A stretch of 64,000 nucleotides of DNA from Candidatus Thermosaccharophagus tengchongensis (lineage in GTDB: Bacteria; Armatimonadota; Fervidibacteria; Fervidibacterales; Thermosaccharophagaceae), in the NCBI GenBank assembly GCA_032161105.1, contig JAVHTD010000010.1. One strand, written 5' to 3'. The translations under genes were made by a program, and so were the position numbers. The notes below the pieces were generated by a model. It saw only the letters and a list, made by a program, of their open reading frames with translations. It was not told the DNA's origin and searched no databases. Positions 1-64,000 of the stretch are shown here, piece by piece (position 1 is the stretch's first letter; every line of letters begins with the position of its first letter).

Positions 1-1
1 G

Positions 2-55
2 GAAGCGAGTGAAGGTCCGACAATTTACGAGCTTCAATTGCTATCCGCAAAGTAA
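2..55 (+). CDS. 3' end of a CDS truncated by the window edge (…EASEGPTIYELQLLSAK*)
   Basis: Open frame from window start to TAA at 53-55; too short to assign function. Confidence 0.4.
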   Translation, partial: EASEGPTIYELQLLSAK

Positions 56-256
56 CGAACGATCAACCCTTGTCCATTGTTGGCTCGAATGCTCATGCTG
101 TTGGCTTCAGCCGATGATTCACCATAGATTAGCGGCAGCGTCTGCGACAAAATTTTTGGGGTAAAAGCATTGGCGCTGCTGCCGTTGGCGTCATTCATGA
201 AGACTTACGCCGGATGAAAGCCGTTGGGAAAATCCAGCACAGGGGGGGTGCGAATA

Positions 257-1333
257 ATGCTCCTGAAAGCTGTTATGGGCGTGGCATTCTTTCCCATCTT
301 TACTGCGGGGTTTGTTGATGCAAGTGGCATTAAGCTTTTGAGTGTGCGAAAGATCTGGGATTTGGCACCGCACAATGCATTTACGGACCTCATATTCTTC
401 CGAGGGCGCTGGTATTGCACCTTCCGTGAAGGGCAAGCGCATGTGAGCGATGATGGTAAGCTGCGCCTGCTCTCCTCCGAGGATGGTGAGAATTGGCAAT
501 CAGTGGCATTGTTTGAATGGCTTGGCGGAGATTTGAGAGACCCAAAGCTATCAATCACAGCTGACGGGAGGCTCATGCTCAATTCGGCAGTCCGATTCAC
601 ATCTGCCGTTAACGGTGAATCATATCGCAACTTTACATGGGCACTTTCGCCTGACAATTCGCCATGGGCGGAGTATGCGAACCGTTTTTCACATTTGCGA
701 GAACTGCATCACCAGTCGCTGACATGGCTCTCGGAGGATGGGCATGAGTTTACCGGACCATACGCATGCGTTAGCGGTGCCGGGACTTGGCGGTGGAGCG
801 TTACATGGCATGGCAAGTTCGGCTACAGCATAGGCTATAGTGGCAAAGACGCATCAGGGTGCCTATATCGCACAAGCGACGGCAAATCGTGGGAGGCTAT
901 TGCTCACGGCATATTCCCAAACGGTCGTGGCAATGAGGCATCACTTGTATTCGCTGACGATGGCACCGCATATTGCCTGTTGAGGGATGGCGGTAAGACT
1001 GGCAATGCCCACTTCGGCATTTCAAAGCCACCATACACCGAATGGACATGGAAGGATTTGGGGATGAGGATTGGCGGACCAAAGCTTGTCCGCCTACCCG
1101 ATGGGAGATTCATTTGTGGCGTGAGGCTATATGAGCAGACGATAAGGACATCAATCTGCCTCATTGAGGCGAGCGAAGGGAAGATGGTTGAATTACTCCG
1201 CCTGCCATCCGGGGGCGATACAAGCTACACCGGCATCGTATGGCATAATGATGTCCTGTGGGTGAGCTACTACTCATCGCATGAGGGGAAAAGCTCAATC
1301 TATCTCGCAAAGGTGCACATAGCACCGAAGTGA
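257..1333 (+). CDS. Exported exo-alpha-sialidase-like / BNR-repeat beta-propeller protein
   Basis: N-terminal signal-like segment; HNAFTDL, FREG, DLRDPKL, Asp-box-like SEDGENW and TSDGKSW, LPSGGDTSY motifs; G-rich RBS before ATG 257. Confidence 0.75.
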   Translation: MLLKAVMGVAFFPIFTAGFVDASGIKLLSVRKIWDLAPHNAFTDLIFFRGRWYCTFREGQAHVSDDGKLRLLSSEDGENWQSVALFEWLGGDLRDPKLSITADGRLMLNSAVRFTSAVNGESYRNFTWALSPDNSPWAEYANRFSHLRELHHQSLTWLSEDGHEFTGPYACVSGAGTWRWSVTWHGKFGYSIGYSGKDASGCLYRTSDGKSWEAIAHGIFPNGRGNEASLVFADDGTAYCLLRDGGKTGNAHFGISKPPYTEWTWKDLGMRIGGPKLVRLPDGRFICGVRLYEQTIRTSICLIEASEGKMVELLRLPSGGDTSYTGIVWHNDVLWVSYYSSHEGKSSIYLAKVHIAPK

Positions 1334-1382
1334 CAATGTTTGTCCTTCTCTCCGAATCACCCCTGAGTTAGGGGTGAATGCG

Positions 1383-2402
1383 ATGACACCGAGGGAGAGG
1401 CTAATATGCGCCTTAAGTGGTGGCATCCCTGACATTGTTCCGCACCTTGAGCTTGAGTTTCAGCTTTGCGAGGAAGTGTTTGGACAGGAGCCATTGCGTG
1501 CGCACCATCTTGAGGGTGTCCCCCGTGAACGCAAAAGGGACATGCTCAAGCGGAATGCGGAACTGTGGGTTAAGGTGGCTAAGGAATTTGACTACAGCGT
1601 CATTACGGGTTTGCACTGGCTCCCACCTGAGGAACAAATGGAGAGCTTTGAGTATGTCCGCGAGCTCGCCGGTGATACTTTCATGCTGAGCGCCTTCGTT
1701 GACGGAACCTACGCAATACCAAGCGGAAGCGATATGGTTGAACAAGCTGTCCAGTTCATTGAGCGAGAGGAGGAAGCGCTTGAGGAAGCGGAGAGGAGAA
1801 TTGAGCAAGCAATTGAAGTTGGTCTGCAGCTCATCAAAGCCGGGGCTGAAATCGTCTTCATGTGCGCCGACTATTGCTTTAACAGCGGTCCGTTTTTATC
1901 GCCGGCTATGTTCCGCAAATTTGTGACGCCATTCCTGAAACGGCAGATTGACGCCTTCAGGCAAGCAGGTGCATGGACGGTCAAGCACACCGATGGAAAC
2001 ATAATGCCAATCCTTGACCAGCTGATTGAATGCCATCCCGATGCAATCCATTCGCTTGACCCACAAGCCGGGATTGACATTAAGCTCGTGCGCCAAATTG
2101 TCGGGACAAAGATGTGCCTAATGGGGAATGTCAAATGCTCAGCCGTGCATGCCGGAACGAAGTCGGAGATAAAGCAGAGCGCACTATATTGCCTTCTCTA
2201 TGGCGGTGTTGGCACCGGTGCGTATGTGTATTGCACGAGCAATTGCATATTTAAGGGTGTGCCGATTGAGAATTACCGATACATGCTTGACCTGCGAAAG
2301 CGCTACGGCTCGCCTGAGGCATTGGAAGAGCTTGAAAGAGAGTGGTTGAAATGTGGCACACATGCAGTGGATAACAACTTGAGAGGTGAAGCAGATGCGT
2401 GA
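1383..2402 (+). CDS. Uroporphyrinogen decarboxylase (URO-D/MtaA-CmuA) family protein
   Basis: MTPRER start, DYCFNSGPFLSP, KHTDGNI, LMGNV motifs. Confidence 0.85.
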   Translation: MTPRERLICALSGGIPDIVPHLELEFQLCEEVFGQEPLRAHHLEGVPRERKRDMLKRNAELWVKVAKEFDYSVITGLHWLPPEEQMESFEYVRELAGDTFMLSAFVDGTYAIPSGSDMVEQAVQFIEREEEALEEAERRIEQAIEVGLQLIKAGAEIVFMCADYCFNSGPFLSPAMFRKFVTPFLKRQIDAFRQAGAWTVKHTDGNIMPILDQLIECHPDAIHSLDPQAGIDIKLVRQIVGTKMCLMGNVKCSAVHAGTKSEIKQSALYCLLYGGVGTGAYVYCTSNCIFKGVPIENYRYMLDLRKRYGSPEALEELEREWLKCGTHAVDNNLRGEADA

Positions 2403-2844
2403 GAGTCCGTCTCGGATGACGATCACAGTCAATGTAAAATGGGTTAAGGACAAGTGCTACTTGCTCAGCGCCGAAGGAAAGCCAGATATTGACACTGCAG
2501 CGCCATCTCAGTTTGGCGGGAGGGATGACCTATGGTCTCCACTTGACCTGCTTTTGGCGTCAGCCAATGCCTGTCTGCTATCAACATTCGTCGCTATGGC
2601 TGAAAGGATGAAGGCCAAATTTTTGCAGTATGATGGAAAAGCTGCCGGAGAAGTTGAGCAAGTTGAAGGTGCGCTCAAACTCACGAGGATAACTATCCAA
2701 CCGACCATCACGGTTGAGAGCGAAGCCGATGTTGAGCCCGTCAGGAAAGCCATTGAGGCTGCGGAGAGGTATTGCCCAGTGACGCGCTCGCTCAATGCGG
2801 AGGTCAAAGTTGAACCGCAGATCAAAGTTGCAAGACTTGAGTGA
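2386..2844 (+). CDS. OsmC/Ohr family protein
   Basis: FGG…WSPLDLLLASANAC and AERYCPV, the two conserved Cys; true start may be ATG 2416. Confidence 0.85.
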   Translation: MKQMRESPSRMTITVNVKWVKDKCYLLSAEGKPDIDTAAPSQFGGRDDLWSPLDLLLASANACLLSTFVAMAERMKAKFLQYDGKAAGEVEQVEGALKLTRITIQPTITVESEADVEPVRKAIEAAERYCPVTRSLNAEVKVEPQIKVARLE

Positions 2845-2965
2845 TGTCTCAATTGATGGCTTATTGAACCTGTGCGGCATGCTGACGCTATTGAGTTGGG
2901 ATGCAATTGACCCTAAGATACCCGTTGTGGCAGTGAGGTGATGCACACTGCCATCAAAGCCGACA

Positions 2966-3721
2966 TTGCAAATTGTCGCCGGGAGAGAAGGCTGCAAGCT
3001 TGCCGCCGAGACTAAGTCGGTGGCGATAGTTGTAGATGCAATGCGCATGAGCGCAGCGATGTGCGCACTTATGCACGCAGGCGTGAAGAAAGTGCATGTG
3101 GTGAGGAAAGTTTCGGAGGCAAGGGCGCTCGCAAGGCAATTGGGTAAAGCTTTGCTTGTCGGCGAGCGAAAAGGGATAAAGCTGAGGGGGTTTGACCTCT
3201 CCAACAGTCCAACGGAGGTGTTGAACTCGCGCATCAACACGAGCACTGCAGTGCTCACAACCACAACCGGTGCACAACGCTTGCACGAGGCATTGGGCGC
3301 ACTCGCCATATTCGTCGGGACATCGGTGAACGCCTCATCAGTCGCTGCAGCTGCTGAGATGGTAGCGAGGGAAAACGGATGCAATGTCGTCATCATACCA
3401 GCGGGGCGCTCGGACAACCCAAAGCTACCATCAGATGAGGATTGGTATGCGAGCGCTGTCATAGCCTCTCACATGAGCATCAGCATATGCGATAGCCAAA
3501 GGGACATGGTCATGGCGATGTTGGATGAGATAGAAAGGGACGGCTTGGAAAGGATCTTTGCCGAATCACTACACGGGCGGCAGCTCATAGAGCTCAACTT
3601 GAAGGACGATGTTGAGTTCTGTGCTCGTGTCAATATGCTTACGGAGGTTCCATATGTTGAGAATGTTTGTGAGTTTGACATCGGTGTTCGGAGCGTCCTT
3701 GTTAGCGAGTGGTGTAAGTGA
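2966..3721 (+). CDS. comB: 2-phosphosulfolactate phosphatase (ComB family)
   Basis: VVDAMRMS, LVGERKG…GFDLSNSP, LTTTTG, DED motifs; start codon uncertain. Confidence 0.8.
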   Translation: MQIVAGREGCKLAAETKSVAIVVDAMRMSAAMCALMHAGVKKVHVVRKVSEARALARQLGKALLVGERKGIKLRGFDLSNSPTEVLNSRINTSTAVLTTTTGAQRLHEALGALAIFVGTSVNASSVAAAAEMVARENGCNVVIIPAGRSDNPKLPSDEDWYASAVIASHMSISICDSQRDMVMAMLDEIERDGLERIFAESLHGRQLIELNLKDDVEFCARVNMLTEVPYVENVCEFDIGVRSVLVSEWCK

Positions 3722-3737
3722 CATGCGGTGAGGCATC

Positions 3738-5501
3738 ATGCGCTTCCTGCCAAACTTTTGCTTTGACAGTTTTCTTTTGAGTGCCGTTTGTGCTGAGGCG
3801 AGGGCGAAAGCTGTCGGAGGATACATCAGGCAAGTCAGGCAAGTTGGTGAATACGACATTTTGATCAAGGTGGCTGGGGCAAGCGGCATAAGGTGGCTGC
3901 TCATATCGGCACACCCCAAATATGCGCATTTGAATGTCACCCACCGTGCGCCGGAACATGCAGACAAATTGCACACTGCTTTCCTCTCCGCAATTCAAAG
4001 GCGGATTGAGGGCGCAAAAGTCAAAGCCGTTGAGCAACTTGACTTTGACAGGATCGTCAGGATAGCGCTCACTGGCAGGAACGAAATCGGCGATGCGGTT
4101 GAGCTCCATTTGATGATTGAGCTGATGGGCAAGCACAGCAACATCGTCTTAACTGACAGCGATGGGAGAATCATTGACGCATTGAAGCGTCTCCCATCAA
4201 GCGTGAACCGATACCGTGAGGTGCTCCCGGGAAGGGTTTACATTCGCCCACCATCGCATGGACGCATCAACCCACTTTCAGCGACAAGGGAGCAAGTTGA
4301 GCTGGCGTTGCGCAGTGCCGATGGTGGGACATTGCAGCAGTGGCTTCAGACGGCGTTCCACGGGATGAGCAGCGTGCTATCTTCGGAACTGCTATTCAGG
4401 GTTGGACTCAGCGGCGATGAGCCAGTTGGCTCAATTGGCGAAGAGCAAGTGGAAGCCCTGCTCAATGCGCTTTCATGGCTGCGACAAATCGTCCTCTTAG
4501 AGCAGTTCAAACCGGTGTGCATTCGCTCCGCAGATGGTAAGTTGATGGGGTGCTATCCAATTGAGCTTGAGCATTTGAGAGCCTTAGGCACTGATGAAGC
4601 TGTAATGCAAGAGCCCTGTGATGGGCTGTGCGAATGCATCTCCGAGTGGCTTGGGCAAGCTCGGTCAAGCGATGAAGTTGAACAGCTCAGAAAGGGAATC
4701 CGCCGTGAGCTTGAGAGGGCTCTGCGAGGGGTTAGTGAGCGCATAAGCTTATTGCGAGAACAACTTGCTGAAGCTCAGCATGCAGATGAATGGCGTGTAA
4801 AAGGTGAGCTGCTGCTTTCGCATGCCCATGAGGTTGAAGACGGCATAACTGAGGTCACCTTGGATGATTACTTCGGTGGCAAGGTCAAAATACAACTTGA
4901 CCCAAAGCTGTCGCCGGTTGAGAATGCGCAGCGATACTTTTCCAGATACAAGCGCATGAAAGGGGCTTGCGAACATCTCTCAAAAGCGATTGCTAAGCTG
5001 GAGGCAGTGATTGGCGAGCTGGGGAATTTGATTGCGCAGCTTGATGGCACTCACAGCTTGGAAGAGCTGAAGCGAATCGGCGAGCGAGCTGCACAGCTCA
5101 AATTGCTGAGGGCTCATGAGGCAGTTGCACACACGGATGAGGGCTCGGGTGGTAAGTTCTTGAGGTTTACCGTTGCCGATGGATTTGAGTTGCTTGTTGG
5201 AAGGAACGCACAGGAGAACATGGAGCTCATAACGAGGGTCGCCAACCCTGATGACCTTTGGATGCATGTTCGCGGTGCAAGGGGCGCACACGGCATCTTA
5301 CGCAAACACAACCGAGCGCATGAGTTCACCCAAGTGGCAATTGAAGAGGCGGCACGCATAATTGCGATGCGCAGCAAGCGCAAAGGTAAGGTGGCAGTTG
5401 ACTGCGCGCTCGCAAAGTATGTGCGCCCGGTAAAGGGTGAGCATGGGAAGGTGAGCTATACAAACCACAAGACCGTGATAGTGAGCATTGAAGCTCAATA
5501 A
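3738..5501 (+). CDS. rqcH: Rqc2/RqcH (NFACT, FbpA-like) ribosome quality control protein
   Basis: FDRIV, ELMGKHSNIVL, ENAQRYFSRYK, LLVGRNAQEN and DLWMH motifs. Confidence 0.88.
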   Translation: MRFLPNFCFDSFLLSAVCAEARAKAVGGYIRQVRQVGEYDILIKVAGASGIRWLLISAHPKYAHLNVTHRAPEHADKLHTAFLSAIQRRIEGAKVKAVEQLDFDRIVRIALTGRNEIGDAVELHLMIELMGKHSNIVLTDSDGRIIDALKRLPSSVNRYREVLPGRVYIRPPSHGRINPLSATREQVELALRSADGGTLQQWLQTAFHGMSSVLSSELLFRVGLSGDEPVGSIGEEQVEALLNALSWLRQIVLLEQFKPVCIRSADGKLMGCYPIELEHLRALGTDEAVMQEPCDGLCECISEWLGQARSSDEVEQLRKGIRRELERALRGVSERISLLREQLAEAQHADEWRVKGELLLSHAHEVEDGITEVTLDDYFGGKVKIQLDPKLSPVENAQRYFSRYKRMKGACEHLSKAIAKLEAVIGELGNLIAQLDGTHSLEELKRIGERAAQLKLLRAHEAVAHTDEGSGGKFLRFTVADGFELLVGRNAQENMELITRVANPDDLWMHVRGARGAHGILRKHNRAHEFTQVAIEEAARIIAMRSKRKGKVAVDCALAKYVRPVKGEHGKVSYTNHKTVIVSIEAQ

Positions 5502-5525
5502 CGCTTTTTGGGCGTATGGTTCATC

Positions 5526-6200
5526 ATGGGGCAAGTTGCAGCTTTCTTTGATGTTGACGGGACGATAAGCGATACCACTGTCGTCCATGCAATTGTCCAC
5601 TTCAAGTTGCGCGAAGCCGGTTGGAGAAAGTGGCTTTGGATGTGCTGCCTGCCAATGCGCGCCATTTTGTGGCTCCTGATTGACTTTGTGAGCAGAGAGT
5701 CATTTAACCGCTCGTTCTACGCAAGCTATGCTGGCATCCGCGTTGACGAGCTTACCTCATTTGCGAGGGAATACTTTGAGTCGTATTGGGTGCGAAGGCT
5801 CTACCTTGAGGCAGTTGAGCGAATTGAATGGCACAGGCGAAATGGACATCGCATCGTCATCCTAACTGGCGGAATTGATCTGCTCGTCAAGCCGCTTTCC
5901 GACTTCTTAAGGGTTGACGATATGATCGCAGCTGAGCTTGAAGTTTGCCATGGGCGCTTCACCGGGAGGTTGAACACGCCACCGTTGGGTGAATGCGGCA
6001 AACTCGCATTCCTTAAAAGCTATGCAAACTCAAATGGCATTCAACTCACTGAAAGCTACGCATATGCCGATAGCTACTCTGACAGGTTCGTGCTTGAGAG
6101 TGTTGGGCACCCCGTTGCTGTCAATCCAGATGTGCGCCTGAGGTTGCTCGCCAAAAGGCGCAATTGGCGCATCGAGCACTGGAGGACTAAACTTACTTGA
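5526..6200 (+). CDS. HAD-IB family hydrolase (SerB-like)
   Basis: AAFFDVDGT motif I; YAYADSYSD and AVNPD motifs. Confidence 0.9.
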   Translation: MGQVAAFFDVDGTISDTTVVHAIVHFKLREAGWRKWLWMCCLPMRAILWLLIDFVSRESFNRSFYASYAGIRVDELTSFAREYFESYWVRRLYLEAVERIEWHRRNGHRIVILTGGIDLLVKPLSDFLRVDDMIAAELEVCHGRFTGRLNTPPLGECGKLAFLKSYANSNGIQLTESYAYADSYSDRFVLESVGHPVAVNPDVRLRLLAKRRNWRIEHWRTKLT

Positions 6201-6254
6201 AAGCTCTTTAGGGTTAAGTCCGCACGAAAAGATTTCGCATGTGAGGTGGCAGGC

Positions 6255-7691
6255 ATGGGCGAAGGTGCACGCAAATTTACGAGGAGAAAATTCATCGCCG
6301 GTGTAAGTGGACTTGCAATCTCAGCGGCATTCAAAAGCCGCTCATATGCATATGGGCAGCCACGCCCGAACATCCTTTTCATCATGTCGGATGACCACGC
6401 CGCACATGCCCTCAGCTGCTATGGAAGCGGGGTCGTGAAGACGCCGAACATTGACAGGCTCGCAAGAGAGGGAATGCTCTTTCGGAACTGTTTTGTAACC
6501 AACTCGCTGTGCGCTCCATCCAGGGCAAGCATACTCACTGGAAAATACGCTCATGCACACGGCGTGAAGGACAACGCAACGCGATTTGATCGGGCGCAGC
6601 AAACATTCATCAAGTTGCTTCGCGATGCCGGCTATGTCACAGCCGTCATCGGCAAGTGGCATCTTCAAAGCGAGCCTGCTGGCTTTGATTACTGGTGTGT
6701 GCTCCCGGGGCAGGGGGAATACATTAACCCGACATTCATTGAGATGGGCAAAAAGATCAAGGTTGATGGATACGCCACGGACATCATAACGAAGATGTGC
6801 ATAAGTTGGCTGAGGCAATGGAGCGAGGCAAAAGGGGAAAAACCATTTTGCTTGCTTTGCCACCACAAAGCGCCACATCGCCCTTGGACGCCACCACAGC
6901 GCTATGCGCAACTGTTTGCCGATGTTGAAATTCCCGAACCACCGACATTTGATGACGATTACTCAAACAGGGCGAGCGCAGCTGCGCATGCTGATATGCG
7001 CATTGCGGACATGCCCGATTACGCTCAGGAATTGAAGCCACAAATGACGCCGCAAGAGCGCAAGCGTTATAACTACCAACGGTTCATCAAGGATTACCTG
7101 AGATGCGTCGTAGCTGTGGACGATAGCGTTGGAGAGCTTCTGAGCGAACTTGAACGCCTCGGCATTGCCGACAATACGGTTGTCATCTACACATCCGACA
7201 ACGGCTTCTTCCTCGGTGAACACGGTTGGTATGACAAGCGGTTCATGTATGAGCAGTCAATAAGGGTGCCATTGATTGTGCGCTACCCGAAGGGAGTTAA
7301 AGCCGGTTCGGTGGATGAGCACATTGTGCTCAATGTTGACTTCGCTCCAACGCTGCTTGACATGGCCGAAGTTGAAATACCGAATGACATGCATGGGCGC
7401 AGCTTCAAGGGGATTTTGTTTGGCGAGGCAATCAATAGCTGGCGCACGGCAATGTATTATCGCTATTACGAGTATCCAAAGCCGCATAGAGTCCTTCCGC
7501 ATTATGGCGTTCGCACGGAGCGATACAAGCTCATCCACTACCCCACAACTGGCGAGTGGGAGTTATTTGACCTAAAGCATGACCCATACGAGATGCGCAA
7601 TGTTTATAGCGAGCCGGCTTACTCCAACGCGGTGGTGGAACTCAAGGAGTTGCTTTATAAGCTTGCGAGAGAGGTTGGTGATGCCATCTGA
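6255..7691 (+). CDS. Formylglycine-dependent sulfatase with Tat-type signal
   Basis: TRRKFI twin-arginine; PNILFIMSDDH; CAPSRASILTG (CxPxR); GKWHL; YTSDNG. Confidence 0.93.
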   Translation: MGEGARKFTRRKFIAGVSGLAISAAFKSRSYAYGQPRPNILFIMSDDHAAHALSCYGSGVVKTPNIDRLAREGMLFRNCFVTNSLCAPSRASILTGKYAHAHGVKDNATRFDRAQQTFIKLLRDAGYVTAVIGKWHLQSEPAGFDYWCVLPGQGEYINPTFIEMGKKIKVDGYATDIITKMCISWLRQWSEAKGEKPFCLLCHHKAPHRPWTPPQRYAQLFADVEIPEPPTFDDDYSNRASAAAHADMRIADMPDYAQELKPQMTPQERKRYNYQRFIKDYLRCVVAVDDSVGELLSELERLGIADNTVVIYTSDNGFFLGEHGWYDKRFMYEQSIRVPLIVRYPKGVKAGSVDEHIVLNVDFAPTLLDMAEVEIPNDMHGRSFKGILFGEAINSWRTAMYYRYYEYPKPHRVLPHYGVRTERYKLIHYPTTGEWELFDLKHDPYEMRNVYSEPAYSNAVVELKELLYKLAREVGDAI

Positions 7692-7741
7692 GCTGCAAGG
7701 CTCATACGCGCTCATTGCATGCAGATAGGGGGTGAGCATTA

Positions 7742-8464
7742 GTGAAAGGTTTGAAGACATTTGTGGCGGTTGCAACTGTATGTTCCCTAATGTTCGCGGT
7801 AATGCACCCCTGCCTGAGCCAAACGAAGCCGGGGGAGAACGAACTGAAACGCTCCGCCGAGAGGATGGCGGAAGTTGCAAAGACAACATTCGCGCCGGTA
7901 TACCCGGCTTTGGCGAAACAGATAGTTGAGGATACGGGTGTTAAGGAGGGGGTGTGCGTTGAACTCGGTTGCGGCTCCGGTGCGCTTGGATTGGCTCTTG
8001 CGAAAATGACGAAACTCAGGGTGTATGCGATAGACATCAATCCATACGCCGTTGCGATTGCACAAAGGAACGCCGTTGAGAGCGGATTGAGCGACCGTTT
8101 CTATCCGATGCTTGGGGATGCGCTCAACCTGCCCTTTAAAAGCGGGTTTGCCGACTTGGTGGTCAGCAGAGGGATGATACCGTTCATTGAGGACAAAGCG
8201 AGTGTCTTCAGAGAGGCGTTGAGGGTTCTCAAGCCCGGCGGTGTCGCATACATTGGTGGTGGCTTCTCAAGGATGCTTGATGAGCATACGGTTATAGAGA
8301 TAGTGCGCAAGAGTTGGGGCGACCCGAAAAAGCTCCCGATGAGGCGCATCACAAAGGAGCAGTGGGAGAAGCACTTGGCTGATGCCGGAATACGAAACTA
8401 CCGCATCATTGAGGACCGGTATCAATCCGGCTCATACGGAATTTGGGTGATGTTCAAGAAGTGA
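7742..8464 (+). CDS. Class I SAM-dependent methyltransferase with N-terminal signal-like segment
   Basis: VELGCGSG motif I, GDALNLPF, RVLKPGG. Confidence 0.88.
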   Translation: MKGLKTFVAVATVCSLMFAVMHPCLSQTKPGENELKRSAERMAEVAKTTFAPVYPALAKQIVEDTGVKEGVCVELGCGSGALGLALAKMTKLRVYAIDINPYAVAIAQRNAVESGLSDRFYPMLGDALNLPFKSGFADLVVSRGMIPFIEDKASVFREALRVLKPGGVAYIGGGFSRMLDEHTVIEIVRKSWGDPKKLPMRRITKEQWEKHLADAGIRNYRIIEDRYQSGSYGIWVMFKK

Positions 8465-8511
8465 GCTTGCGCATTTTGTGGGGAGCTTGGGCAGAGAGGT
8501 GGATTTAGCGA

Positions 8512-9243
8512 ATGAAGCTCATACAAGCCATCCTTGAAACACTGTCTATTGATGCTCCGGTCAAGGAAGTGCGCATGGGTGCGTTCATAACGGCAGTTTG
8601 GGCAAGACGAATGGGGTTAGCATACACACTCGTGCCCAATAAGCCGCATGGTAAAAGGATGCCAATACCGGATGCCGGCAACCTGACAAAGCTAAGCTGC
8701 CGCCAACTTGCCCAAATGGCGCTCTCAAATGAGCTGCCGCAGCCGAGCATCGGTATGGCTGCGCTAAATGCTCTCGTCGCTGAGACTATTAAGGACGAGC
8801 ATCTTGAAGAAGCTGATGGAGCGCAAATGCTGATGCAACTTGCCGATGGAAAACGGGTGGCACTTGTGGGTCACTTCCCATTCGTTGAGGAGTTGCGAAT
8901 GCGTGCGGGGCAACTTATGGTCTTTGAGGAACGCCCATTGCCGGGCGACTTGCCCGCACACATGGCAGATGAGCTTTTGCCGCAAGCTCAAATAGTCGTC
9001 ATCACTGGGAGCACATTCATCAACCACACAATTGAGCATCTCCTTGAACTTTCCAAGGATGCCGAACTCGTCATGGTGATGGGACCGACAACACCACTCT
9101 CCAAAGTGCTGTTTGAATTTGGCGTGGATGTGATTGCCGGCTCGTTAGTTCTTGAGCCGAAAACGGTGCTGCGCTATGTTAGTGAGGGGGCAACATTTAG
9201 GCAGCTGCGCGGCGTCAAGAAGGTTGTGATGCGGCACAGTTGA
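8512..9243 (+). CDS. DUF364 family Rossmann-like protein
   Basis: IGMAALNA, VALVGHFPF, VVITGSTFINHT, MGPTTP motifs. Confidence 0.85.
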   Translation: MKLIQAILETLSIDAPVKEVRMGAFITAVWARRMGLAYTLVPNKPHGKRMPIPDAGNLTKLSCRQLAQMALSNELPQPSIGMAALNALVAETIKDEHLEEADGAQMLMQLADGKRVALVGHFPFVEELRMRAGQLMVFEERPLPGDLPAHMADELLPQAQIVVITGSTFINHTIEHLLELSKDAELVMVMGPTTPLSKVLFEFGVDVIAGSLVLEPKTVLRYVSEGATFRQLRGVKKVVMRHS

Positions 9244-9288
9244 ACCCGACGATTGCTGCTAACACAAACGCAGGGGTGGTGGATTAGC

Positions 9289-10179
9289 ATGCGGCTTGCC
9301 ACATCTTTGAATGTCCTCTTTGATCCGCAGAAAGTCACCCCGGAGAGGGCGATTGAGCGGCTCGCAGAAGCCGGCTTTGAGGCGCTTGACTTCAATTTCT
9401 GTGACTGGTTGTTTGATGGCTCACCATTTGTGGGTGACGAATGGGCAAAGTGGGTTGAAGGTGTGAGGCGGAAGGCGGAGTCAATCGGGATACCGATAAC
9501 GCAATCACACGGACCAATATTCAACAAGTTCGCCAATGACGAAAGGACAAAGTGGTTGACTCAGATGAGCCATCGCTCAATTGAGGCTGCAGGGATACTC
9601 AATGCACGGTGGATAGTGTTTGAGCCAGAGACAATCCATGGTGCGTTTGATGAAGCACACATAGCATATCTCCGGCAGCGAAACCTTGACTGGTTTGGTG
9701 AGCTGCTCAAGACGGCGGAGAAAGCCGGCGTTGGGATAGCGCTTGAGAACAATGCCGATGCATTTGCGAGGCGTGAGAGGAAGATAAGGCGACACTATTG
9801 CTCGGTGCCAGCTGAGCTGATTGACCTTGTGGATGCATTCAATCACCCACTAATTGGCATATGTTGGGACACCGGGCATGCAAACATACAGCAGCTTGAC
9901 CAACCAGCTGCACTGAGAGCCATCGGGAAGAGATTAAAGGCGCTCCACATCCAAGACAACGATGGTTTTCACGACCAACACATGCTACCCTTCTTCGGCA
10001 CAATTGATTGGCACCCAATAATTAAAGTGCTGCGCGAGATTGAATATGAGGGCGACTTCACTTATGAGGTCCACAACTCCGTCAGACCGCTTCCTGACGA
10101 ACTTAGGGACACAGCCCTTAAGCTTGCTGTAAACATCGGAAGATACTTGCTCAGCGATGCAATTGCAATCACACCATAA
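9289..10179 (+). CDS. Sugar phosphate isomerase/epimerase (AP endonuclease 2-type TIM barrel)
   Basis: IALEN, CWDTGHA, LHIQDNDG…DQH, FTYEV metal-binding motifs. Confidence 0.88.
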   Translation: MRLATSLNVLFDPQKVTPERAIERLAEAGFEALDFNFCDWLFDGSPFVGDEWAKWVEGVRRKAESIGIPITQSHGPIFNKFANDERTKWLTQMSHRSIEAAGILNARWIVFEPETIHGAFDEAHIAYLRQRNLDWFGELLKTAEKAGVGIALENNADAFARRERKIRRHYCSVPAELIDLVDAFNHPLIGICWDTGHANIQQLDQPAALRAIGKRLKALHIQDNDGFHDQHMLPFFGTIDWHPIIKVLREIEYEGDFTYEVHNSVRPLPDELRDTALKLAVNIGRYLLSDAIAITP

Positions 10180-10307
10180 TGGGATTTGTAAGACGGGCAA
10201 GTCAGCGAGCTGCTTCAAATGAAGGTCAAGATTGCGAATGGGGCATTGCAAGGGATGTGTAACGGATGCGGAGATTAACATAGCATTGCGTGGTGAACTG
10301 AGCCAAG

Positions 10308-10805
10308 ATGGGGCGAGAAATTGGGCTCAAATGCTGTCTTCCAACCCTGTTAACTGCCATAGCCTTTGCGTTGGGTGCAGTGTTGGCAGGGTGCGCCAAG
10401 GTGGAAGAGGTTTTTTGGAGCGAGCATCATCTGGTCGGCACTTGGCAGCTTGTTGATAGAGGCGATGTAGGGGCGCCACCACTTGGGGAAAGATGTGAAT
10501 TCCATTCGGATGGAACAGCCCGCATATTTGAGGGAACGCAAATCCTCATGGGCGCATACAGGGTTGACAGGAACGAACTTGAGATCGTGCTCCCGGGCGC
10601 ACCTGCATCGGTTTGGGTGATAAGGAGTCGACCGGGCGGAGAACTTGAGCTGTTCAACAGGTCTTTAAACACGACTGTGCGCTATGTGCGCCTTGGGAGG
10701 GGCGAGTTCATAACGGGAACGATCAGCATCATACTCAAGTCCATCATCGTGATAGCGCTCATCTTTCTCCTCTATCGCTTCCTTGCGAGATTGCTTGAAC
10801 TTTGA
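10308..10805 (+). CDS. Hypothetical lipoprotein with C-terminal transmembrane helix
   Basis: Lipobox LAGC, LVGTW (lipocalin-like) motif, hydrophobic C-terminus. Confidence 0.65.
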   Translation: MGREIGLKCCLPTLLTAIAFALGAVLAGCAKVEEVFWSEHHLVGTWQLVDRGDVGAPPLGERCEFHSDGTARIFEGTQILMGAYRVDRNELEIVLPGAPASVWVIRSRPGGELELFNRSLNTTVRYVRLGRGEFITGTISIILKSIIVIALIFLLYRFLARLLEL

Positions 10806-10836
10806 ATGAGCAGCTATGAGATGGTGATGGTGAGCG

Positions 10837-11700
10837 ATGATGAACGAGACCAAAGCAAGCAACAAGCGCATCATTAATGTCCTTGGCGTGCGCATAGGTG
10901 CTGACGAACTCGCTCTCATAGCTGGTCCTTGCGCAGTTGAGGGTGAAGAAGTTTGCATGCGCACAGCCGAATTCCTGAGGGAGCTGACTGATGAACTCGG
11001 CATGCCGCTCATCTTCAAAGCCTCATATGACAAAGCGAACAGGACAAGCTTGCACTCATTTCGCGGTCTCGGGATGAAGGAAGGCTTGCGCATACTTCGC
11101 AAGGTGAAAGAGGAATTAGGTATCCCAGTGCTAACGGATGTGCACTGTGTGCAGCAAGTTGATGAAGCTGCCGAGGTCGCCGATGTGCTTCAAGTGCCAG
11201 CATTCCTGTGCCGCCAAACTGACTTGCTCATCAAGGTTGGCGAAACCGGCAGGGCTGTGAACATCAAGAAGGGACAGTTCATGGCTCCCGAGGATATGCG
11301 CTTTGCGATTGAGAAGGTGACGAGCACTGGCAACCATAATGTCATGGTGACGGAGCGCGGGACGACATTTGGCTATCACGATTTGGTTGTGGACATGCGC
11401 AGCATAGTCATAATGCGCTCTTTTGGCTACCCAGTTATCTTTGATGCCACTCATAGCGTTCAACAACCCGGCGCCGCACATGGCTCATCCGGTGGACGGA
11501 GGGAATTTGTCCCGCATCTTGCAAGGGCTGCAGTTGCAGTTGGCGTTGATGCGCTCTTCCTTGAGGTTCACCCATCACCCGACAGGGCTCTTTCCGATGG
11601 ACCAAATATGCTTCCGCTTTCGCAGCTAAAGCCCTTGCTCCAATCGGTGTTGGCAATTCACAGTGTGCTGAGGGGCACCCTCACAGAACATCACCTATAG
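10837..11700 (+). CDS. kdsA: 3-deoxy-8-phosphooctulonate (KDO8P) synthase
   Basis: IAGPCAVE, FKASYDKANRTS, QVPAFLCRQTDL, KKGQF, FDATHSVQQPG. Confidence 0.96.
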   Translation: MMNETKASNKRIINVLGVRIGADELALIAGPCAVEGEEVCMRTAEFLRELTDELGMPLIFKASYDKANRTSLHSFRGLGMKEGLRILRKVKEELGIPVLTDVHCVQQVDEAAEVADVLQVPAFLCRQTDLLIKVGETGRAVNIKKGQFMAPEDMRFAIEKVTSTGNHNVMVTERGTTFGYHDLVVDMRSIVIMRSFGYPVIFDATHSVQQPGAAHGSSGGRREFVPHLARAAVAVGVDALFLEVHPSPDRALSDGPNMLPLSQLKPLLQSVLAIHSVLRGTLTEHHL

Positions 11701-12752
11701 CGCCCATACTCATGCACAAGCTGAATGACGAACCTGTATCGCTCAAAGCTCACATTGTCCGGAACTGAGTGGTCGGAGTGGTAAATGTATCCGCCACCGA
11801 CCTTTGCGACTTCAAACTTAGTCCGTATCTCTTCCTCAATCAACCTTGGGTCTGGTGCTGCCATCTTCCGGACATCAATTCCGCCCATAAACGCAAGCAC
11901 ATCGCCATATTCACGCTTTAGCTTTATCAAGTCCATGCCGGCTTTGACCTCAAGCGGCTGCAAGCAATCCCAACCGGCTTCAATGAAATGCGGCACAAGC
12001 GCGCTGACATTCCCGCAGCTGTGCAGGATTGTCTTCATCCCCTTGCTGTGAAAGAAGTCACAAGCTCTCTTATGTGCCGGCATGAGCAGCTCACGATACG
12101 CCCTTGGCGAAAAGAATGTGGCATTCCTGTATCCGAGGTCATCGTAGAGGAATGCGGCATCAAACTCAAACCCCCTTGCGAGCATCTCTTCAGCGGCATC
12201 AATGGCAATTTGGACGCTCGCATCAAAAAGCTCCTTCACCCACTCTGGGTCATCAATTATCGCCGGGAGCAAATTTGTCGGACCCACAACCATAGCCATC
12301 CTGTCGTATCCTATGGCGGCATTGAATGTGCAAAAGTAACCAGCCTCACGCGCCTTCCTGTTTCGCTCCAACTCCGCAGCCCAATTGACACGCGACTCGT
12401 TCATCGTCAACCTGCCCTTGTATTCTTCCCACTTACGCCTGTCAGTGATGAGGAAGCCGAGCAGCTCCGGCGTTGATGTCTTATGCTTCCAGTTCTTGAC
12501 GGTGGCTCCATCAGCATTTCTCACAATCGTATACTCATCGGTCTCCTCAATGACCTCTTGAGGTAACTGGAACGATATGTCCGGAGCAAACCCAACAAAC
12601 TCATATCCGAAATACTCAGCTGGACCAATCCCCTCCGGCAATCCCTCCCTATGCCAGCGCGCTATCGTTGTCCCCCATGGCGAATCCGAGATTGGCACCC
12701 TGTCTGGCTCAATGTGATTGAGCGCCATAAGAACTCGCTCCCTTGATGTCAT
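11691..12752 (-). CDS. Uroporphyrinogen decarboxylase family protein
   Basis: MTSRERV…PDRVP, YDDLG, LHSCGNV, QPLEVKAGMD, GGYIYHSDHSVP. Confidence 0.88.
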   Translation of the reverse strand: MTSRERVLMALNHIEPDRVPISDSPWGTTIARWHREGLPEGIGPAEYFGYEFVGFAPDISFQLPQEVIEETDEYTIVRNADGATVKNWKHKTSTPELLGFLITDRRKWEEYKGRLTMNESRVNWAAELERNRKAREAGYFCTFNAAIGYDRMAMVVGPTNLLPAIIDDPEWVKELFDASVQIAIDAAEEMLARGFEFDAAFLYDDLGYRNATFFSPRAYRELLMPAHKRACDFFHSKGMKTILHSCGNVSALVPHFIEAGWDCLQPLEVKAGMDLIKLKREYGDVLAFMGGIDVRKMAAPDPRLIEEEIRTKFEVAKVGGGYIYHSDHSVPDNVSFERYRFVIQLVHEYGRYR

Positions 12753-12769
12753 CGCCTTTCACCTCTATC

Positions 12770-13123
12770 TCACGGGCGGTTGCCAAACAGCACAATGCTA
12801 TCACGCAGCATCCTTTCCCATACGCTGCTAACTTCTGAGAACTCACTCACGCTCATGACATGCGGCTGCAAGTTGAATAGCGAAAGCGTCTTCACTACGG
12901 TGGAGAAAGCATTCTGACGGGGCGGGTCTGCATAAACCACCAACAGGTCTATATCGCTGAATGCGGTATAGTCACCACGAGCATAGGAACCAAATAACAC
13001 GACCCACCTTAACGGCAGTTTGTCGTTCAGCTTTGGAAGACGCTCGCGCAACAGCGATATAACTTCCTCGCGGCTATAGCGAGGCGAGAACACCTTCACA
13101 GAACCTGATGATTTCCTCGGCAT
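12770..13123 (-). CDS. Minimal nucleotidyltransferase (MNT) antitoxin
   Basis: LFGSYARGDYTAFSDIDLLVV (GSx10DxD); overlaps upstream HEPN gene. Confidence 0.9.
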   Translation of the reverse strand: MPRKSSGSVKVFSPRYSREEVISLLRERLPKLNDKLPLRWVVLFGSYARGDYTAFSDIDLLVVYADPPRQNAFSTVVKTLSLFNLQPHVMSVSEFSEVSSVWERMLRDSIVLFGNRP

Positions 13124-13466
13124 AGCCGATCAACCTTTCAGCCTCGCTGCGCGTATAAAGCCAATGTGGTGCTCCTCTCGGATGGGCGTTTGGATAGCGA
13201 GTCGGGATGTATGCCTTATCCAATTCAAGCGCCGCTTCGTAAAGCCCCTCTGGAATCGTCACATCGCTCATTAACTCCTCAATCAAACCCGCAACCGAAT
13301 GCCCCCACACATCCTTCCTCAGCTTTTGGAAGACCGCTTTAACTGCCTTTTCGGCAGCCTGTTGTGCTGAGAAGCAAGCCCATTCGTAAAAGCCACCGTT
13401 TAAGTCACTCTTTGCGTGCTCCAAGTCGCTCTTTGCCTGATTCATCCAATCGGAACTCCTGTCCAT
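13074..13466 (-). CDS. HEPN domain protein (HEPN-MNT toxin partner)
   Basis: ACFSAQQAAEKAVKA, WGHSV, YIPTRYP motifs. Confidence 0.9.
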   Translation of the reverse strand: MDRSSDWMNQAKSDLEHAKSDLNGGFYEWACFSAQQAAEKAVKAVFQKLRKDVWGHSVAGLIEELMSDVTIPEGLYEAALELDKAYIPTRYPNAHPRGAPHWLYTRSEAERLIGYAEEIIRFCEGVLASL

Positions 13467-13492
13467 TCGCTCCCGCTCCAGAGCCACAAGCG

Positions 13493-14752
13493 TCATTCAA
13501 TGATGAGTATCCGTATGTTGCGGAAGCGTGTAAGCTTACCCTGCCAATCGCCGCCACCGTGCACTTGAAGCCCTATGAAACCCTCTGTCGGCAATCTTTC
13601 CTCCTTGTCAGTGAAGTCAACCAACAGACGCTCATTCAGCCAGACGCGTATTCTCGGCGGCTGCCCAATGACGATGGCTCTCAACAAGTTCCAGTCATTC
13701 TCGCGCCATACCTCTTTCCACCGCTCATTTGGCGCAAGCCATCCACCGCACCCTTCACCGTAAAGCGTTCCAACCTGCCCGCCATCGCGATAATCAATCG
13801 TCACTTGGTAGCATCGTCCATCCTCAGTCGTTCGCAGGAATAAGCCGCTATCAATTCCGAAGTCGGGCTTTATCTCGGCGACGATTTCAAAGTCGCCATA
13901 CTTCTCAACAGTTGCGAGCACACCGCCGTTGCCCGGCGGGTCCTGTGTGCCCTGAAGGACACCGTCAACGACTTCCCACTTACCGCCAGTGCCATGTCCC
14001 GTCTTGAGGATGCGCCAACCCTTCAAACTCTCGCCATCAAATAGCGGCTTGTATGCCATCGTTCCCGGTGGCGGCGGAAACATATGCGGCGATTCGGCTT
14101 CTTCCTCAGTCAATGGGCGAATGTAGATGTTTCGGAAGTGCACGGGTCCGTGATCACCCTGAAGCATCAAAGGACCCGGTGTTCCCTCATTCCCATCAAG
14201 CGCGCCGCCGGTCACCCTCGCGATCTCCGCATTCTCATGGATCGTCACACCGTTGTGAATGACGGTCACCCTTGCCCGCCTGACTATCTTCCCATCCGGG
14301 CTTCGGCGGGCTTGAACGAACTTGACATCAAAGACCTGCCATTCACCTGCTGGCTTGCTCGCATTGAACCTCGGCGGAAGCAAGCCGTATATTCCGCCGC
14401 ATATATGAGACTCAGGCTTTGCACCGTGCGAATCAAGGAGCTGGATTTCATAGCGACCTTGCAAGTAGACACCGCTATTGCTCCCCCTCGGCATGATGAA
14501 TTCAATATGCAGCTGGAAATCACCGAACCTCTGCTCGCTCACCAGGTCCGTGCTTGGCGGTTGGTTGATTAAGACACCATCTTCAACTCTCCATCCGTTC
14601 CTACCGCCTTCGTGGCGCAGCCTCCAACCGGATAAGCTTTTGCCGTCAAATAGCGGTATCCAATCGGCAGCGAACAAGCCCTGCGTAAAAGTGAGGCACA
14701 CCAAAAAGAGCATCCCGACAACTTTGGGTGCACAACATGGTTTCGCCCTCAT
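13493..14752 (-). CDS. Exported tandem DUF1080 (3-keto-disaccharide hydrolase-like) protein
   Basis: Signal peptide; two copies of LFDGxSLxGW…NSG/DSG…LQxH…FRNI. Confidence 0.88.
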   Translation of the reverse strand: MRAKPCCAPKVVGMLFLVCLTFTQGLFAADWIPLFDGKSLSGWRLRHEGGRNGWRVEDGVLINQPPSTDLVSEQRFGDFQLHIEFIMPRGSNSGVYLQGRYEIQLLDSHGAKPESHICGGIYGLLPPRFNASKPAGEWQVFDVKFVQARRSPDGKIVRRARVTVIHNGVTIHENAEIARVTGGALDGNEGTPGPLMLQGDHGPVHFRNIYIRPLTEEEAESPHMFPPPPGTMAYKPLFDGESLKGWRILKTGHGTGGKWEVVDGVLQGTQDPPGNGGVLATVEKYGDFEIVAEIKPDFGIDSGLFLRTTEDGRCYQVTIDYRDGGQVGTLYGEGCGGWLAPNERWKEVWRENDWNLLRAIVIGQPPRIRVWLNERLLVDFTDKEERLPTEGFIGLQVHGGGDWQGKLTRFRNIRILIIE

Positions 14753-14848
14753 CGTGCTTCACCCCCACATTCGCAATTGAGTGCGCGTCTCACGCACACA
14801 TGATTATGGCATGCATGGGAACGAGCGCTAACTTGAAATGCTGCACCG

Positions 14849-15727
14849 TCACAAAATGAGCGTGCAGGCATCAAACACCGGACCATCAACGCACGCCAAC
14901 CTGTAATGCTCCTTACCATCCTCAACCACTTTGCAAGCGCACCCAAAGCACAATCCCAAACCACAAGCCATCCGCTCCTCAACTGAAAACTGCCCATCAA
15001 TGGCGCGCTTAATCAAGATGCGCTGCAGGCACTTCAACATCTCTCTCGGACCACACGCATATACTGCCACTCTGCGGTGCTTGTTAGCTTCAAGCCATTC
15101 CAATGCCAAGTCAACAGCTGTCCCATGGAATGAGCCGAAATGGGGTTGCTCAAGCGCTATCGCTGATGGCACACCATGCCTTGCAAACTCATCAGCTGCA
15201 ATTTGTGCGCCGCCAATTTCAAGGACGCACTTTTGCGTCACCCTCACAGGAAGCTCATCAAACGACCTTGCGCCAACTATAGCTACAACATCAACCCCCA
15301 TCCTTGAAAGCGTCCTTGCCAGAAACGGGAGCGGTGCGTAGCCTATTCCGCCACCAACAAGCAATGCCACATCATGTCCATCACGCCAAACGAACGGCTT
15401 GCCGAGCGGACCGAGCACACGGATTGAATCGCCAATGCCTAAACGCGCAATGAAGCCAGTCCCAGCTCCAACAACTGAGAAGGCTATCTCAATCTCATCA
15501 CCCTCGGCATCGGAAATTGAAAACGGGCGTGGCATAATGAAGCGCACATTCAGGCTTGCGCTAAGCGGTAAACCATCGCCATCATCCGGGAAGAGGCAAA
15601 CGAATTGCCCGGGACAAGCATTACGGGCGATGTCGGGCACAAGAAGGCGCAGGCGATGAAAACGGTTAACCGTATCGTGACCGACAATCTGCGCCATGAC
15701 TTGGTGGCACATTTCGCCCATCAACAT
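14849..15727 (-). CDS. pyrK: Dihydroorotate dehydrogenase electron-transfer subunit (FAD, 2Fe-2S)
   Basis: PGQF, RPFSI, GGGIGYAP, ACGP, EERMACGLGLCFGC…CVDGPVF. Confidence 0.85.
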   Translation of the reverse strand: MLMGEMCHQVMAQIVGHDTVNRFHRLRLLVPDIARNACPGQFVCLFPDDGDGLPLSASLNVRFIMPRPFSISDAEGDEIEIAFSVVGAGTGFIARLGIGDSIRVLGPLGKPFVWRDGHDVALLVGGGIGYAPLPFLARTLSRMGVDVVAIVGARSFDELPVRVTQKCVLEIGGAQIAADEFARHGVPSAIALEQPHFGSFHGTAVDLALEWLEANKHRRVAVYACGPREMLKCLQRILIKRAIDGQFSVEERMACGLGLCFGCACKVVEDGKEHYRLACVDGPVFDACTLIL

Positions 15728-15760
15728 CCCACCTTAGAGGGCATCCCATCATCGTATGTT

Positions 15761-18202
15761 TCAAAGGCATCCCACAGCCGGTGTAAAGCGCCCATCGCCA
15801 TCGGCATCCACCCAAACTGGGTTAGTCATTGCAAACGGCTTGACTTGGTAGCGCGTGCCATCATAGCCGGCATAATCGCTCACGACCGGGGATAAAGGTT
15901 TGTCACCGTAGACGAGAGCGACATACCACGCATCCCGCCTCGGAGCCATCCACAAAGTCCTGTCAAACCTGACGATGTTCCTTGCGGGCTTAACTCTGAA
16001 GCGCTTCACCAAGACGCCATTTTCAATCAACTTGACCTCACTCACATCAACCCATGGTGCAGCTTGCACAATTATGCGCAACTTAATTCGGCGCCCGCTC
16101 GAGCTCACGAGCCTGCCAATGCCATGCCCATTGATGGTCATGGTCACAAATGGACCCATGCTGACGATGATTTTCCCGGCTCTGAAGGCTCGCACCACAT
16201 CGTCGCATGTCACTTCAGCTATGTCGTCGCACCCGACAAATGCAAAGCATCTTGGGTAGCCAACCTCTTGCTGGGCTATATGATGCGAATCTGAGCCGCC
16301 CGTCGCCGTAACACGAAGCCCCGAATTGAGCAGCGCAAACCAATCCCTGAGCGCCTCACCAAGCGTGTGCATCATCTTTGCATTGAGCACCTCAACGCAA
16401 TCAAACTCCGTTGACCACTCCGGGTGCGAGCTTGTTCCCGTCTTCCAGTCAAGTTGAACAACATTGAAGTAGCTTCTGCCGATGCGCGGGTGGTTGACTT
16501 GGATCACTTGAACACCACTCAAAGAGCGCACACAAGAGAATATCTCGGAAATGCCCTTACCTTCCCAAGCTATGACACCATGTTCAATTGGTATCGGGAA
16601 GGCGTTGAAGTGTCCCAAGTGGCGAGTTGATATTTCCTGCCCCGGAATCGTGAGGAGCATTCGCCTTAACCCCATCTCTGAGACGAGCCACGATAAGTCG
16701 GTAATATGGTCATGGTCTGTCATCACGATGCACTCAACACCCTCAGCCAAGTTGCTTATGATGCGATCCCTCGGGCTGACCGAACTGTCAAAGCTGTTTG
16801 AGCAGTGTTGATGCGGATCAATGGCTATCCAGCCGTTGGTGTTTAGCACCCTGCGCAAGAAGAATTGGGCGCACACGGTTTTCCCTTCCGGGAGATGCAG
16901 CACTTTCTCATGGGTTGTGTATTCAAAGCCCCTTGAGGCAATGATGCGATACCATCCCGGGGCTATCGGGCGCAACCCATCGCCAAGCGAAGCAACAATG
17001 TTTAAAGCGCCATCGGCATTATCGTAAGAGCCGAAGTCCGGTGTCTCGCTGCCATGCGCGCCAACAAATGTTAACCGTCCGGGAACTTTTCGTCGGTGCG
17101 GCAGCTCATAAATGGCAAATCGGATGAAGGAGGGCGCACTCATCCTCAACAAGATATGCCTGCTCTCACCGGCGTGGACTGATATGCGCAACCTGTCAAT
17201 GGCTTTCCGCGCAACATGAAACGGCTTGATGAAATATTCCCCCGGCGGGAGCGACAGAACAAAATCACCGCTTGGCTTTGTGATGGTTTCAACAAACGGT
17301 CTCCCAGAACATGCGACTCTAACTGAAACATTTGCGATCGGCTTACCGATGTCCTTCTGAATCACCCTCCCGAAGAGCCTCGCAATCGCTTTCCCCTGCA
17401 GGAGATATGCGACATGCGCAACATCAGCTATGTTGCTCCCAACAATGAAGTGACGCTCATATGTGGCGGAGTCACCCGGCATAAGATCAACTTGCGCCGA
17501 TATAACATCGCTCCAACTCACGCCGTTGATCGCCTTGAGCACGCCTGTCTTGAGGCTCATCCCGTAAGCCACACCGCTGCCGCTGTAAGCCACCCAATCA
17601 GCTGTAACAGTTTTGTTTGCGGCATCGTATCCATACATCGGCGCATATATGCGAGCCCTGCCACACTGAACGGCATCTCCGAGCATGAAGTCCTTTATCG
17701 GCTTTGAGCCGCTGTTCGTGATGGTGGTGCGTATCGTTATGAACTTCTCGTCGTCCTTGAGAATGTATTGAGTTACGAGCGCCAACTCGCCGGTGAATGA
17801 GTCAACGCCCCTTGCCTCAACTACAGCGACACCATCCTCACCGGACTTGACTATCTCAACGGATGTGTATTTCGCCTGTCTCGGATAGCGTCCGAGGAAA
17901 AGCAACACCTGCTCAATAGCATCTCCGCCTCCTATCGGTGCTGCGTCAATTATGTTTCCGCCGCTTGCTGCCCCCCTATGCGCGTGCCCAAGCGAGCTTA
18001 TAACGGCGCGCAGGTGCTCATTGCCAAGGAGTATGTCGCCAACTTTTGATGATGCGCCAATGCCACGAAGGCACTCCGACGGCTCAGTAATCACCCTCGC
18101 AAATGCATCTGCGTTGGCTGAGTTGAGCTTGGCTGTCAACAGCACGATGAAGCTAACGAGTGCACCGCAAAGCGCCAGTGTGCGCCTCACTTTCATCCTC
18201 AT
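15761..18202 (-). CDS. Exported CehA/McbA-family PHP-like metallohydrolase
   Basis: Signal peptide; DPHQH, MTDHD, GHFNAFP, QVNHPR, GGSDSH, AMTNPVWVDADGDG. Confidence 0.82.
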   Translation of the reverse strand: MRMKVRRTLALCGALVSFIVLLTAKLNSANADAFARVITEPSECLRGIGASSKVGDILLGNEHLRAVISSLGHAHRGAASGGNIIDAAPIGGGDAIEQVLLFLGRYPRQAKYTSVEIVKSGEDGVAVVEARGVDSFTGELALVTQYILKDDEKFITIRTTITNSGSKPIKDFMLGDAVQCGRARIYAPMYGYDAANKTVTADWVAYSGSGVAYGMSLKTGVLKAINGVSWSDVISAQVDLMPGDSATYERHFIVGSNIADVAHVAYLLQGKAIARLFGRVIQKDIGKPIANVSVRVACSGRPFVETITKPSGDFVLSLPPGEYFIKPFHVARKAIDRLRISVHAGESRHILLRMSAPSFIRFAIYELPHRRKVPGRLTFVGAHGSETPDFGSYDNADGALNIVASLGDGLRPIAPGWYRIIASRGFEYTTHEKVLHLPEGKTVCAQFFLRRVLNTNGWIAIDPHQHCSNSFDSSVSPRDRIISNLAEGVECIVMTDHDHITDLSWLVSEMGLRRMLLTIPGQEISTRHLGHFNAFPIPIEHGVIAWEGKGISEIFSCVRSLSGVQVIQVNHPRIGRSYFNVVQLDWKTGTSSHPEWSTEFDCVEVLNAKMMHTLGEALRDWFALLNSGLRVTATGGSDSHHIAQQEVGYPRCFAFVGCDDIAEVTCDDVVRAFRAGKIIVSMGPFVTMTINGHGIGRLVSSSGRRIKLRIIVQAAPWVDVSEVKLIENGVLVKRFRVKPARNIVRFDRTLWMAPRRDAWYVALVYGDKPLSPVVSDYAGYDGTRYQVKPFAMTNPVWVDADGDGRFTPAVGCL

Positions 18203-18273
18203 CCGACATCACACCACTCCACCATTTGATGCGGGAATTTGCGCGCAACTCTTGCAAGCGCATGGGGCGAATA

Positions 18274-19485
18274 TCAGGTTCGGGTGAGGACTTCTTTTAT
18301 CCTGCGCATCCCCTCTTCAATTCGCTCAATTGAAGTTGCGTAAGAGAGGCGCAAGTAACCCTCGGCTCCAAACGGCTCACCGGCAACTGTTGCAACATGC
18401 GCCCGCTCAAGCAAGAAATCGGCAAGCTCAATTGAGCTTTTAATCTCAACGCCATCATATGAGCGTCCAATCACACCGCTGAAGTTGGCAAAGGCATAGA
18501 ATGCGCCCTTCGGCATGTTGCAACGCACTCCCGGTATCTCGTTGAGCAAGCTGACAATGCGTCTTCGCCGCTCATCATATTCGGCTATCATCTTCTGGAC
18601 GAACTCCTGAGGCGCATTGAGTGCAGTTATTGCCGCTACTTGAACGAAAGCCGTCGGATGGGAAGCGCTTTGCCCCTGCACCTTCGCCATCGCTTGTGCT
18701 ATCGGCTTCGGCGCAGCTGCATATCCAAGCCTCCATCCGGTCATTGCGAATGTCTTTGAAAGCCCGTTGATGACGACCGTCCTCTCCTTCACTCTCTCGC
18801 TTAGCGAAGCTATGCTCACATGGATAGCACCATCGTAGACGAACTTCTCGTAAATCTCGTCTGTGATGACGACGATGTCATCGTGCCTTTCAACGAGCCT
18901 TGCGACCTCCTTTAGCAACTCCGGCTCCCAGACCGAGCCAGTCGGGTTGCATGGTGAATTTATGAGCAGCACTTTGGCGCCGTTTGAAAGCGCCTCGGCT
19001 ATTTGCGCCGGCTCCGGCACAAAGCCATTCTCCTCGGCAGTGTGAATTAATATCGGTTCGGCTCCGCAAAGCCTCGCCATATCGGGATAGCTAACCCAAC
19101 ACGGTGTCGGTATGATGATTTTGTCTCCCGGGTTGAGCAACGCTTGAAAGGCATTGAAGAGGGCATGCTTTGCGCCGCACGATATGACAATGTTCTCGGG
19201 CTCATAGCTCAATCCATTCTCCTCACGCAGCTTCTTGCAAACTGCCCTCCTGACCTCAAGCAACCCGGCTTCCTCGGTGTATTTTGTCCAGCCATCGCAC
19301 AACGCTTTTATGGCTGCATACTTGATGTGCTCCGGTGTGTCAAAATCCGGCTCGCCAACGCTCAGGTTAACCACATCAATACCCTGAGCGACCATGCGCT
19401 TCGCCTTCGCCGATGTGGCGAGTGTTGCCGACGGCTTTATGCTGCGCACCCTCTCCGACAAAAGCGCATCAAAGTTGATCAACAC
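18274..19485 (-). CDS. PLP-dependent aminotransferase class I/II (aspartate aminotransferase-like)
   Basis: GEPDFDTP, NSPCNPTG, DEIYE, SKTFAMTGWRLGY, LRLSYA; GGAGGTGA RBS before GTG 19485. Confidence 0.93.
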   Translation of the reverse strand: MLINFDALLSERVRSIKPSATLATSAKAKRMVAQGIDVVNLSVGEPDFDTPEHIKYAAIKALCDGWTKYTEEAGLLEVRRAVCKKLREENGLSYEPENIVISCGAKHALFNAFQALLNPGDKIIIPTPCWVSYPDMARLCGAEPILIHTAEENGFVPEPAQIAEALSNGAKVLLINSPCNPTGSVWEPELLKEVARLVERHDDIVVITDEIYEKFVYDGAIHVSIASLSERVKERTVVINGLSKTFAMTGWRLGYAAAPKPIAQAMAKVQGQSASHPTAFVQVAAITALNAPQEFVQKMIAEYDERRRRIVSLLNEIPGVRCNMPKGAFYAFANFSGVIGRSYDGVEIKSSIELADFLLERAHVATVAGEPFGAEGYLRLSYATSIERIEEGMRRIKEVLTRT

Positions 19486-20524
19486 CCTCACCTCCCTCCT
19501 CAACCTGCAACCCTTGGATGCCCTCGTTTGATTGGACATCTTCGGGTTGAACCTCCCCCTCAATCTCGCTCTCGTAGCCGATGAATATTCGCCTCTCAAG
19601 CATGCGCTCATAATCCGTCCACACCTTCCCAGCCTCACGCTGCTCCTCAACGAACGCTATAAAGCGAGCAAGCTGTGCATCCAAGTTCTCAATGAGGTGC
19701 AGCGCCATCGCTTCAACAGTCATTGGGCGCTTCGGCGCACCATACTCAGCATCGCCGTGATGGCTTATGATCATGTGGCGTATGCGCAATGCCAGCTCCT
19801 TCGGGAACGCCGGCATCTCCTTCATCCTTTCCGTTATCATCTCGTCGGAGAGGATGATATGCCCAAGCAACTTGCCCTCATCAGTCAGGTCAATCATCGG
19901 ATCCCACACATACTCGCGCAGCTTTCCTATGTCGTGGAGTATTGCACCGGTGATGAGCAAGTCCCTATCAACGCCCGGGTGCGTCCTGCAAATAATCTCA
20001 ACTATCTCAAGCACGCTCGTAATATGCTCAAGCAACCCGCCAAGCCAATTGTGGTGGAAGCGCAACGATGCCGGAGCAAGCTTGAGGTCGCGTGTGATGC
20101 GCTCATCATTAAGGAATGACAGGACGAGCCTTCGCAAATGCTGATTTGAGATGCTGTTTGCAGCCCGCATGATGCTTTCAAACATCCAATCAATGTCCTT
20201 GTCGGTGTGCATAACGAGGTCAAACAGATCATAATCGCTCTTCTGGCACTTTGCGATGTCGGTTATCCGCAGCTGGCGCACCTGCCTAAAAACTTCAACC
20301 TTCCCTTTAACTCGCACGACATCCCTCTCGTGTATCGCTTGGTCAAACAACTCAGCATCATCCCAGATGCGCCCTTGTATTGAGCCGGTCTTATCAACGA
20401 GCTCAAGAGCAAGGTAATTTCCGGGGCGGTCACGAAATGGCATCAGCTGTTTGCTCTTAACCACGAAGATGCTATCAACTGGCTCACCGAGCAAGAGGTC
20501 ACGCACATATTGTGACTTAGCCAT
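19469..20524 (-). CDS. yhaM: 3'-5' exoribonuclease YhaM family (OB fold + HD domain)
   Basis: N-terminal OB fold (LVDKTGSI), HHNWLGGLLEH, LHDIGK, SHHG. Confidence 0.88.
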   Translation of the reverse strand: MAKSQYVRDLLLGEPVDSIFVVKSKQLMPFRDRPGNYLALELVDKTGSIQGRIWDDAELFDQAIHERDVVRVKGKVEVFRQVRQLRITDIAKCQKSDYDLFDLVMHTDKDIDWMFESIMRAANSISNQHLRRLVLSFLNDERITRDLKLAPASLRFHHNWLGGLLEHITSVLEIVEIICRTHPGVDRDLLITGAILHDIGKLREYVWDPMIDLTDEGKLLGHIILSDEMITERMKEMPAFPKELALRIRHMIISHHGDAEYGAPKRPMTVEAMALHLIENLDAQLARFIAFVEEQREAGKVWTDYERMLERRIFIGYESEIEGEVQPEDVQSNEGIQGLQVEEGGEGVDQL

Positions 20525-20648
20525 TCTTGATGCACCCCTAAAGGAAAGTTCTGGCACAACATGCCGTCAATGAGAAGGGCGAGAGAGCCATCTGCATGCG
20601 TTGGAGGTTACCTTGCCCATCTCAAATTTTGCATTGTTCAACAGTCAC

Positions 20649-20688
20649 AAAAACAATGGGCAGGATACACCGCACATCCCGCCCATTG
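20649..20688 (-). terminator. Probable Rho-independent terminator after the Gfo/Idh/MocA gene
   Basis: Minus strand CAATGGGCGGGAT…ATCCTGCCCATTG stem (13 bp, one G-U) followed by TTTTT. Confidence 0.65.
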
Positions 20689-20765
20689 CCACTAAAGGCT
20701 AATTCGTAGATTTCGCAGATTAAGCATGGGCTGAGCTTACGATACGATATGAGACGATCACCCTT

Positions 20766-22109
20766 TCAAAGTGTCCAACCCTCACGATATGGTCGTTTGA
20801 TGTATGGCTCAAGCTCCGGACAATCCTTAACCTTCATCTCCTTCGGGTCATACTCAATCTTTCGCCCGGCGAATATGGCGAGGTTGCCAATCAGAGCGAT
20901 CTCCGTCAGGTATGCGGCGTAGTCAACGAAGTTGGACATCGGTGCAGGTCCGCCCTTGCATGCGTTCACCCACTCCCGTGTATGACCCGGTGAGCGAGGC
21001 AATGTGGGCTCAGGTGGCTTGTATTCTTTGAATTCCTCTTCGGGGTAAAGCTTCCACGAGCCACCGTTGTCACCGGGTGAGAAGAGCTTGCCCTTATCGC
21101 CAATGATGATGCAGCCGCTGCTCGGCAATTCAACCCCCGGGAGCACATCCTGCGGTGGCTTCTTACCGCCTTCATACCAAGTGAACTTGATCGGCGGCTG
21201 CTCGCCTCTCGCTGGGAACTCATACCGCATGATTGCCCACTTCGGATAGCTCTCCTTGTTGAAGCCGGAGTGCTCCGCTTCAACCGTGATCGGTATCCCC
21301 TCAATGATGTATTCGTAGAGCTTTAAGCCCATCACGGGCAAGTTCATTGTGTGACATGCCATATCGCCAATTGCACCGGTGCCAAAGTCAACCCATCCGC
21401 GCCACTTGAATGGCAGGTAGTCAGGGTGGTATGGTCGCCATGGAGCAGGTCCAAGCCACAAATCCCAATCAAGGTGTGGCGGCACCGGCGGTGTATCCTT
21501 TGGTCTGTCCATACCCTGAGGCCATATTGGGCGGTTCGTCCAGACATGCACCTCTGTGACCTTGCCGAGGACACCAGAGCGAATCACCTCAACACCCTGC
21601 CTGAAGCCGCCTGCAGCTGTCCCCTGATTGCCCATCTGTGTTGCGAGTTTGTTCTCCATGGCGACTTGGCGCATAACCCTCGCTTCATATATGCACCAAG
21701 TCAATGGCTTCTCACAGTAAACATGCTTTCCCAACTTCATCGCCATAACTGAAGCCGGCGCATGGGTGTGATCTGGAGTGGCTACAACAACGGCATCTAT
21801 TTGGTCACGCAACTCTTCAAGCATCTTTCGGAAATCGCGATACTTCTTTGCTTCGGGAAACTTCTTGAAAGCGTTTGCAGCACGCTGTTCGTCAACATCG
21901 CACAGTGCTACGACATTGTTACCCATACCGGCAAGCTCAAAGACCAACCCTTCACCACGCCCACCGCAACCAATGAAAGCCATGTTCAGCTTCTCATTAG
22001 CCTGATAGCTCCACGCTGACTTACTGTCCTTAAGCACCAAAAATCCCACACCGCCAATGGTTGCCGCCTTAAGGAATGAGCGCCTACTAATGCGCTTCGG
22101 CATTGCCAT
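20766..22109 (-). CDS. Tat-exported Gfo/Idh/MocA oxidoreductase
   Basis: SRRSFLK; IGCGGRG; ATPDHTHA; HVYCEKP; GDMACH. Confidence 0.92.
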   Translation of the reverse strand: MAMPKRISRRSFLKAATIGGVGFLVLKDSKSAWSYQANEKLNMAFIGCGGRGEGLVFELAGMGNNVVALCDVDEQRAANAFKKFPEAKKYRDFRKMLEELRDQIDAVVVATPDHTHAPASVMAMKLGKHVYCEKPLTWCIYEARVMRQVAMENKLATQMGNQGTAAGGFRQGVEVIRSGVLGKVTEVHVWTNRPIWPQGMDRPKDTPPVPPHLDWDLWLGPAPWRPYHPDYLPFKWRGWVDFGTGAIGDMACHTMNLPVMGLKLYEYIIEGIPITVEAEHSGFNKESYPKWAIMRYEFPARGEQPPIKFTWYEGGKKPPQDVLPGVELPSSGCIIIGDKGKLFSPGDNGGSWKLYPEEEFKEYKPPEPTLPRSPGHTREWVNACKGGPAPMSNFVDYAAYLTEIALIGNLAIFAGRKIEYDPKEMKVKDCPELEPYIKRPYREGWTL

Positions 22110-22437
22110 GCACCCCCCTATGCTCAACCAATGCCGTTTATCGGTTTAGTCATCAAAACACATTATAGCGTAGAGGGGTGGGGTGCTTCGGTTACGATGC
22201 GCAGACAAAAACGCTATTCTCAGCAGAGTGCTCTCCTAATTGGATAACTTGAGCAGCGTGATGTGAAAGGGGTTGCGCTAACATGGAGTTTACGCGATGG
22301 TGGTTTTCCTTAGGCGGCTTGGCGAAGGCCGGTCCAAAGGATGTGGCATGCTTTAAATACGCCTTGTGCAATTGAGGGATTGTATGTTGTGAGGCTTACT
22401 CTGACATTGCGATCGGTAAGAGGCGAGGTGATTGTGG

Positions 22438-24591
22438 ATGGGAAGGGGCATAGGCGTGGCATTGGACGAGGCGAGAGGCATCTTCTCGCTGATGCATTAC
22501 GCTGTGGGAGAATTCGCGCATTGCTTTGTGACGGTTCAAGTTGACGGCATGCAAATATCCTCTACGACAGGCGGCTCACAGTTTGAGATAATGAGAAAGG
22601 ATGAAAACCGCCTCATCGTCCTATGGCACCCGCCAAGCGGAGTGGATGTGCCTCTAAAGCTTTTGTTCCAAATGGATGCGCCCACTGACACATTGCAACT
22701 AACGGTCACCGCTGAAGACCAACTTCAAGGCATTGTTGAGGTTCATGGCGAGCTGTTCATGGGGTGTGAACCATACCTTGGGCGTTTGCCGGAGGAGGAA
22801 AACTTTGGCATCTTCTCGCTCGCTCATGGTCCGGTGACGAGCAAAACCGCAAAAACGCTCTTCAACCGATTCAATGACACCGCTGTAACTTTGCCTCAAT
22901 CGGACATTTACCACATCAAGAGCGAACCACCCGACCGATACCGCTTCGTCAGCATGGGCAAGCTTGGCGAGACAATCTTCACCGCCAAAGTGACAACCAA
23001 TGTCATTAAGCGGCATGGCATCCGTTACTACGCCCCAATTGATAAGTCGGTTTTCACTCACGCCCCAACTGGCTGGTGTTCGTGGTATTACTACTACCAG
23101 AACATCACGCAGGAGGAATGGGAGAAGAATGTTGAATGGCTCGCTGACAACCTGAGGGACTTCGGGCTTGAGTGGGTTCAACTTGACGACGGTTGGCAAT
23201 GTGACAACGGCAACCCACAAACATCAGGCGGGCGAGACTGGCGCTATCCGAATGAGAAGTTCAGCAAGGGGATGAAATGGGTCGCTGACATTGTGAAGCA
23301 GCATGGCATGAAACCGGGCATATGGCTCATTCCACAGAAAACGGACAGCGACGAAGTTTATAGCGCACATCAAGACTGCTTCCTGCGAAGACATGATGGC
23401 ACTCCCGTGCGCATCGGCGATTGGCACCCGCGCAAGGTTGAAAGCTATGTTATTGACCCGACCAATCCCAAAGCACTGGAATACATCAAGCAGCTGTTCC
23501 ACACGCTTGCTTATGATTGGGGCTTTGATTACTTCAAGATTGACAACCAACCCGAGTTCAGCCGTTGGTATGATGAGCATTCCGAGGCTCGCAAAGCCCG
23601 TGAAGTCACAGGGAGCGAAGCTTATCGCATGACATTGAAGGCAATAAGGGAAGCGATCGGTCCAAACAAATACTTGCTCGGTTGCTACGGCATACCACTT
23701 GACGGAATTGGCGTAATGAACGGGAGCCGAACCGGAGGTGACATGAGAGCCGATTGGGAAGGCTGTCAGGTCATGATTCGCACAATCACAAAGTGGGGCT
23801 TTTTGAACAATGTCGTTTGGTGGTGTGACCCAGACACATTGTGCGTCCGTGAGCCGTTGACGATCGGCGAAGCGAGGATTATGGCGACACTTGTTTCTCT
23901 CAGCGGGCAAGCACTCATGACGAGCGACAAGATGTATGAGCTGCCCGAGGAGCGAGTGGAGATTTTGCGCCGTGTCATCCCAACGGTTGACATACACCCG
24001 ATGGAGTTTTATCCGTGGGACGAGGACGAAAGGGGTCGTCCAAGTGTTGTTAACCTGAAAGTCGCCAAGCATTACGGCAGTTGGGATGTTGTTGCAGTTT
24101 TCAATTGGCATGAAGAGCCAACGACGATTGAGGTTGACTTTGGAAAGCTCGGTCTGCCAACTGGTGAAGACATCCGATACCATGTTTTTGAGTTTTGGGG
24201 CAAGCGCTACAACGGTCAATTTGAAGACGGCTTTTCGGTCACCCTCCCGATACGAACTTGCGAAGTCTATTCCGTCAGAGAAGCATTGGGGCATCCGCAA
24301 GTTATCTCCACATCTCGCCATATTACGCAGGGTGTCATTGACCTCGTTGAACTGGTCTGGGACGAGACGAATAACGAACTTCATGGGAGCAGTTTGCTCG
24401 TCCGCAGTGACCCTTATCGGCTGTATGTTCATGTGCCAAATGGCTTCTCTTTTGCCCAATTCATTGCCGAGCCGAGGAAAAGCCAAATCAAAGCCGAAGT
24501 TAAATGGGATGACGAGATCCTCATAGCGGAGATGCTAAGCGAGGAGAATCAACAAGTTGACTGGATTTTGCAGTTCGGCAGACAAGCTTAA
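22438..24591 (+). CDS. Alpha-galactosidase-like glycoside hydrolase (clan GH-D, GH36/GH27-like)
   Basis: PTGWCSWY, QLDDGWQ, KPGIWLIP, GFDYFKID nucleophile motif, SRTGGD, DPD; GAGGTG RBS. Confidence 0.85.
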   Translation: MGRGIGVALDEARGIFSLMHYAVGEFAHCFVTVQVDGMQISSTTGGSQFEIMRKDENRLIVLWHPPSGVDVPLKLLFQMDAPTDTLQLTVTAEDQLQGIVEVHGELFMGCEPYLGRLPEEENFGIFSLAHGPVTSKTAKTLFNRFNDTAVTLPQSDIYHIKSEPPDRYRFVSMGKLGETIFTAKVTTNVIKRHGIRYYAPIDKSVFTHAPTGWCSWYYYYQNITQEEWEKNVEWLADNLRDFGLEWVQLDDGWQCDNGNPQTSGGRDWRYPNEKFSKGMKWVADIVKQHGMKPGIWLIPQKTDSDEVYSAHQDCFLRRHDGTPVRIGDWHPRKVESYVIDPTNPKALEYIKQLFHTLAYDWGFDYFKIDNQPEFSRWYDEHSEARKAREVTGSEAYRMTLKAIREAIGPNKYLLGCYGIPLDGIGVMNGSRTGGDMRADWEGCQVMIRTITKWGFLNNVVWWCDPDTLCVREPLTIGEARIMATLVSLSGQALMTSDKMYELPEERVEILRRVIPTVDIHPMEFYPWDEDERGRPSVVNLKVAKHYGSWDVVAVFNWHEEPTTIEVDFGKLGLPTGEDIRYHVFEFWGKRYNGQFEDGFSVTLPIRTCEVYSVREALGHPQVISTSRHITQGVIDLVELVWDETNNELHGSSLLVRSDPYRLYVHVPNGFSFAQFIAEPRKSQIKAEVKWDDEILIAEMLSEENQQVDWILQFGRQA

Positions 24592-25904
24592 AGAACCCTT
24601 GTAAAGCCAGGGACAGCTATGGGGTATTTCCCCTCGGCATCCGGTTTGACCGGCGGCTCTGAATCAAAAGTCATGTTTTCCAAGTTCGGAGCCAGTTCAA
24701 TGTCTGACTTTATGGCTTGTTCAAATGTGACCATCTGACCGGACTCCGCAGCCAGTCTCCCAAGTATACCGACCATGTTTGCCATAGCGCATCTCTCAAC
24801 CTCATTGTAGGGCTTATCCTCACGAATCGCATCAAACAAAAGGTCCATTTCCCTCTGGTATGGGTCGCAAGGCGGACCCTCGTATTTCCAAATCAAGTTT
24901 TGCGGCTCCTGCTGCCAGCCCTTGTAAATCCTCGGCTGCGGAATGCCCTCTCCAAGCACGGCTAAGCCCTTTGTCCCGTGAATGACGCATCCCCAGAAGT
25001 TCCAACAATTTACCATGTGCCTACCTTGAGCAAACAGCCTTGCGCCATCTGGGAAACCATACTCAACGGCATAATGGTCAAAAAGTTGATCGGGATCTTT
25101 TCGCTGCTGCCTACCGCCGTGCCCCTGCGCCCAAACCGTCCAATCTCCCTTCACCCAACAGCAGACATCCAAATTGTGTATGAGCCAATCAAGTATGAAG
25201 CCACCATTTAGCCATGTGAAGCAATGGAAGTTGCGTATTTGATGGGCAAGCTCACTCTCACCCTTCCGGCGAGGTATCATTCCAACGGGACCATGCATGC
25301 GATATGCCCAGCAGACGACGACATCGCCGATGATGCCATCGTGAATTCTGGCGATTGCCTCTTCCAACGGTATGTAATGGCGGCTCATCAATCCGCCGGC
25401 AACTTTCAGGTTTTTCTCCGCAGCCACTTCGCCGGCTTTAAGCACCCTGCGCACTCCCGGTGCATCCACAGCAAATGCTTTTTCCATGAACACATGGCAA
25501 CCTTTTGAAACCGCATATTCAAGGTGCAATGGTCTGAAAGCTGGTGGAGTTGCGAGCAGAACAACGCCACCCGGCGAAATGCAGTCAATGGCTTTCTTGT
25601 ATGCATCAAACCCGACGAATTGCCGTTCTGGCGGCACATCAACTTGCTTTGGGAACGCCTTTTGCAGCCGTTCAAGGCTTGATTTAAGCCTCTCCTCAAA
25701 TACATCCGCCATAGCAACAAGCTTTGTTGGACCTTTCGTCCGAAGCGCATTGACAGCTGCACCGGTGCCCCTGCCACCGCATCCGACCAATGCAACTTGA
25801 ATTGTGTTATTTTCTGCCACATAACCGCCCGTTGATGCGATCCCAGCAGCAATTGCGGTTACTGCTGAATTACGGATAAAATCTCGCCTCGTCAATTTCT
25901 CCAT
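24588..25904 (-). CDS. Tat-exported Gfo/Idh/MocA oxidoreductase
   Basis: TRRDFI; VGCGGRGTGA; ATPPAFRP; HVFMEK; IHNLDV. Confidence 0.9.
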   Translation of the reverse strand: MEKLTRRDFIRNSAVTAIAAGIASTGGYVAENNTIQVALVGCGGRGTGAAVNALRTKGPTKLVAMADVFEERLKSSLERLQKAFPKQVDVPPERQFVGFDAYKKAIDCISPGGVVLLATPPAFRPLHLEYAVSKGCHVFMEKAFAVDAPGVRRVLKAGEVAAEKNLKVAGGLMSRHYIPLEEAIARIHDGIIGDVVVCWAYRMHGPVGMIPRRKGESELAHQIRNFHCFTWLNGGFILDWLIHNLDVCCWVKGDWTVWAQGHGGRQQRKDPDQLFDHYAVEYGFPDGARLFAQGRHMVNCWNFWGCVIHGTKGLAVLGEGIPQPRIYKGWQQEPQNLIWKYEGPPCDPYQREMDLLFDAIREDKPYNEVERCAMANMVGILGRLAAESGQMVTFEQAIKSDIELAPNLENMTFDSEPPVKPDAEGKYPIAVPGFTRVL

Positions 25905-26012
25905 GAATTACCCCCTCCTTCCCCTTGAGTATGCGATAGCCCATCAACGATAGCGAAAGTTGGCAGCTCATCCCTGCCATTGAACCGCCACCAAGCGGCT
26001 TTATGCACCAAT

Positions 26013-27476
26013 TTAACCGCCACCGATTGGATAGACCACCTTTTCATCAACTTGTGTTAATTGTGGTCGTCCATCCTTCAGGATAGCACGATAAACGCTT
26101 CCGCATGGGCGGGCAAGCATTTCAACATTTCCCAAATCCGGGACAACAATGGAAGCTTTTCGCTCTTTTCCATCAGCAGCCCACGCTGTAATGAGCCATT
26201 CACGACGGCGATTGTGCTTTCTCACAAGCACGCGCAAGTTTGGGTCACCAGTTGGAAACTCGTAAGCCGGCAAATCCTTAGACCAACGATGGCGATTTGG
26301 ACCGGGCAAAAGAACGCCATCCCTCAAAAAGCCCTCCAAATGCGAAAAAAGAGCATGCACATACGATAGCACCATCATTTGCTGTAACCAATGCGGCGGC
26401 TTATCGCCCAAATCGCCATCAAAGCCGCCCTTGGGATACGAAAAATAGCCAGCAACTCCGCCAATCATGCCAGCTGTGTAGTAGCACTTTAGGTAACCCA
26501 TATAAAGCGCCAGATCGGCGAAGGCTCTTTCGCCTAATTCCTTCCGTTCCCAACCGGCATTGACCCAGTTGTATGACAGCATATCGCCGCATTCTATCTG
26601 CTGAGCTACAGCATTCAAGGCTTGCGTTAGCATGTCGTTATCCCCAGTAAAGCCCGAGTTGAAGTGCAAATAGTAGATTGAGCTGCTTGGCAGGTCGGAG
26701 ACACGGCGAATTTGATTGTAATCATAGCTCCAATGCCACCATTGCGGGTATCGGTTGCGATGGGCAGCTTCCGTGTGGTAATAGATGTAAAGTGCGCCAG
26801 GAACTGCCTTCCTTACAGCGTTTGCGATTATGAGTTCCTGATGTGCCTTTCGCTCCGAGATGTAATCAAACCAGGATTTGTCGCCCTTCGCCTTCAACAC
26901 CCTTTCATCTGCTGCCCAAACTTTCCCCGCCCAACCGTAAGTTGATAGGGCGTATTCACCACCGTTGAGAATGACCGCTATTGTGGCACGAGCCGAGACT
27001 CTCTTGAGGAGCTCAATGCAGATGCTCGCGGCGCGTTCAAAAACTTCATCGGGCGCCTCCGGACTCCATACCTTCCTGCCTTCAGCATCTTGACACCAAG
27101 TTTCCGGTGGTAGGCTCTCCAGAAACTTCTTGTCAAAAAATGGGCGATAAAGCAGCACAAAAATGCGATAGCGTTTCGGGTTCGCAGCCGAAAGCGCACA
27201 AATCTTTGACGGAATGCTACTTGGGTCATCAAGCTGAGCCACTGCGCTTTGGTTGGCTTCGCCAAATTCCAGCGCATAACCCCAATTTTCCGCCAATTCT
27301 ACGCGGGCCTCAAACGGCATCGTCCATCCCCAGCGAGTCAAAGGCGGCAGCGTATGTCCGTCACGGAACTGAGGTTTTGGAGCCTCACGCAAAAACTCAA
27401 GCGCTGTCTTGGCACCAGCATTCGCGGCGACCAAAAGCATCATCAATATAGCCACTATTTGGGCAATTCTTGCCAT
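26013..27476 (-). CDS. Hypothetical secreted protein
   Basis: Long ORF, Sec-type signal (AANAGA), aromatic-rich; GAGGTG RBS. Confidence 0.75.
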   Translation of the reverse strand: MARIAQIVAILMMLLVAANAGAKTALEFLREAPKPQFRDGHTLPPLTRWGWTMPFEARVELAENWGYALEFGEANQSAVAQLDDPSSIPSKICALSAANPKRYRIFVLLYRPFFDKKFLESLPPETWCQDAEGRKVWSPEAPDEVFERAASICIELLKRVSARATIAVILNGGEYALSTYGWAGKVWAADERVLKAKGDKSWFDYISERKAHQELIIANAVRKAVPGALYIYYHTEAAHRNRYPQWWHWSYDYNQIRRVSDLPSSSIYYLHFNSGFTGDNDMLTQALNAVAQQIECGDMLSYNWVNAGWERKELGERAFADLALYMGYLKCYYTAGMIGGVAGYFSYPKGGFDGDLGDKPPHWLQQMMVLSYVHALFSHLEGFLRDGVLLPGPNRHRWSKDLPAYEFPTGDPNLRVLVRKHNRRREWLITAWAADGKERKASIVVPDLGNVEMLARPCGSVYRAILKDGRPQLTQVDEKVVYPIGGG

Positions 27477-27486
27477 GTTACCCACC

Positions 27487-29250
27487 TCACAGGTATGGTT
27501 GTATTTCAACAAAGTTTAGCATCAGTTCCTGCCCAACCGGTCCACCGGGCTCCGTGTCAGTGACCCAGTCAGAAATGACCAATTTTGCGCGATTTGAATT
27601 CGCCTTGAACAAGCGCCAATGGAAGTTAATCCATTGCCCACTAATTGTGCGTGTCGGGATGACCTCATCAAAACCTTTTACAACTTCCGCGCCATCAATC
27701 TTCACGGAGATTGCAAGCAATTCCTTGTTAGTCTTCCTTTGACTTACTCCGTTGAAATCGGCGACGACAAATTTTAACGAATAAAGCTTTCCCGCTTCAA
27801 GGTTGGCGATTTCCTGCGAGACAATGTTAGCTCGCTTTGCGCTTCGCCTCATCCAAAGGAATGTGTCGCCCTTTTTCGTTCTTGGCCAGCGCCCTTGAAG
27901 CCAGCCATAACCGTCCATCGTTCTCGCTTCAATACTTCCCTCCTCTGCCGGGATAACCGTCCACCCGTCCAATCCGGATGAAAAGTCGGGATTTTTTGCG
28001 AAATCGTTGCGATAGCTCAGTCCATACTTTGATGAAAGCATCTCCCTTTCACCCTCAATGCAATAATGCCTGTAAAGCCTTCCGAGCCATCGCAATGTTT
28101 CCTCATCCATGTAGCCAGAAGTCCAACCCATGATGCCATAAATATTGGAGAAAGTTGGCTCATTTGCGATGTGATGCATTTGCATGTCCAAATAGACCTT
28201 AAAATCAACACTCGGCTCATGATTCAAGGTGAGCGGAAAACATGAAAAAACACCGAGGCAAATGATCAAATGCTGCTGGAGCTGCGGGAGTGACCTTGAC
28301 CAATTTTCAACAGCTTCTTTCAAATTCCGGCGAATAAATTCCTCAGCCTCCGCTTTCGTCGGCTGCTCGGGTAGGTAGCGTTCCCAAGCGAGCTTAAAGC
28401 CATTGCGAATGATGGTCTCCACAAACTCAATTCCCCTTTGCGATGTGTAAAACCATTTCCCGGATGTGCCAAGGTATGGATAAAATGCCTTCCGTGGGAA
28501 ACTTTCAGCAAGTTTTTGGATGGCTTCTGTCCAAACTGGGTAATTAGCTCTGTCGTCCAAAAACTCATCAACGATAACTCCATCATACTCATCCTGAGAG
28601 AATCCGGGGCTTTTAGCCCAATAATTGCGCGCATCATCAACCGAAATCGTCGGTTTTTCACCCCTCTCACCGAGCCCGGGAACACCGCATTCAATTAGCC
28701 ACTTCCTCCCCGATGCCTTCCATTCCCTCACCAACTCCAAATCTTCTTTGCGCCCGATGCCAATTATCGTGGTAATATGGGGCAACATGTGGACTTTAAG
28801 GAATGCCCAATCATACGGTCCGAATGGCTTAACCCACGGATCGTAGCCAAACTTGGCAAACAAAATCTCGGGCACCGAACGGATAGTGACTCCCTCAAGC
28901 CGAACATCCCCATTGCAGTCAAAAACGATGCTGTGCCCGCCAGCACGAAGAAACCGAAATGCTTCGGCACTCTTTGCACCGTGTTCGTGGATGATGATCG
29001 GCTTCTCCACACCTTCAACTCCCACTACAACTTTTCCACCTACGCCAACTTCAGCCACTGTCCGAAAGAAAACCCAACCATCCCTCGGATTGACAATGCG
29101 ATAGCGGAGAACGCCTTTAACTGCCCCCGGAGACTCACTTAGCAACTCCGTGACAAAGTTATTCAACTTATGCGGCATCTGCCCATACACCCCCGATGAG
29201 CATAACTGCGCAGCTAACGGTAACAGGATGATCAGCAAACTCCTCATCAC
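27487..29250 (-). CDS. Hypothetical secreted protein with possible C-terminal carbohydrate-binding module
   Basis: 587-aa ORF, signal peptide, DGVIVDEF motif, NPDFSSGLDGW CBM-like start. Confidence 0.75.
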   Translation of the reverse strand: MMRSLLIILLPLAAQLCSSGVYGQMPHKLNNFVTELLSESPGAVKGVLRYRIVNPRDGWVFFRTVAEVGVGGKVVVGVEGVEKPIIIHEHGAKSAEAFRFLRAGGHSIVFDCNGDVRLEGVTIRSVPEILFAKFGYDPWVKPFGPYDWAFLKVHMLPHITTIIGIGRKEDLELVREWKASGRKWLIECGVPGLGERGEKPTISVDDARNYWAKSPGFSQDEYDGVIVDEFLDDRANYPVWTEAIQKLAESFPRKAFYPYLGTSGKWFYTSQRGIEFVETIIRNGFKLAWERYLPEQPTKAEAEEFIRRNLKEAVENWSRSLPQLQQHLIICLGVFSCFPLTLNHEPSVDFKVYLDMQMHHIANEPTFSNIYGIMGWTSGYMDEETLRWLGRLYRHYCIEGEREMLSSKYGLSYRNDFAKNPDFSSGLDGWTVIPAEEGSIEARTMDGYGWLQGRWPRTKKGDTFLWMRRSAKRANIVSQEIANLEAGKLYSLKFVVADFNGVSQRKTNKELLAISVKIDGAEVVKGFDEVIPTRTISGQWINFHWRLFKANSNRAKLVISDWVTDTEPGGPVGQELMLNFVEIQPYL

Positions 29251-29633
29251 TGCACCACCACCTTAAGGCGTCCTGATTTGCCGATTGAAGCTTCTACTTA
29301 CTGTTGCAGCGCCCAGTCACGCCCCCTATTTGGTCCCCCAACATAAGATGAGCTTATCAGTTGGTAACATTCCGCATCGGCGACAATGGCTCCCCCATCA
29401 AATCCAAAATCCATTGCGACTTAAACCCGCTCACACATCCAACCGCGCAACTCCCGCAAGTGAAATTGACCGCATTGCAAAGCTACACACCGCCAGACAA
29501 TTGTAGCCCAACAAAACACGCACTGACATTTGCGCTATAGTTATTTGGTGAGCATAAGGTATCAGCACGCACTCAACACAGCGAGCTCAAACGGCACATC
29601 GTTTCTAAATTTCGTTTCCCAGAGGTGAATGAA

Positions 29634-29840
29634 ATGTTCGGATTGGGGACGCCTGAACTGCTCCTCATCCTTTTTGTGGCACTGTTACTCTTCGGTCCGA
29701 CGAAGCTGCCCGACTTAGCAAGGTCGCTTGGGAAAAGTGTCCGTGAGTTCAGGCGAGCAATGCATGAAGTGCAGCGCAGCTTAGAGGCGGATGAGGATTC
29801 AACCACATACTCTTCGAACGACAGAGACTACACCGGTTGA
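29634..29840 (+). CDS. tatA: Twin-arginine translocase subunit TatA/E
   Basis: MFGLGTPELLLILFVALLLFGPTKLPDLARSLGKSVREFRRA. Confidence 0.93.
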   Translation: MFGLGTPELLLILFVALLLFGPTKLPDLARSLGKSVREFRRAMHEVQRSLEADEDSTTYSSNDRDYTG

Positions 29841-29859
29841 TATGGTGCTGCAATGGGAT

Positions 29860-31281
29860 TCAGTCAATGATGAAGATGACATTACACCGCTGCAGGAAGT
29901 GTCCCATATTATTCTCGCGAAGGATTACCTCACCATCGGATGCACTGACAATGACATCTTGATTGGCACTCCCGCGGACTCCAACCGCCTTAATGATCAG
30001 TGGCTTTGGTCCGGCACGCGGGTCTTTAAGTGCATCCTCAAGCACCGTGTGGTAGTAAACAACGCCCTTCTCAATGGCAAAGTGGGCAGGCACCATCTGT
30101 GGTCCGTAAATTGCCCTCCCGCGTTCGTCATAAATTCTCGGGCTCATGCTGCGCTCAACTTTCAAACCGCGAGCATCAATTATTAACCCCGTGTATCCCT
30201 TCACTTGCGGCTCCCTTGAGATTGGCTCAGCGATTCTCGGCTGCGGCTTCAATTGCCTTGGCGAGCCTGATGTGATGCCGCTACCCTCCCCAACTTGCGC
30301 AAGCGCTCCAACCAACTCCGAAACCATTGGTGCACTCTTACCCCTGCCACCGATACCACGAGTGACGCCGGCTGGCGAATCACCAATTGCACCAGCAACT
30401 GACGATGATAAGGAGGGTTTAACATCGCCTGTCAACTCGGGGCGCTCACCGGGCTCACCCTTTGGAACTGATGCTGTTCCTTGTGAGCGCCCAATCGCAA
30501 TCACACCGTAACCACCTTGTGATTCACTGCCTGAAGAGCCGTTGCTTCTCATTGCCGGCTGTGCTACTGTAACTCCAAGCTGAGCCGGCGGGAGCTTCCC
30601 AACACCGCCCACCGGCTGTTTGCGAATATCACCGACCATTGGACTGGCTGTCGTGATGCCTCCGCCGCTTGCTGACCCCTTAGTAACTCCCTCACCCAGT
30701 GCCGGCATATCAACTTGCGCCACCGTTTCACTTGCGACTCTTTTGACACCCACACCGTAAAAGACATCACCTGTGGGCTTCGCTTCGTATGTTGCACTCC
30801 CCCTTGGGAGCGCGCCAATTTGCACGCCTGCAATGGGCGCGGCACTCTTACCACTTGGCTCATTCGCCGCCCTTGGTGTTGACAGAATCGTCCTTCGGGT
30901 TCGCCTCGGATGAGCCTCCTCAACTTGGCTCGGTTGCGGTTGATTCGGTTGCAGGGTAATTCTGACCCCGCTACTTGTGCCACTTGTTATGCGCTTTGCA
31001 ACTTTCACCGGTTGGCTTTTGGCAGCGCCTGTCACCTTGCGCTCCACAGCAACATGCCGCAAACCAACTTGACCGTAATGGCTTACCCGCCGAGGTTGCC
31101 TCAATTGCGCTTTCACTTCAACCACAATCGGTGCATCAATGCGCGCAACTTCAATTGCAACGCTCATAGGCATCTTCGGAAGCATGACCTTGATCGGCAT
31201 CATGAGAATGAAGGCATGCAGGATGCACGATAGCAGCCAGAATGTGCTGAAGTGATTTAGCTCATCATGGGCTGCATTCAT
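29860..31281 (-). CDS. Membrane-anchored protein with TonB-like N-terminus, long Gly/Pro/Ser linker and globular C-terminal domain
   Basis: TM with SxxxH (SCILH); low-complexity linker; C-terminal YTGLIIDARGL…MSPRIYDE…CNVIFIID. Confidence 0.7.
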   Translation of the reverse strand: MNAAHDELNHFSTFWLLSCILHAFILMMPIKVMLPKMPMSVAIEVARIDAPIVVEVKAQLRQPRRVSHYGQVGLRHVAVERKVTGAAKSQPVKVAKRITSGTSSGVRITLQPNQPQPSQVEEAHPRRTRRTILSTPRAANEPSGKSAAPIAGVQIGALPRGSATYEAKPTGDVFYGVGVKRVASETVAQVDMPALGEGVTKGSASGGGITTASPMVGDIRKQPVGGVGKLPPAQLGVTVAQPAMRSNGSSGSESQGGYGVIAIGRSQGTASVPKGEPGERPELTGDVKPSLSSSVAGAIGDSPAGVTRGIGGRGKSAPMVSELVGALAQVGEGSGITSGSPRQLKPQPRIAEPISREPQVKGYTGLIIDARGLKVERSMSPRIYDERGRAIYGPQMVPAHFAIEKGVVYYHTVLEDALKDPRAGPKPLIIKAVGVRGSANQDVIVSASDGEVILRENNMGHFLQRCNVIFIID

Positions 31282-31436
31282 GAACTCGTCACCTCATCAA
31301 TAGTTTACACCCGCTGCATTTGCGACGGCATGATGCCACTCCCCACCTCACCGTGAGATGTGAGCCATGCAATTGCCATCCCATTGGACACAACCCGCTC
31401 ATCACTTGCAGTCTTTATCTTAGCCCATCGTGGCAA

Positions 31437-32375
31437 TTAGCTCTCGGTTAAGCTGCGCACTTGCATCCACCACGCAGATGGCTCGCACCGTCCCCTCAAT
31501 ACGAGCCAGCACACAACTGCCAACAACATCACCGTCACAACGACGCTCCCCTCAAGCCCGAAGGAACCACCGGTCAAAATTTCATTCCCATGCCATATGA
31601 CCTGCAATACTTGGTGTTCAAATTTCAACCCGCTAACTGGTGAGCCAAAGATGAAGCCGCATGAGAAGTTCCATCCCCAATGCAATCCGATGGCTGCCCA
31701 AAGTGCGCCGGTGCGTATGACGAGCAATGCAGCTACCGCACCAAACAACGCGATGTTGATGATGCTCGCAACAACGGTATGGGCTTTTACTGATGGGGCG
31801 AGCACGGTGAAGTTCAAAAGGTGAAGCAGCGAGAATAGAGCTGATGTTGTAGCGATACATACGGCAACACTAAAGCGAGTCAGCAAATTCTGAAGCACAT
31901 AACCACGCATCGTCAACTCCTCCATGCCGCTCTGGAAGCACAGACTCAACAGGTAAAATGCGAACCACGAGAGCATAGCATTCCCAAAGCCGACAATGCT
32001 CGCCCCTCCAAAGAGGACGCAAATGAGTGTGGCTAATGCAGCCATGATGAAACCACCAAAGAAACCGCCAACCAAATGCACACGCCAATGGCGAACCTTT
32101 ATAAGTCCGAGGCTGAAAAGACTCGCCCTATCAAACAGGCGCCTGCAAATTGACATGGAGATCAAAATCGGCACATGGAAGTAGCATGTGAGAAGCAACA
32201 GAGCCGTTGAAGAGCCCAGAAGATCTTGGGGCTTATTGATGGCTGCGCCAAGGAACGCAATCGCAATGGAGGCGATGAATGAGAACGGGAGCAGCAAACC
32301 GAGGCTAATGATTGCAAACAGAAAAATGCGCAGCACGGGATGAAGCAATGGCATCTGTATGTCTCGCTGTGCCAT
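31437..32375 (-). CDS. CPBP (CAAX protease/Abi) family intramembrane metalloprotease
   Basis: EELTMRGY, LFSLLH, IGLHWGWN motifs; multi-TM. Confidence 0.9.
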   Translation of the reverse strand: MAQRDIQMPLLHPVLRIFLFAIISLGLLLPFSFIASIAIAFLGAAINKPQDLLGSSTALLLLTCYFHVPILISMSICRRLFDRASLFSLGLIKVRHWRVHLVGGFFGGFIMAALATLICVLFGGASIVGFGNAMLSWFAFYLLSLCFQSGMEELTMRGYVLQNLLTRFSVAVCIATTSALFSLLHLLNFTVLAPSVKAHTVVASIINIALFGAVAALLVIRTGALWAAIGLHWGWNFSCGFIFGSPVSGLKFEHQVLQVIWHGNEILTGGSFGLEGSVVVTVMLLAVVCWLVLRGRCEPSAWWMQVRSLTES

Positions 32376-32482
32376 CGTGATCACTTTCCGCAAGCCAACG
32401 GAGGATGCCTTTGTTGACACTTGTTTGAGAACAGATTCCAGCCAGCTAAGTTTGCCATGCACCCTCTGTGCATTCAACCCGC

Positions 32483-34513
32483 TCAGAATGAAAAGATCTC
32501 GTGCCCGCGTTTTCCGCATGCAAAGTCAATTGCCGTCCACAAGCCGGCACTGAAAAACTCAGCCATGATGAGCCCGAGGAAGCCGGGAAGAAGTTGCCTG
32601 TAAACTTTTGCCCCTCCAAAGCGCATCACGATGACCTTTAAAGCCCACCCAACCATGATTGGGAACCAGAAGTTGATCATCGGCCATGATGCACCCATCA
32701 AGTAGCCAATTGGGTGCAGCGGAAACCATATGAACGAGCGGTGCAACGACAGTATGAGCGCCATCGTCATAACGCCAACGAGCATCCCCACAATGGCATT
32801 TGGCGATGGTGGCTCACCAACACTCAGAAGATGCGCAGTCCATGTGCAGTAAAGGTTGCGTGTGTAGTATGTTGTGAACCACGGATGCAATGTCATCCCG
32901 CCGTAGCGATACATGAGCCTCAGGTAGGAGACGAAAGAGCTTATGATGGCAATGAGCACGCTTACTGCAAGTGCCAAATTCAGTTGGCGCAAGTTCAACC
33001 TGCACATGTTGCCCAACTTGAGTGACTGCATTATGCACGGCATGAGTGGGCTTCGGTTGTCAAGCATGAACAGGTGGTCAAAGAGGGTCAAGATCGTTAT
33101 CTGCCTTGCACTGAAGCCCTGTGAGCCAAAGATTGAGAGCATGATGTTCCATGGGCGAAATGGATGCTGCACATAAAGCATGCCACCTTCGCAGACGAGC
33201 CTCACAGCCACAATGTGCACAACAAAGTAAAGCGAGAAGAGCATGAATGTAGCGATGAACCCACCACCGGCTATCCAACCCCAAATGGATATGGCGATGA
33301 TGCCGACAAGCAAGCCAAAGTATGCGAGGGAAAATGACATTGCTTCGTCTCTGTCGTTGGGTTCACTGACTGATACATGGGAGCGCAATCTTGAACAAGC
33401 CGGTAGCAGCATGATGGATTGCCTCAATGAGGTTTTGAGGGCGTGGATCAAATGTCCTCTCGCGTTCCACAGCATGTAGATCCCGAAAAGGATTATGCCG
33501 CCGATCATCTGGTGAGCAATGAAATCCCTGACTGGGTATGCTTGCACATTGCGCATTTGGACTCCGAATGCGGCAGCTGTGACCTGCTGTGCGAGGAAGA
33601 AGAAGTAGAAGGCAAACAGGCTGAATGTCAACTCGGCTGGCAGAAGGTAGCTAAGCCCGATAATGCTGAATGGTATGCGCACCCAGAACGGTTGGATGGC
33701 ATTCCAAGGCGGGCTTGCAAAATATGGGTCTAACGAAATTCGGTGGATGTTTATGTATGGGACTTGCGGGATGTAAAAGTGCAATCCGTTAAATGCGTGG
33801 ATCACAAATGGGACTGAAAAGAAAGCCCACATTGTGCGGTTGCGGAAGAAGCTGCCAACGGGCGACCTGCCATCTTCGTAATTCGTCATCTGCACTGGCA
33901 GGTGAACGAGCGGGAATACGAGCTTCTCATTCTCAACCCATTGTCTCCTCAGCAGCGCGGCAAGGCAAAAGAAGACGAGGTAAACCGGCAAGATGAGCCC
34001 AAGCCAACACGCGAGCGGAATAAGCCACTCACCGAGCGGCGGAGATGTGTTTGGCGGCAGACCCTCGTAAAGGAATTTGATCGCTTCCTTGCTTTGCGGT
34101 GCGAGCCACTTCGGCAGGTTTGGCAGGATGAGTTCGCCAAACCTATTCTCCGGCGATGCGAAGTAATACGGACCAGCAATGTAGGGGATGAGCAAACCGG
34201 TCAATCCAAACGATGGTATGCCTGCAGATACGAGCGCCATAGCGAATAGCGTTATCAATTCCCCCTGAGATAGCCCTTTGCCCAATGCCCTCAATATGGG
34301 GTTCAAAAACAGCGTTATGGCAAAGAGGAGGGAAAAACTTGCTATCGGAAAGGATGTGAGCCCAACCCAAGTGCCCTTCATCACTAAGTCGCTGTATGGT
34401 ATGCCGATCCCGAGGATGAGAACGCAAACTATGCCGATCAGCCAAGAGCGAGCCGTTATGTCGGATACAGCCTCACTTCGGATAGCGCTATAAGTGCTTG
34501 AAGCGATTCCCAT
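32483..34513 (-). CDS. DUF6785/DUF6784-type polytopic membrane protein (putative transporter)
   Basis: Many TMs; RRQWVENEKLVFPL, WFPLHPIGY, PGFLGLIMAE motifs. Confidence 0.75.
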   Translation of the reverse strand: MGIASSTYSAIRSEAVSDITARSWLIGIVCVLILGIGIPYSDLVMKGTWVGLTSFPIASFSLLFAITLFLNPILRALGKGLSQGELITLFAMALVSAGIPSFGLTGLLIPYIAGPYYFASPENRFGELILPNLPKWLAPQSKEAIKFLYEGLPPNTSPPLGEWLIPLACWLGLILPVYLVFFCLAALLRRQWVENEKLVFPLVHLPVQMTNYEDGRSPVGSFFRNRTMWAFFSVPFVIHAFNGLHFYIPQVPYINIHRISLDPYFASPPWNAIQPFWVRIPFSIIGLSYLLPAELTFSLFAFYFFFLAQQVTAAAFGVQMRNVQAYPVRDFIAHQMIGGIILFGIYMLWNARGHLIHALKTSLRQSIMLLPACSRLRSHVSVSEPNDRDEAMSFSLAYFGLLVGIIAISIWGWIAGGGFIATFMLFSLYFVVHIVAVRLVCEGGMLYVQHPFRPWNIMLSIFGSQGFSARQITILTLFDHLFMLDNRSPLMPCIMQSLKLGNMCRLNLRQLNLALAVSVLIAIISSFVSYLRLMYRYGGMTLHPWFTTYYTRNLYCTWTAHLLSVGEPPSPNAIVGMLVGVMTMALILSLHRSFIWFPLHPIGYLMGASWPMINFWFPIMVGWALKVIVMRFGGAKVYRQLLPGFLGLIMAEFFSAGLWTAIDFACGKRGHEIFSF

Positions 34514-34717
34514 CGCTTGACACCGAACCGAGTTAGGATGAACTGCTGTGTGCCCTAACAACCAGACCCGCATGGGCATTCTGAAAAAATGCCATAGCGG
34601 GCAAACCCGCCAACTTGGAAGCCGGATCAAAGGTAGATCAAATCGGGTAAAACTCCTCCTTGCGCTCCATCACAAAAACCATTTTTTCCAGTCCGCGCCT
34701 TGCATGCTGCAATTCAC

Positions 34718-34747
34718 TTGCGCTTGTGAGCTTTCCTAAGTTATACT
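34718..34747 (+). promoter_or_regulatory. Possible sigma70-type promoter for DUF1080-hypCDE
   Basis: TTGCGC-18 nt-TATACT in divergent intergenic region. Confidence 0.35.
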
Positions 34748-34921
34748 GCATTAAGCGACGCTGTGTTTTAAAGAGCCAAGCAAATTGCAATTGCGGGAAA
34801 GGTGGTGTCAGCTTTTGTGACAGGCGCATCAAACAGCTGCTTGCCGAACCCCGGAAGGGAAGCTTTCGCAAAGCCATGTTGTGAAGGAAAAACACCAAGC
34901 ACGACACGGAGGTGGATAAAG

Positions 34922-36292
34922 ATGGTTGAAGTGAGGAGGGGCAGGGCATTTGTCATGGCATCTTCGCTTGCTGGCGTGTTCCTAATCACCGTAAGCTTGA
35001 TGGGCGTTTTCAATCCGATAGCTGTGACACAGGAAACGCTCAATCAACTCACTGAGGACGAAAAGAGGGAGGGTTGGAAGCTGCTGTTCAACGGATACGA
35101 TTTGAGCGGTTGGGTTGTGATGGGGAACAAAGATGGCTTTTATGTGAAGGACGGAGCAATAAGGAGCGAGGGCGGCAAGGGTGGTTATTGGCTGCGCTCA
35201 GAACAGCAGTATGGTGACTTTATCTTGAAGGTTGAATGGCGTGTCTCCCCGAAAGGGAATAGCGGTGTCTTCATACGGTGTCCCGAGAAGGGCAACCCGT
35301 GGGAGACGGGCATTGAAGTGCAAATCACGAATGAGCCAAGAGATGAGTTACACTGCACCGGCTCGCTGTATGGACTTGTGCCAGTGAACCCACGCCCGGA
35401 TGAGTCTGCGGATAAATGGCACCAGTTTGAAATACATTGCGCGGGCAAAAGGATAGTTGTGCTCGCCGATGGCGTCAAATGCGTTGACGCACATATGGAT
35501 AAGGTGCCAGCGCTAAAGAACAAACCGATGAATGGTTACATTGGCTTGCAGGATTCGCATGCACCCGCTCCAAGCTACATTGAGTTCCGAAACATTAAGC
35601 TCAAGGATTTGAATGCCATTCTCGGCGACTTACTCCGGTTGGAGCTCCCTGACAATGTTCCTCCGCCGGGCTTTACAGCGCTCTTCAACGGAAAAGACCT
35701 AAGCGGGTGGAAAGTTGACGACGAGGGGCGCAAGCATTGGGTCGTCAAGGATGGAGTCATTGATTACGATGGCAAATGGCGTGACCTGTGGACGGAGAAG
35801 GAATTTGAGGACTTCATACTCATCGTTGACTGGCGTTGGAGCGGCAAGCCGACCGAAGTTGAGCGCCCAATCATACTCCCAAATGGTGATTACGCAAGAA
35901 CACCCGATGGCAAAACTGCAACGCAGCGTGTTCTTGATGCCGGCGATAGCGGGATTTACCTTCGCGGCTCAAGCAAGTCGCAAATCAACATCTGGTGTTG
36001 GCCGTGTGGCTCGGGTGAGATATACGGCTATAGGACTGATCCCAAGATGCCGCCAGAAGTGAGAGCAAAGGCAACACCGAAGCTTAATGCCGACAACCCG
36101 ATCGGGGAATGGAACAGGTTCATCATCATAATGCGCGGTGAGCGGGTGACAGTCTTCCTCAACAACCTTGAGGTCATTTCCGATGCACCGCTCCCGGGTG
36201 TGCCAAAGAAAGGTCCAATTGCATTGCAGCATCATGGCTCACCAATCCAGTTCAAAAACATCTTCATCAAGGAGCTGCCGAAAGAGGGGTAG
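34922..36292 (+). CDS. Exported tandem DUF1080 protein
   Basis: N-terminal hydrophobic segment; LTEDEKREGWKLLFNG; two LFNGxDLSGW…SG…LQxH…FxNI repeats; GGAGGTGG RBS. Confidence 0.88.
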   Translation: MVEVRRGRAFVMASSLAGVFLITVSLMGVFNPIAVTQETLNQLTEDEKREGWKLLFNGYDLSGWVVMGNKDGFYVKDGAIRSEGGKGGYWLRSEQQYGDFILKVEWRVSPKGNSGVFIRCPEKGNPWETGIEVQITNEPRDELHCTGSLYGLVPVNPRPDESADKWHQFEIHCAGKRIVVLADGVKCVDAHMDKVPALKNKPMNGYIGLQDSHAPAPSYIEFRNIKLKDLNAILGDLLRLELPDNVPPPGFTALFNGKDLSGWKVDDEGRKHWVVKDGVIDYDGKWRDLWTEKEFEDFILIVDWRWSGKPTEVERPIILPNGDYARTPDGKTATQRVLDAGDSGIYLRGSSKSQINIWCWPCGSGEIYGYRTDPKMPPEVRAKATPKLNADNPIGEWNRFIIIMRGERVTVFLNNLEVISDAPLPGVPKKGPIALQHHGSPIQFKNIFIKELPKEG

Positions 36293-36378
36293 CGACAATG
36301 CCCTCTCGCAAATTGCACACGCTGTTATGACGATACCCTCCAAATGATGGGTTGCTTTCCATATGGGGTGCAATGAGA

Positions 36379-36612
36379 ATGTGCTTGGCAGTGCCCATGC
36401 GAGTCGTCAGCATTGAAGGGGTTGAGGCAGAGGTTGAGCAAGGTGGGACAAGGCTTCGTGCAAGGATTGATCTTGTTGAGAATGTCAAAGTGGGTGACTA
36501 TGTGCTCGTGCATGCCGGCTTCGCCATCCAAACACTGGATGAGGATGAAGCCCTTGAGACATTGCGCCTGCTTGAGATGCTTGGCATGGGCATCCAAAGC
36601 ACACCTGATTAG
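36379..36612 (+). CDS. hypC: Hydrogenase maturation chaperone HypC
   Basis: MCLAVP start; VGDYVLVHAGFAI. Confidence 0.96.
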   Translation: MCLAVPMRVVSIEGVEAEVEQGGTRLRARIDLVENVKVGDYVLVHAGFAIQTLDEDEALETLRLLEMLGMGIQSTPD

Positions 36613-36620
36613 GGGTGTAA

Positions 36621-37721
36621 ATGGCGTTGCGTTGGGTTAGCGAATTCCGTAACGGAAGGGTTGCTCAGCGCCTCATTGAGCGGATCGCTGAAATCGCCGA
36701 TCGTGAGTGCACACTTATGGAAGTCTGTGGAACGCACACAATGGCAATTGCCAGATTTGGCATCAGACAGATGCTGCCAAATTCAGTCAGGCTCATTTCC
36801 GGTCCCGGCTGCCCCGTGTGCGTCACGGCTCAATCTGACATAGACAGGTTCATCGCCATAGGGCAAGTTGATGGCGTCGTGCTTGCCACATTCGGCGACA
36901 TGGTCAAAGTTCCGGGATCACAGTTCAGCTTGCGAGATGCGCGCACACACGGAATTGATGTGCGAGTTGTTTATTCGCCATTTGAGGCGGTTGAGCTCGC
37001 CCGCCAAATGCCCGATAGGGAAGTCGTGTTCATGGCGATCGGCTTTGAGACGACGGCTCCCGGGATAGCGCTTTCAATAATTCAGGCTGAGAATGAGCGC
37101 CTGCGCAACTTCTTCATCTACCCGGCAAACAAGCTTGTTCCACCAGCAATGAAAGCGTTGCTGTCGTTTGACGATGTGCGCATTGATGGCTTTTTATGCC
37201 CCGGGCATGTGAGCACGATAATAGGCATGCGCCCATACGAGCCAATAGCAACTGATTACGGCAAGCCATGCGTGATTGCCGGGTTTGAGCCGTTGGACAT
37301 CCTTCAAGCCGTGTTGATGTTGCTTGTGCAAATCCGCTCCGGACAGGCTAAGGTTGAAAATCAATATCGGCGCGCAGTCCGCCCGGAGGGAAACGAAGCT
37401 GCAAGGAGGCTCATTGATGAAGTGTTTGAGCCTCAAGCAGTTGAATGGCGTGGCTTGGGAATCATTGAAGAGAGCGGTCTAAAGCTGAGGCGCAAATATG
37501 AGCACTTTGATGCGCGCTTGACCTTTGATGTCCAAGTGCCACAAACAAAGGAGCACCCTGCATGTCAATGCGGCGAAATACTTCGCGGTGCCGCTTTGCC
37601 AACGGATTGCAAGCTATTTGCGACGGCGTGCACCCCCGATCACCCAATAGGACCATGCATGGTATCAAGCGAGGGCGCTTGTGCCGCATATTACCGTTAT
37701 CGTGAGGTGAGCTTGAGTTGA
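36621..37721 (+). CDS. hypD: Hydrogenase maturation protein HypD
   Basis: MEVCGTHT, GPGCPVCVT, GFETT, PGHVS, GPCMVSSEGACAA. Confidence 0.97.
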   Translation: MALRWVSEFRNGRVAQRLIERIAEIADRECTLMEVCGTHTMAIARFGIRQMLPNSVRLISGPGCPVCVTAQSDIDRFIAIGQVDGVVLATFGDMVKVPGSQFSLRDARTHGIDVRVVYSPFEAVELARQMPDREVVFMAIGFETTAPGIALSIIQAENERLRNFFIYPANKLVPPAMKALLSFDDVRIDGFLCPGHVSTIIGMRPYEPIATDYGKPCVIAGFEPLDILQAVLMLLVQIRSGQAKVENQYRRAVRPEGNEAARRLIDEVFEPQAVEWRGLGIIEESGLKLRRKYEHFDARLTFDVQVPQTKEHPACQCGEILRGAALPTDCKLFATACTPDHPIGPCMVSSEGACAAYYRYREVSLS

Positions 37722-38746
37722 ATGCTCTCACGATAAATGGCGCTGCTGGCAGAGTCATCACGCTCGCGCATGGTGGCGGTGGGAGGAAAATGCAAGAGCT
37801 CATCAAGTCGCTCTTCCTGCCGGCATTCGCAAACGAATTGCTCTCACCCCTTTCCGACAGCGCAGTCGGAGAATTTGACGGGTGCAAGATCGCCATAACA
37901 ACGGATGCATTTGTCGTCTCACCGATTGAGTTTCCGGGTGGCGACATTGGCAAACTCTCCATATGCGGAACTGTGAATGACCTTTCGGTTGCCGGGGCAC
38001 GCCCGATTTGGCTTTGTGCTTCGTTCATTGTTGAAGAGGGGCTTCAGATGGATACGCTTGAACGGATAGTGAACTCAATGCACAGAGCCGCATATGAAGC
38101 CGGCGTGAAAATAGTCGCCGGAGATACGAAGGTCGTTAGTAGGGGAAACTGTGACAAGCTCTTCATCGTCACATCGGGTATTGGGTTAGTGCAAGCCGAC
38201 TTGAGCGCCAAGCGCATTAGCGTTGGCGATGCTGTCCTTGTGAGCGGTTACATCGGCGATCATGGAATAGCCGTCATGTCAAAGCGTGAGGGGCTCGGCT
38301 TTGAGACGGAGGTGGAAAGCGACTGCGCACCACTCTGGTCACTCGTTGAGGCGCTTCTAAACGGCTGCAAGACTTTGCGCTGCTTGAAAGACCCAACGAG
38401 GGGTGGGCTTGCCACAGCCCTCCACGAACTCGCCGAGGCAGCCAATGTGTGCATTGAAATTGACGAGGACGCAATCCCAATACGCCCGCCGGTAATGACT
38501 GCATGTGAGTTGCTCGGCATTGACCCGCTCTATGTGGCTAACGAAGGTAAGTTGGTTGCCGTTGTGTCAGCGGATGAAGCGGAAGTTGCACTGAACATCA
38601 TGCGCTCGCATGCTCTTGGCAGGCACGCAAGCATAATTGGGAGGGTGATCGCTGAGCCAAAGGGACAGTTAGTGCTTCGGACTGCCATCGGCTCAAGGCG
38701 ATTAGTTGAACCCTTCTCTGGAGAGCAACTCCCAAGGATTTGTTGA
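37718..38746 (+). CDS. hypE: Hydrogenase maturation protein HypE
   Basis: LAHGGGG, FPGGDIGKL, DPTRGG, C-terminal LPRIC. Confidence 0.97.
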   Translation: MNALTINGAAGRVITLAHGGGGRKMQELIKSLFLPAFANELLSPLSDSAVGEFDGCKIAITTDAFVVSPIEFPGGDIGKLSICGTVNDLSVAGARPIWLCASFIVEEGLQMDTLERIVNSMHRAAYEAGVKIVAGDTKVVSRGNCDKLFIVTSGIGLVQADLSAKRISVGDAVLVSGYIGDHGIAVMSKREGLGFETEVESDCAPLWSLVEALLNGCKTLRCLKDPTRGGLATALHELAEAANVCIEIDEDAIPIRPPVMTACELLGIDPLYVANEGKLVAVVSADEAEVALNIMRSHALGRHASIIGRVIAEPKGQLVLRTAIGSRRLVEPFSGEQLPRIC

Positions 38747-38827
38747 GGTCAATATAGGCAATAAGCGCAACGAAGCGAGTCCCCTTCCACACCGTGTAAA
38801 GCTGCGATTGATGAAAAACAGCGCGCC

Positions 38828-39616
38828 TCATACACCCCTATGGTTCGGGATAGTTTTACGCGCCGCAATGATTTGCTCATCATAGGTAGCATACACAGTT
38901 TCACCCGGCTGCACAATTAGAAATTCCGCCTCGTCCCATTGCCCATCCACCCATCTTTCCAGCAACCCTAAATCACCTTTCAATTCACGATATTCCCATC
39001 CACGCTGCCGGCAAATCTCCCGGACCTCCTCTCTGAGCCCAAGATGCTCGGTGAAGTCAAAGCTGATCAGCATGCCGCACTTGTATTTCTGCGTCCATCC
39101 ATGCGCAACCTCCAAGATGTAGAGGGCATTTTCTTCGCCATATTGCTCCACCAACTCAGCAAATGACCTCCCAAAAGCGATGGGGACATTCTGTGACGGG
39201 AGTTCATCTCTCCCCAACCCATGCCGGCCACTTTCCCTTCTCTTGCACTTCGGCAACTCCAACCAACCGGCGGTGTAAAAGTAGGTGCCCGGATTGGCAC
39301 TGAATACCTGTTGGTATCTCTCCTTAGAACCCAAGAAGAATGTGATGCAATCGTGCGCCCTCGGAATGACCAATCTGGTATCCCTCGCCGTCAGACCAAC
39401 GAGCATCGTATTGCATAGACCGTAACCGATTAATATGGCATCATATTGTCCCTTCGGCACGAGGTCTACATGCGCCTGAAGAATGCCCCTTCCAACTTGA
39501 GGTTCGTCGTGGTAACCGACCGGCAAAAACTCCAAGTCCACGATGTTGCGTGACTTCGCCACCACAAAACAAATTTCACGACGGGCAATCTCGCATGCGA
39601 TAACCTTGAGGAACAT
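38828..39616 (-). CDS. DUF1638 domain protein
   Basis: KVIACEI, IGYGLC, PRAHDCITFFLGS, YFYTAGW; GGAGG RBS. Confidence 0.82.
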   Translation of the reverse strand: MFLKVIACEIARREICFVVAKSRNIVDLEFLPVGYHDEPQVGRGILQAHVDLVPKGQYDAILIGYGLCNTMLVGLTARDTRLVIPRAHDCITFFLGSKERYQQVFSANPGTYFYTAGWLELPKCKRRESGRHGLGRDELPSQNVPIAFGRSFAELVEQYGEENALYILEVAHGWTQKYKCGMLISFDFTEHLGLREEVREICRQRGWEYRELKGDLGLLERWVDGQWDEAEFLIVQPGETVYATYDEQIIAARKTIPNHRGV

Positions 39617-39752
39617 CGTTCCACCTCCTCTTACAGCTGTGAACTTGCAACAAGGAAGAGATGTCCCAAGGTAGGGCGGCGGATGCACCAAAGCAGCAAA
39701 ATGTATTATGCGAGCGCCTTGGATCGCCGTTTGGGCGGGAGTGATAGAAAGG

Positions 39753-40850
39753 ATGCTCTCAGTTGGCATAGTTGGGCTGCCGAATGTTGGCAAGTCAACC
39801 CTTTTTAACGCCTTGACGAGGGCACATGCAGAAGTCTCCAACTACCCGTTTTGCACGATCTCGCCAAATGAGGCGATTGTTGCCGTCCCAGATGAACGCC
39901 CATACGAACTCGCGAAGATGTTCAATCAGGAACGGGTTGTGCCGGCGACTTTCAAGTTCGTTGACATTGCTGGGCTTGTAAGGAACGCACACAAAGGTGA
40001 GGGCTTGGGGAACGAGTTCCTGTCGCACATCAGAGGGGTGGATGCGATACTGCACCTTGTGCGATGCTTCAAAAGGTTGGATGTGGCACATGTTGATGGC
40101 AGCGTTGACCCAGTCAGGGATGTTGAGGTTGTTGAGCTTGAGCTCGCCCTCGCCGACATGCAGCTTCTTCAAAGGAGGCTCACGCACATTTCAAAGCGCG
40201 CAGCCTCCGGAGATAAGGATGCGCGAGCTGAAGTCGGCTTGCTTGAAAAGCTGATCAGCGAGTTGGACAAAGGGAAGCCGGTGAGAAAGATCCAATTCAC
40301 ATCCGAGGAGTCAGAACGCATTGGACAATATCAACTCCTGACGGCTAAGCCATGCATTTATGTCGGCAATGTGGACGAGGGCGAGGAAAGCAACTTGGCA
40401 TTCTTGGAACTCAAGCGTTGGTGTGACGAGCGTGGCTACCGTGCGTTGCCTATAAATGCGAAGTTGCACATGGAGTTGAGCGAGTTGCCGGAGGATGAAG
40501 CAAAGGAGATGGCGAGCGCCTTTGGAATTGAGACATCGGCGTTGGATGAAATAGTGAGGGAATGCTTCAGACTGCTTGATGCCATCGTTTTCTTCACAGC
40601 CGTCGGAAGGGAAGTGACAGCATGGGTGATAAAGCGAGGCACAACCGCAATCAAGGCTGCCGGAAAGATACACAGCGACTTTGAGCGCGGCTTCATAAGG
40701 GCTGAGGTTATACCTTTTGATCTGCTCAAGCAAGTTGGCTCATGGGAAATGGCGAGGCAAAGCGGTCTGGTGCAAATCAAGGGGAAGGATTACATCGTCC
40801 AAGATGGCGATGTCATTCATTTTCGCTTCCATGTGCCTCACGGGAGCTGA
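39753..40850 (+). CDS. ychF: Redox-regulated ATPase YchF
   Basis: GIVGLPNVGKSTLFNALT, DIAGLV, GEGLGNEFL, IHSDFERGFIRAE. Confidence 0.96.
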   Translation: MLSVGIVGLPNVGKSTLFNALTRAHAEVSNYPFCTISPNEAIVAVPDERPYELAKMFNQERVVPATFKFVDIAGLVRNAHKGEGLGNEFLSHIRGVDAILHLVRCFKRLDVAHVDGSVDPVRDVEVVELELALADMQLLQRRLTHISKRAASGDKDARAEVGLLEKLISELDKGKPVRKIQFTSEESERIGQYQLLTAKPCIYVGNVDEGEESNLAFLELKRWCDERGYRALPINAKLHMELSELPEDEAKEMASAFGIETSALDEIVRECFRLLDAIVFFTAVGREVTAWVIKRGTTAIKAAGKIHSDFERGFIRAEVIPFDLLKQVGSWEMARQSGLVQIKGKDYIVQDGDVIHFRFHVPHGS

Positions 40851-40873
40851 CGAGATTACGCGAGCATCGCTTG

Positions 40874-43318
40874 CTATTCATCCCCCTCACTGTCGCGGTG
40901 TGCTTGTGCCGTGGCGCTGCTTAAAGCGTTGTCGCTTTGCACATCACGAGCATACTCACATTTGTCCGAACTGCATTTGACGATAAGTTTTGAACGCTGC
41001 TTAACCTGAATTAGTGGTGAGCCGCAAATCGGGCACTGCTCACCCGTTGGCTTTCCGGGCAACAGGATGGTGCACTTAGGGTAGTTGCTGCATCCGTAAA
41101 ACACCTTCCCCCTGAACTTACCCTTGCGTGCTACTCTTGGGCGAAGGTAACCATTACAGCCATCTGCTGGGCATGGTATCAAGTTGCTCTCATCAATCGG
41201 CATTGTGAACTTACACTGCGGATAGTTTGAGCAACCCCAAAATGCGCCGGTGCGACCGATGCGCTTGACCATTGGCGCACCGCAAACTTGACAGCTTCTT
41301 TCGGCGCTGCGGGCGTCTACTTCAACTTCGTATTGCCCCTCTTGCTCCCCCTCTTTGACTTGTTTGCTCGGCGCCTCGTGAATCGCTTCCTCTACCAGCT
41401 GGGCAGTGAATTTGCAATCCGGAAAGCCGCTGCACGCCAAGAACGGACCATAGCGGCTATACCTGATGACCATTCTCCTTCCGCACCTTGGACAAGCCTT
41501 ATCAGTCTCAACACCACTAAACTGCTTCATACCCTCCTGTGCTCTCTCAAGTGCTTGCATGAACGGCTCATAGAATGTCCGGACGACACTCACCCAATCG
41601 GCATTCCCCTCCTCAACGGCATCAAGATGCTCTTCCATTTGCGCTGTGAACTTGATGTTGATTAACTCGGGGAAGTGCGCAACGAGCTGGTCGTTGACAA
41701 GCATTCCAAGAGGTGTGGCATGCAGCTTCTTTCCCCTCACCTCAACATAGCCTCGCTTGATTATCGTTGAAACAATTGGCGCATAAGTGCTCGGGCGACC
41801 TATACCGTAGCGCTCCAGCGCTCTTATAAGCGTTGCCTGGGTATATCTTGATGGTGGCTTTGTCCAATGCTGCTTCGGCATTACATCAAGTAGTCTTAAC
41901 CTCTCACCAACTCTCACATCCGGAAGCCAACCCTCTTCCTCCCGCTCTTCCTCATCATCTCTACCCTCTTGGTAAACTGCCAAGTAGCCATCAAACTTGA
42001 TCCTTGAACCAGTTGCGCAGAGCAAGTAATCTCCACCTTGAATGTCTATGCGCATGGTGTCATAAATTGCATCTGCCATTTGCGATGCAACAAACCTTTG
42101 CCAAATTAGGCTATAAAGCTCATGCTGAGCTCGGGTTAGATATGGTTCAACATTGTTCGGGTGACGCATGACTGATGTTGGTCGTATGGCTTCGTGAGCA
42201 TCTTGAGCTGAACGCTTTGGGCGATATTGCCTTGGCTTCTCTGGGAGGTATTGTTCGCCAAAAGCGGTCATGATGAACTCTCTTGCCTGTTGAATAGCCT
42301 CCGGGGCAACGCGTGTTGAATCCGTGCGCATGTAGGTGATCAAACCGACGGAGCCTTCATCGCCAATTTCAATCCCCTCGTAAAGCTGTTGAGCGACGCG
42401 CATCGTCTGTTCAGGATTGAACCCGAGCTTCCTTGAAGCCTCCTGCTGCAGCGTTGATGTGATAAACGGTGGCGGTGGTGGCTTCGCTTTATCCTCACGC
42501 TTTAGGTCAATGACGATGAAGTGCTGCTGCCTGAGCTCATCAGCGATGCGCAACGCTTCCTGTTCATTCGGTATCTGAATGTCGCTTCCGGCGAACTTTA
42601 TCAGCTTAGCTTCAAATGGCTCATCTCTATCTTCGGGCGTGAGCAACACCGTTATCGTCCAATACTCCTGCGGGACAAAATTTTGTATCTCTCGCTCGCG
42701 CTCACAAACAAGCATCAGTGCGACTGATTGGACGCGCCCAGCACTGAGTCCCTTTGCCACTTTGCTCCACAGCAGGGGGCTTAAGTGATAGCCGAATATT
42801 CTGTCAAGGACTCGCCGTGCCTGTTGCGCGTTGACTAATCGCATGTCAATGTCCCTTGGCGAGCTGAGCGCCCTTAAGACGGCGTCCCTCGTTATCTCGT
42901 GGAACTCAATCCGCTTTGTGTATGGGCAGTTGATCAGCTGAGCTACATGCCACGCAATAGCTTCCCCTTCTCTATCTGGGTCTGAGGCGATGTAGACTTC
43001 CCTCGCCCTCTTCGCGGCTTCTTTTAACTCATTGATGACCTTGCGCCTTGAGGGGATGACGACATACTTTGGTGCAAAGTCATTCTCAACATCCACTCCA
43101 AACGAACTTTCGGGAAGATCACGCACATGTCCCATCGTGCTCAATACTTTGAATCCAGCTCCAACGATGCCCTGCACTGTGCGAGCCTTCGCCGGCGATT
43201 CAACAACGATCAACTTCTCGCCATTACATTCGTTTTGCGGTGATGCAATCCCTCTTTCCCTCTTCCCTTTTGAACGCTTACTGACTTTGCCCTTGGAGCG
43301 CACATGCTTGCGCATCAC
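40874..43318 (-). CDS. topA: DNA topoisomerase I with C-terminal zinc ribbons
   Basis: VVESPAK, DPDREGE, SAGRVQS, ITYMRTDS, AHEAIRPT, GIGRPSTY, repeated CxxC/CSNYPxC. Confidence 0.97.
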   Translation of the reverse strand: MMRKHVRSKGKVSKRSKGKRERGIASPQNECNGEKLIVVESPAKARTVQGIVGAGFKVLSTMGHVRDLPESSFGVDVENDFAPKYVVIPSRRKVINELKEAAKRAREVYIASDPDREGEAIAWHVAQLINCPYTKRIEFHEITRDAVLRALSSPRDIDMRLVNAQQARRVLDRIFGYHLSPLLWSKVAKGLSAGRVQSVALMLVCEREREIQNFVPQEYWTITVLLTPEDRDEPFEAKLIKFAGSDIQIPNEQEALRIADELRQQHFIVIDLKREDKAKPPPPPFITSTLQQEASRKLGFNPEQTMRVAQQLYEGIEIGDEGSVGLITYMRTDSTRVAPEAIQQAREFIMTAFGEQYLPEKPRQYRPKRSAQDAHEAIRPTSVMRHPNNVEPYLTRAQHELYSLIWQRFVASQMADAIYDTMRIDIQGGDYLLCATGSRIKFDGYLAVYQEGRDDEEEREEEGWLPDVRVGERLRLLDVMPKQHWTKPPSRYTQATLIRALERYGIGRPSTYAPIVSTIIKRGYVEVRGKKLHATPLGMLVNDQLVAHFPELINIKFTAQMEEHLDAVEEGNADWVSVVRTFYEPFMQALERAQEGMKQFSGVETDKACPRCGRRMVIRYSRYGPFLACSGFPDCKFTAQLVEEAIHEAPSKQVKEGEQEGQYEVEVDARSAERSCQVCGAPMVKRIGRTGAFWGCSNYPQCKFTMPIDESNLIPCPADGCNGYLRPRVARKGKFRGKVFYGCSNYPKCTILLPGKPTGEQCPICGSPLIQVKQRSKLIVKCSSDKCEYARDVQSDNALSSATAQAHRDSEGDE

Positions 43319-43354
43319 TACGCATCCCCCGAGGTATTAACGCTCAATCAAAAA

Positions 43355-43428
43355 TGGGCCGGGCAGGATTTGAACCTGCGACCTTGGGATTAAGAGTCCC
43401 CTGCTCTACCTGGCTGAGCTACCGGCCC
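43355..43428 (-). tRNA. tRNA-Lys(CTT), CCA not encoded
   Basis: GGGCCGGTAGCTCAGCCAGGTAGAGCAGGGGACTCTTAATCCCAAGGTCGCAGGTTCAAATCCTGCCCGGCCCA cloverleaf. Confidence 0.95.
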
Positions 43429-43778
43429 ACTGCAGGTCAATTGTGCTAACAACGATATAAACGCTTCATTGCTTTGGGCTCTTACTACCGGTGTTCAAAT
43501 TATAACGCATGCAAGTGCCCACATCATTTCGCCATGCTGCGTTAAATCTGCCCGCGCTGCCAGCCGCACAAGTGGACAGCTAACTTCACTGCCAAATCAA
43601 GATATGCAACCGAGATGCCCACAATGCCAATATGCCGAGACAGCCTCTAACCCATTTGCTGCCTCACTCAGAGTAGTTGCCTCGCAACAGTTGATAGAAG
43701 CGCTCAGCTACAACTAAGCATCGCTTTTCCCTCTGCTCCATTAGCCATATTGGGATAGGACCAAAATTGTAACCGCTC

Positions 43779-44323
43779 TCAAAACGAAACAGTCCACATC
43801 ACCCTGATCTCGCATCGGGTTAATTTCCTCCTTTCAAACCCCCAGTCAAATCTTTCCACCTCAAACTTTGGTGGGGATACACAGGTAACAACTAACCCGT
43901 TGTCAAACGAGAACTGGTTTCCGTCCTGGGTAAAACTCTTGGCATTGACATGCAGGCAATAGGTTGCTCTAAGTTTGGGTCCGTTCCATTGGTCTCGCAA
44001 AACAAAATAATCGTGCCGTTCTGGGTGGCGTATGAATATGACTGTGCGACGATATGACGAAGATCGCTCGAAAGGCGAAGCACACATGGTTGCCCTGGTG
44101 TGGGATTGTAGTTGGCAAGCGGCCACTCGTGTGCCAAGCGGAGAGCTTTGCCTGAGGGTATAACTCCATCTAATCCCTCAATCAGTTGATTAAGCCCCTC
44201 TGTTCCATAGCCGCCAATATAAACGCAATTTGGTGCCACAGCGACAGAAGTCAACTGGATTAAGCCTTTAGCGAATACAGCTGCATTCAAGATGCGAGAG
44301 CCACTGCATCTCTTCAAAAGCAT
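43779..44323 (-). pseudogene. Probable decayed gene fragment(s) between tRNA-Arg and tRNA-Lys
   Basis: Two overlapping short frames; segment YRRTVIFIRHPERHDYFVLRDQW…ATYCLHV reads like an internal piece of a larger (heparinase II/III-like) protein; no clear start/RBS. Confidence 0.45.
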
Positions 44324-44332
44324 TATTCGGTA

Positions 44333-44410
44333 TGGCGCGCCCGGAGGGATTTGAACCCCCGACCCCGGGATCCGAAGTCCCGCGCTCTATCCAGACTGAG
44401 CTACGGGCGC
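44333..44410 (-). tRNA. tRNA-Arg(TCG), CCA encoded
   Basis: GCGCCCGTAGCTCAGTCTGGATAGAGCGCGGGACTTCGGATCCCGGGGTCGGGGGTTCAAATCCCTCCGGGCGCGCCA. Confidence 0.95.
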
Positions 44411-44436
44411 GCCGTGCTTACTCACGCAATTGGCTA

Positions 44437-44528
44437 AGGCGGGCCTGGGAATCGAACCCAGCCTCTGCCTTACATCGGCAGAGCCGACGGATTTGCGATC
44501 CGTGGGGCACACCAGCACCATACCCGCC
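44437..44528 (-). tRNA. Atypical tRNA-Sec-like tRNA with GCA (Cys) anticodon and long variable arm
   Basis: Acceptor GGCGGGT/GCCCGCC+T73; D-arm GGTGC-TGGT-GTGCC; anticodon arm ACGGA-TCGCAAA-TCCGT; variable stem CTCTGCC/GGCAGAG; T-arm CTGGG-TTCGATT-CCCAG. Confidence 0.85.
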
Positions 44529-44594
44529 ACTTCGGAAAATGCGCATTAACTTCCCCACTTCCTCCATGATGAATGAGCCATCCTTTTCCCCTCA

Positions 44595-45185
44595 TCACCC
44601 AACAAGCAGCTTGAAAATGGCGGCAAGCAGCGCAACTAAGAGCGGAATTAACATACCAAACAACCATCGCTCAAGAAGGACGAACCGCCTCTCAAATTGC
44701 GCAAACCGCACCCTTATTTCGCCTCTCAGCTCTTCAAATCGTCTATCCATCTCACCTCTTAGCTCTTCAAACCGCTTGTCCATTTCACTGAACCGCCTAT
44801 CCATTTCACCTCTTAACTCTTCAAACCGCTTATCCATTTCACCGAACCGCCTGTCCATTTCGCCTCTTAACTCTTCAAACCGCCTGTCCATCTCACTCCT
44901 CAATTCCTCAAACCGTTTGTTCATCTCACCCCTCAATTCTTCAAACCGCCTGTCCATCTCACTCCTCAATTCCTCAAATTGCCTATCTGCCTCGCCTCTT
45001 GAATATTCAATCTCCCGTTGGAGCGAACCTATGCGGGCTTCAAAGTAGCGTTCAAAGTATGGCGGCACCTCTGGCACAAGGGGCGCTACAACTGTCACGA
45101 GTGTGCGAAGGAAGTTCTCAACAGCCTCCTCGCTCATCCCAAGCCTGCGCGCAAGCTCATCAATCACTTGCTGCCTACTCGTCAT
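44595..45185 (-). CDS. C-terminally anchored coiled-coil protein (DUF1640/CCDC90-like head-stalk-anchor layout)
   Basis: Short helical head, FEELRxEMDRR repeat stalk, C-terminal TM WLFGMLIPLLVALLAAIFKLL; GGAGG RBS. Confidence 0.8.
   Translation of the reverse strand: MTSRQQVIDELARRLGMSEEAVENFLRTLVTVVAPLVPEVPPYFERYFEARIGSLQREIEYSRGEADRQFEELRSEMDRRFEELRGEMNKRFEELRSEMDRRFEELRGEMDRRFGEMDKRFEELRGEMDRRFSEMDKRFEELRGEMDRRFEELRGEIRVRFAQFERRFVLLERWLFGMLIPLLVALLAAIFKLLVG
44706..44978 (-). repeat. Coding tandem repeat: seven 33-bp (11-aa) units interspersed with two 21-bp (7-aa) units
   Basis: FEELR(S/G)EMDRR-type hendecads and F(G/S)EMDKR heptads. Confidence 0.9.
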
Positions 45186-45323
45186 TGCATATCCTCCAAA
45201 CAAAAGTTGAAAGCGTGGGCACCACGCATAGCATAAAGAGCAACCGACCTTTCAATGAGGGAATCTTCAAGCATGGATGCGAACTTAATCCAACTCCGTT
45301 GATGGTGTTCATGCTGGAGAATG

Positions 45324-45397
45324 GGCGAGCGGCGGGACTCGAACCCGCGACCCCTGGGGCCACAGCCCAGTGCTCTAACCGCTGAGCTACGCCCGCC
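45324..45397 (-). tRNA. tRNA-His(GTG) with G-1:C73
   Basis: GGCGGGCGTAGCTCAGCGGTTAGAGCACTGGGCTGTGGCCCCAGGGGTCGCGGGTTCGAGTCCCGCCGCTCGCC. Confidence 0.95.
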
Positions 45398-45467
45398 ACA
45401 AACTTAACCATTCAAATTCTTCAAACTCACCACACCGTATTCAGCAGTTTGCAGCCTCAACCTTGTG

Positions 45468-45541
45468 CGCCCCGGGCAGGACTCGAACCCGCGACCAGAC
45501 GCTTAGAAGGCGCCTGCTCTATCCACCTGAGCTACCGGGGC
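45468..45541 (-). tRNA. tRNA-Arg(TCT), CCA not encoded
   Basis: GCCCCGGTAGCTCAGGTGGATAGAGCAGGCGCCTTCTAAGCGTCTGGTCGCGGGTTCGAGTCCTGCCCGGGGCG. Confidence 0.95.
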
Positions 45542-45584
45542 ACTCATCAAGTCCTCTTTCACATGCAAAGTATCCATCTAAAAT

Positions 45585-45659
45585 TGGAGCGGGAGACGGG
45601 ACTCGAACCCGCGACCTACAGCTTGGAAGGCTGTCGCTCTACCTCTGAGCTACTCCCGC
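45585..45659 (-). tRNA. tRNA-Gly(TCC), CCA encoded
   Basis: GCGGGAGTAGCTCAGAGGTAGAGCGACAGCCTTCCAAGCTGTAGGTCGCGGGTTCGAGTCCCGTCTCCCGCTCCA. Confidence 0.95.
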
Positions 45660-45683
45660 TCATAACCTATTGCAATTGCCATA

Positions 45684-45758
45684 TCGGGGCGACCGGACTT
45701 GAACCGGTGACCTCCTGCTCCCAAGGCAGGCGCGCTAACCAAACTGCGCTACGCCCCG
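45684..45758 (-). tRNA. tRNA-Pro(TGG), CCA not encoded
   Basis: CGGGGCGTAGCGCAGTTTGGTTAGCGCGCCTGCCTTGGGAGCAGGAGGTCACCGGTTCAAGTCCGGTCGCCCCGA. Confidence 0.95.
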
Positions 45759-45879
45759 AATTGATCAACCTCACCACACTTTTATTTTAGCGCACTCACT
45801 TTGAGCACATTCGTGAAGGGGCTTGCGCCGTTGATTAAGCACTAAGCACATTTGTGTAGATGACTTTAGCAGTGCTTCT

Positions 45880-46938
45880 TCACTTCACCTCGGCGCGCAT
45901 TATTAACTCTGTCACGCTGCACGGCTGCAGACCCTTCTGGAGCAGCCCTTCAATTATGTCTGACAGGGAGTTTGATGTGACCTTGCTTGTTGCGTGCAAA
46001 AGGACAATGTCGCCAGATGTTGATTTCGTCACCACACGCCTTATAACTTCCCCCTCACTTACTCCCTTCTTCCAGTCCAAACCATCAACAGCCCAGTAAG
46101 TCGGAATGTAACCCGATGAGAGTAAGACCCTTACGACCCTCTCATCCCTGTCGCCATATGGTGGGCGAACATACGGAGTCAATGGACCATCGTTCCCGAT
46201 GGCTTTAAGTATTGACTGCTCAGCGTGCTTGACTTCACCAACTATCTCGTCGTCAGAGAGTTCCGTCAACTTCGGATGCGAGTAAGTGTGATTGCCGATT
46301 TCATGCCCATGTAAAGCTATCGCCTTTAAGGTGCTCGGAAAGCTATCAGCCCAATGCCCGGTCACGAAAAATGTCGCACGCACATTGTATCGTTTCAACA
46401 CCTCAAGTATGGGCGGCACATACTCGTTCGTAAAATGAGCATCAAATGAGAGTGCGACCAATCCCTCACTTACAGACAGGCGTGATAGCTCAAGTTGCCA
46501 AACCGGCTTACGGACTTCAATTCCATCAAGTGCTCCCTTAATGGCGGACGGCAAATGTGCCTTGAGAGCGTCAATTGATGGGCGACCCAAACCGTGAGCT
46601 GGTGGAGATATAGATCGTGTGCCTTCATTTTTATCGGTGCGATGTTCTGTTGCGCCCTCAGCTTGCGACTTTACCTCATCAATAGGATGAACTTTCTCCC
46701 TCGGCTTAGATGGGCGCTCAGCAATACGATGTTCGGATTCAACTGCTCTATTGGGGCGCAGGACTTTGACCCTTTCATTTGAGCTTGGGCGCTGGCTTTG
46801 ATCCGCGTTGCGGACGCTAACATAAATCCCGATGCAAAGTGAAACGATGAGCATCATGATGAGCAGCAACACTTTTGCGCTCCCGCAATGGTGTGAGTTA
46901 AACATCCGGCAATTCAACTTCACCACTCGCTTAAACAT
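45880..46938 (-). CDS. Membrane-anchored polysaccharide deacetylase (CE4/NodB domain)
   Basis: VALSFDA, ATFFVTG, GNHTYSHP, RPPYG, IVLLH; N-terminal TM; start uncertain. Confidence 0.88.
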   Translation of the reverse strand: MFKRVVKLNCRMFNSHHCGSAKVLLLIMMLIVSLCIGIYVSVRNADQSQRPSSNERVKVLRPNRAVESEHRIAERPSKPREKVHPIDEVKSQAEGATEHRTDKNEGTRSISPPAHGLGRPSIDALKAHLPSAIKGALDGIEVRKPVWQLELSRLSVSEGLVALSFDAHFTNEYVPPILEVLKRYNVRATFFVTGHWADSFPSTLKAIALHGHEIGNHTYSHPKLTELSDDEIVGEVKHAEQSILKAIGNDGPLTPYVRPPYGDRDERVVRVLLSSGYIPTYWAVDGLDWKKGVSEGEVIRRVVTKSTSGDIVLLHATSKVTSNSLSDIIEGLLQKGLQPCSVTELIMRAEVK

Positions 46939-47030
46939 TGCCCAACCTTTCACCACCATTCTGGCGAAGACACACAGCGTGTCTAAAACAGCAGCATTGG
47001 CTTCGCATAATGTCGGCGAGACGCAAGCAC

Positions 47031-48485
47031 TCACTGTATGCCGCAAAGTTGCTTATATAACTCCGTCACCTTCTTGATGTAGCGCTGCGTTATCGGGTAT
47101 GGGGGCACACCACCATACTTTGATACCGCGTTTGGTCCGGCATTGTAGCATGCGAGGGCGAGCGCAATTTGTCTCTCCGGTGGCAAATGAGCATAACTTG
47201 TGAGGTAGCGCGAGAGCAACCTCACACATCCCTCAATGTTCTGCTCCGGATCAAACGGATTTGATACGCCGAGCGATGCAGCAGTGCTCGGCATCAATTG
47301 CCCTAAGCCCATCTCCCCCTTTTGACCGACAGCATCGGGACGAAAGGACGATTCAACGGCTATCACAGCAACGACAAACCTCGGATCAACTCCATACAGA
47401 ATGCTGTAGTAAAGCAAAGCTCTGGCTATCCTTGTTGCCTGCTCATCGCTCAAAGACGGGTTGAAGTAAAGAGCTGCTCGTTTGTATGAGGGCAAAAGGT
47501 GTTGGACCTGTGTCCGTATAACATCCGACGATGGGAAGCCTTGCCAAATGATGTTCGGACGCAGCCTCGCATCAGTGTAAGTCCCTTCAAGTGCGGGCTG
47601 AGTTAATTGGTGGACGCGCTCACCCTGTTGCGCAGCATGAGTGCCATACTCACTTCGCCACCCAATGTAGTTAACACCGCGAGAGGGCATATTACCGCGA
47701 GGCTGAATCGGCGGCGTCGCATAAACTGGCTGGATCTGAGTTGATGGGGCTTGGGGTGATGCTGCGGATGCATGGAGAGACAACGCTCCAAATGGTGTGG
47801 CTATTCCCTGCAGCGGTTGTGCAGGTGTTGTCCATGCGGAGTAAATTTGGACAGCGTTCGGTTGCCCTGAGAACACCGGTATATGTGATTGCACCGAATA
47901 TGGCTGCTGACTTGCTGCATGTGTGCTTTGGGCAATCTGTGCCGGCGGTGCAGTTAAAGCGCGCTCAATCGGCGCCTGATAAATCACATTTGCCCCCTCC
48001 TGATAAGCTCGTGAGACAGAGGGAGACCATGCCGATTGAGCTTGTTCAAAATCAACGAGCTCAAGCGTGAGCACGGAGCTCACATTTTCCGGCACGCGAG
48101 CAACCACAGTTACAGCAATACCTGTGTGCGTATATTTTGGTGGGAGCGAGCCGCGCACAAAGATGAGCGAGCCATCCCTCGCCGTAATGCCGTATGTAAC
48201 AGAGTTGCGCGCTATCACGAGCGATGTCAACCTACCATTGATTCTGATTAGGCGACCGCGATGGACAGAGAGTATGGGTTTCACTTCATCGTAGTTGATG
48301 ATGTCAGACTGCTTAGCGCTTCCGGTTGGAGCATCACCTTGATTGTTTGAGTTGTATGCGCTTTGAGCGAGTGCAACGCCTCGGATGCCAAGATGCGCGC
48401 ACTCAAGCAGTATCAGTGTACTCAATATCGCCATCCGCACCAGCCTGACCAAACTCCAACCCGCCCACAAACTCGCGCCACCCAT
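47031..48485 (-). CDS. Lytic transglycosylase (SLT domain) with long N-terminal extension
   Basis: AVIAVESSF, GLGQLMP, DPEQNI, ACYNAGP, GGVPPY. Confidence 0.88.
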   Translation of the reverse strand: MGGASLWAGWSLVRLVRMAILSTLILLECAHLGIRGVALAQSAYNSNNQGDAPTGSAKQSDIINYDEVKPILSVHRGRLIRINGRLTSLVIARNSVTYGITARDGSLIFVRGSLPPKYTHTGIAVTVVARVPENVSSVLTLELVDFEQAQSAWSPSVSRAYQEGANVIYQAPIERALTAPPAQIAQSTHAASQQPYSVQSHIPVFSGQPNAVQIYSAWTTPAQPLQGIATPFGALSLHASAASPQAPSTQIQPVYATPPIQPRGNMPSRGVNYIGWRSEYGTHAAQQGERVHQLTQPALEGTYTDARLRPNIIWQGFPSSDVIRTQVQHLLPSYKRAALYFNPSLSDEQATRIARALLYYSILYGVDPRFVVAVIAVESSFRPDAVGQKGEMGLGQLMPSTAASLGVSNPFDPEQNIEGCVRLLSRYLTSYAHLPPERQIALALACYNAGPNAVSKYGGVPPYPITQRYIKKVTELYKQLCGIQ

Positions 48486-48690
48486 TCAACTCAACCCCTT
48501 TAAATTGAAGCTACGCCATTAAATGCAGCGATGACTTTCAAGTTGCCTGTGGGAATGCTACGGACAGGTTAACATCCTCTCCTACAAAAAGTGCCCCCTG
48601 CATTAAAGCAATTTAGCACAGTGCCGAAAGTTGGACAAGTTAACCCTTGAGGGCGCTCGGACAAATTATGCATGGGTTGCCAGTTTTCAC

Positions 48691-49815
48691 TCAGAGGCGG
48701 AGCTTGAAAATCACGAATTCAAGGAAGCGTGTGGCATACAGGAGAACATACGCCCCTATGACGATAGCAACGAACACCTGAGCTATCGGAGTCATCAAGC
48801 CAGCTGGGTCAAACGGGATCTTTGTCGGTTCGTAAGCAATCTGCCTCCATAAGTTACTCGCTATGTGGACGAATGCCTCGTATGCCTTCAAGTATGGCTG
48901 CCATAGGAAGTAAAAGGCAACTGGTATAGCGAGCATGATCAGCGGGCTAAAGAATTGATGCTTGAGCTGCTGGTGATACATGAAAATGGTGCACCTGTCG
49001 CAAGGTGCCTTTTTCTTGACCCTCTTCCATCTCCTTTTGATGAGCTCCTCCCTTCTTTCCGGTTCAAGTTCTGAGAGTGAGACAATCGTTTGCGTCCCTT
49101 CGGAAGACTCAACTGCCAACCCGCCAAGAAGGGCTTCAATAAGCATCGGGTCACATTGACAACCCTGCCCCAACCTCCAGCATGAGCGCCTTCTTTGAAA
49201 CACGGGGCATATGCGTTTCATGCTCTCGGAGCAAAATGGCAATTTCCAACACGGGCTGAATGCCCAAGGGCGTGCGCGCACAATTTTCTCTTTGGGCTTA
49301 ACAACGAGCTTGCCGCCGCGCTCCCTCCTCACCTCAACTGGCGGCTTGCGCAGCAGATGATAGACGAGGGAGACAATGCTACGCAACAACCCACCACCCA
49401 AAAGCACTATAGATAGCGAGCAGAAGGCGTTAACTATGACATCAGTGGCTTCGTTTGTGCCAGCGCCGCCAAGCAACATCTGGATCAAAAGTGGCATACC
49501 GACATACGCTGCGACACCGGCAATCAAGTAACAAGGTCCAAGTTGGGCGACTTCCCAATAGCGAATCAATGCTGCCGACAGGCTGATGCTGGCGCTCAGT
49601 AGGAATATGAAACTCACCCTGCCGGTCACTGCAACTATCCTTGCCATCTCCGGTGTCCCCGGGCGAGGGCGAGTTACAGCGCCACTGAGGATGCCATAAA
49701 ACAGGTAAAGCAAAGCGAGCACAGCTATCACTGCACAGGTTAGAAAGAGCCAGTTCAATATTGTTCCTATGACTTCCTCAAGTGCCTCTCGGCGTGATGG
49801 ACGCCACTTTGACAT
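48691..49815 (-). CDS. Hypothetical polytopic membrane protein with Cys-rich (two-CW-like) internal domain
   Basis: Four N-terminal and two C-terminal TMs flanking PCWKLPFC…CPVF…SCWRLGQGCQC…PCDRC; ATG overlaps pilT stop (TAATG). Confidence 0.78.
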   Translation of the reverse strand: MSKWRPSRREALEEVIGTILNWLFLTCAVIAVLALLYLFYGILSGAVTRPRPGTPEMARIVAVTGRVSFIFLLSASISLSAALIRYWEVAQLGPCYLIAGVAAYVGMPLLIQMLLGGAGTNEATDVIVNAFCSLSIVLLGGGLLRSIVSLVYHLLRKPPVEVRRERGGKLVVKPKEKIVRARPWAFSPCWKLPFCSESMKRICPVFQRRRSCWRLGQGCQCDPMLIEALLGGLAVESSEGTQTIVSLSELEPERREELIKRRWKRVKKKAPCDRCTIFMYHQQLKHQFFSPLIMLAIPVAFYFLWQPYLKAYEAFVHIASNLWRQIAYEPTKIPFDPAGLMTPIAQVFVAIVIGAYVLLYATRFLEFVIFKLRL

Positions 49816-50912
49816 TATTCACCGCCTGCCGATGGATTGCTTGCCACTGCCACTTCCTTTCCGGCGAGCAGCTCTTCAAGTTGATCCGGGTCATTGGCAT
49901 GTGCCATTGCTTCTTCCTTTGTCACGATGCCCTTCATGACGAGGTCCGCTAAATACCTCTCAAGTGTCGTCATGCCCTGCTTCATGCCTGTTTGAAGGAT
50001 GGAGAAAAGTTGCGGTGTCTTTCCATCCCGTATAAGCGCCCTAACTGCTGGTGTTCCAACAAGTATCTCAAATGCGGCAACCATTCCCTTTCCATCCGCT
50101 CGCTTCAACAGCCTTTGGGCAATTATTCCGACAAGGTTCATTGAGAGCTGCACCCGTATTTGCTGCTGCTGGTGTGTCGGGAAAACATCAATGATTCGGT
50201 CAATCGTCCCTATGGCATCCGTCGTGTGCAAGGTTGAGATGACTAAGTGACCAGTCTCCGCAGCTGTTATCGCAAGCGCTATCGTCTCAAGGTCTCTCAT
50301 CTCGCCAACAAGTATTACATCCGGGTCCTCACGGAGTGCCGCTCTGAGCGCGTTTGCGAAGCTATGTGTGTCCTGATAGAGCTCCCTCTGGTTTATTATC
50401 GCCTGCTTGTCCTCAAACACAAACTCAATCGGGTCCTCAACCGTTATTATGTGGCATGGGAAGCGCTCATTGATGTAGTTGATCATCGCCGCTTGCGTCG
50501 TTGTCTTCCCAGAGCCGGCAGGTCCTGTCACAACAATGAAACCTCTTGGGCGTTCACAAAACTCCTTCACGACCGGTGGCAAGCCGAGTTCATCAATTGT
50601 CGGCACCTTCAGCGGTATGATCCTGAAGGCAGCGCCTATGCGACCACGCTGGTAGTAGCAATTGACTCTGAAGCGAGCCACCCCGGGTATGACATACGCA
50701 GTGTCAAGCTCCTTTGTTCGCTCAAACTTCTCCCGTTCCTCATCCTTGAGCGCCGAATAAATAAGCCTCTTAGCCTCCTCCTCAGAAAGCGGCGGAGTGT
50801 TTGCGCGGTATAGCTCGCCGAAGATGCGAAATATCGGCGGACAACCGGACTTTATGTGCACATCGGACGCCTTCTTTTGCATCCCAAACTTTAACAGCTC
50901 ATCAAGTTCCAT
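49815..50912 (-). CDS. pilT: Type IV pilus retraction ATPase PilT
   Basis: GPAGSGKTTT, TVEDPIE, REDPDVILVGEMRD, TGHLVISTLH, AVRALIRD. Confidence 0.93.
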   Translation of the reverse strand: MELDELLKFGMQKKASDVHIKSGCPPIFRIFGELYRANTPPLSEEEAKRLIYSALKDEEREKFERTKELDTAYVIPGVARFRVNCYYQRGRIGAAFRIIPLKVPTIDELGLPPVVKEFCERPRGFIVVTGPAGSGKTTTQAAMINYINERFPCHIITVEDPIEFVFEDKQAIINQRELYQDTHSFANALRAALREDPDVILVGEMRDLETIALAITAAETGHLVISTLHTTDAIGTIDRIIDVFPTHQQQQIRVQLSMNLVGIIAQRLLKRADGKGMVAAFEILVGTPAVRALIRDGKTPQLFSILQTGMKQGMTTLERYLADLVMKGIVTKEEAMAHANDPDQLEELLAGKEVAVASNPSAGGE

Positions 50913-50976
50913 AGTAAACTCACCTCGCAAGCCGATTGAAACTCGCAAATTGAAATTGCCCTCATACCTTCGCCCA

Positions 50977-52107
50977 TCATGCTTGGGTCAATTGTCTTGA
51001 TAATTCCTCAAAGCGCTTTCTCTCCTCCTTCGGAACGAACTCAGCAGCGAGCGCCCTAAACTCAGCGGGATTGCTGCACTTGAGCAACGCATCTTCATAG
51101 CTTATGATGCCATCGCGAAGGAGCTGCAAAAGGTGGCTGTCAAGTGTTTGAGAGCCCAACTCCGCATCGGTCTGTATGTGGCTGTAAAGGTGTTGTGCTC
51201 TCCCTTGCCGTATGAGTGAGCGTATTGCTGGAGTCACTACCATGATCTCAAAAGCGGCTATCCTACCCGGACGGTCAATTCGCGGCACGAGCGTTTGCGA
51301 TATCACAGCTTGAAGGCAGAGTGAGAGCTGCACTCTTATCTGCGCTTGCCTATCAGCTTCAAATGCATCCACAATCCTATCAACAGTTTGCGCCGCATCA
51401 ATCGTGTGCACCGTTGAAAAGACCAAGTGACCAGTCTCGGCTGCTGTTATCGCCCTCGCCATCGTCTCAAGGTCTCGCATCTCACCGACGAGAATGACAT
51501 CCGGGTTCTGGCGGAGTATGTGCCTTAAGGCTGAGGCAAATGATTCCGTATCAACTCCAACTTCTCGCTGCGTTATCGTTGAGAGTTTGTCCTCGTGCCA
51601 ATATTCAATTGGGTCTTCAATTGTGATGATGTGTGCGCGCTTGTTCTCGTTGATGTAGTCAATCATTGCTGCAAGTGTCGTTGTCTTACCGGAACCAGTC
51701 GGTCCAGTGACAAGCACAAGCCCCCTCGGCAGCAATGAGAGCTTCTTCAAAACTTGCGGCAAGCCAAGCTCATCAATTGTGCGTATTTTTGAGGGAAGTG
51801 TCCGAAACGCACCACCAACATAGCCCTTCTGCTTGTAAATGTTCACCCTGAACCTTGACACACCCGGAAGCTCATAAGCCAAGTCAAGCTCCCACTGCTC
51901 CTCAAAGCGCTTTATTTGCTCAGGTGTGAGGATTGAGTAGATTAACTCCTTTGCGACTTCGGGCGTCAGTGGCGGATGCTCAGAGCGGGTCAACTTGCCA
52001 TAAATGCGAAACACAGGTGGTTCTCCAACCCTCATGTGCAAGTCAGAGCCATCACGCTCAACCACTTCCCTGAGCAAGTCATGCATGTCAACTGGATATG
52101 ATGCCAT
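50977..52107 (-). CDS. pilT: Type IV pilus retraction ATPase PilT paralog
   Basis: GPTGSGKTTT, TIEDPIE, RQNPDVILVGEMRD, TGHLVFSTVH, AIRSLIRQ. Confidence 0.93.
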   Translation of the reverse strand: MASYPVDMHDLLREVVERDGSDLHMRVGEPPVFRIYGKLTRSEHPPLTPEVAKELIYSILTPEQIKRFEEQWELDLAYELPGVSRFRVNIYKQKGYVGGAFRTLPSKIRTIDELGLPQVLKKLSLLPRGLVLVTGPTGSGKTTTLAAMIDYINENKRAHIITIEDPIEYWHEDKLSTITQREVGVDTESFASALRHILRQNPDVILVGEMRDLETMARAITAAETGHLVFSTVHTIDAAQTVDRIVDAFEADRQAQIRVQLSLCLQAVISQTLVPRIDRPGRIAAFEIMVVTPAIRSLIRQGRAQHLYSHIQTDAELGSQTLDSHLLQLLRDGIISYEDALLKCSNPAEFRALAAEFVPKEERKRFEELSRQLTQA

Positions 52108-52233
52108 CAACATCACCTCACCATTCCACAAGCAACTTTCGTCATAGCACTCCCTATGATGTCCCCATTCGCAATCTGCTAAGCCGCTGCTTTACATGCA
52201 CCGCTATCTATCTGCAGGAGCCTTGTGGGACAT

Positions 52234-53412
52234 TTATCCCTGTGAACCCTCCTGACCAAGCCTCTGCTGGCGAAGCAATGCAGCCCTTTTTCTTCTCTCC
52301 TGCTCCTCAAGCATCTGGCGCTCTTCCTCTTGAAGCCTGTGGAGTATGTGGCGCATCTCGCTCGGGTTGGTTGAATAGCGCAGGGCATCCTCTGGGGTGA
52401 TTAGCTTCTCCCTAACCATCTCAGCAAGGGCTTGATTCATTGTTTGCATGCCCCAATAACCGCCTTCCTGCTTATCTTTGGCGATGAGCTGGTAGATTGT
52501 TCCGGAGCGCCCTTCTTCAATCTCCTTTGCGATTGTCGGAGTCACAATCATTATCTCAACTGCGGCTCTTCTCCCTGAGCCATCAGCGAGCGGAATGAGC
52601 TTCTGCGAGATAACAGCGAGAAGTGATTTTGACAGGCGAACGCAAACCATTGGGCGCTCATGAGGCGGAAACATGTTTATGATTCTTTCAAGCGTCTCAC
52701 TCGCACTCGGCGTGTGCACAGTTGAGAAAACCAAGTGCCCAGTTTCGGCTGCCGTCAGCGCTGCATGGAATGTTTCAATGTCCCTCATCTCACCGACAAG
52801 TATCACATCGGGACTTTCTCGGAGCACATACTTAAGTGCATCAAGAAACGAAGCGGTGTCAGTGCCAACTTCCCTCTGGCTGATGATTGAGAGCTTGTCC
52901 TCGTAGACATACTCAATCGGGTCTTCAATTGTGACGATGTGGGCACGCCTCGTTTGATTGATCAGGTCAATCATTGCAGCGAGCGTCGTTGATTTGCCGC
53001 ATCCGGTTGGACCTGTAACCAAGATCAAACCCTGAGAGAACATCGGGTCGGTGCAAAGGCGCTTGAGAACGGGAGGCAACTTCAACTCCTCAATCGTCCT
53101 TATGCGCAGCGGGATTACGCGAAAGACCATACCGAGTGTCCCGCGCTGCTGGTAGACATTGATTCTAAAGCGGCAAAGCCCCGGGAAGGTGAATCCGAAG
53201 TCAAGCTCGTGTCTCTTCTCAAAGCTGATGAGTTGATCCTCAGTCATTATGCAAAGCGCTATTTGCTTGAGGTCATCCACAGTCAACGGTGGATGGTTGA
53301 GGCGATAAACCTTCCCGTGAATGCGCAACGCCGGTGGCGAACCAACCTTCAGGAAAATATCCGATGCCTCTTTTTCAACTGCATAGCGCATTAACCGTTC
53401 AAGGTCTATCAT
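52234..53412 (-). CDS. PilT/PilU family ATPase (PilU-like, lacks AIRNLIRE motif)
   Basis: GPTGCGKSTT, TIEDPIE, RESPDVILVGEMRD; TIAKEIEE at the AIRNLIRE position. Confidence 0.9.
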   Translation of the reverse strand: MIDLERLMRYAVEKEASDIFLKVGSPPALRIHGKVYRLNHPPLTVDDLKQIALCIMTEDQLISFEKRHELDFGFTFPGLCRFRINVYQQRGTLGMVFRVIPLRIRTIEELKLPPVLKRLCTDPMFSQGLILVTGPTGCGKSTTLAAMIDLINQTRRAHIVTIEDPIEYVYEDKLSIISQREVGTDTASFLDALKYVLRESPDVILVGEMRDIETFHAALTAAETGHLVFSTVHTPSASETLERIINMFPPHERPMVCVRLSKSLLAVISQKLIPLADGSGRRAAVEIMIVTPTIAKEIEEGRSGTIYQLIAKDKQEGGYWGMQTMNQALAEMVREKLITPEDALRYSTNPSEMRHILHRLQEEERQMLEEQERRKRAALLRQQRLGQEGSQG

Positions 53413-53617
53413 AGCTCCATCCCTCACACCGACGAGCTTATCGGTCTCACGATTTTAATATGCCGACCGATTCGCCCTCTCGTCAACACGCCTTGAGAAA
53501 CCTTTCCCATGTCACCCTCGCAGCCAGTGAGATGCTTTGAGCAGATGAGCTATAATTGCGTTTGCCGTCAGAATGATGAACCATCTTTCGTGCGGCTTTT
53601 GGAGGTGTCCTTTAGCG

Positions 53618-54046
53618 ATGCGGAGGAAGAAAAAAGCCGGCAAGAGAAGGACACAGCCAGAGGGCAAACCTGAAAGGGCGCAACGAAGGAAACGAACAGC
53701 GAGGAGGAAATCACTTGAGGAACAGGTGACGGAGGATATTGCTGCATTCGGCATTGATGAATGGACAGAGGAGGAAGCCGATCTTTACAGCGAGACAGAG
53801 CCACTCCCTGAAATCATGACGGTTGGAGATGTGCGCGAGCTGATAGAGAGTGGGCGTTACGACATCCTCAATCCATATGAGGAGGTTGGCGAATGCTCGC
53901 TTTGTGGCAGACCGGTGAGATACATTGATTTAGCCCACTCAGAATATCTGGATGACACGCCAATTGATGAGGCTACAGATGTGCTGTGCAGAATCTGCCG
54001 CGGGGAGGTCTCAGATTGGGAAGAATACCTTGAGGAGGATTACTGA
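53618..54046 (+). CDS. Hypothetical protein, basic N-terminus, acidic C-terminus with CxxC…CxxC
   Basis: GGAGG RBS; CSLC and CRIC; ends 6 nt before next gene. Confidence 0.7.
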   Translation: MRRKKKAGKRRTQPEGKPERAQRRKRTARRKSLEEQVTEDIAAFGIDEWTEEEADLYSETEPLPEIMTVGDVRELIESGRYDILNPYEEVGECSLCGRPVRYIDLAHSEYLDDTPIDEATDVLCRICRGEVSDWEEYLEEDY

Positions 54047-54052
54047 GCACAT

Positions 54053-55210
54053 ATGAGCGAAGTTATAAGCACGCTGTGCGAGTTGATTGAGATACCAAGT
54101 GTCAACCCCACACTCGCATCCCCGAGTGATCCACCAAACGGTGAGAGGCATCTCGCAGAGCACATTGCCGAATTGCTTAAGTGCATCGGAGCAAGCGTCA
54201 TTCGGCAGCAGGTCTCAGATGGCAGGGATAACATCATTGCCATTCTCGGCAGCGGAAACATTGATGTCATGCTCTGCGCCCACATGGACACAGTTAGCGG
54301 GAATGGCATGCGTTACCAACCATTCAAGCCGACATTGGTTGGGGGAAAAATTTACGGGCGCGGTGCATGTGACACTAAGGCGAGCATAGCTGCAATGCTT
54401 GTGGCACTCCGAAATGCCGCAAGGAGCGGCAGGCATGTAACAATCATGTTTGCGGCAACCGTTGATGAAGAATGTGGGGCATCAGGCGCAAAGGCGCTTT
54501 GCAAGTGGCTTGCGGAGCAGTTCGGACGAGACATGCTGCCGAAGATTTGCATTGTCGGCGAGCCAACGGATCTCAAAATTGCAGTGGCTCATAAGGGCTT
54601 TGTCAGGGGAACAATACGCACAACCGGCGTGAGCGCTCACAGCAGTATGCCCCACCTCGGAGTAAATGCCATCTGCAGGATGGCAAAGGTGATACCGTTA
54701 CTTGAACTTTACGCTGACGAGGTCCTTTCAAAGCTCAACCATCCGTTGCTCGGGACGCCCACAATTAACATCGGGATGATACGCGGCGGTCTTGCACCAA
54801 ATGTCGTTCCAGATCGGTGCGAGGTTGTCATTGACCTGAGGATACTGCCGTCGCAGGAGCCGATAGAGGCATGGCACAACTTGAGGGAGTTCATTCACTC
54901 ATCTCTGGCAATTGACTTTTACACCGAGTTTGACCAGCCTGAGTTGATTGACACCGGAATGGAGACATCACCGGATGAGCCAGCTGTCAAGCGGCTGATT
55001 GAGGCGACCCGCTCAGCACTGGGCAGCGTGGAAGTCATCGGAGTGCCATACAGCACCGACGCGAGCAAATTTGCCTCAATAGGCATACCGAGCGTCGTTT
55101 TTGGTCCGGGGAGAATTGAACAGGCACACTCAGCGGATGAGTTCGTTGAAGTTGAGCAGGTTGAAAAGTATGCGATCGCGCTTGAGCGATTCCTCCTGCA
55201 TTTGCAATGA
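54053..55210 (+). CDS. M20 family metallopeptidase (ArgE/DapE-like)
   Basis: AHMDTV, GRGACDTK, VDEE, VGEPT, AHSADE. Confidence 0.9.
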   Translation: MSEVISTLCELIEIPSVNPTLASPSDPPNGERHLAEHIAELLKCIGASVIRQQVSDGRDNIIAILGSGNIDVMLCAHMDTVSGNGMRYQPFKPTLVGGKIYGRGACDTKASIAAMLVALRNAARSGRHVTIMFAATVDEECGASGAKALCKWLAEQFGRDMLPKICIVGEPTDLKIAVAHKGFVRGTIRTTGVSAHSSMPHLGVNAICRMAKVIPLLELYADEVLSKLNHPLLGTPTINIGMIRGGLAPNVVPDRCEVVIDLRILPSQEPIEAWHNLREFIHSSLAIDFYTEFDQPELIDTGMETSPDEPAVKRLIEATRSALGSVEVIGVPYSTDASKFASIGIPSVVFGPGRIEQAHSADEFVEVEQVEKYAIALERFLLHLQ

Positions 55211-55283
55211 TGCGATTGCATCAACCTTCGCTTCAACTGCGCAGCCTTAGGGCAGCTTTAACTCGCCTTATTCGCTCAGGTGC

Positions 55284-56450
55284 TCATCGCTTACGATGAA
55301 GCAGCTTGCGCCGTTTATGTGAGAGGGCTTCACCGTAGAGGGAAATGGTATGCCTTGCTATCTCGTTCCATGCCTCCTCCCAACTTGGCACGGCTGAGAG
55401 AGCCGCTCGCTTCAGCTCCTCAAGCATTCCGCTGTAAAGCGATGCCAGCTTCTCTGCCATGCCATCACTGTCATCCGGCGAATCAACAAGCAGCAGTGCC
55501 CTGCCAAATCTCCTCTCAACCTCAGCCTCACCGCGCACAGTCACAACCGGCAAGCCATGTTGAACGCACACAATGAGCGTCCCACGGCGAGTTGATGCTC
55601 CATCCGGAAATGGCAATAGAGCTGCATCGCAAGCTTGCAAGAGGTGAGAGACTGTTTCATTCGGCTGTGCTCCCATCCAAAGAAGCTTCCCGTAGATGCC
55701 GAGCTCATGCGACAACCTGAGGATGAATCGGTGATATGGATTTTCATGCGGCTCAAACTCGCCAATGAGCATCATGCGGCTATTCGGCACGAGTTCAATG
55801 AGACGCCTGAACGCCATCAACGCAACCGAAGTCCCTTTGTGCGGATGAACGAATCCGAAGTAAGCAACGACAAACTCGCCCCTGTCAATCCCAAGCCTTT
55901 CCCTCAACCTCATCCTCTCGCTCTCGGAAAGCCAACTTGGGCGTATTGTCGGACCGGCTGTGCTCACCCTGACCTTTGAAGCCAGCGGCGGAAAGAAGCG
56001 CGCAATTGCATCGCGTTCGCCGCTTGATGGCACAAGCACACCGTTCATCGGCAACATGAGAATGATGTCGGCGAGCTTCCTCATGACATGAGCCATTTTA
56101 AACTCGTGTAGTGTGAGCACAACCGGATAACCAAGCACAACCAAAATGTATGGCAATAGGATTGGAGAGAGAGAATACCCATACGCCCTCGCTGGGTATA
56201 TGAAATGCACGACATCCGGCTCACACTTGCGAACGAGCGAAGCAATGCCCGCAAGATGACTCAATGACCAACTGCGCACCGAAACGAGTTCGTATGGCAG
56301 CGATTCGTGCCCGTGCGGGATGCACGATGGCGAAACAAGCAATGTTGCCCTTACACCGAGGCGGTGCAATGCCAATGCGAGCGGCGCAGTGTAATCGCCG
56401 ATGCCGCAAATCAGCGGCGGATGAGAGCCGGCGATGATGCAAGTCCGCAT
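55284..56450 (-). CDS. Glycosyltransferase family 4
   Basis: CGIGDYT, LTLHE, YFGFVHPHKG, LPFPDGASTRRGTL. Confidence 0.85.
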   Translation of the reverse strand: MRTCIIAGSHPPLICGIGDYTAPLALALHRLGVRATLLVSPSCIPHGHESLPYELVSVRSWSLSHLAGIASLVRKCEPDVVHFIYPARAYGYSLSPILLPYILVVLGYPVVLTLHEFKMAHVMRKLADIILMLPMNGVLVPSSGERDAIARFFPPLASKVRVSTAGPTIRPSWLSESERMRLRERLGIDRGEFVVAYFGFVHPHKGTSVALMAFRRLIELVPNSRMMLIGEFEPHENPYHRFILRLSHELGIYGKLLWMGAQPNETVSHLLQACDAALLPFPDGASTRRGTLIVCVQHGLPVVTVRGEAEVERRFGRALLLVDSPDDSDGMAEKLASLYSGMLEELKRAALSAVPSWEEAWNEIARHTISLYGEALSHKRRKLLHRKR

Positions 56451-56553
56451 TGCAGCGTTGCCAGCCAAAGAGCCACTCCATGGGGAAGTCACATCGTTCA
56501 TCGGCTCATGTTGAGAACCGAAGCCCACCAGACAATCACCGTTTGCAGCCCTC

Positions 56554-57555
56554 TTAAAACTCAACCACAAGCGGCTGATAGCGCATGAGCTTGAGGGCAT
56601 AAATGTAATCCTCTCGCTTCACCAAACCCGGGTGCTTCCCAAGCAGTGCCACAACAACGCCCTCCATCACATTTGCCCCAAATGTGCGCCCATCAAATTC
56701 GGGCGTTGTGGTCACAAGCATGCGAACACGCCTCTTGCGCAACTCACCAATATCATCTTTCGTGGTCGTATTCGTGAGGATGACTTTCCCGCTCAAGTCA
56801 CCCGGGATGTATCGCCTTATGAGGTGGAAGTCGCCGGCAATTATTTCAGCCCACGAGTAAAGGTTGGCAAACTTCGGCTCAATCCTCTCCTGAAGCTCAC
56901 CAGTCGGGTAAACGAGCTTCATCGGTAGGTTCGTTACGAACGGCACAAAGATGTTGCTCAGGATGAGATACAATAGCCAAGAGCGGACTGGCAAGTTCAC
57001 ACCGAGGCAAAACGCTAAATCGCCAAAGCGCAAGTCGCAACCGGCTTCGTATAGCGCCCTTGAGAGTGCAGCCCTGTCAACCGAACTCACAACGAGAGTC
57101 CTCCTGCCGAGGAAATCAACTATGCCATTTCGCTGCAGCCAATCAACCACGAGTGGCTCAACATGATTCTTCCAACCACTGCCATCAACGACTGGCGTCA
57201 ACTTCGGTATGCTCGCCAGCTTGAGAGCCTGCCTGAATGCATATCTCCTGTTGCCGCAATAGAGGTAAATGTCCATTCCGCCAAAGCAAATTACATCGGC
57301 ATCCCCGTCAACTTCCATGATGATCTTCACAAATTTGGCTATGTCGCCATCAGTCCCTATGCGCTCAATGTGAAATAGCTTTCCACCAATCTCAACTTCA
57401 ACAGCCTTATTCCGCAGCGATGTCCCGAGGCTCACACTCACAATGCGCTTTACATCGCTCGCACCTTTGGATTTGTGAGACAAGCCATTAGCACTCACCC
57501 TGACCACTTCTCTCTCCAACTTGCGTCTTCCACCGATAGCATTTGAAGCCCGCAT
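56554..57555 (-). CDS. Conserved uncharacterised protein (family often auto-annotated 'quinate 5-dehydrogenase')
   Basis: VSVSLG, IERIGTDGD, VVDGSG, YPTG, IAGDFH, ILTNTTT, GRTFGANVME; true start probably downstream of 57555. Confidence 0.7.
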   Translation of the reverse strand: MRASNAIGGRRKLEREVVRVSANGLSHKSKGASDVKRIVSVSLGTSLRNKAVEVEIGGKLFHIERIGTDGDIAKFVKIIMEVDGDADVICFGGMDIYLYCGNRRYAFRQALKLASIPKLTPVVDGSGWKNHVEPLVVDWLQRNGIVDFLGRRTLVVSSVDRAALSRALYEAGCDLRFGDLAFCLGVNLPVRSWLLYLILSNIFVPFVTNLPMKLVYPTGELQERIEPKFANLYSWAEIIAGDFHLIRRYIPGDLSGKVILTNTTTKDDIGELRKRRVRMLVTTTPEFDGRTFGANVMEGVVVALLGKHPGLVKREDYIYALKLMRYQPLVVEF

Positions 57556-57564
57556 GCTATCTCA

Positions 57565-57810
57565 TCATCGGCGCATCAGATTCAGAAGCCAAAGCAGAAG
57601 GCTCAACCCAAGGCTAAAGGCAATGCTCAGCAGGATACAAGTGGTCAACGGAAAGTAAAAAGTGAACCCGTCGCGGCGGTAAAGTATGTCTCCGGGCAAC
57701 GGGCGAATTGATATGCCAAGTTTGCTAAGCACCCATATGCCAAATCCGACCCCGAGGAGCAATGCGCCAAGTGCCGTGATCACTTTCGCAAGATGGCTGA
57801 GGTCGTTCAA
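57565..57810 (-). CDS. DUF2905 family small membrane protein
   Basis: LPGDI…FYFPLTTCILLS motif. Confidence 0.85.
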   Translation of the reverse strand: MNDLSHLAKVITALGALLLGVGFGIWVLSKLGISIRPLPGDILYRRDGFTFYFPLTTCILLSIAFSLGLSLLLWLLNLMRR

Positions 57811-58039
57811 ATGCCCTCACCCCTCTCGTTGAGGCTCAGGAGGGCAAAAGCCGCTTCAAACATTCAGATGCCTCAATATAGATGATGACGCAAATGCCAC
57901 AAAGGCAAGCCCCATGTGCTAAAGAAGTCCAAAGCGGGCGCGCAAAGCCAACTTGGGCTTACTTTTGAGCCCGCTGATGCGCTACAATGGAAGATGACGA
58001 AGGTTAACATGTAAACCATTTTTGAATGGGGTGAGTGTA

Positions 58040-59572
58040 ATGGTGAGGCACGGTGGAGTTGGTCACTTGCCGCGCCCAATTGCGCTGGCTAAAGCTGCGC
58101 TTTCTTTTTTGGGCTCAAGCACATATGCCCTTAAACTCTTCCTCAGCGGAGAGCGAATAGAAGCTCAAGTGGAACTTGCAAGGGCATTAGTGCGCCATGC
58201 CATCCCACTGCTCAAGGATGCTACAAAGCAGGACATGCTCCGTTTCCTAAAGATGCTTGAATTTATCGCGAGGCGCAAGCTGCATAAAGACCAATTGCGC
58301 CAAATACAAAAGCTGGTTGAGCAGGACCATCCAGCAGTGGGGTTGCTATGGAGATTGTTCAGGGAGGCAAATGTCAACTGCTTGCAACATTTGTTTGAGG
58401 GGCTCGGAGTGAATGCAGTTTGGCTCGGACACATCAAGCGGAGGGAGTTCGTAAGGAAGCATGGCTTCATACCGCCATTCCTCATACTCATAAGCCCAAC
58501 GATGCGATGCAATTTGAATTGTGTCGGATGCTATGCTGGTCTATACCCGCGCACGAAAGACCCAATGAGCTTTGAGACGCTCGACCGAATCATCCGAGAG
58601 GGAAAGGAGATGGCGATTTACTTCTACACCATCACTGGCGGCGAACCGTTCTTGCGAGAGGACCTGCTTGACCTTTACGAGTTGCACAACGATTGCGTCT
58701 TCCAAGTTTACACCAACGGGACATTGTTCACGCCAAAGCTGGTTGAGAGGTTAGCCGAGCTTGGCAATGTTTACCCCGCAATCAGCATTGAAGGCTATGA
58801 GAGGGAGACGGACGCAAGGCGTGGTAAAGGTGTCTTCCGAAAGATAATGGACGCAATGGACATGCTTAAGGAAGCGGGCATTATTTTCGGCTTCTCAACG
58901 ACTGTGACACGATACAACGCCGATGTAGTTTCTGACATATCATTCTACGACTTCCTGATTGAGAAGGGCTGCATGTTCGGATGGACATTCCTCTATGTTC
59001 CTGTTGGGAAAGACGATGACCCGGACATGATGGTGACTCCCGAGCAGCGTGATAGGCTCAGGCGAGTTGAAATTGAGGTTAGAAAGACACGCCCACTTGC
59101 ATGGTTCGACTTCTGGAGCGACGCACCGTTGAGTGATGGCTGCCTTGCGGCAGGAAGGCTTTACATGCACATCAACTATCGCGGTGATATTGAGCCATGC
59201 GTATTTGCTCACTTTGCGACGCACAATATCCACAACTGCACATTGATTGAAGCGCTTCAATCGCCATTCTTCCGTGAGTATAGGCGAGTGCAGAGGGCAT
59301 GCAAAAATCGCCTTCGCCCGTGCATCATCATTGACCACAATGAACTGCTTGAGGAGGTCATCAAGAAGACAAATGCTCATCCGACACATGATGGTGCTGA
59401 TGCGATCATCACTTGCCATGCTCAAAAGCTGCGTTCGTGGTCGGCGGAGTATGCCAAGCTCGCTGATAAAGCATGGGAGTCCGAAGAATACGACTGGGCG
59501 AGGAACGGATGGTATTGGGCATGGGCTGAAGAGGAGGATGAGCTTGAAGGCGTATTGGCAAGCGAAAGCTAA
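58040..59572 (+). CDS. Radical SAM protein with SPASM/twitch-type C-terminal domain
   Basis: CNLNCVGC, TGGEPF, YTNGT, GCLAAGR…IEPCVF…RPCII. Confidence 0.9.
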   Translation: MVRHGGVGHLPRPIALAKAALSFLGSSTYALKLFLSGERIEAQVELARALVRHAIPLLKDATKQDMLRFLKMLEFIARRKLHKDQLRQIQKLVEQDHPAVGLLWRLFREANVNCLQHLFEGLGVNAVWLGHIKRREFVRKHGFIPPFLILISPTMRCNLNCVGCYAGLYPRTKDPMSFETLDRIIREGKEMAIYFYTITGGEPFLREDLLDLYELHNDCVFQVYTNGTLFTPKLVERLAELGNVYPAISIEGYERETDARRGKGVFRKIMDAMDMLKEAGIIFGFSTTVTRYNADVVSDISFYDFLIEKGCMFGWTFLYVPVGKDDDPDMMVTPEQRDRLRRVEIEVRKTRPLAWFDFWSDAPLSDGCLAAGRLYMHINYRGDIEPCVFAHFATHNIHNCTLIEALQSPFFREYRRVQRACKNRLRPCIIIDHNELLEEVIKKTNAHPTHDGADAIITCHAQKLRSWSAEYAKLADKAWESEEYDWARNGWYWAWAEEEDELEGVLASES

Positions 59573-59663
59573 CGGCAAACCGCATCCATTGAATGGGAAT
59601 GACCACAATTACACGCCGGGAGATATTACGGGGTTGCATTCCATCGTGCGTCAGGTGAGAGGG

Positions 59664-60026
59664 TTAGCTCTGCACCTTGATGTCAACCGAATAATCCCAC
59701 AACCCGTGTATGTTGCAGTATTCAACGGCATACAGTGTTGCTGACTTTTGCAAGCGCATCGTGAATGTGACCTTTGGCTCAGCAAATGTAGGACCAAGGT
59801 CAAATGTGGCAATGTGAACCGGGTTGCGCCCATCAATAGCCGCAAACACTTGAATCCACTTGATGTGGTGTTCAACAGTGTTTGGATGTGGGACCTCCTT
59901 TCCGACCGTCACGGTGACTTGGAACGGCTCATCAGATTTGACCTCACTTGGAGCATCAATTACTGGAACATGCTTCTCCTTCCCCTCGCGCTCCGGTGGG
60001 TAGAAGATTTCACCAACTCGCTTCAT
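59664..60026 (-). CDS. Superoxide reductase (neelaredoxin / class II SORL)
   Basis: EKHVP, HPNTVEHHIKWI, YCNIHGLW iron-ligand motifs. Confidence 0.92.
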   Translation of the reverse strand: MKRVGEIFYPPEREGKEKHVPVIDAPSEVKSDEPFQVTVTVGKEVPHPNTVEHHIKWIQVFAAIDGRNPVHIATFDLGPTFAEPKVTFTMRLQKSATLYAVEYCNIHGLWDYSVDIKVQS

Positions 60027-60214
60027 GGTTCTCACCCCCGATGCCGTTTTGGCTGTATACTCTTGCGAGCTTTTAACAACACCCTCCATGAAGGCATCGC
60101 CAATTGCCACCCATAGCGCATACTTCCCGACCGCACACAAAAAAGCCCTCCTTATTCCTACCTCCTTAGGGGTAGAGTGCTTGCGCATCGCAACATCGTG
60201 AAAGACAAGCAGAA

Positions 60215-60631
60215 TTATTCCTCAAGCAATGTCTTAAACTCGTTATGATGCTCCTCTTCGTCGGCAAGTATTGAGCGCATCATGTGCGCCGTAACATGGT
60301 CGCCCTCCTGCGTTGCCACCTCAATTATCCGTCGGTAAAGCTCAATTGCCTCCTCTTCCGCCTTCAGGTCAATACTTATCATCTCCTTAAGTGATTCACC
60401 GACCGTTATTTGTGCCGGTTGCGTCGTTGGCTTTCCGCCGAGGTAATCAATTCGCTCCGCGAGTGCCTCCGCGTGCTTCATCTCTGTTATCGCAATGCTG
60501 CGGAATATATCTCGGACTGCAGGGCTGCAAAGCCCCTTAGCCGTCACATGTTGCCACATGTATTGGATTGACACCTGTATCTCACGAGCGAGGGCTGTAT
60601 TGAGCAACTCAACCAACCTCTCCGACGCCAT
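60215..60631 (-). CDS. Bacterioferritin-like / ferritin-like diiron protein
   Basis: RE…IQY, EMKHAE, AEEEAI…Y, DEEEH motifs. Confidence 0.88.
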   Translation of the reverse strand: MASERLVELLNTALAREIQVSIQYMWQHVTAKGLCSPAVRDIFRSIAITEMKHAEALAERIDYLGGKPTTQPAQITVGESLKEMISIDLKAEEEAIELYRRIIEVATQEGDHVTAHMMRSILADEEEHHNEFKTLLEE

Positions 60632-60702
60632 CGCACTTCACCTCCACGGATGGTTTTGTTTGTTCATCACAGCGCTAATGACAATCCCCACATCACGCCA
60701 AG

Positions 60703-61179
60703 TTAACTTTGAAACTCCTTGAGCACATCTGCAAGCCTTCTGAGGTGCTCCCTCTCTTGCCCGATTATCCCCTCAACCATTTTTCGCTCCTGTTCGGGCA
60801 CATATTCCCTCAGGGCTTCATAAAGTATAATGCTGTCCTTCTCGAGCGCTATCCCGACCTTGAGCGCCTCAACGAAATCTGCGCTGGCAGCAAGACGCTT
60901 GATGTCCTCGTCGCCGAGGATGGTGCGCGAGTTAATCAATGCTTGAACATAAGCCTGCCATTCGCCGGGATAACTTTCCGAGAGGGTATATGAGCTTGCA
61001 CTCTCACGCAGCCTCTCAAAATCCCTTTCGTGGTTGCGCTCCTCATTTGCGAGCCATTGAAACATCGCATGCGCCTCATCACTGGTGGCATGCTCTGCAA
61101 GCGCCGTATAAAACTTGACCCCAATGCGCTCCATCTCAATCGCCATGTCAATGACTTCGCCGCCGCTAAATAGAGCCAT
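60703..61179 (-). CDS. Rubrerythrin-like ferritin family protein
   Basis: AIEME…FY, EERNH, LEKDSI…Y, EREH. Confidence 0.88.
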   Translation of the reverse strand: MALFSGGEVIDMAIEMERIGVKFYTALAEHATSDEAHAMFQWLANEERNHERDFERLRESASSYTLSESYPGEWQAYVQALINSRTILGDEDIKRLAASADFVEALKVGIALEKDSIILYEALREYVPEQERKMVEGIIGQEREHLRRLADVLKEFQS

Positions 61180-61211
61180 TATTTTCACCCCCACCATTCA
61201 AAGCTAAAAAG

Positions 61212-61748
61212 CTATAATTGGACGAGCGAGAAGACATCATAACCCGCCAACCTCTCTCTCCCTTTGAGGTCAACGAGTTCTATGACGAACGCCACTCCAA
61301 CAACATTGCCACCAGCTCTCTCAACCAATTTCGCCATCGCCTGCGCAGTCCCGCCAGTTGCAAGCACATCGTCAAACACGAGCACGCGCTGTCCCGGCTG
61401 AATTGCGTCAATGTGCATCTCAATTGACTCCTCGCCATACTCAAGCTCGTAAGTGATGGATATGGTCTTGTAAGGCAGCTTGCCTTTCTTTCGCATCGGC
61501 ACAAACGCAGCATTTAGCTCAAGGGCGAGCGGTGCTCCAAAGATGAAGCCGCGAGCCTCAACCGCCGTCACAACTTCAATGCTGGCGTCCCTGTAACGGC
61601 GAACAAATGCGTCAATGACACCGCGGAACAAATCCGGCTTTTGAAGTATCGGAGTTATGTCACGAAAGAGAACGCCGGGCTTAGGGAAGTCCGGAATCGT
61701 CCTTATTGCCTCCCTCAATCCGGGCACCTCAATCCGCTCCATCGCCAT
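61212..61748 (-). CDS. apt: Adenine phosphoribosyltransferase
   Basis: [41 protein letters not shown]. Confidence 0.96.
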
Positions 61749-61767
61749 CAACCTCCCACAGGCACAT

Positions 61768-62583
61768 TCAATGACCCTCTACAATCACACGGGCACCCTT
61801 AAGAGCCTCACCGCACTTGCATGTGCGTTCCCTCGGCATGCGCTCAATCATCAGCCGTATTAGCGAGCGTGCCTTTTCAACATTCTCCGAAAAGACCCTC
61901 ATCACTTCCTCGGCGCTCACCGGTTCAACCTCCCCCTCCGCTACCAAGCCAGTGTCATAGTCAGTGACGAGCGATATGTTCACATAGCACATCTCAAGCT
62001 CCCTTGCAAGGACGCACTCTGGGTATTGGGTCATGTTTATGACATCCCAACCGAGGCTTGTAAACCACTTGCTCTCCGCCTTCGTTGAGAATCTTGGACC
62101 TTCAATGACCACAACGGTCCCTCGCTCATGCAACGGTAAACCGAGCTCCCTCCCGCACTGAATGGCAAGCTCCCGCAACTGCGGGCAGTATGGGTCGGCA
62201 GTGGAAACATGCGTCGTTATCGGACCGTTGTAGAATGTGTCATCGCGGTGCCTTGTGCGATCAACGAATTGATCGCATATGACGATATCGCCCGGCTTGA
62301 TGTGTCTTTGGAGGCTTCCGACCGCGTTCGGAGCGAGTATGCGCTCAACGCCGAGTTGCTTCATCGCCCACACATTCGCCTTGTATGGGATCTTGTGTGG
62401 CGGGTATTGATGCATCCTTCCATGCCTCGGAAGGAAGGCAACAAGCCTTCCCGCAATCTCAACTATGGTGATGACATCGCTTGGCGGACCATACGGAGTT
62501 TCCATGCGGACCGTTTCAACTGCCTCACCGAGTTCGTAAAAGCCCGAGCCGCCAAATACACCTATCTCAGCACGCTGTCCCAT
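61768..62583 (-). CDS. mtnP: S-methyl-5'-thioadenosine phosphorylase
   Basis: [41 protein letters not shown]. Confidence 0.93.
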
Positions 62584-62677
62584 AAACACCACCTCGTAGC
62601 CAATTCACTATTGGCGCAATCACCATAAACAGCGAGCAAAGGAAGTGCAAAAGGCAAAGCGCACATTGCTCATCTTG

Positions 62678-63181
62678 CTACAGCCTATCAACCGGAGTGC
62701 CATAAAGTATCGGTGGGGAAAGGTGCTCCGATTGCATTATCTCAACGACCTTCCACTCACCACCTACGCGCTTCATGCGCACATATTGCACCTCGTTCTT
62801 TGATTCAAACACAAGCTCCACTCTGAGCACAACCTCATCCTCGGAGGGTTGCTCCAACTTGGACACTGCTATCCCTTTGATGCCGTCATGCATGCTCCTA
62901 AGCTGCCTTGCAAACTCCCCCTCACTGTATTCGCTGAGCGTCAATTCAGCCCTCCTTCTCGCCTCATCAGAAAGCAGCGAAAGATACGCCTTCACATCAC
63001 CGCGTTCCATTGCATTGAACATCTCCAAGGCGACATCCTCTGGCGCTTGCCGATCTTCCCTCACACTGCTGCGATACGAGCGAAGGAGCATAGCGCTAAT
63101 GAAACATATTGCAACTACAACGCTCACGCACTTTGCGACCTTTCTTCCCATCTCGCCCGAGAGTATCCGGCATGTCTTCAT
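62678..63181 (-). CDS. Hypothetical membrane-anchored NTF2-like protein
   Basis: N-terminal TM, PEDVALEMFNAMERGDVKAYL, GEWKV; start uncertain (63181 or 63151). Confidence 0.65.
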   Translation of the reverse strand: MKTCRILSGEMGRKVAKCVSVVVAICFISAMLLRSYRSSVREDRQAPEDVALEMFNAMERGDVKAYLSLLSDEARRRAELTLSEYSEGEFARQLRSMHDGIKGIAVSKLEQPSEDEVVLRVELVFESKNEVQYVRMKRVGGEWKVVEIMQSEHLSPPILYGTPVDRL

Positions 63182-63251
63182 TTGTCGCCCTCTGCCTTCG
63201 CAAGGCAACCCATGACTCATCTCGCCATAATGCTGCATACCGTAGGCACTA

Positions 63252-63725
63252 CTACTCCTGTGGAGCTTGTCCCGCTTCTGGCTGTTGCGGTTGTTGCGGT
63301 TGTTGCGGTTGTTGTGGTTGCTGTGTTTCTGGCGGTTGCGTCTTCGGCTGTTCGCCCTCAGTGGCTTCCTTCTTCGGAGCAGCTTCGGGGAGCTGTATGC
63401 CAAGCTTGCTCAACGCATCCTGTAGCTCCCGAAATGCCTTTGAAATTTGCTCCGCAGCTAACTCAGCTTGCTTGCGTGTCTCATTCGCCTTAACCACCAT
63501 GTCTTGAAGGCGCATCAGTTGGTCTTGGAGTGATGCCTTTTCCTCCCTTTCGGACTGCAGCGGCATATACCACTCATACACCAGCACCGCCGTCATGGCA
63601 GCGCCGCCAATTATCAAGCCCAAAATGAACCCCCATAGGAAACTTGCACCGGCGCGCGGTTGCGTCGGCGGCTTCACCTCAGCCTGCTGAGCTTCCGTCG
63701 GAGTTACTTCAGGTCCCTGCGCCAT
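63252..63725 (-). CDS. Hypothetical single-TM coiled-coil protein with PQQ-repeat tail
   Basis: GGAGGTGA RBS; TM FLWGFILGLIIGG; coiled coil; (QQP)n tail. Confidence 0.75.
   Translation of the reverse strand: MAQGPEVTPTEAQQAEVKPPTQPRAGASFLWGFILGLIIGGAAMTAVLVYEWYMPLQSEREEKASLQDQLMRLQDMVVKANETRKQAELAAEQISKAFRELQDALSKLGIQLPEAAPKKEATEGEQPKTQPPETQQPQQPQQPQQPQQPEAGQAPQE
63280..63324. repeat. 9-bp tandem repeat x5 (GGTTGTTGC consensus), encodes QQP
   Basis: ggctgttgc ggttgttgc ggttgttgc ggttgttgt ggttgctgt. Confidence 0.9.
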
Positions 63726-63874
63726 ACCAATCACCTCCGCAAGTTGTTTGATGACTATCCACTTGCTGTCCACCACACACTCCAACACTCACGCAATTCA
63801 AAAGTTTGCCACACCATACCGCCAGCAGCAAACTACTTTGGCGCGTGCTGTGAGTGAACACGGACAACAAACTG

Positions 63875-64000
63875 TTAATCACAATTCCACCTGAAAGTTG
63901 CCCTTGCCACAATTGGGCGCTCACTCCCGATGAGGCGAGGTATGCCCGGGAGTAACTTCGCATCGTAAATGACGGTTACAGTCACTGGTCCGCCTTTGAC
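63875..64000 (-). CDS. 3' end of a CDS truncated by window edge, possibly TadE-like pilin
   Basis: Open frame VKGGPVTVTVIYDAKLLPGIPRLIGSERPIVARATFRWNCD*. Confidence 0.45.
   Translation of the reverse strand, partial: VKGGPVTVTVIYDAKLLPGIPRLIGSERPIVARATFRWNCD

Follow-up and report, generated by a model that had tools for sequence, protein, structure and literature searches.

A tRNA-Sec-like tRNA-Cys of the selC*/tRNAReC class in a housekeeping tRNA operon of Candidatus Thermosaccharophagus tengchongensis

The tRNA gene and its cluster

The window analysed here is a stretch of 64,000 nucleotides from contig JAVHTD010000010.1 of Candidatus Thermosaccharophagus tengchongensis (Armatimonadota). 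At 44437..44528, its minus strand encodes a genuine tRNA of 92 nt, called tRNA-Cys(gca) by ARAGORN and referred to below as the Sec-like tRNA-Cys. The acceptor stem (GGCGGGU/GCCCGCC) has 7 bp and is closed by U7-G66. After a linker composed of A8 and U9 come a 5-bp D-stem (GGUGC/GUGCC, including two G-U pairs) with a UGGU loop, an anticodon arm (ACGGA-UCGCAAA-UCCGU) displaying U32, C33 and GCA, a variable region of 25 nt with a perfect 7-bp stem (CUCUGCC/GGCAGAG), a T arm with a 5-bp stem (CUGGG-UUCGAUU-CCCAG) and U73 in discriminator position. The traits listed in the initial annotation (five intact arms, U73, A8, C33, GCA and a spacing of 26 nt to tRNA-Arg(TCG)) were all recovered by ARAGORN, in the sequence and in the fold.

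The MFE structure of the 92-nt sequence is this same cloverleaf (-49.6 kcal/mol, z = -3.95), and none of 200 shuffles folded equally well. Likewise, RNAalifold returned the same 7/5 cloverleaf, with nine compensated pairs, from a MAFFT alignment of eight orthologues that was not fitted to a model. Both folds lengthen the anticodon stem by C24-G45 and C25-G44 across the bulged base 43. The acceptor/T helix is strictly 7/5 (12 bp) in the MFE fold, in the RNAalifold consensus and in the covariation counts given below; refolding into 8/4 or 8/5 was ruled out, as an eighth acceptor pair is impossible because A8 faces G. The Rfam tRNA-Sec model RF01852, run in E-value mode, matched the gene end to end with 46.7 bits (E 1.1e-8), i.e. 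0.3 bit short of its gathering score of 47. At gathering thresholds, Rfam reported the window's six ordinary tRNAs only, the Sec-like tRNA-Cys being absent from the matches. Annotation pipelines would call such a gene a plain tRNA-Cys, or overlook it.

The gene is embedded in a cluster of housekeeping tRNA genes, all encoded on the minus strand and detected by both ARAGORN and Rfam. Upstream, a block at 45323..45759 is composed of tRNA-Pro(TGG) (45683-45759), tRNA-Gly(TCC) (45585-45659), tRNA-Arg(TCT) (45467-45541) and tRNA-His(GTG) (45323-45396). Downstream, after 26 nt and on the same strand, lies tRNA-Arg(TCG) (44333..44410; Rfam tRNA 67.3 bits, CCA encoded), and this gene adjoins the Sec-like copy in all three congeners as well. 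The cluster ends with tRNA-Lys(CTT) (43354..43429); in the congeners G001 and G002 it comes directly after tRNA-Arg(TCG). The arrangement Pro-Gly-Arg-His-[Sec-like Cys]-Arg(-Lys) recurs in the three congeners (G001-G003).

A 202-aa ORF taken from the ORF list (44595..45203, minus strand) separates tRNA-His from the Sec-like tRNA-Cys, as context and not as part of the tRNA. The two tRNA genes are about 800-840 nt apart in the source genome (G000) and in G003, whereas the distance is 11 nt in both G001 and G002; the ORF appears to have been inserted into the tRNA operon. Its only match was a sub-threshold Apolipoprotein-repeat one (38 bits vs a cut-off of 90), and its translation contains D-x-RFEELRGE-like repeats and is hydrophobic at the C-terminus. 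A promoter and terminator scan of 43200-46000 gave counts no higher than the shuffle level.

Contigs from four DNA runs, belonging to four studies, span 44400-44620. Their listed differences (for contig X10, one of the three differing letters counted) are only 44552 and 44563, both outside the tRNA and upstream of it. Since the listed differences fall outside the tRNA, C33 is not an assembly error.

Orthologues, covariation and variable positions

Orthologues were collected by BLAST and with a covariance model built in this analysis (R1). In the search of 151 genomes, 30 loci and 40 further regions were typed, all of them above about 39 bits, lower-scoring matches being left out. BLAST with the tRNA missed three carriers (G007, G008 and G011) that were later matched by the covariance model, and absences by BLAST were therefore not used. 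The Sec-like tRNA-Cys occurred in all three congeners, within the same operon, in seven sister-genus genomes, there as a solitary gene, and in seven of the nine genomes from a second Armatimonadota family. A third subtype (locus L096, G042:C68:76884-76976) was recorded in one genome from another Armatimonadota family; it displays GCA, U73, an encoded CCA and a GGCCGGU start, and its genome has SelB and tRNA-Sec. When 185,579 species genomes were scanned with a pattern, eight matches were obtained: seven MAGs bearing the title Candidatus Fervidibacter, Candidatus Thermosaccharophagus or Armatimonadota, and one titled only 'uncultured bacterium'.

Covariation was assessed on a model-guided alignment of 19 sequences from three Armatimonadota lineages. 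GCA and U73 were conserved in all 19 and A8 in 18; standard pairs filled 98% of the cells, and compensatory double changes were found in 16 of the 31 pairs. The observed covariation score was reached by none of 500 shuffles, and slid controls gave at most 6 compensated pairs. Judging from this substitution pattern, the Sec-like tRNA-Cys is a functional RNA that is selectively maintained. The initial annotation had looked to relatives for compensatory stem changes together with conserved C33 and U73, and had named random decay as the case that would speak against it. The stem changes and U73 are borne out and the decay is not seen; C33, present in 3 of 19 orthologues, is not conserved.

Position 33 is U in 16 orthologues and C in three, all from the window's genus (g1), where three of the four species carry it. 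Position 32 is also variable among these four (U, C, U and G), and the resulting 32/33 combinations (UC, CC, UU and GC) make both positions as variable as the variable loop in a genus where the stems and GCAAA are invariant. The non-ribosomal role that had been suggested on account of C33 was not supported in this respect, C33 being confined to one genus. In the source genome, U33 was found in 48 of 50 ARAGORN calls, and the sole other C33 belongs to a 98-nt tRNA-Arg(acg) call (G000:C9:77613-77710) whose acceptor stem is mismatched and which was taken as a false positive. A tRNA-Ser(act) call at G000:C21:29437-29519, also with a mismatched acceptor stem, was treated in the same way.

At the 3' end, a GCCA lies 3 nt past the acceptor stem in the source genome only and is missing from the three congeners. 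Seven relatives from the second Armatimonadota family encode CCA directly 3' of U73. Because CCA follows U73 in these relatives and GCCA is not conserved, comparison of the sequences identifies U73 as the discriminator, and the alternative G73-type end that the initial annotation had kept in view was rejected.

Cysteine and selenocysteine machinery of the carriers

The source assembly (2.74 Mb, 44 contigs, 97.4% complete) contains a canonical tRNA-Cys(GCA) of 74 nt (G000:C5:103083-103156) and a tRNA-Sec(UCA) with an 8/5 helix and G73 (G000 C23:35895-35989). The window gene is therefore neither the sole ordinary tRNA-Cys of its lineage nor a miscalled tRNA-Sec, two objections raised beforehand. 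One SelB (413 bits), one EF-Tu and one standard full-length CysRS were found, and no second SelB-like, EF-Tu or CysRS-like gene was found in this genome. The SelD gene (G000:C5:91187-92119, 366 bits) displays one in-frame TGA, and SelD is likely a selenoprotein itself. Beyond the window, the source genome encodes a group 4 NiFe hydrogenase. Its large subunit (G000:C1:106690-108420) has two in-frame TGA codons (C1:107387 and C1:107396) within its N-terminal metal-binding motif, LAERI*GI*GFIHS, and a normal CxxC as C-terminal motif; it matches the UXXU type described in PMC13582414. SelA was not found in the source genome with TIGR00474 or PF03841, at 97.4% completeness, nor in G001 with TIGR00474, although both have SelB, SelD and tRNA-Sec. 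SelA occurs in 20 of 25 relatives; its absence from the source genome is tentatively read as an assembly gap, real loss being the alternative.

A dedicated SelB-like factor had been among the initial proposals. No such factor and no second cysS adjoining the Sec-like tRNA-Cys were found in any carrier lineage, and this proposal was not supported. Other neighbours were likewise rejected as dedicated partner genes, since they differ between lineages. The Fervidibacter copy is surrounded by DUF1559, radical SAM, ABC ATPase and GDPD genes; the radical SAM ORF upstream of it in G005 (L007:1764-3089, minus strand) also matches a LAGLIDADG domain and is possibly an intein-containing gene. The copies of the second family are accompanied by a DUF3604 protein and a Pfam-less protein of ~900 aa, which is glycosidase-like by eye only, with no family match and no tblastn match in the source genome.

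In five of the seven carriers from the second family (86-96% complete), no SelB, no SelA and no tRNA-Sec were found; these five (G174, G179, G183, G187 and G119) are all incomplete MAGs. At E<=1e-30, the SelB model matched only an EF-Tu-sized frame of 405 aa in G174, G179 and G183 (175-178 bits) and only a 230-aa fragment in G187 (128.6 bits), and its best match in G119 scored 90.3 bits. The canonical tRNA-Cys is kept in four of the five. Their Sec-like copies are intact, the differences being compensated changes. By analogy, what holds for this second family may extend to the window's genus.

Charging, delivery and relation to known tRNAs

The Sec-like tRNA-Cys belongs to a class that is already known, the published selC* tRNACys, later renamed tRNAReC (Vargas-Rodriguez et al. 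2018, through citing papers). The initial annotation had named the selC* kind, and the Sec shape, the cysteine identity marks, the conservation and the location inside a tRNA operon all agree with what it described. In Mukai et al. 2017 (PMC5389517), selC* tRNACys are tRNA-Sec-like molecules characterised by U73 and by an anticodon that is either GCA or UCA, hosted by anaerobic Firmicutes, Thermodesulfobacteria, Nitrospirae and delta-proteobacteria. All carriers described there have the full Sec machinery, selB* and cysS* sometimes follow the gene, and one such tRNA was cysteinylated by CysRS in vitro. According to a review (PMC11415595, 2024), the tRNAReC (GCA) of Desulfotomaculum nigrificans is delivered by SelB and not by EF-Tu, UGA being translated as Cys. 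A paper on group 4 [NiFeSe] hydrogenases (PMC13582414, September 2026) reported tRNAReC-like tRNAs in 5/5 Armatimonadota with a UXXU motif; its table also lists Fervidibacter-type sequences, the tRNAReC label being given by length, anticodon and discriminator. Row 194 of its Supplementary Table 1, "tRNAReC(GCA)", is identical to the window gene over all 92 nt, C33 included. As for delivery, an 8-bp acceptor stem (13-bp helix) is described as the main determinant for SelB binding and EF-Tu rejection (PMC7609411), and SelB recognition was also ascribed to the 13-bp helix and 8-bp stem in PMC4605307. EF-Tu recognises a 12-bp branch, and 12-bp allo-tRNAs were delivered by EF-Tu in E. coli (PMC5389517).

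We tentatively favour, with slightly less than even confidence, a reading based on these sequence features in which the Sec-like tRNA-Cys would be charged with cysteine by CysRS, carried by EF-Tu and used as an extra Cys isoacceptor and not as a UGA recoder. As a second tRNA-Cys of the selC*/tRNAReC kind, it joins a tRNA-Sec-type body to the Cys identity marks U73 and GCA and is probably transcribed together with the housekeeping tRNAs. Given these two marks, the single CysRS of the source genome may charge it. As its acceptor/T helix has the ordinary 12 bp and not 13, it would then be carried by EF-Tu rather than SelB, and it would read UGC/UGU beside the canonical tRNA-Cys. The GGCGG acceptor start, the T-stem and the anticodon stem resemble those of the canonical tRNA-Cys of the source genome, which is consistent with such a role. 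We favour Cys charging with EF-Tu delivery over SelB-dependent UGA-to-Cys recoding because of the 12-bp helix, the lack of an adjoining dedicated factor and the five Sec-less carriers. Against it stand the SelB, tRNA-Sec, TGA-bearing SelD and two-TGA hydrogenase of the source genome, the SelB delivery of the studied D. nigrificans member (PMC11415595) and the presence of tRNAReC-like tRNAs in 5/5 UXXU Armatimonadota (PMC13582414). In addition, the Sec-less carriers are incomplete MAGs from a family other than the window's, a redundant isoacceptor has no obvious reason to be retained, and free variation at positions 32 and 33 in the window's genus fits oddly with an efficient A-site decoder.

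On a broader scale, the Armatimonadota copies may form a branch of selC*/tRNAReC that is independent of the Sec machinery: a natural tRNA-Cys of class II build with an ordinary 12-bp branch, carried by EF-Tu and kept alongside the canonical tRNA-Cys even in the absence of SelA, SelB and tRNA-Sec, with U33 relaxed in one genus; we hold this view with the same, not quite even, confidence. No statement on 12-bp copies persisting without Sec machinery was found in the literature searched. If they do persist in this way, they are probably not SelB clients.

The most serious competitor, which we nevertheless consider rather unlikely, is the classical tRNAReC role, in which the Cys-charged tRNA would be bound by SelB, read UGA together with a SECIS hairpin and complete the UXXU hydrogenase and SelD with Cys, e.g. 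when selenium is scarce. Such a function has been published for the tested member of the family (PMC11415595, PMC13582414), and the source genome offers SelB, tRNA-Sec, a TGA-bearing SelD and a hydrogenase whose TGA codons lie at C1:107387 and C1:107396. Yet the helix has 12 bp against the 13-bp helix and 8-bp stem expected for SelB (PMC4605307, PMC7609411), a GCA anticodon at UGA requires a G34-A mispair, and five related carriers display no SelA, SelB or tRNA-Sec. The occurrence of the tRNA in all five UXXU-type Armatimonadota (PMC13582414) also speaks for this role; however, four table rows behind it are all of the g1 sequence type, and as they apparently fall within one lineage the association is not independent evidence. 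Fervidibacter genomes with a CXXC hydrogenase carry the tRNA as well (rows 132-137 of the same table). Charging by SerRS through the long variable arm, with Ser, or Sec after conversion by SelA, placed at UGC/UGU, is very unlikely. SerRS does read long variable arms, U73 was said to be SerRS-compatible for allo-tRNAs (PMC5389517) and Aeromonas has a tRNA-Sec whose anticodon is GCA (PMC11415595). Against this, the CysRS identity set U73 plus GCA is invariant in the 19 orthologues, the acceptor of 7 bp and the D-stem of 5 bp are unlike those of tRNA-Sec, and no SelA was found in five carriers. Moreover, Ser placed at Cys codons throughout the proteome would do damage, which fits poorly with the conservation of the gene inside a core tRNA operon. 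The Ser/Sec-charged reader of Cys codons put forward initially thus remained unsupported.

The behaviour of the anticodon loop bears on two further explanations. One is an off-ribosome Cys carrier or regulatory RNA that would still be chargeable by CysRS while selection on decoding is relaxed. The free variation of 32/33 in g1 beside invariant stems and GCAAA agrees with this, as does the loss through C33 of the near-universal U-turn base, the only credible C33 among the source genome's tRNAs. We regard it as improbable, since U33 is present in 16 of 19 orthologues, the gene lies within a housekeeping tRNA operon and no conserved adjoining enzyme able to use the tRNA was found in any lineage; C33 is, besides, tolerated in some functional tRNAs. 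The other explanation, a functionless, decaying remnant left by duplication of a tRNA-Sec or tRNA-Cys gene, could likewise draw on C33 and the variable position 32 in the window's genus, and on a weak closing pair (U7-G66 or G7.A66). It is hardly credible in the face of 98% paired cells, 16 compensated pairs and invariant identity elements among 19 orthologues from three lineages.

Should Cys charging and EF-Tu delivery hold, tRNAs served by different delivery factors would be grouped under a single 'tRNAReC-like' label based on length, anticodon and U73. Together with the 7/5 geometry, the Sec-less carriers offer a clean test case for EF-Tu versus SelB delivery in the selC*/tRNAReC family. 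The issue also bears on Sec versus Cys at the two UGA codons of the hydrogenase and hence on the sequence-based prediction of 'double selenocysteine' enzymes.

Compared with bacterial tRNA-Sec (selC, RF01852), the window tRNA has in common the UGGU D-loop, the long variable arm and the UUCGAUU T-loop, all found in the source genome's own tRNA-Sec. It differs by GCA instead of UCA, U73 instead of G73, a 7-bp instead of an 8-bp acceptor and a 5-bp instead of a 6-bp D-stem; with these traits, a 7/5 helix, 46.7 bits for a threshold of 47 and a true tRNA-Sec encoded separately, it was not classified as a bacterial tRNA-Sec. With the canonical class I tRNA-Cys of the source genome (G000:C5:103083-103156) it shares U73, GCA, the acceptor start GGCGG, a near-identical T-stem and the anticodon stem-loop core CGGAU.GCAAAUCCG. 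The canonical tRNA has a variable loop of 5 nt and U8, in contrast to 25 nt, A8 and a tetraloop D-arm in the window tRNA, which the general tRNA model misses at gathering level. Class I membership was rejected, the short variable loop (4-5 nt) and the standard D-arm being absent.

Allo-tRNAs (8/4 and 9/3) described in PMC5389517 share the 12-bp acceptor branch, the long variable arm and the Sec-like D-arm. Their 12 bp are split differently from the 7/5 of the window tRNA, and they have a presumed serine identity and various anticodons. The allo-tRNA(UAU) species of that paper are brought to mind by a 75-nt tRNA called Ile(tat) (locus L138, G122:C5:17724-17816), which has a UGGU tetraloop on a long D-stem. 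The tRNA-Sec(GCA) of Aeromonas salmonicida (PMC11415595) also joins a Sec-type body to a GCA anticodon; it has Sec identity and places Sec at UGC, unlike the window tRNA with its Cys mark U73.

The selC*/tRNAReC class comes closest. Its members share with the window tRNA a tRNA-Sec-like body, U73 and GCA, as well as a host genome that also has tRNA-Sec, SelB and SelD, and the published sequences display the same CC...Y-GG extension of the anticodon stem. The long variable arm, the long D-stem with tetraloop, the lengthened anticodon stem, U73 and one of the two anticodons of the class (GCA or UCA) are all present in the window tRNA. It stands apart by its location in a housekeeping tRNA operon with no selB* or cysS* downstream, by C33, and by relatives that occur in genomes without Sec machinery, in contrast to the complete machinery of all 2017 carriers (PMC5389517). 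For the class, a longer acceptor stem of 8 bp (8/5 or 8/4 branch) is stated, and the members whose function was tested have 8/5, or a bulged 8/4, whereas the window tRNA is 7/5. The class probably included this geometry already: among the sequences listed in 2017, that of Thermodesulfatator atlanticus, read by eye, also appears to be 7/5 (PMC5389517).
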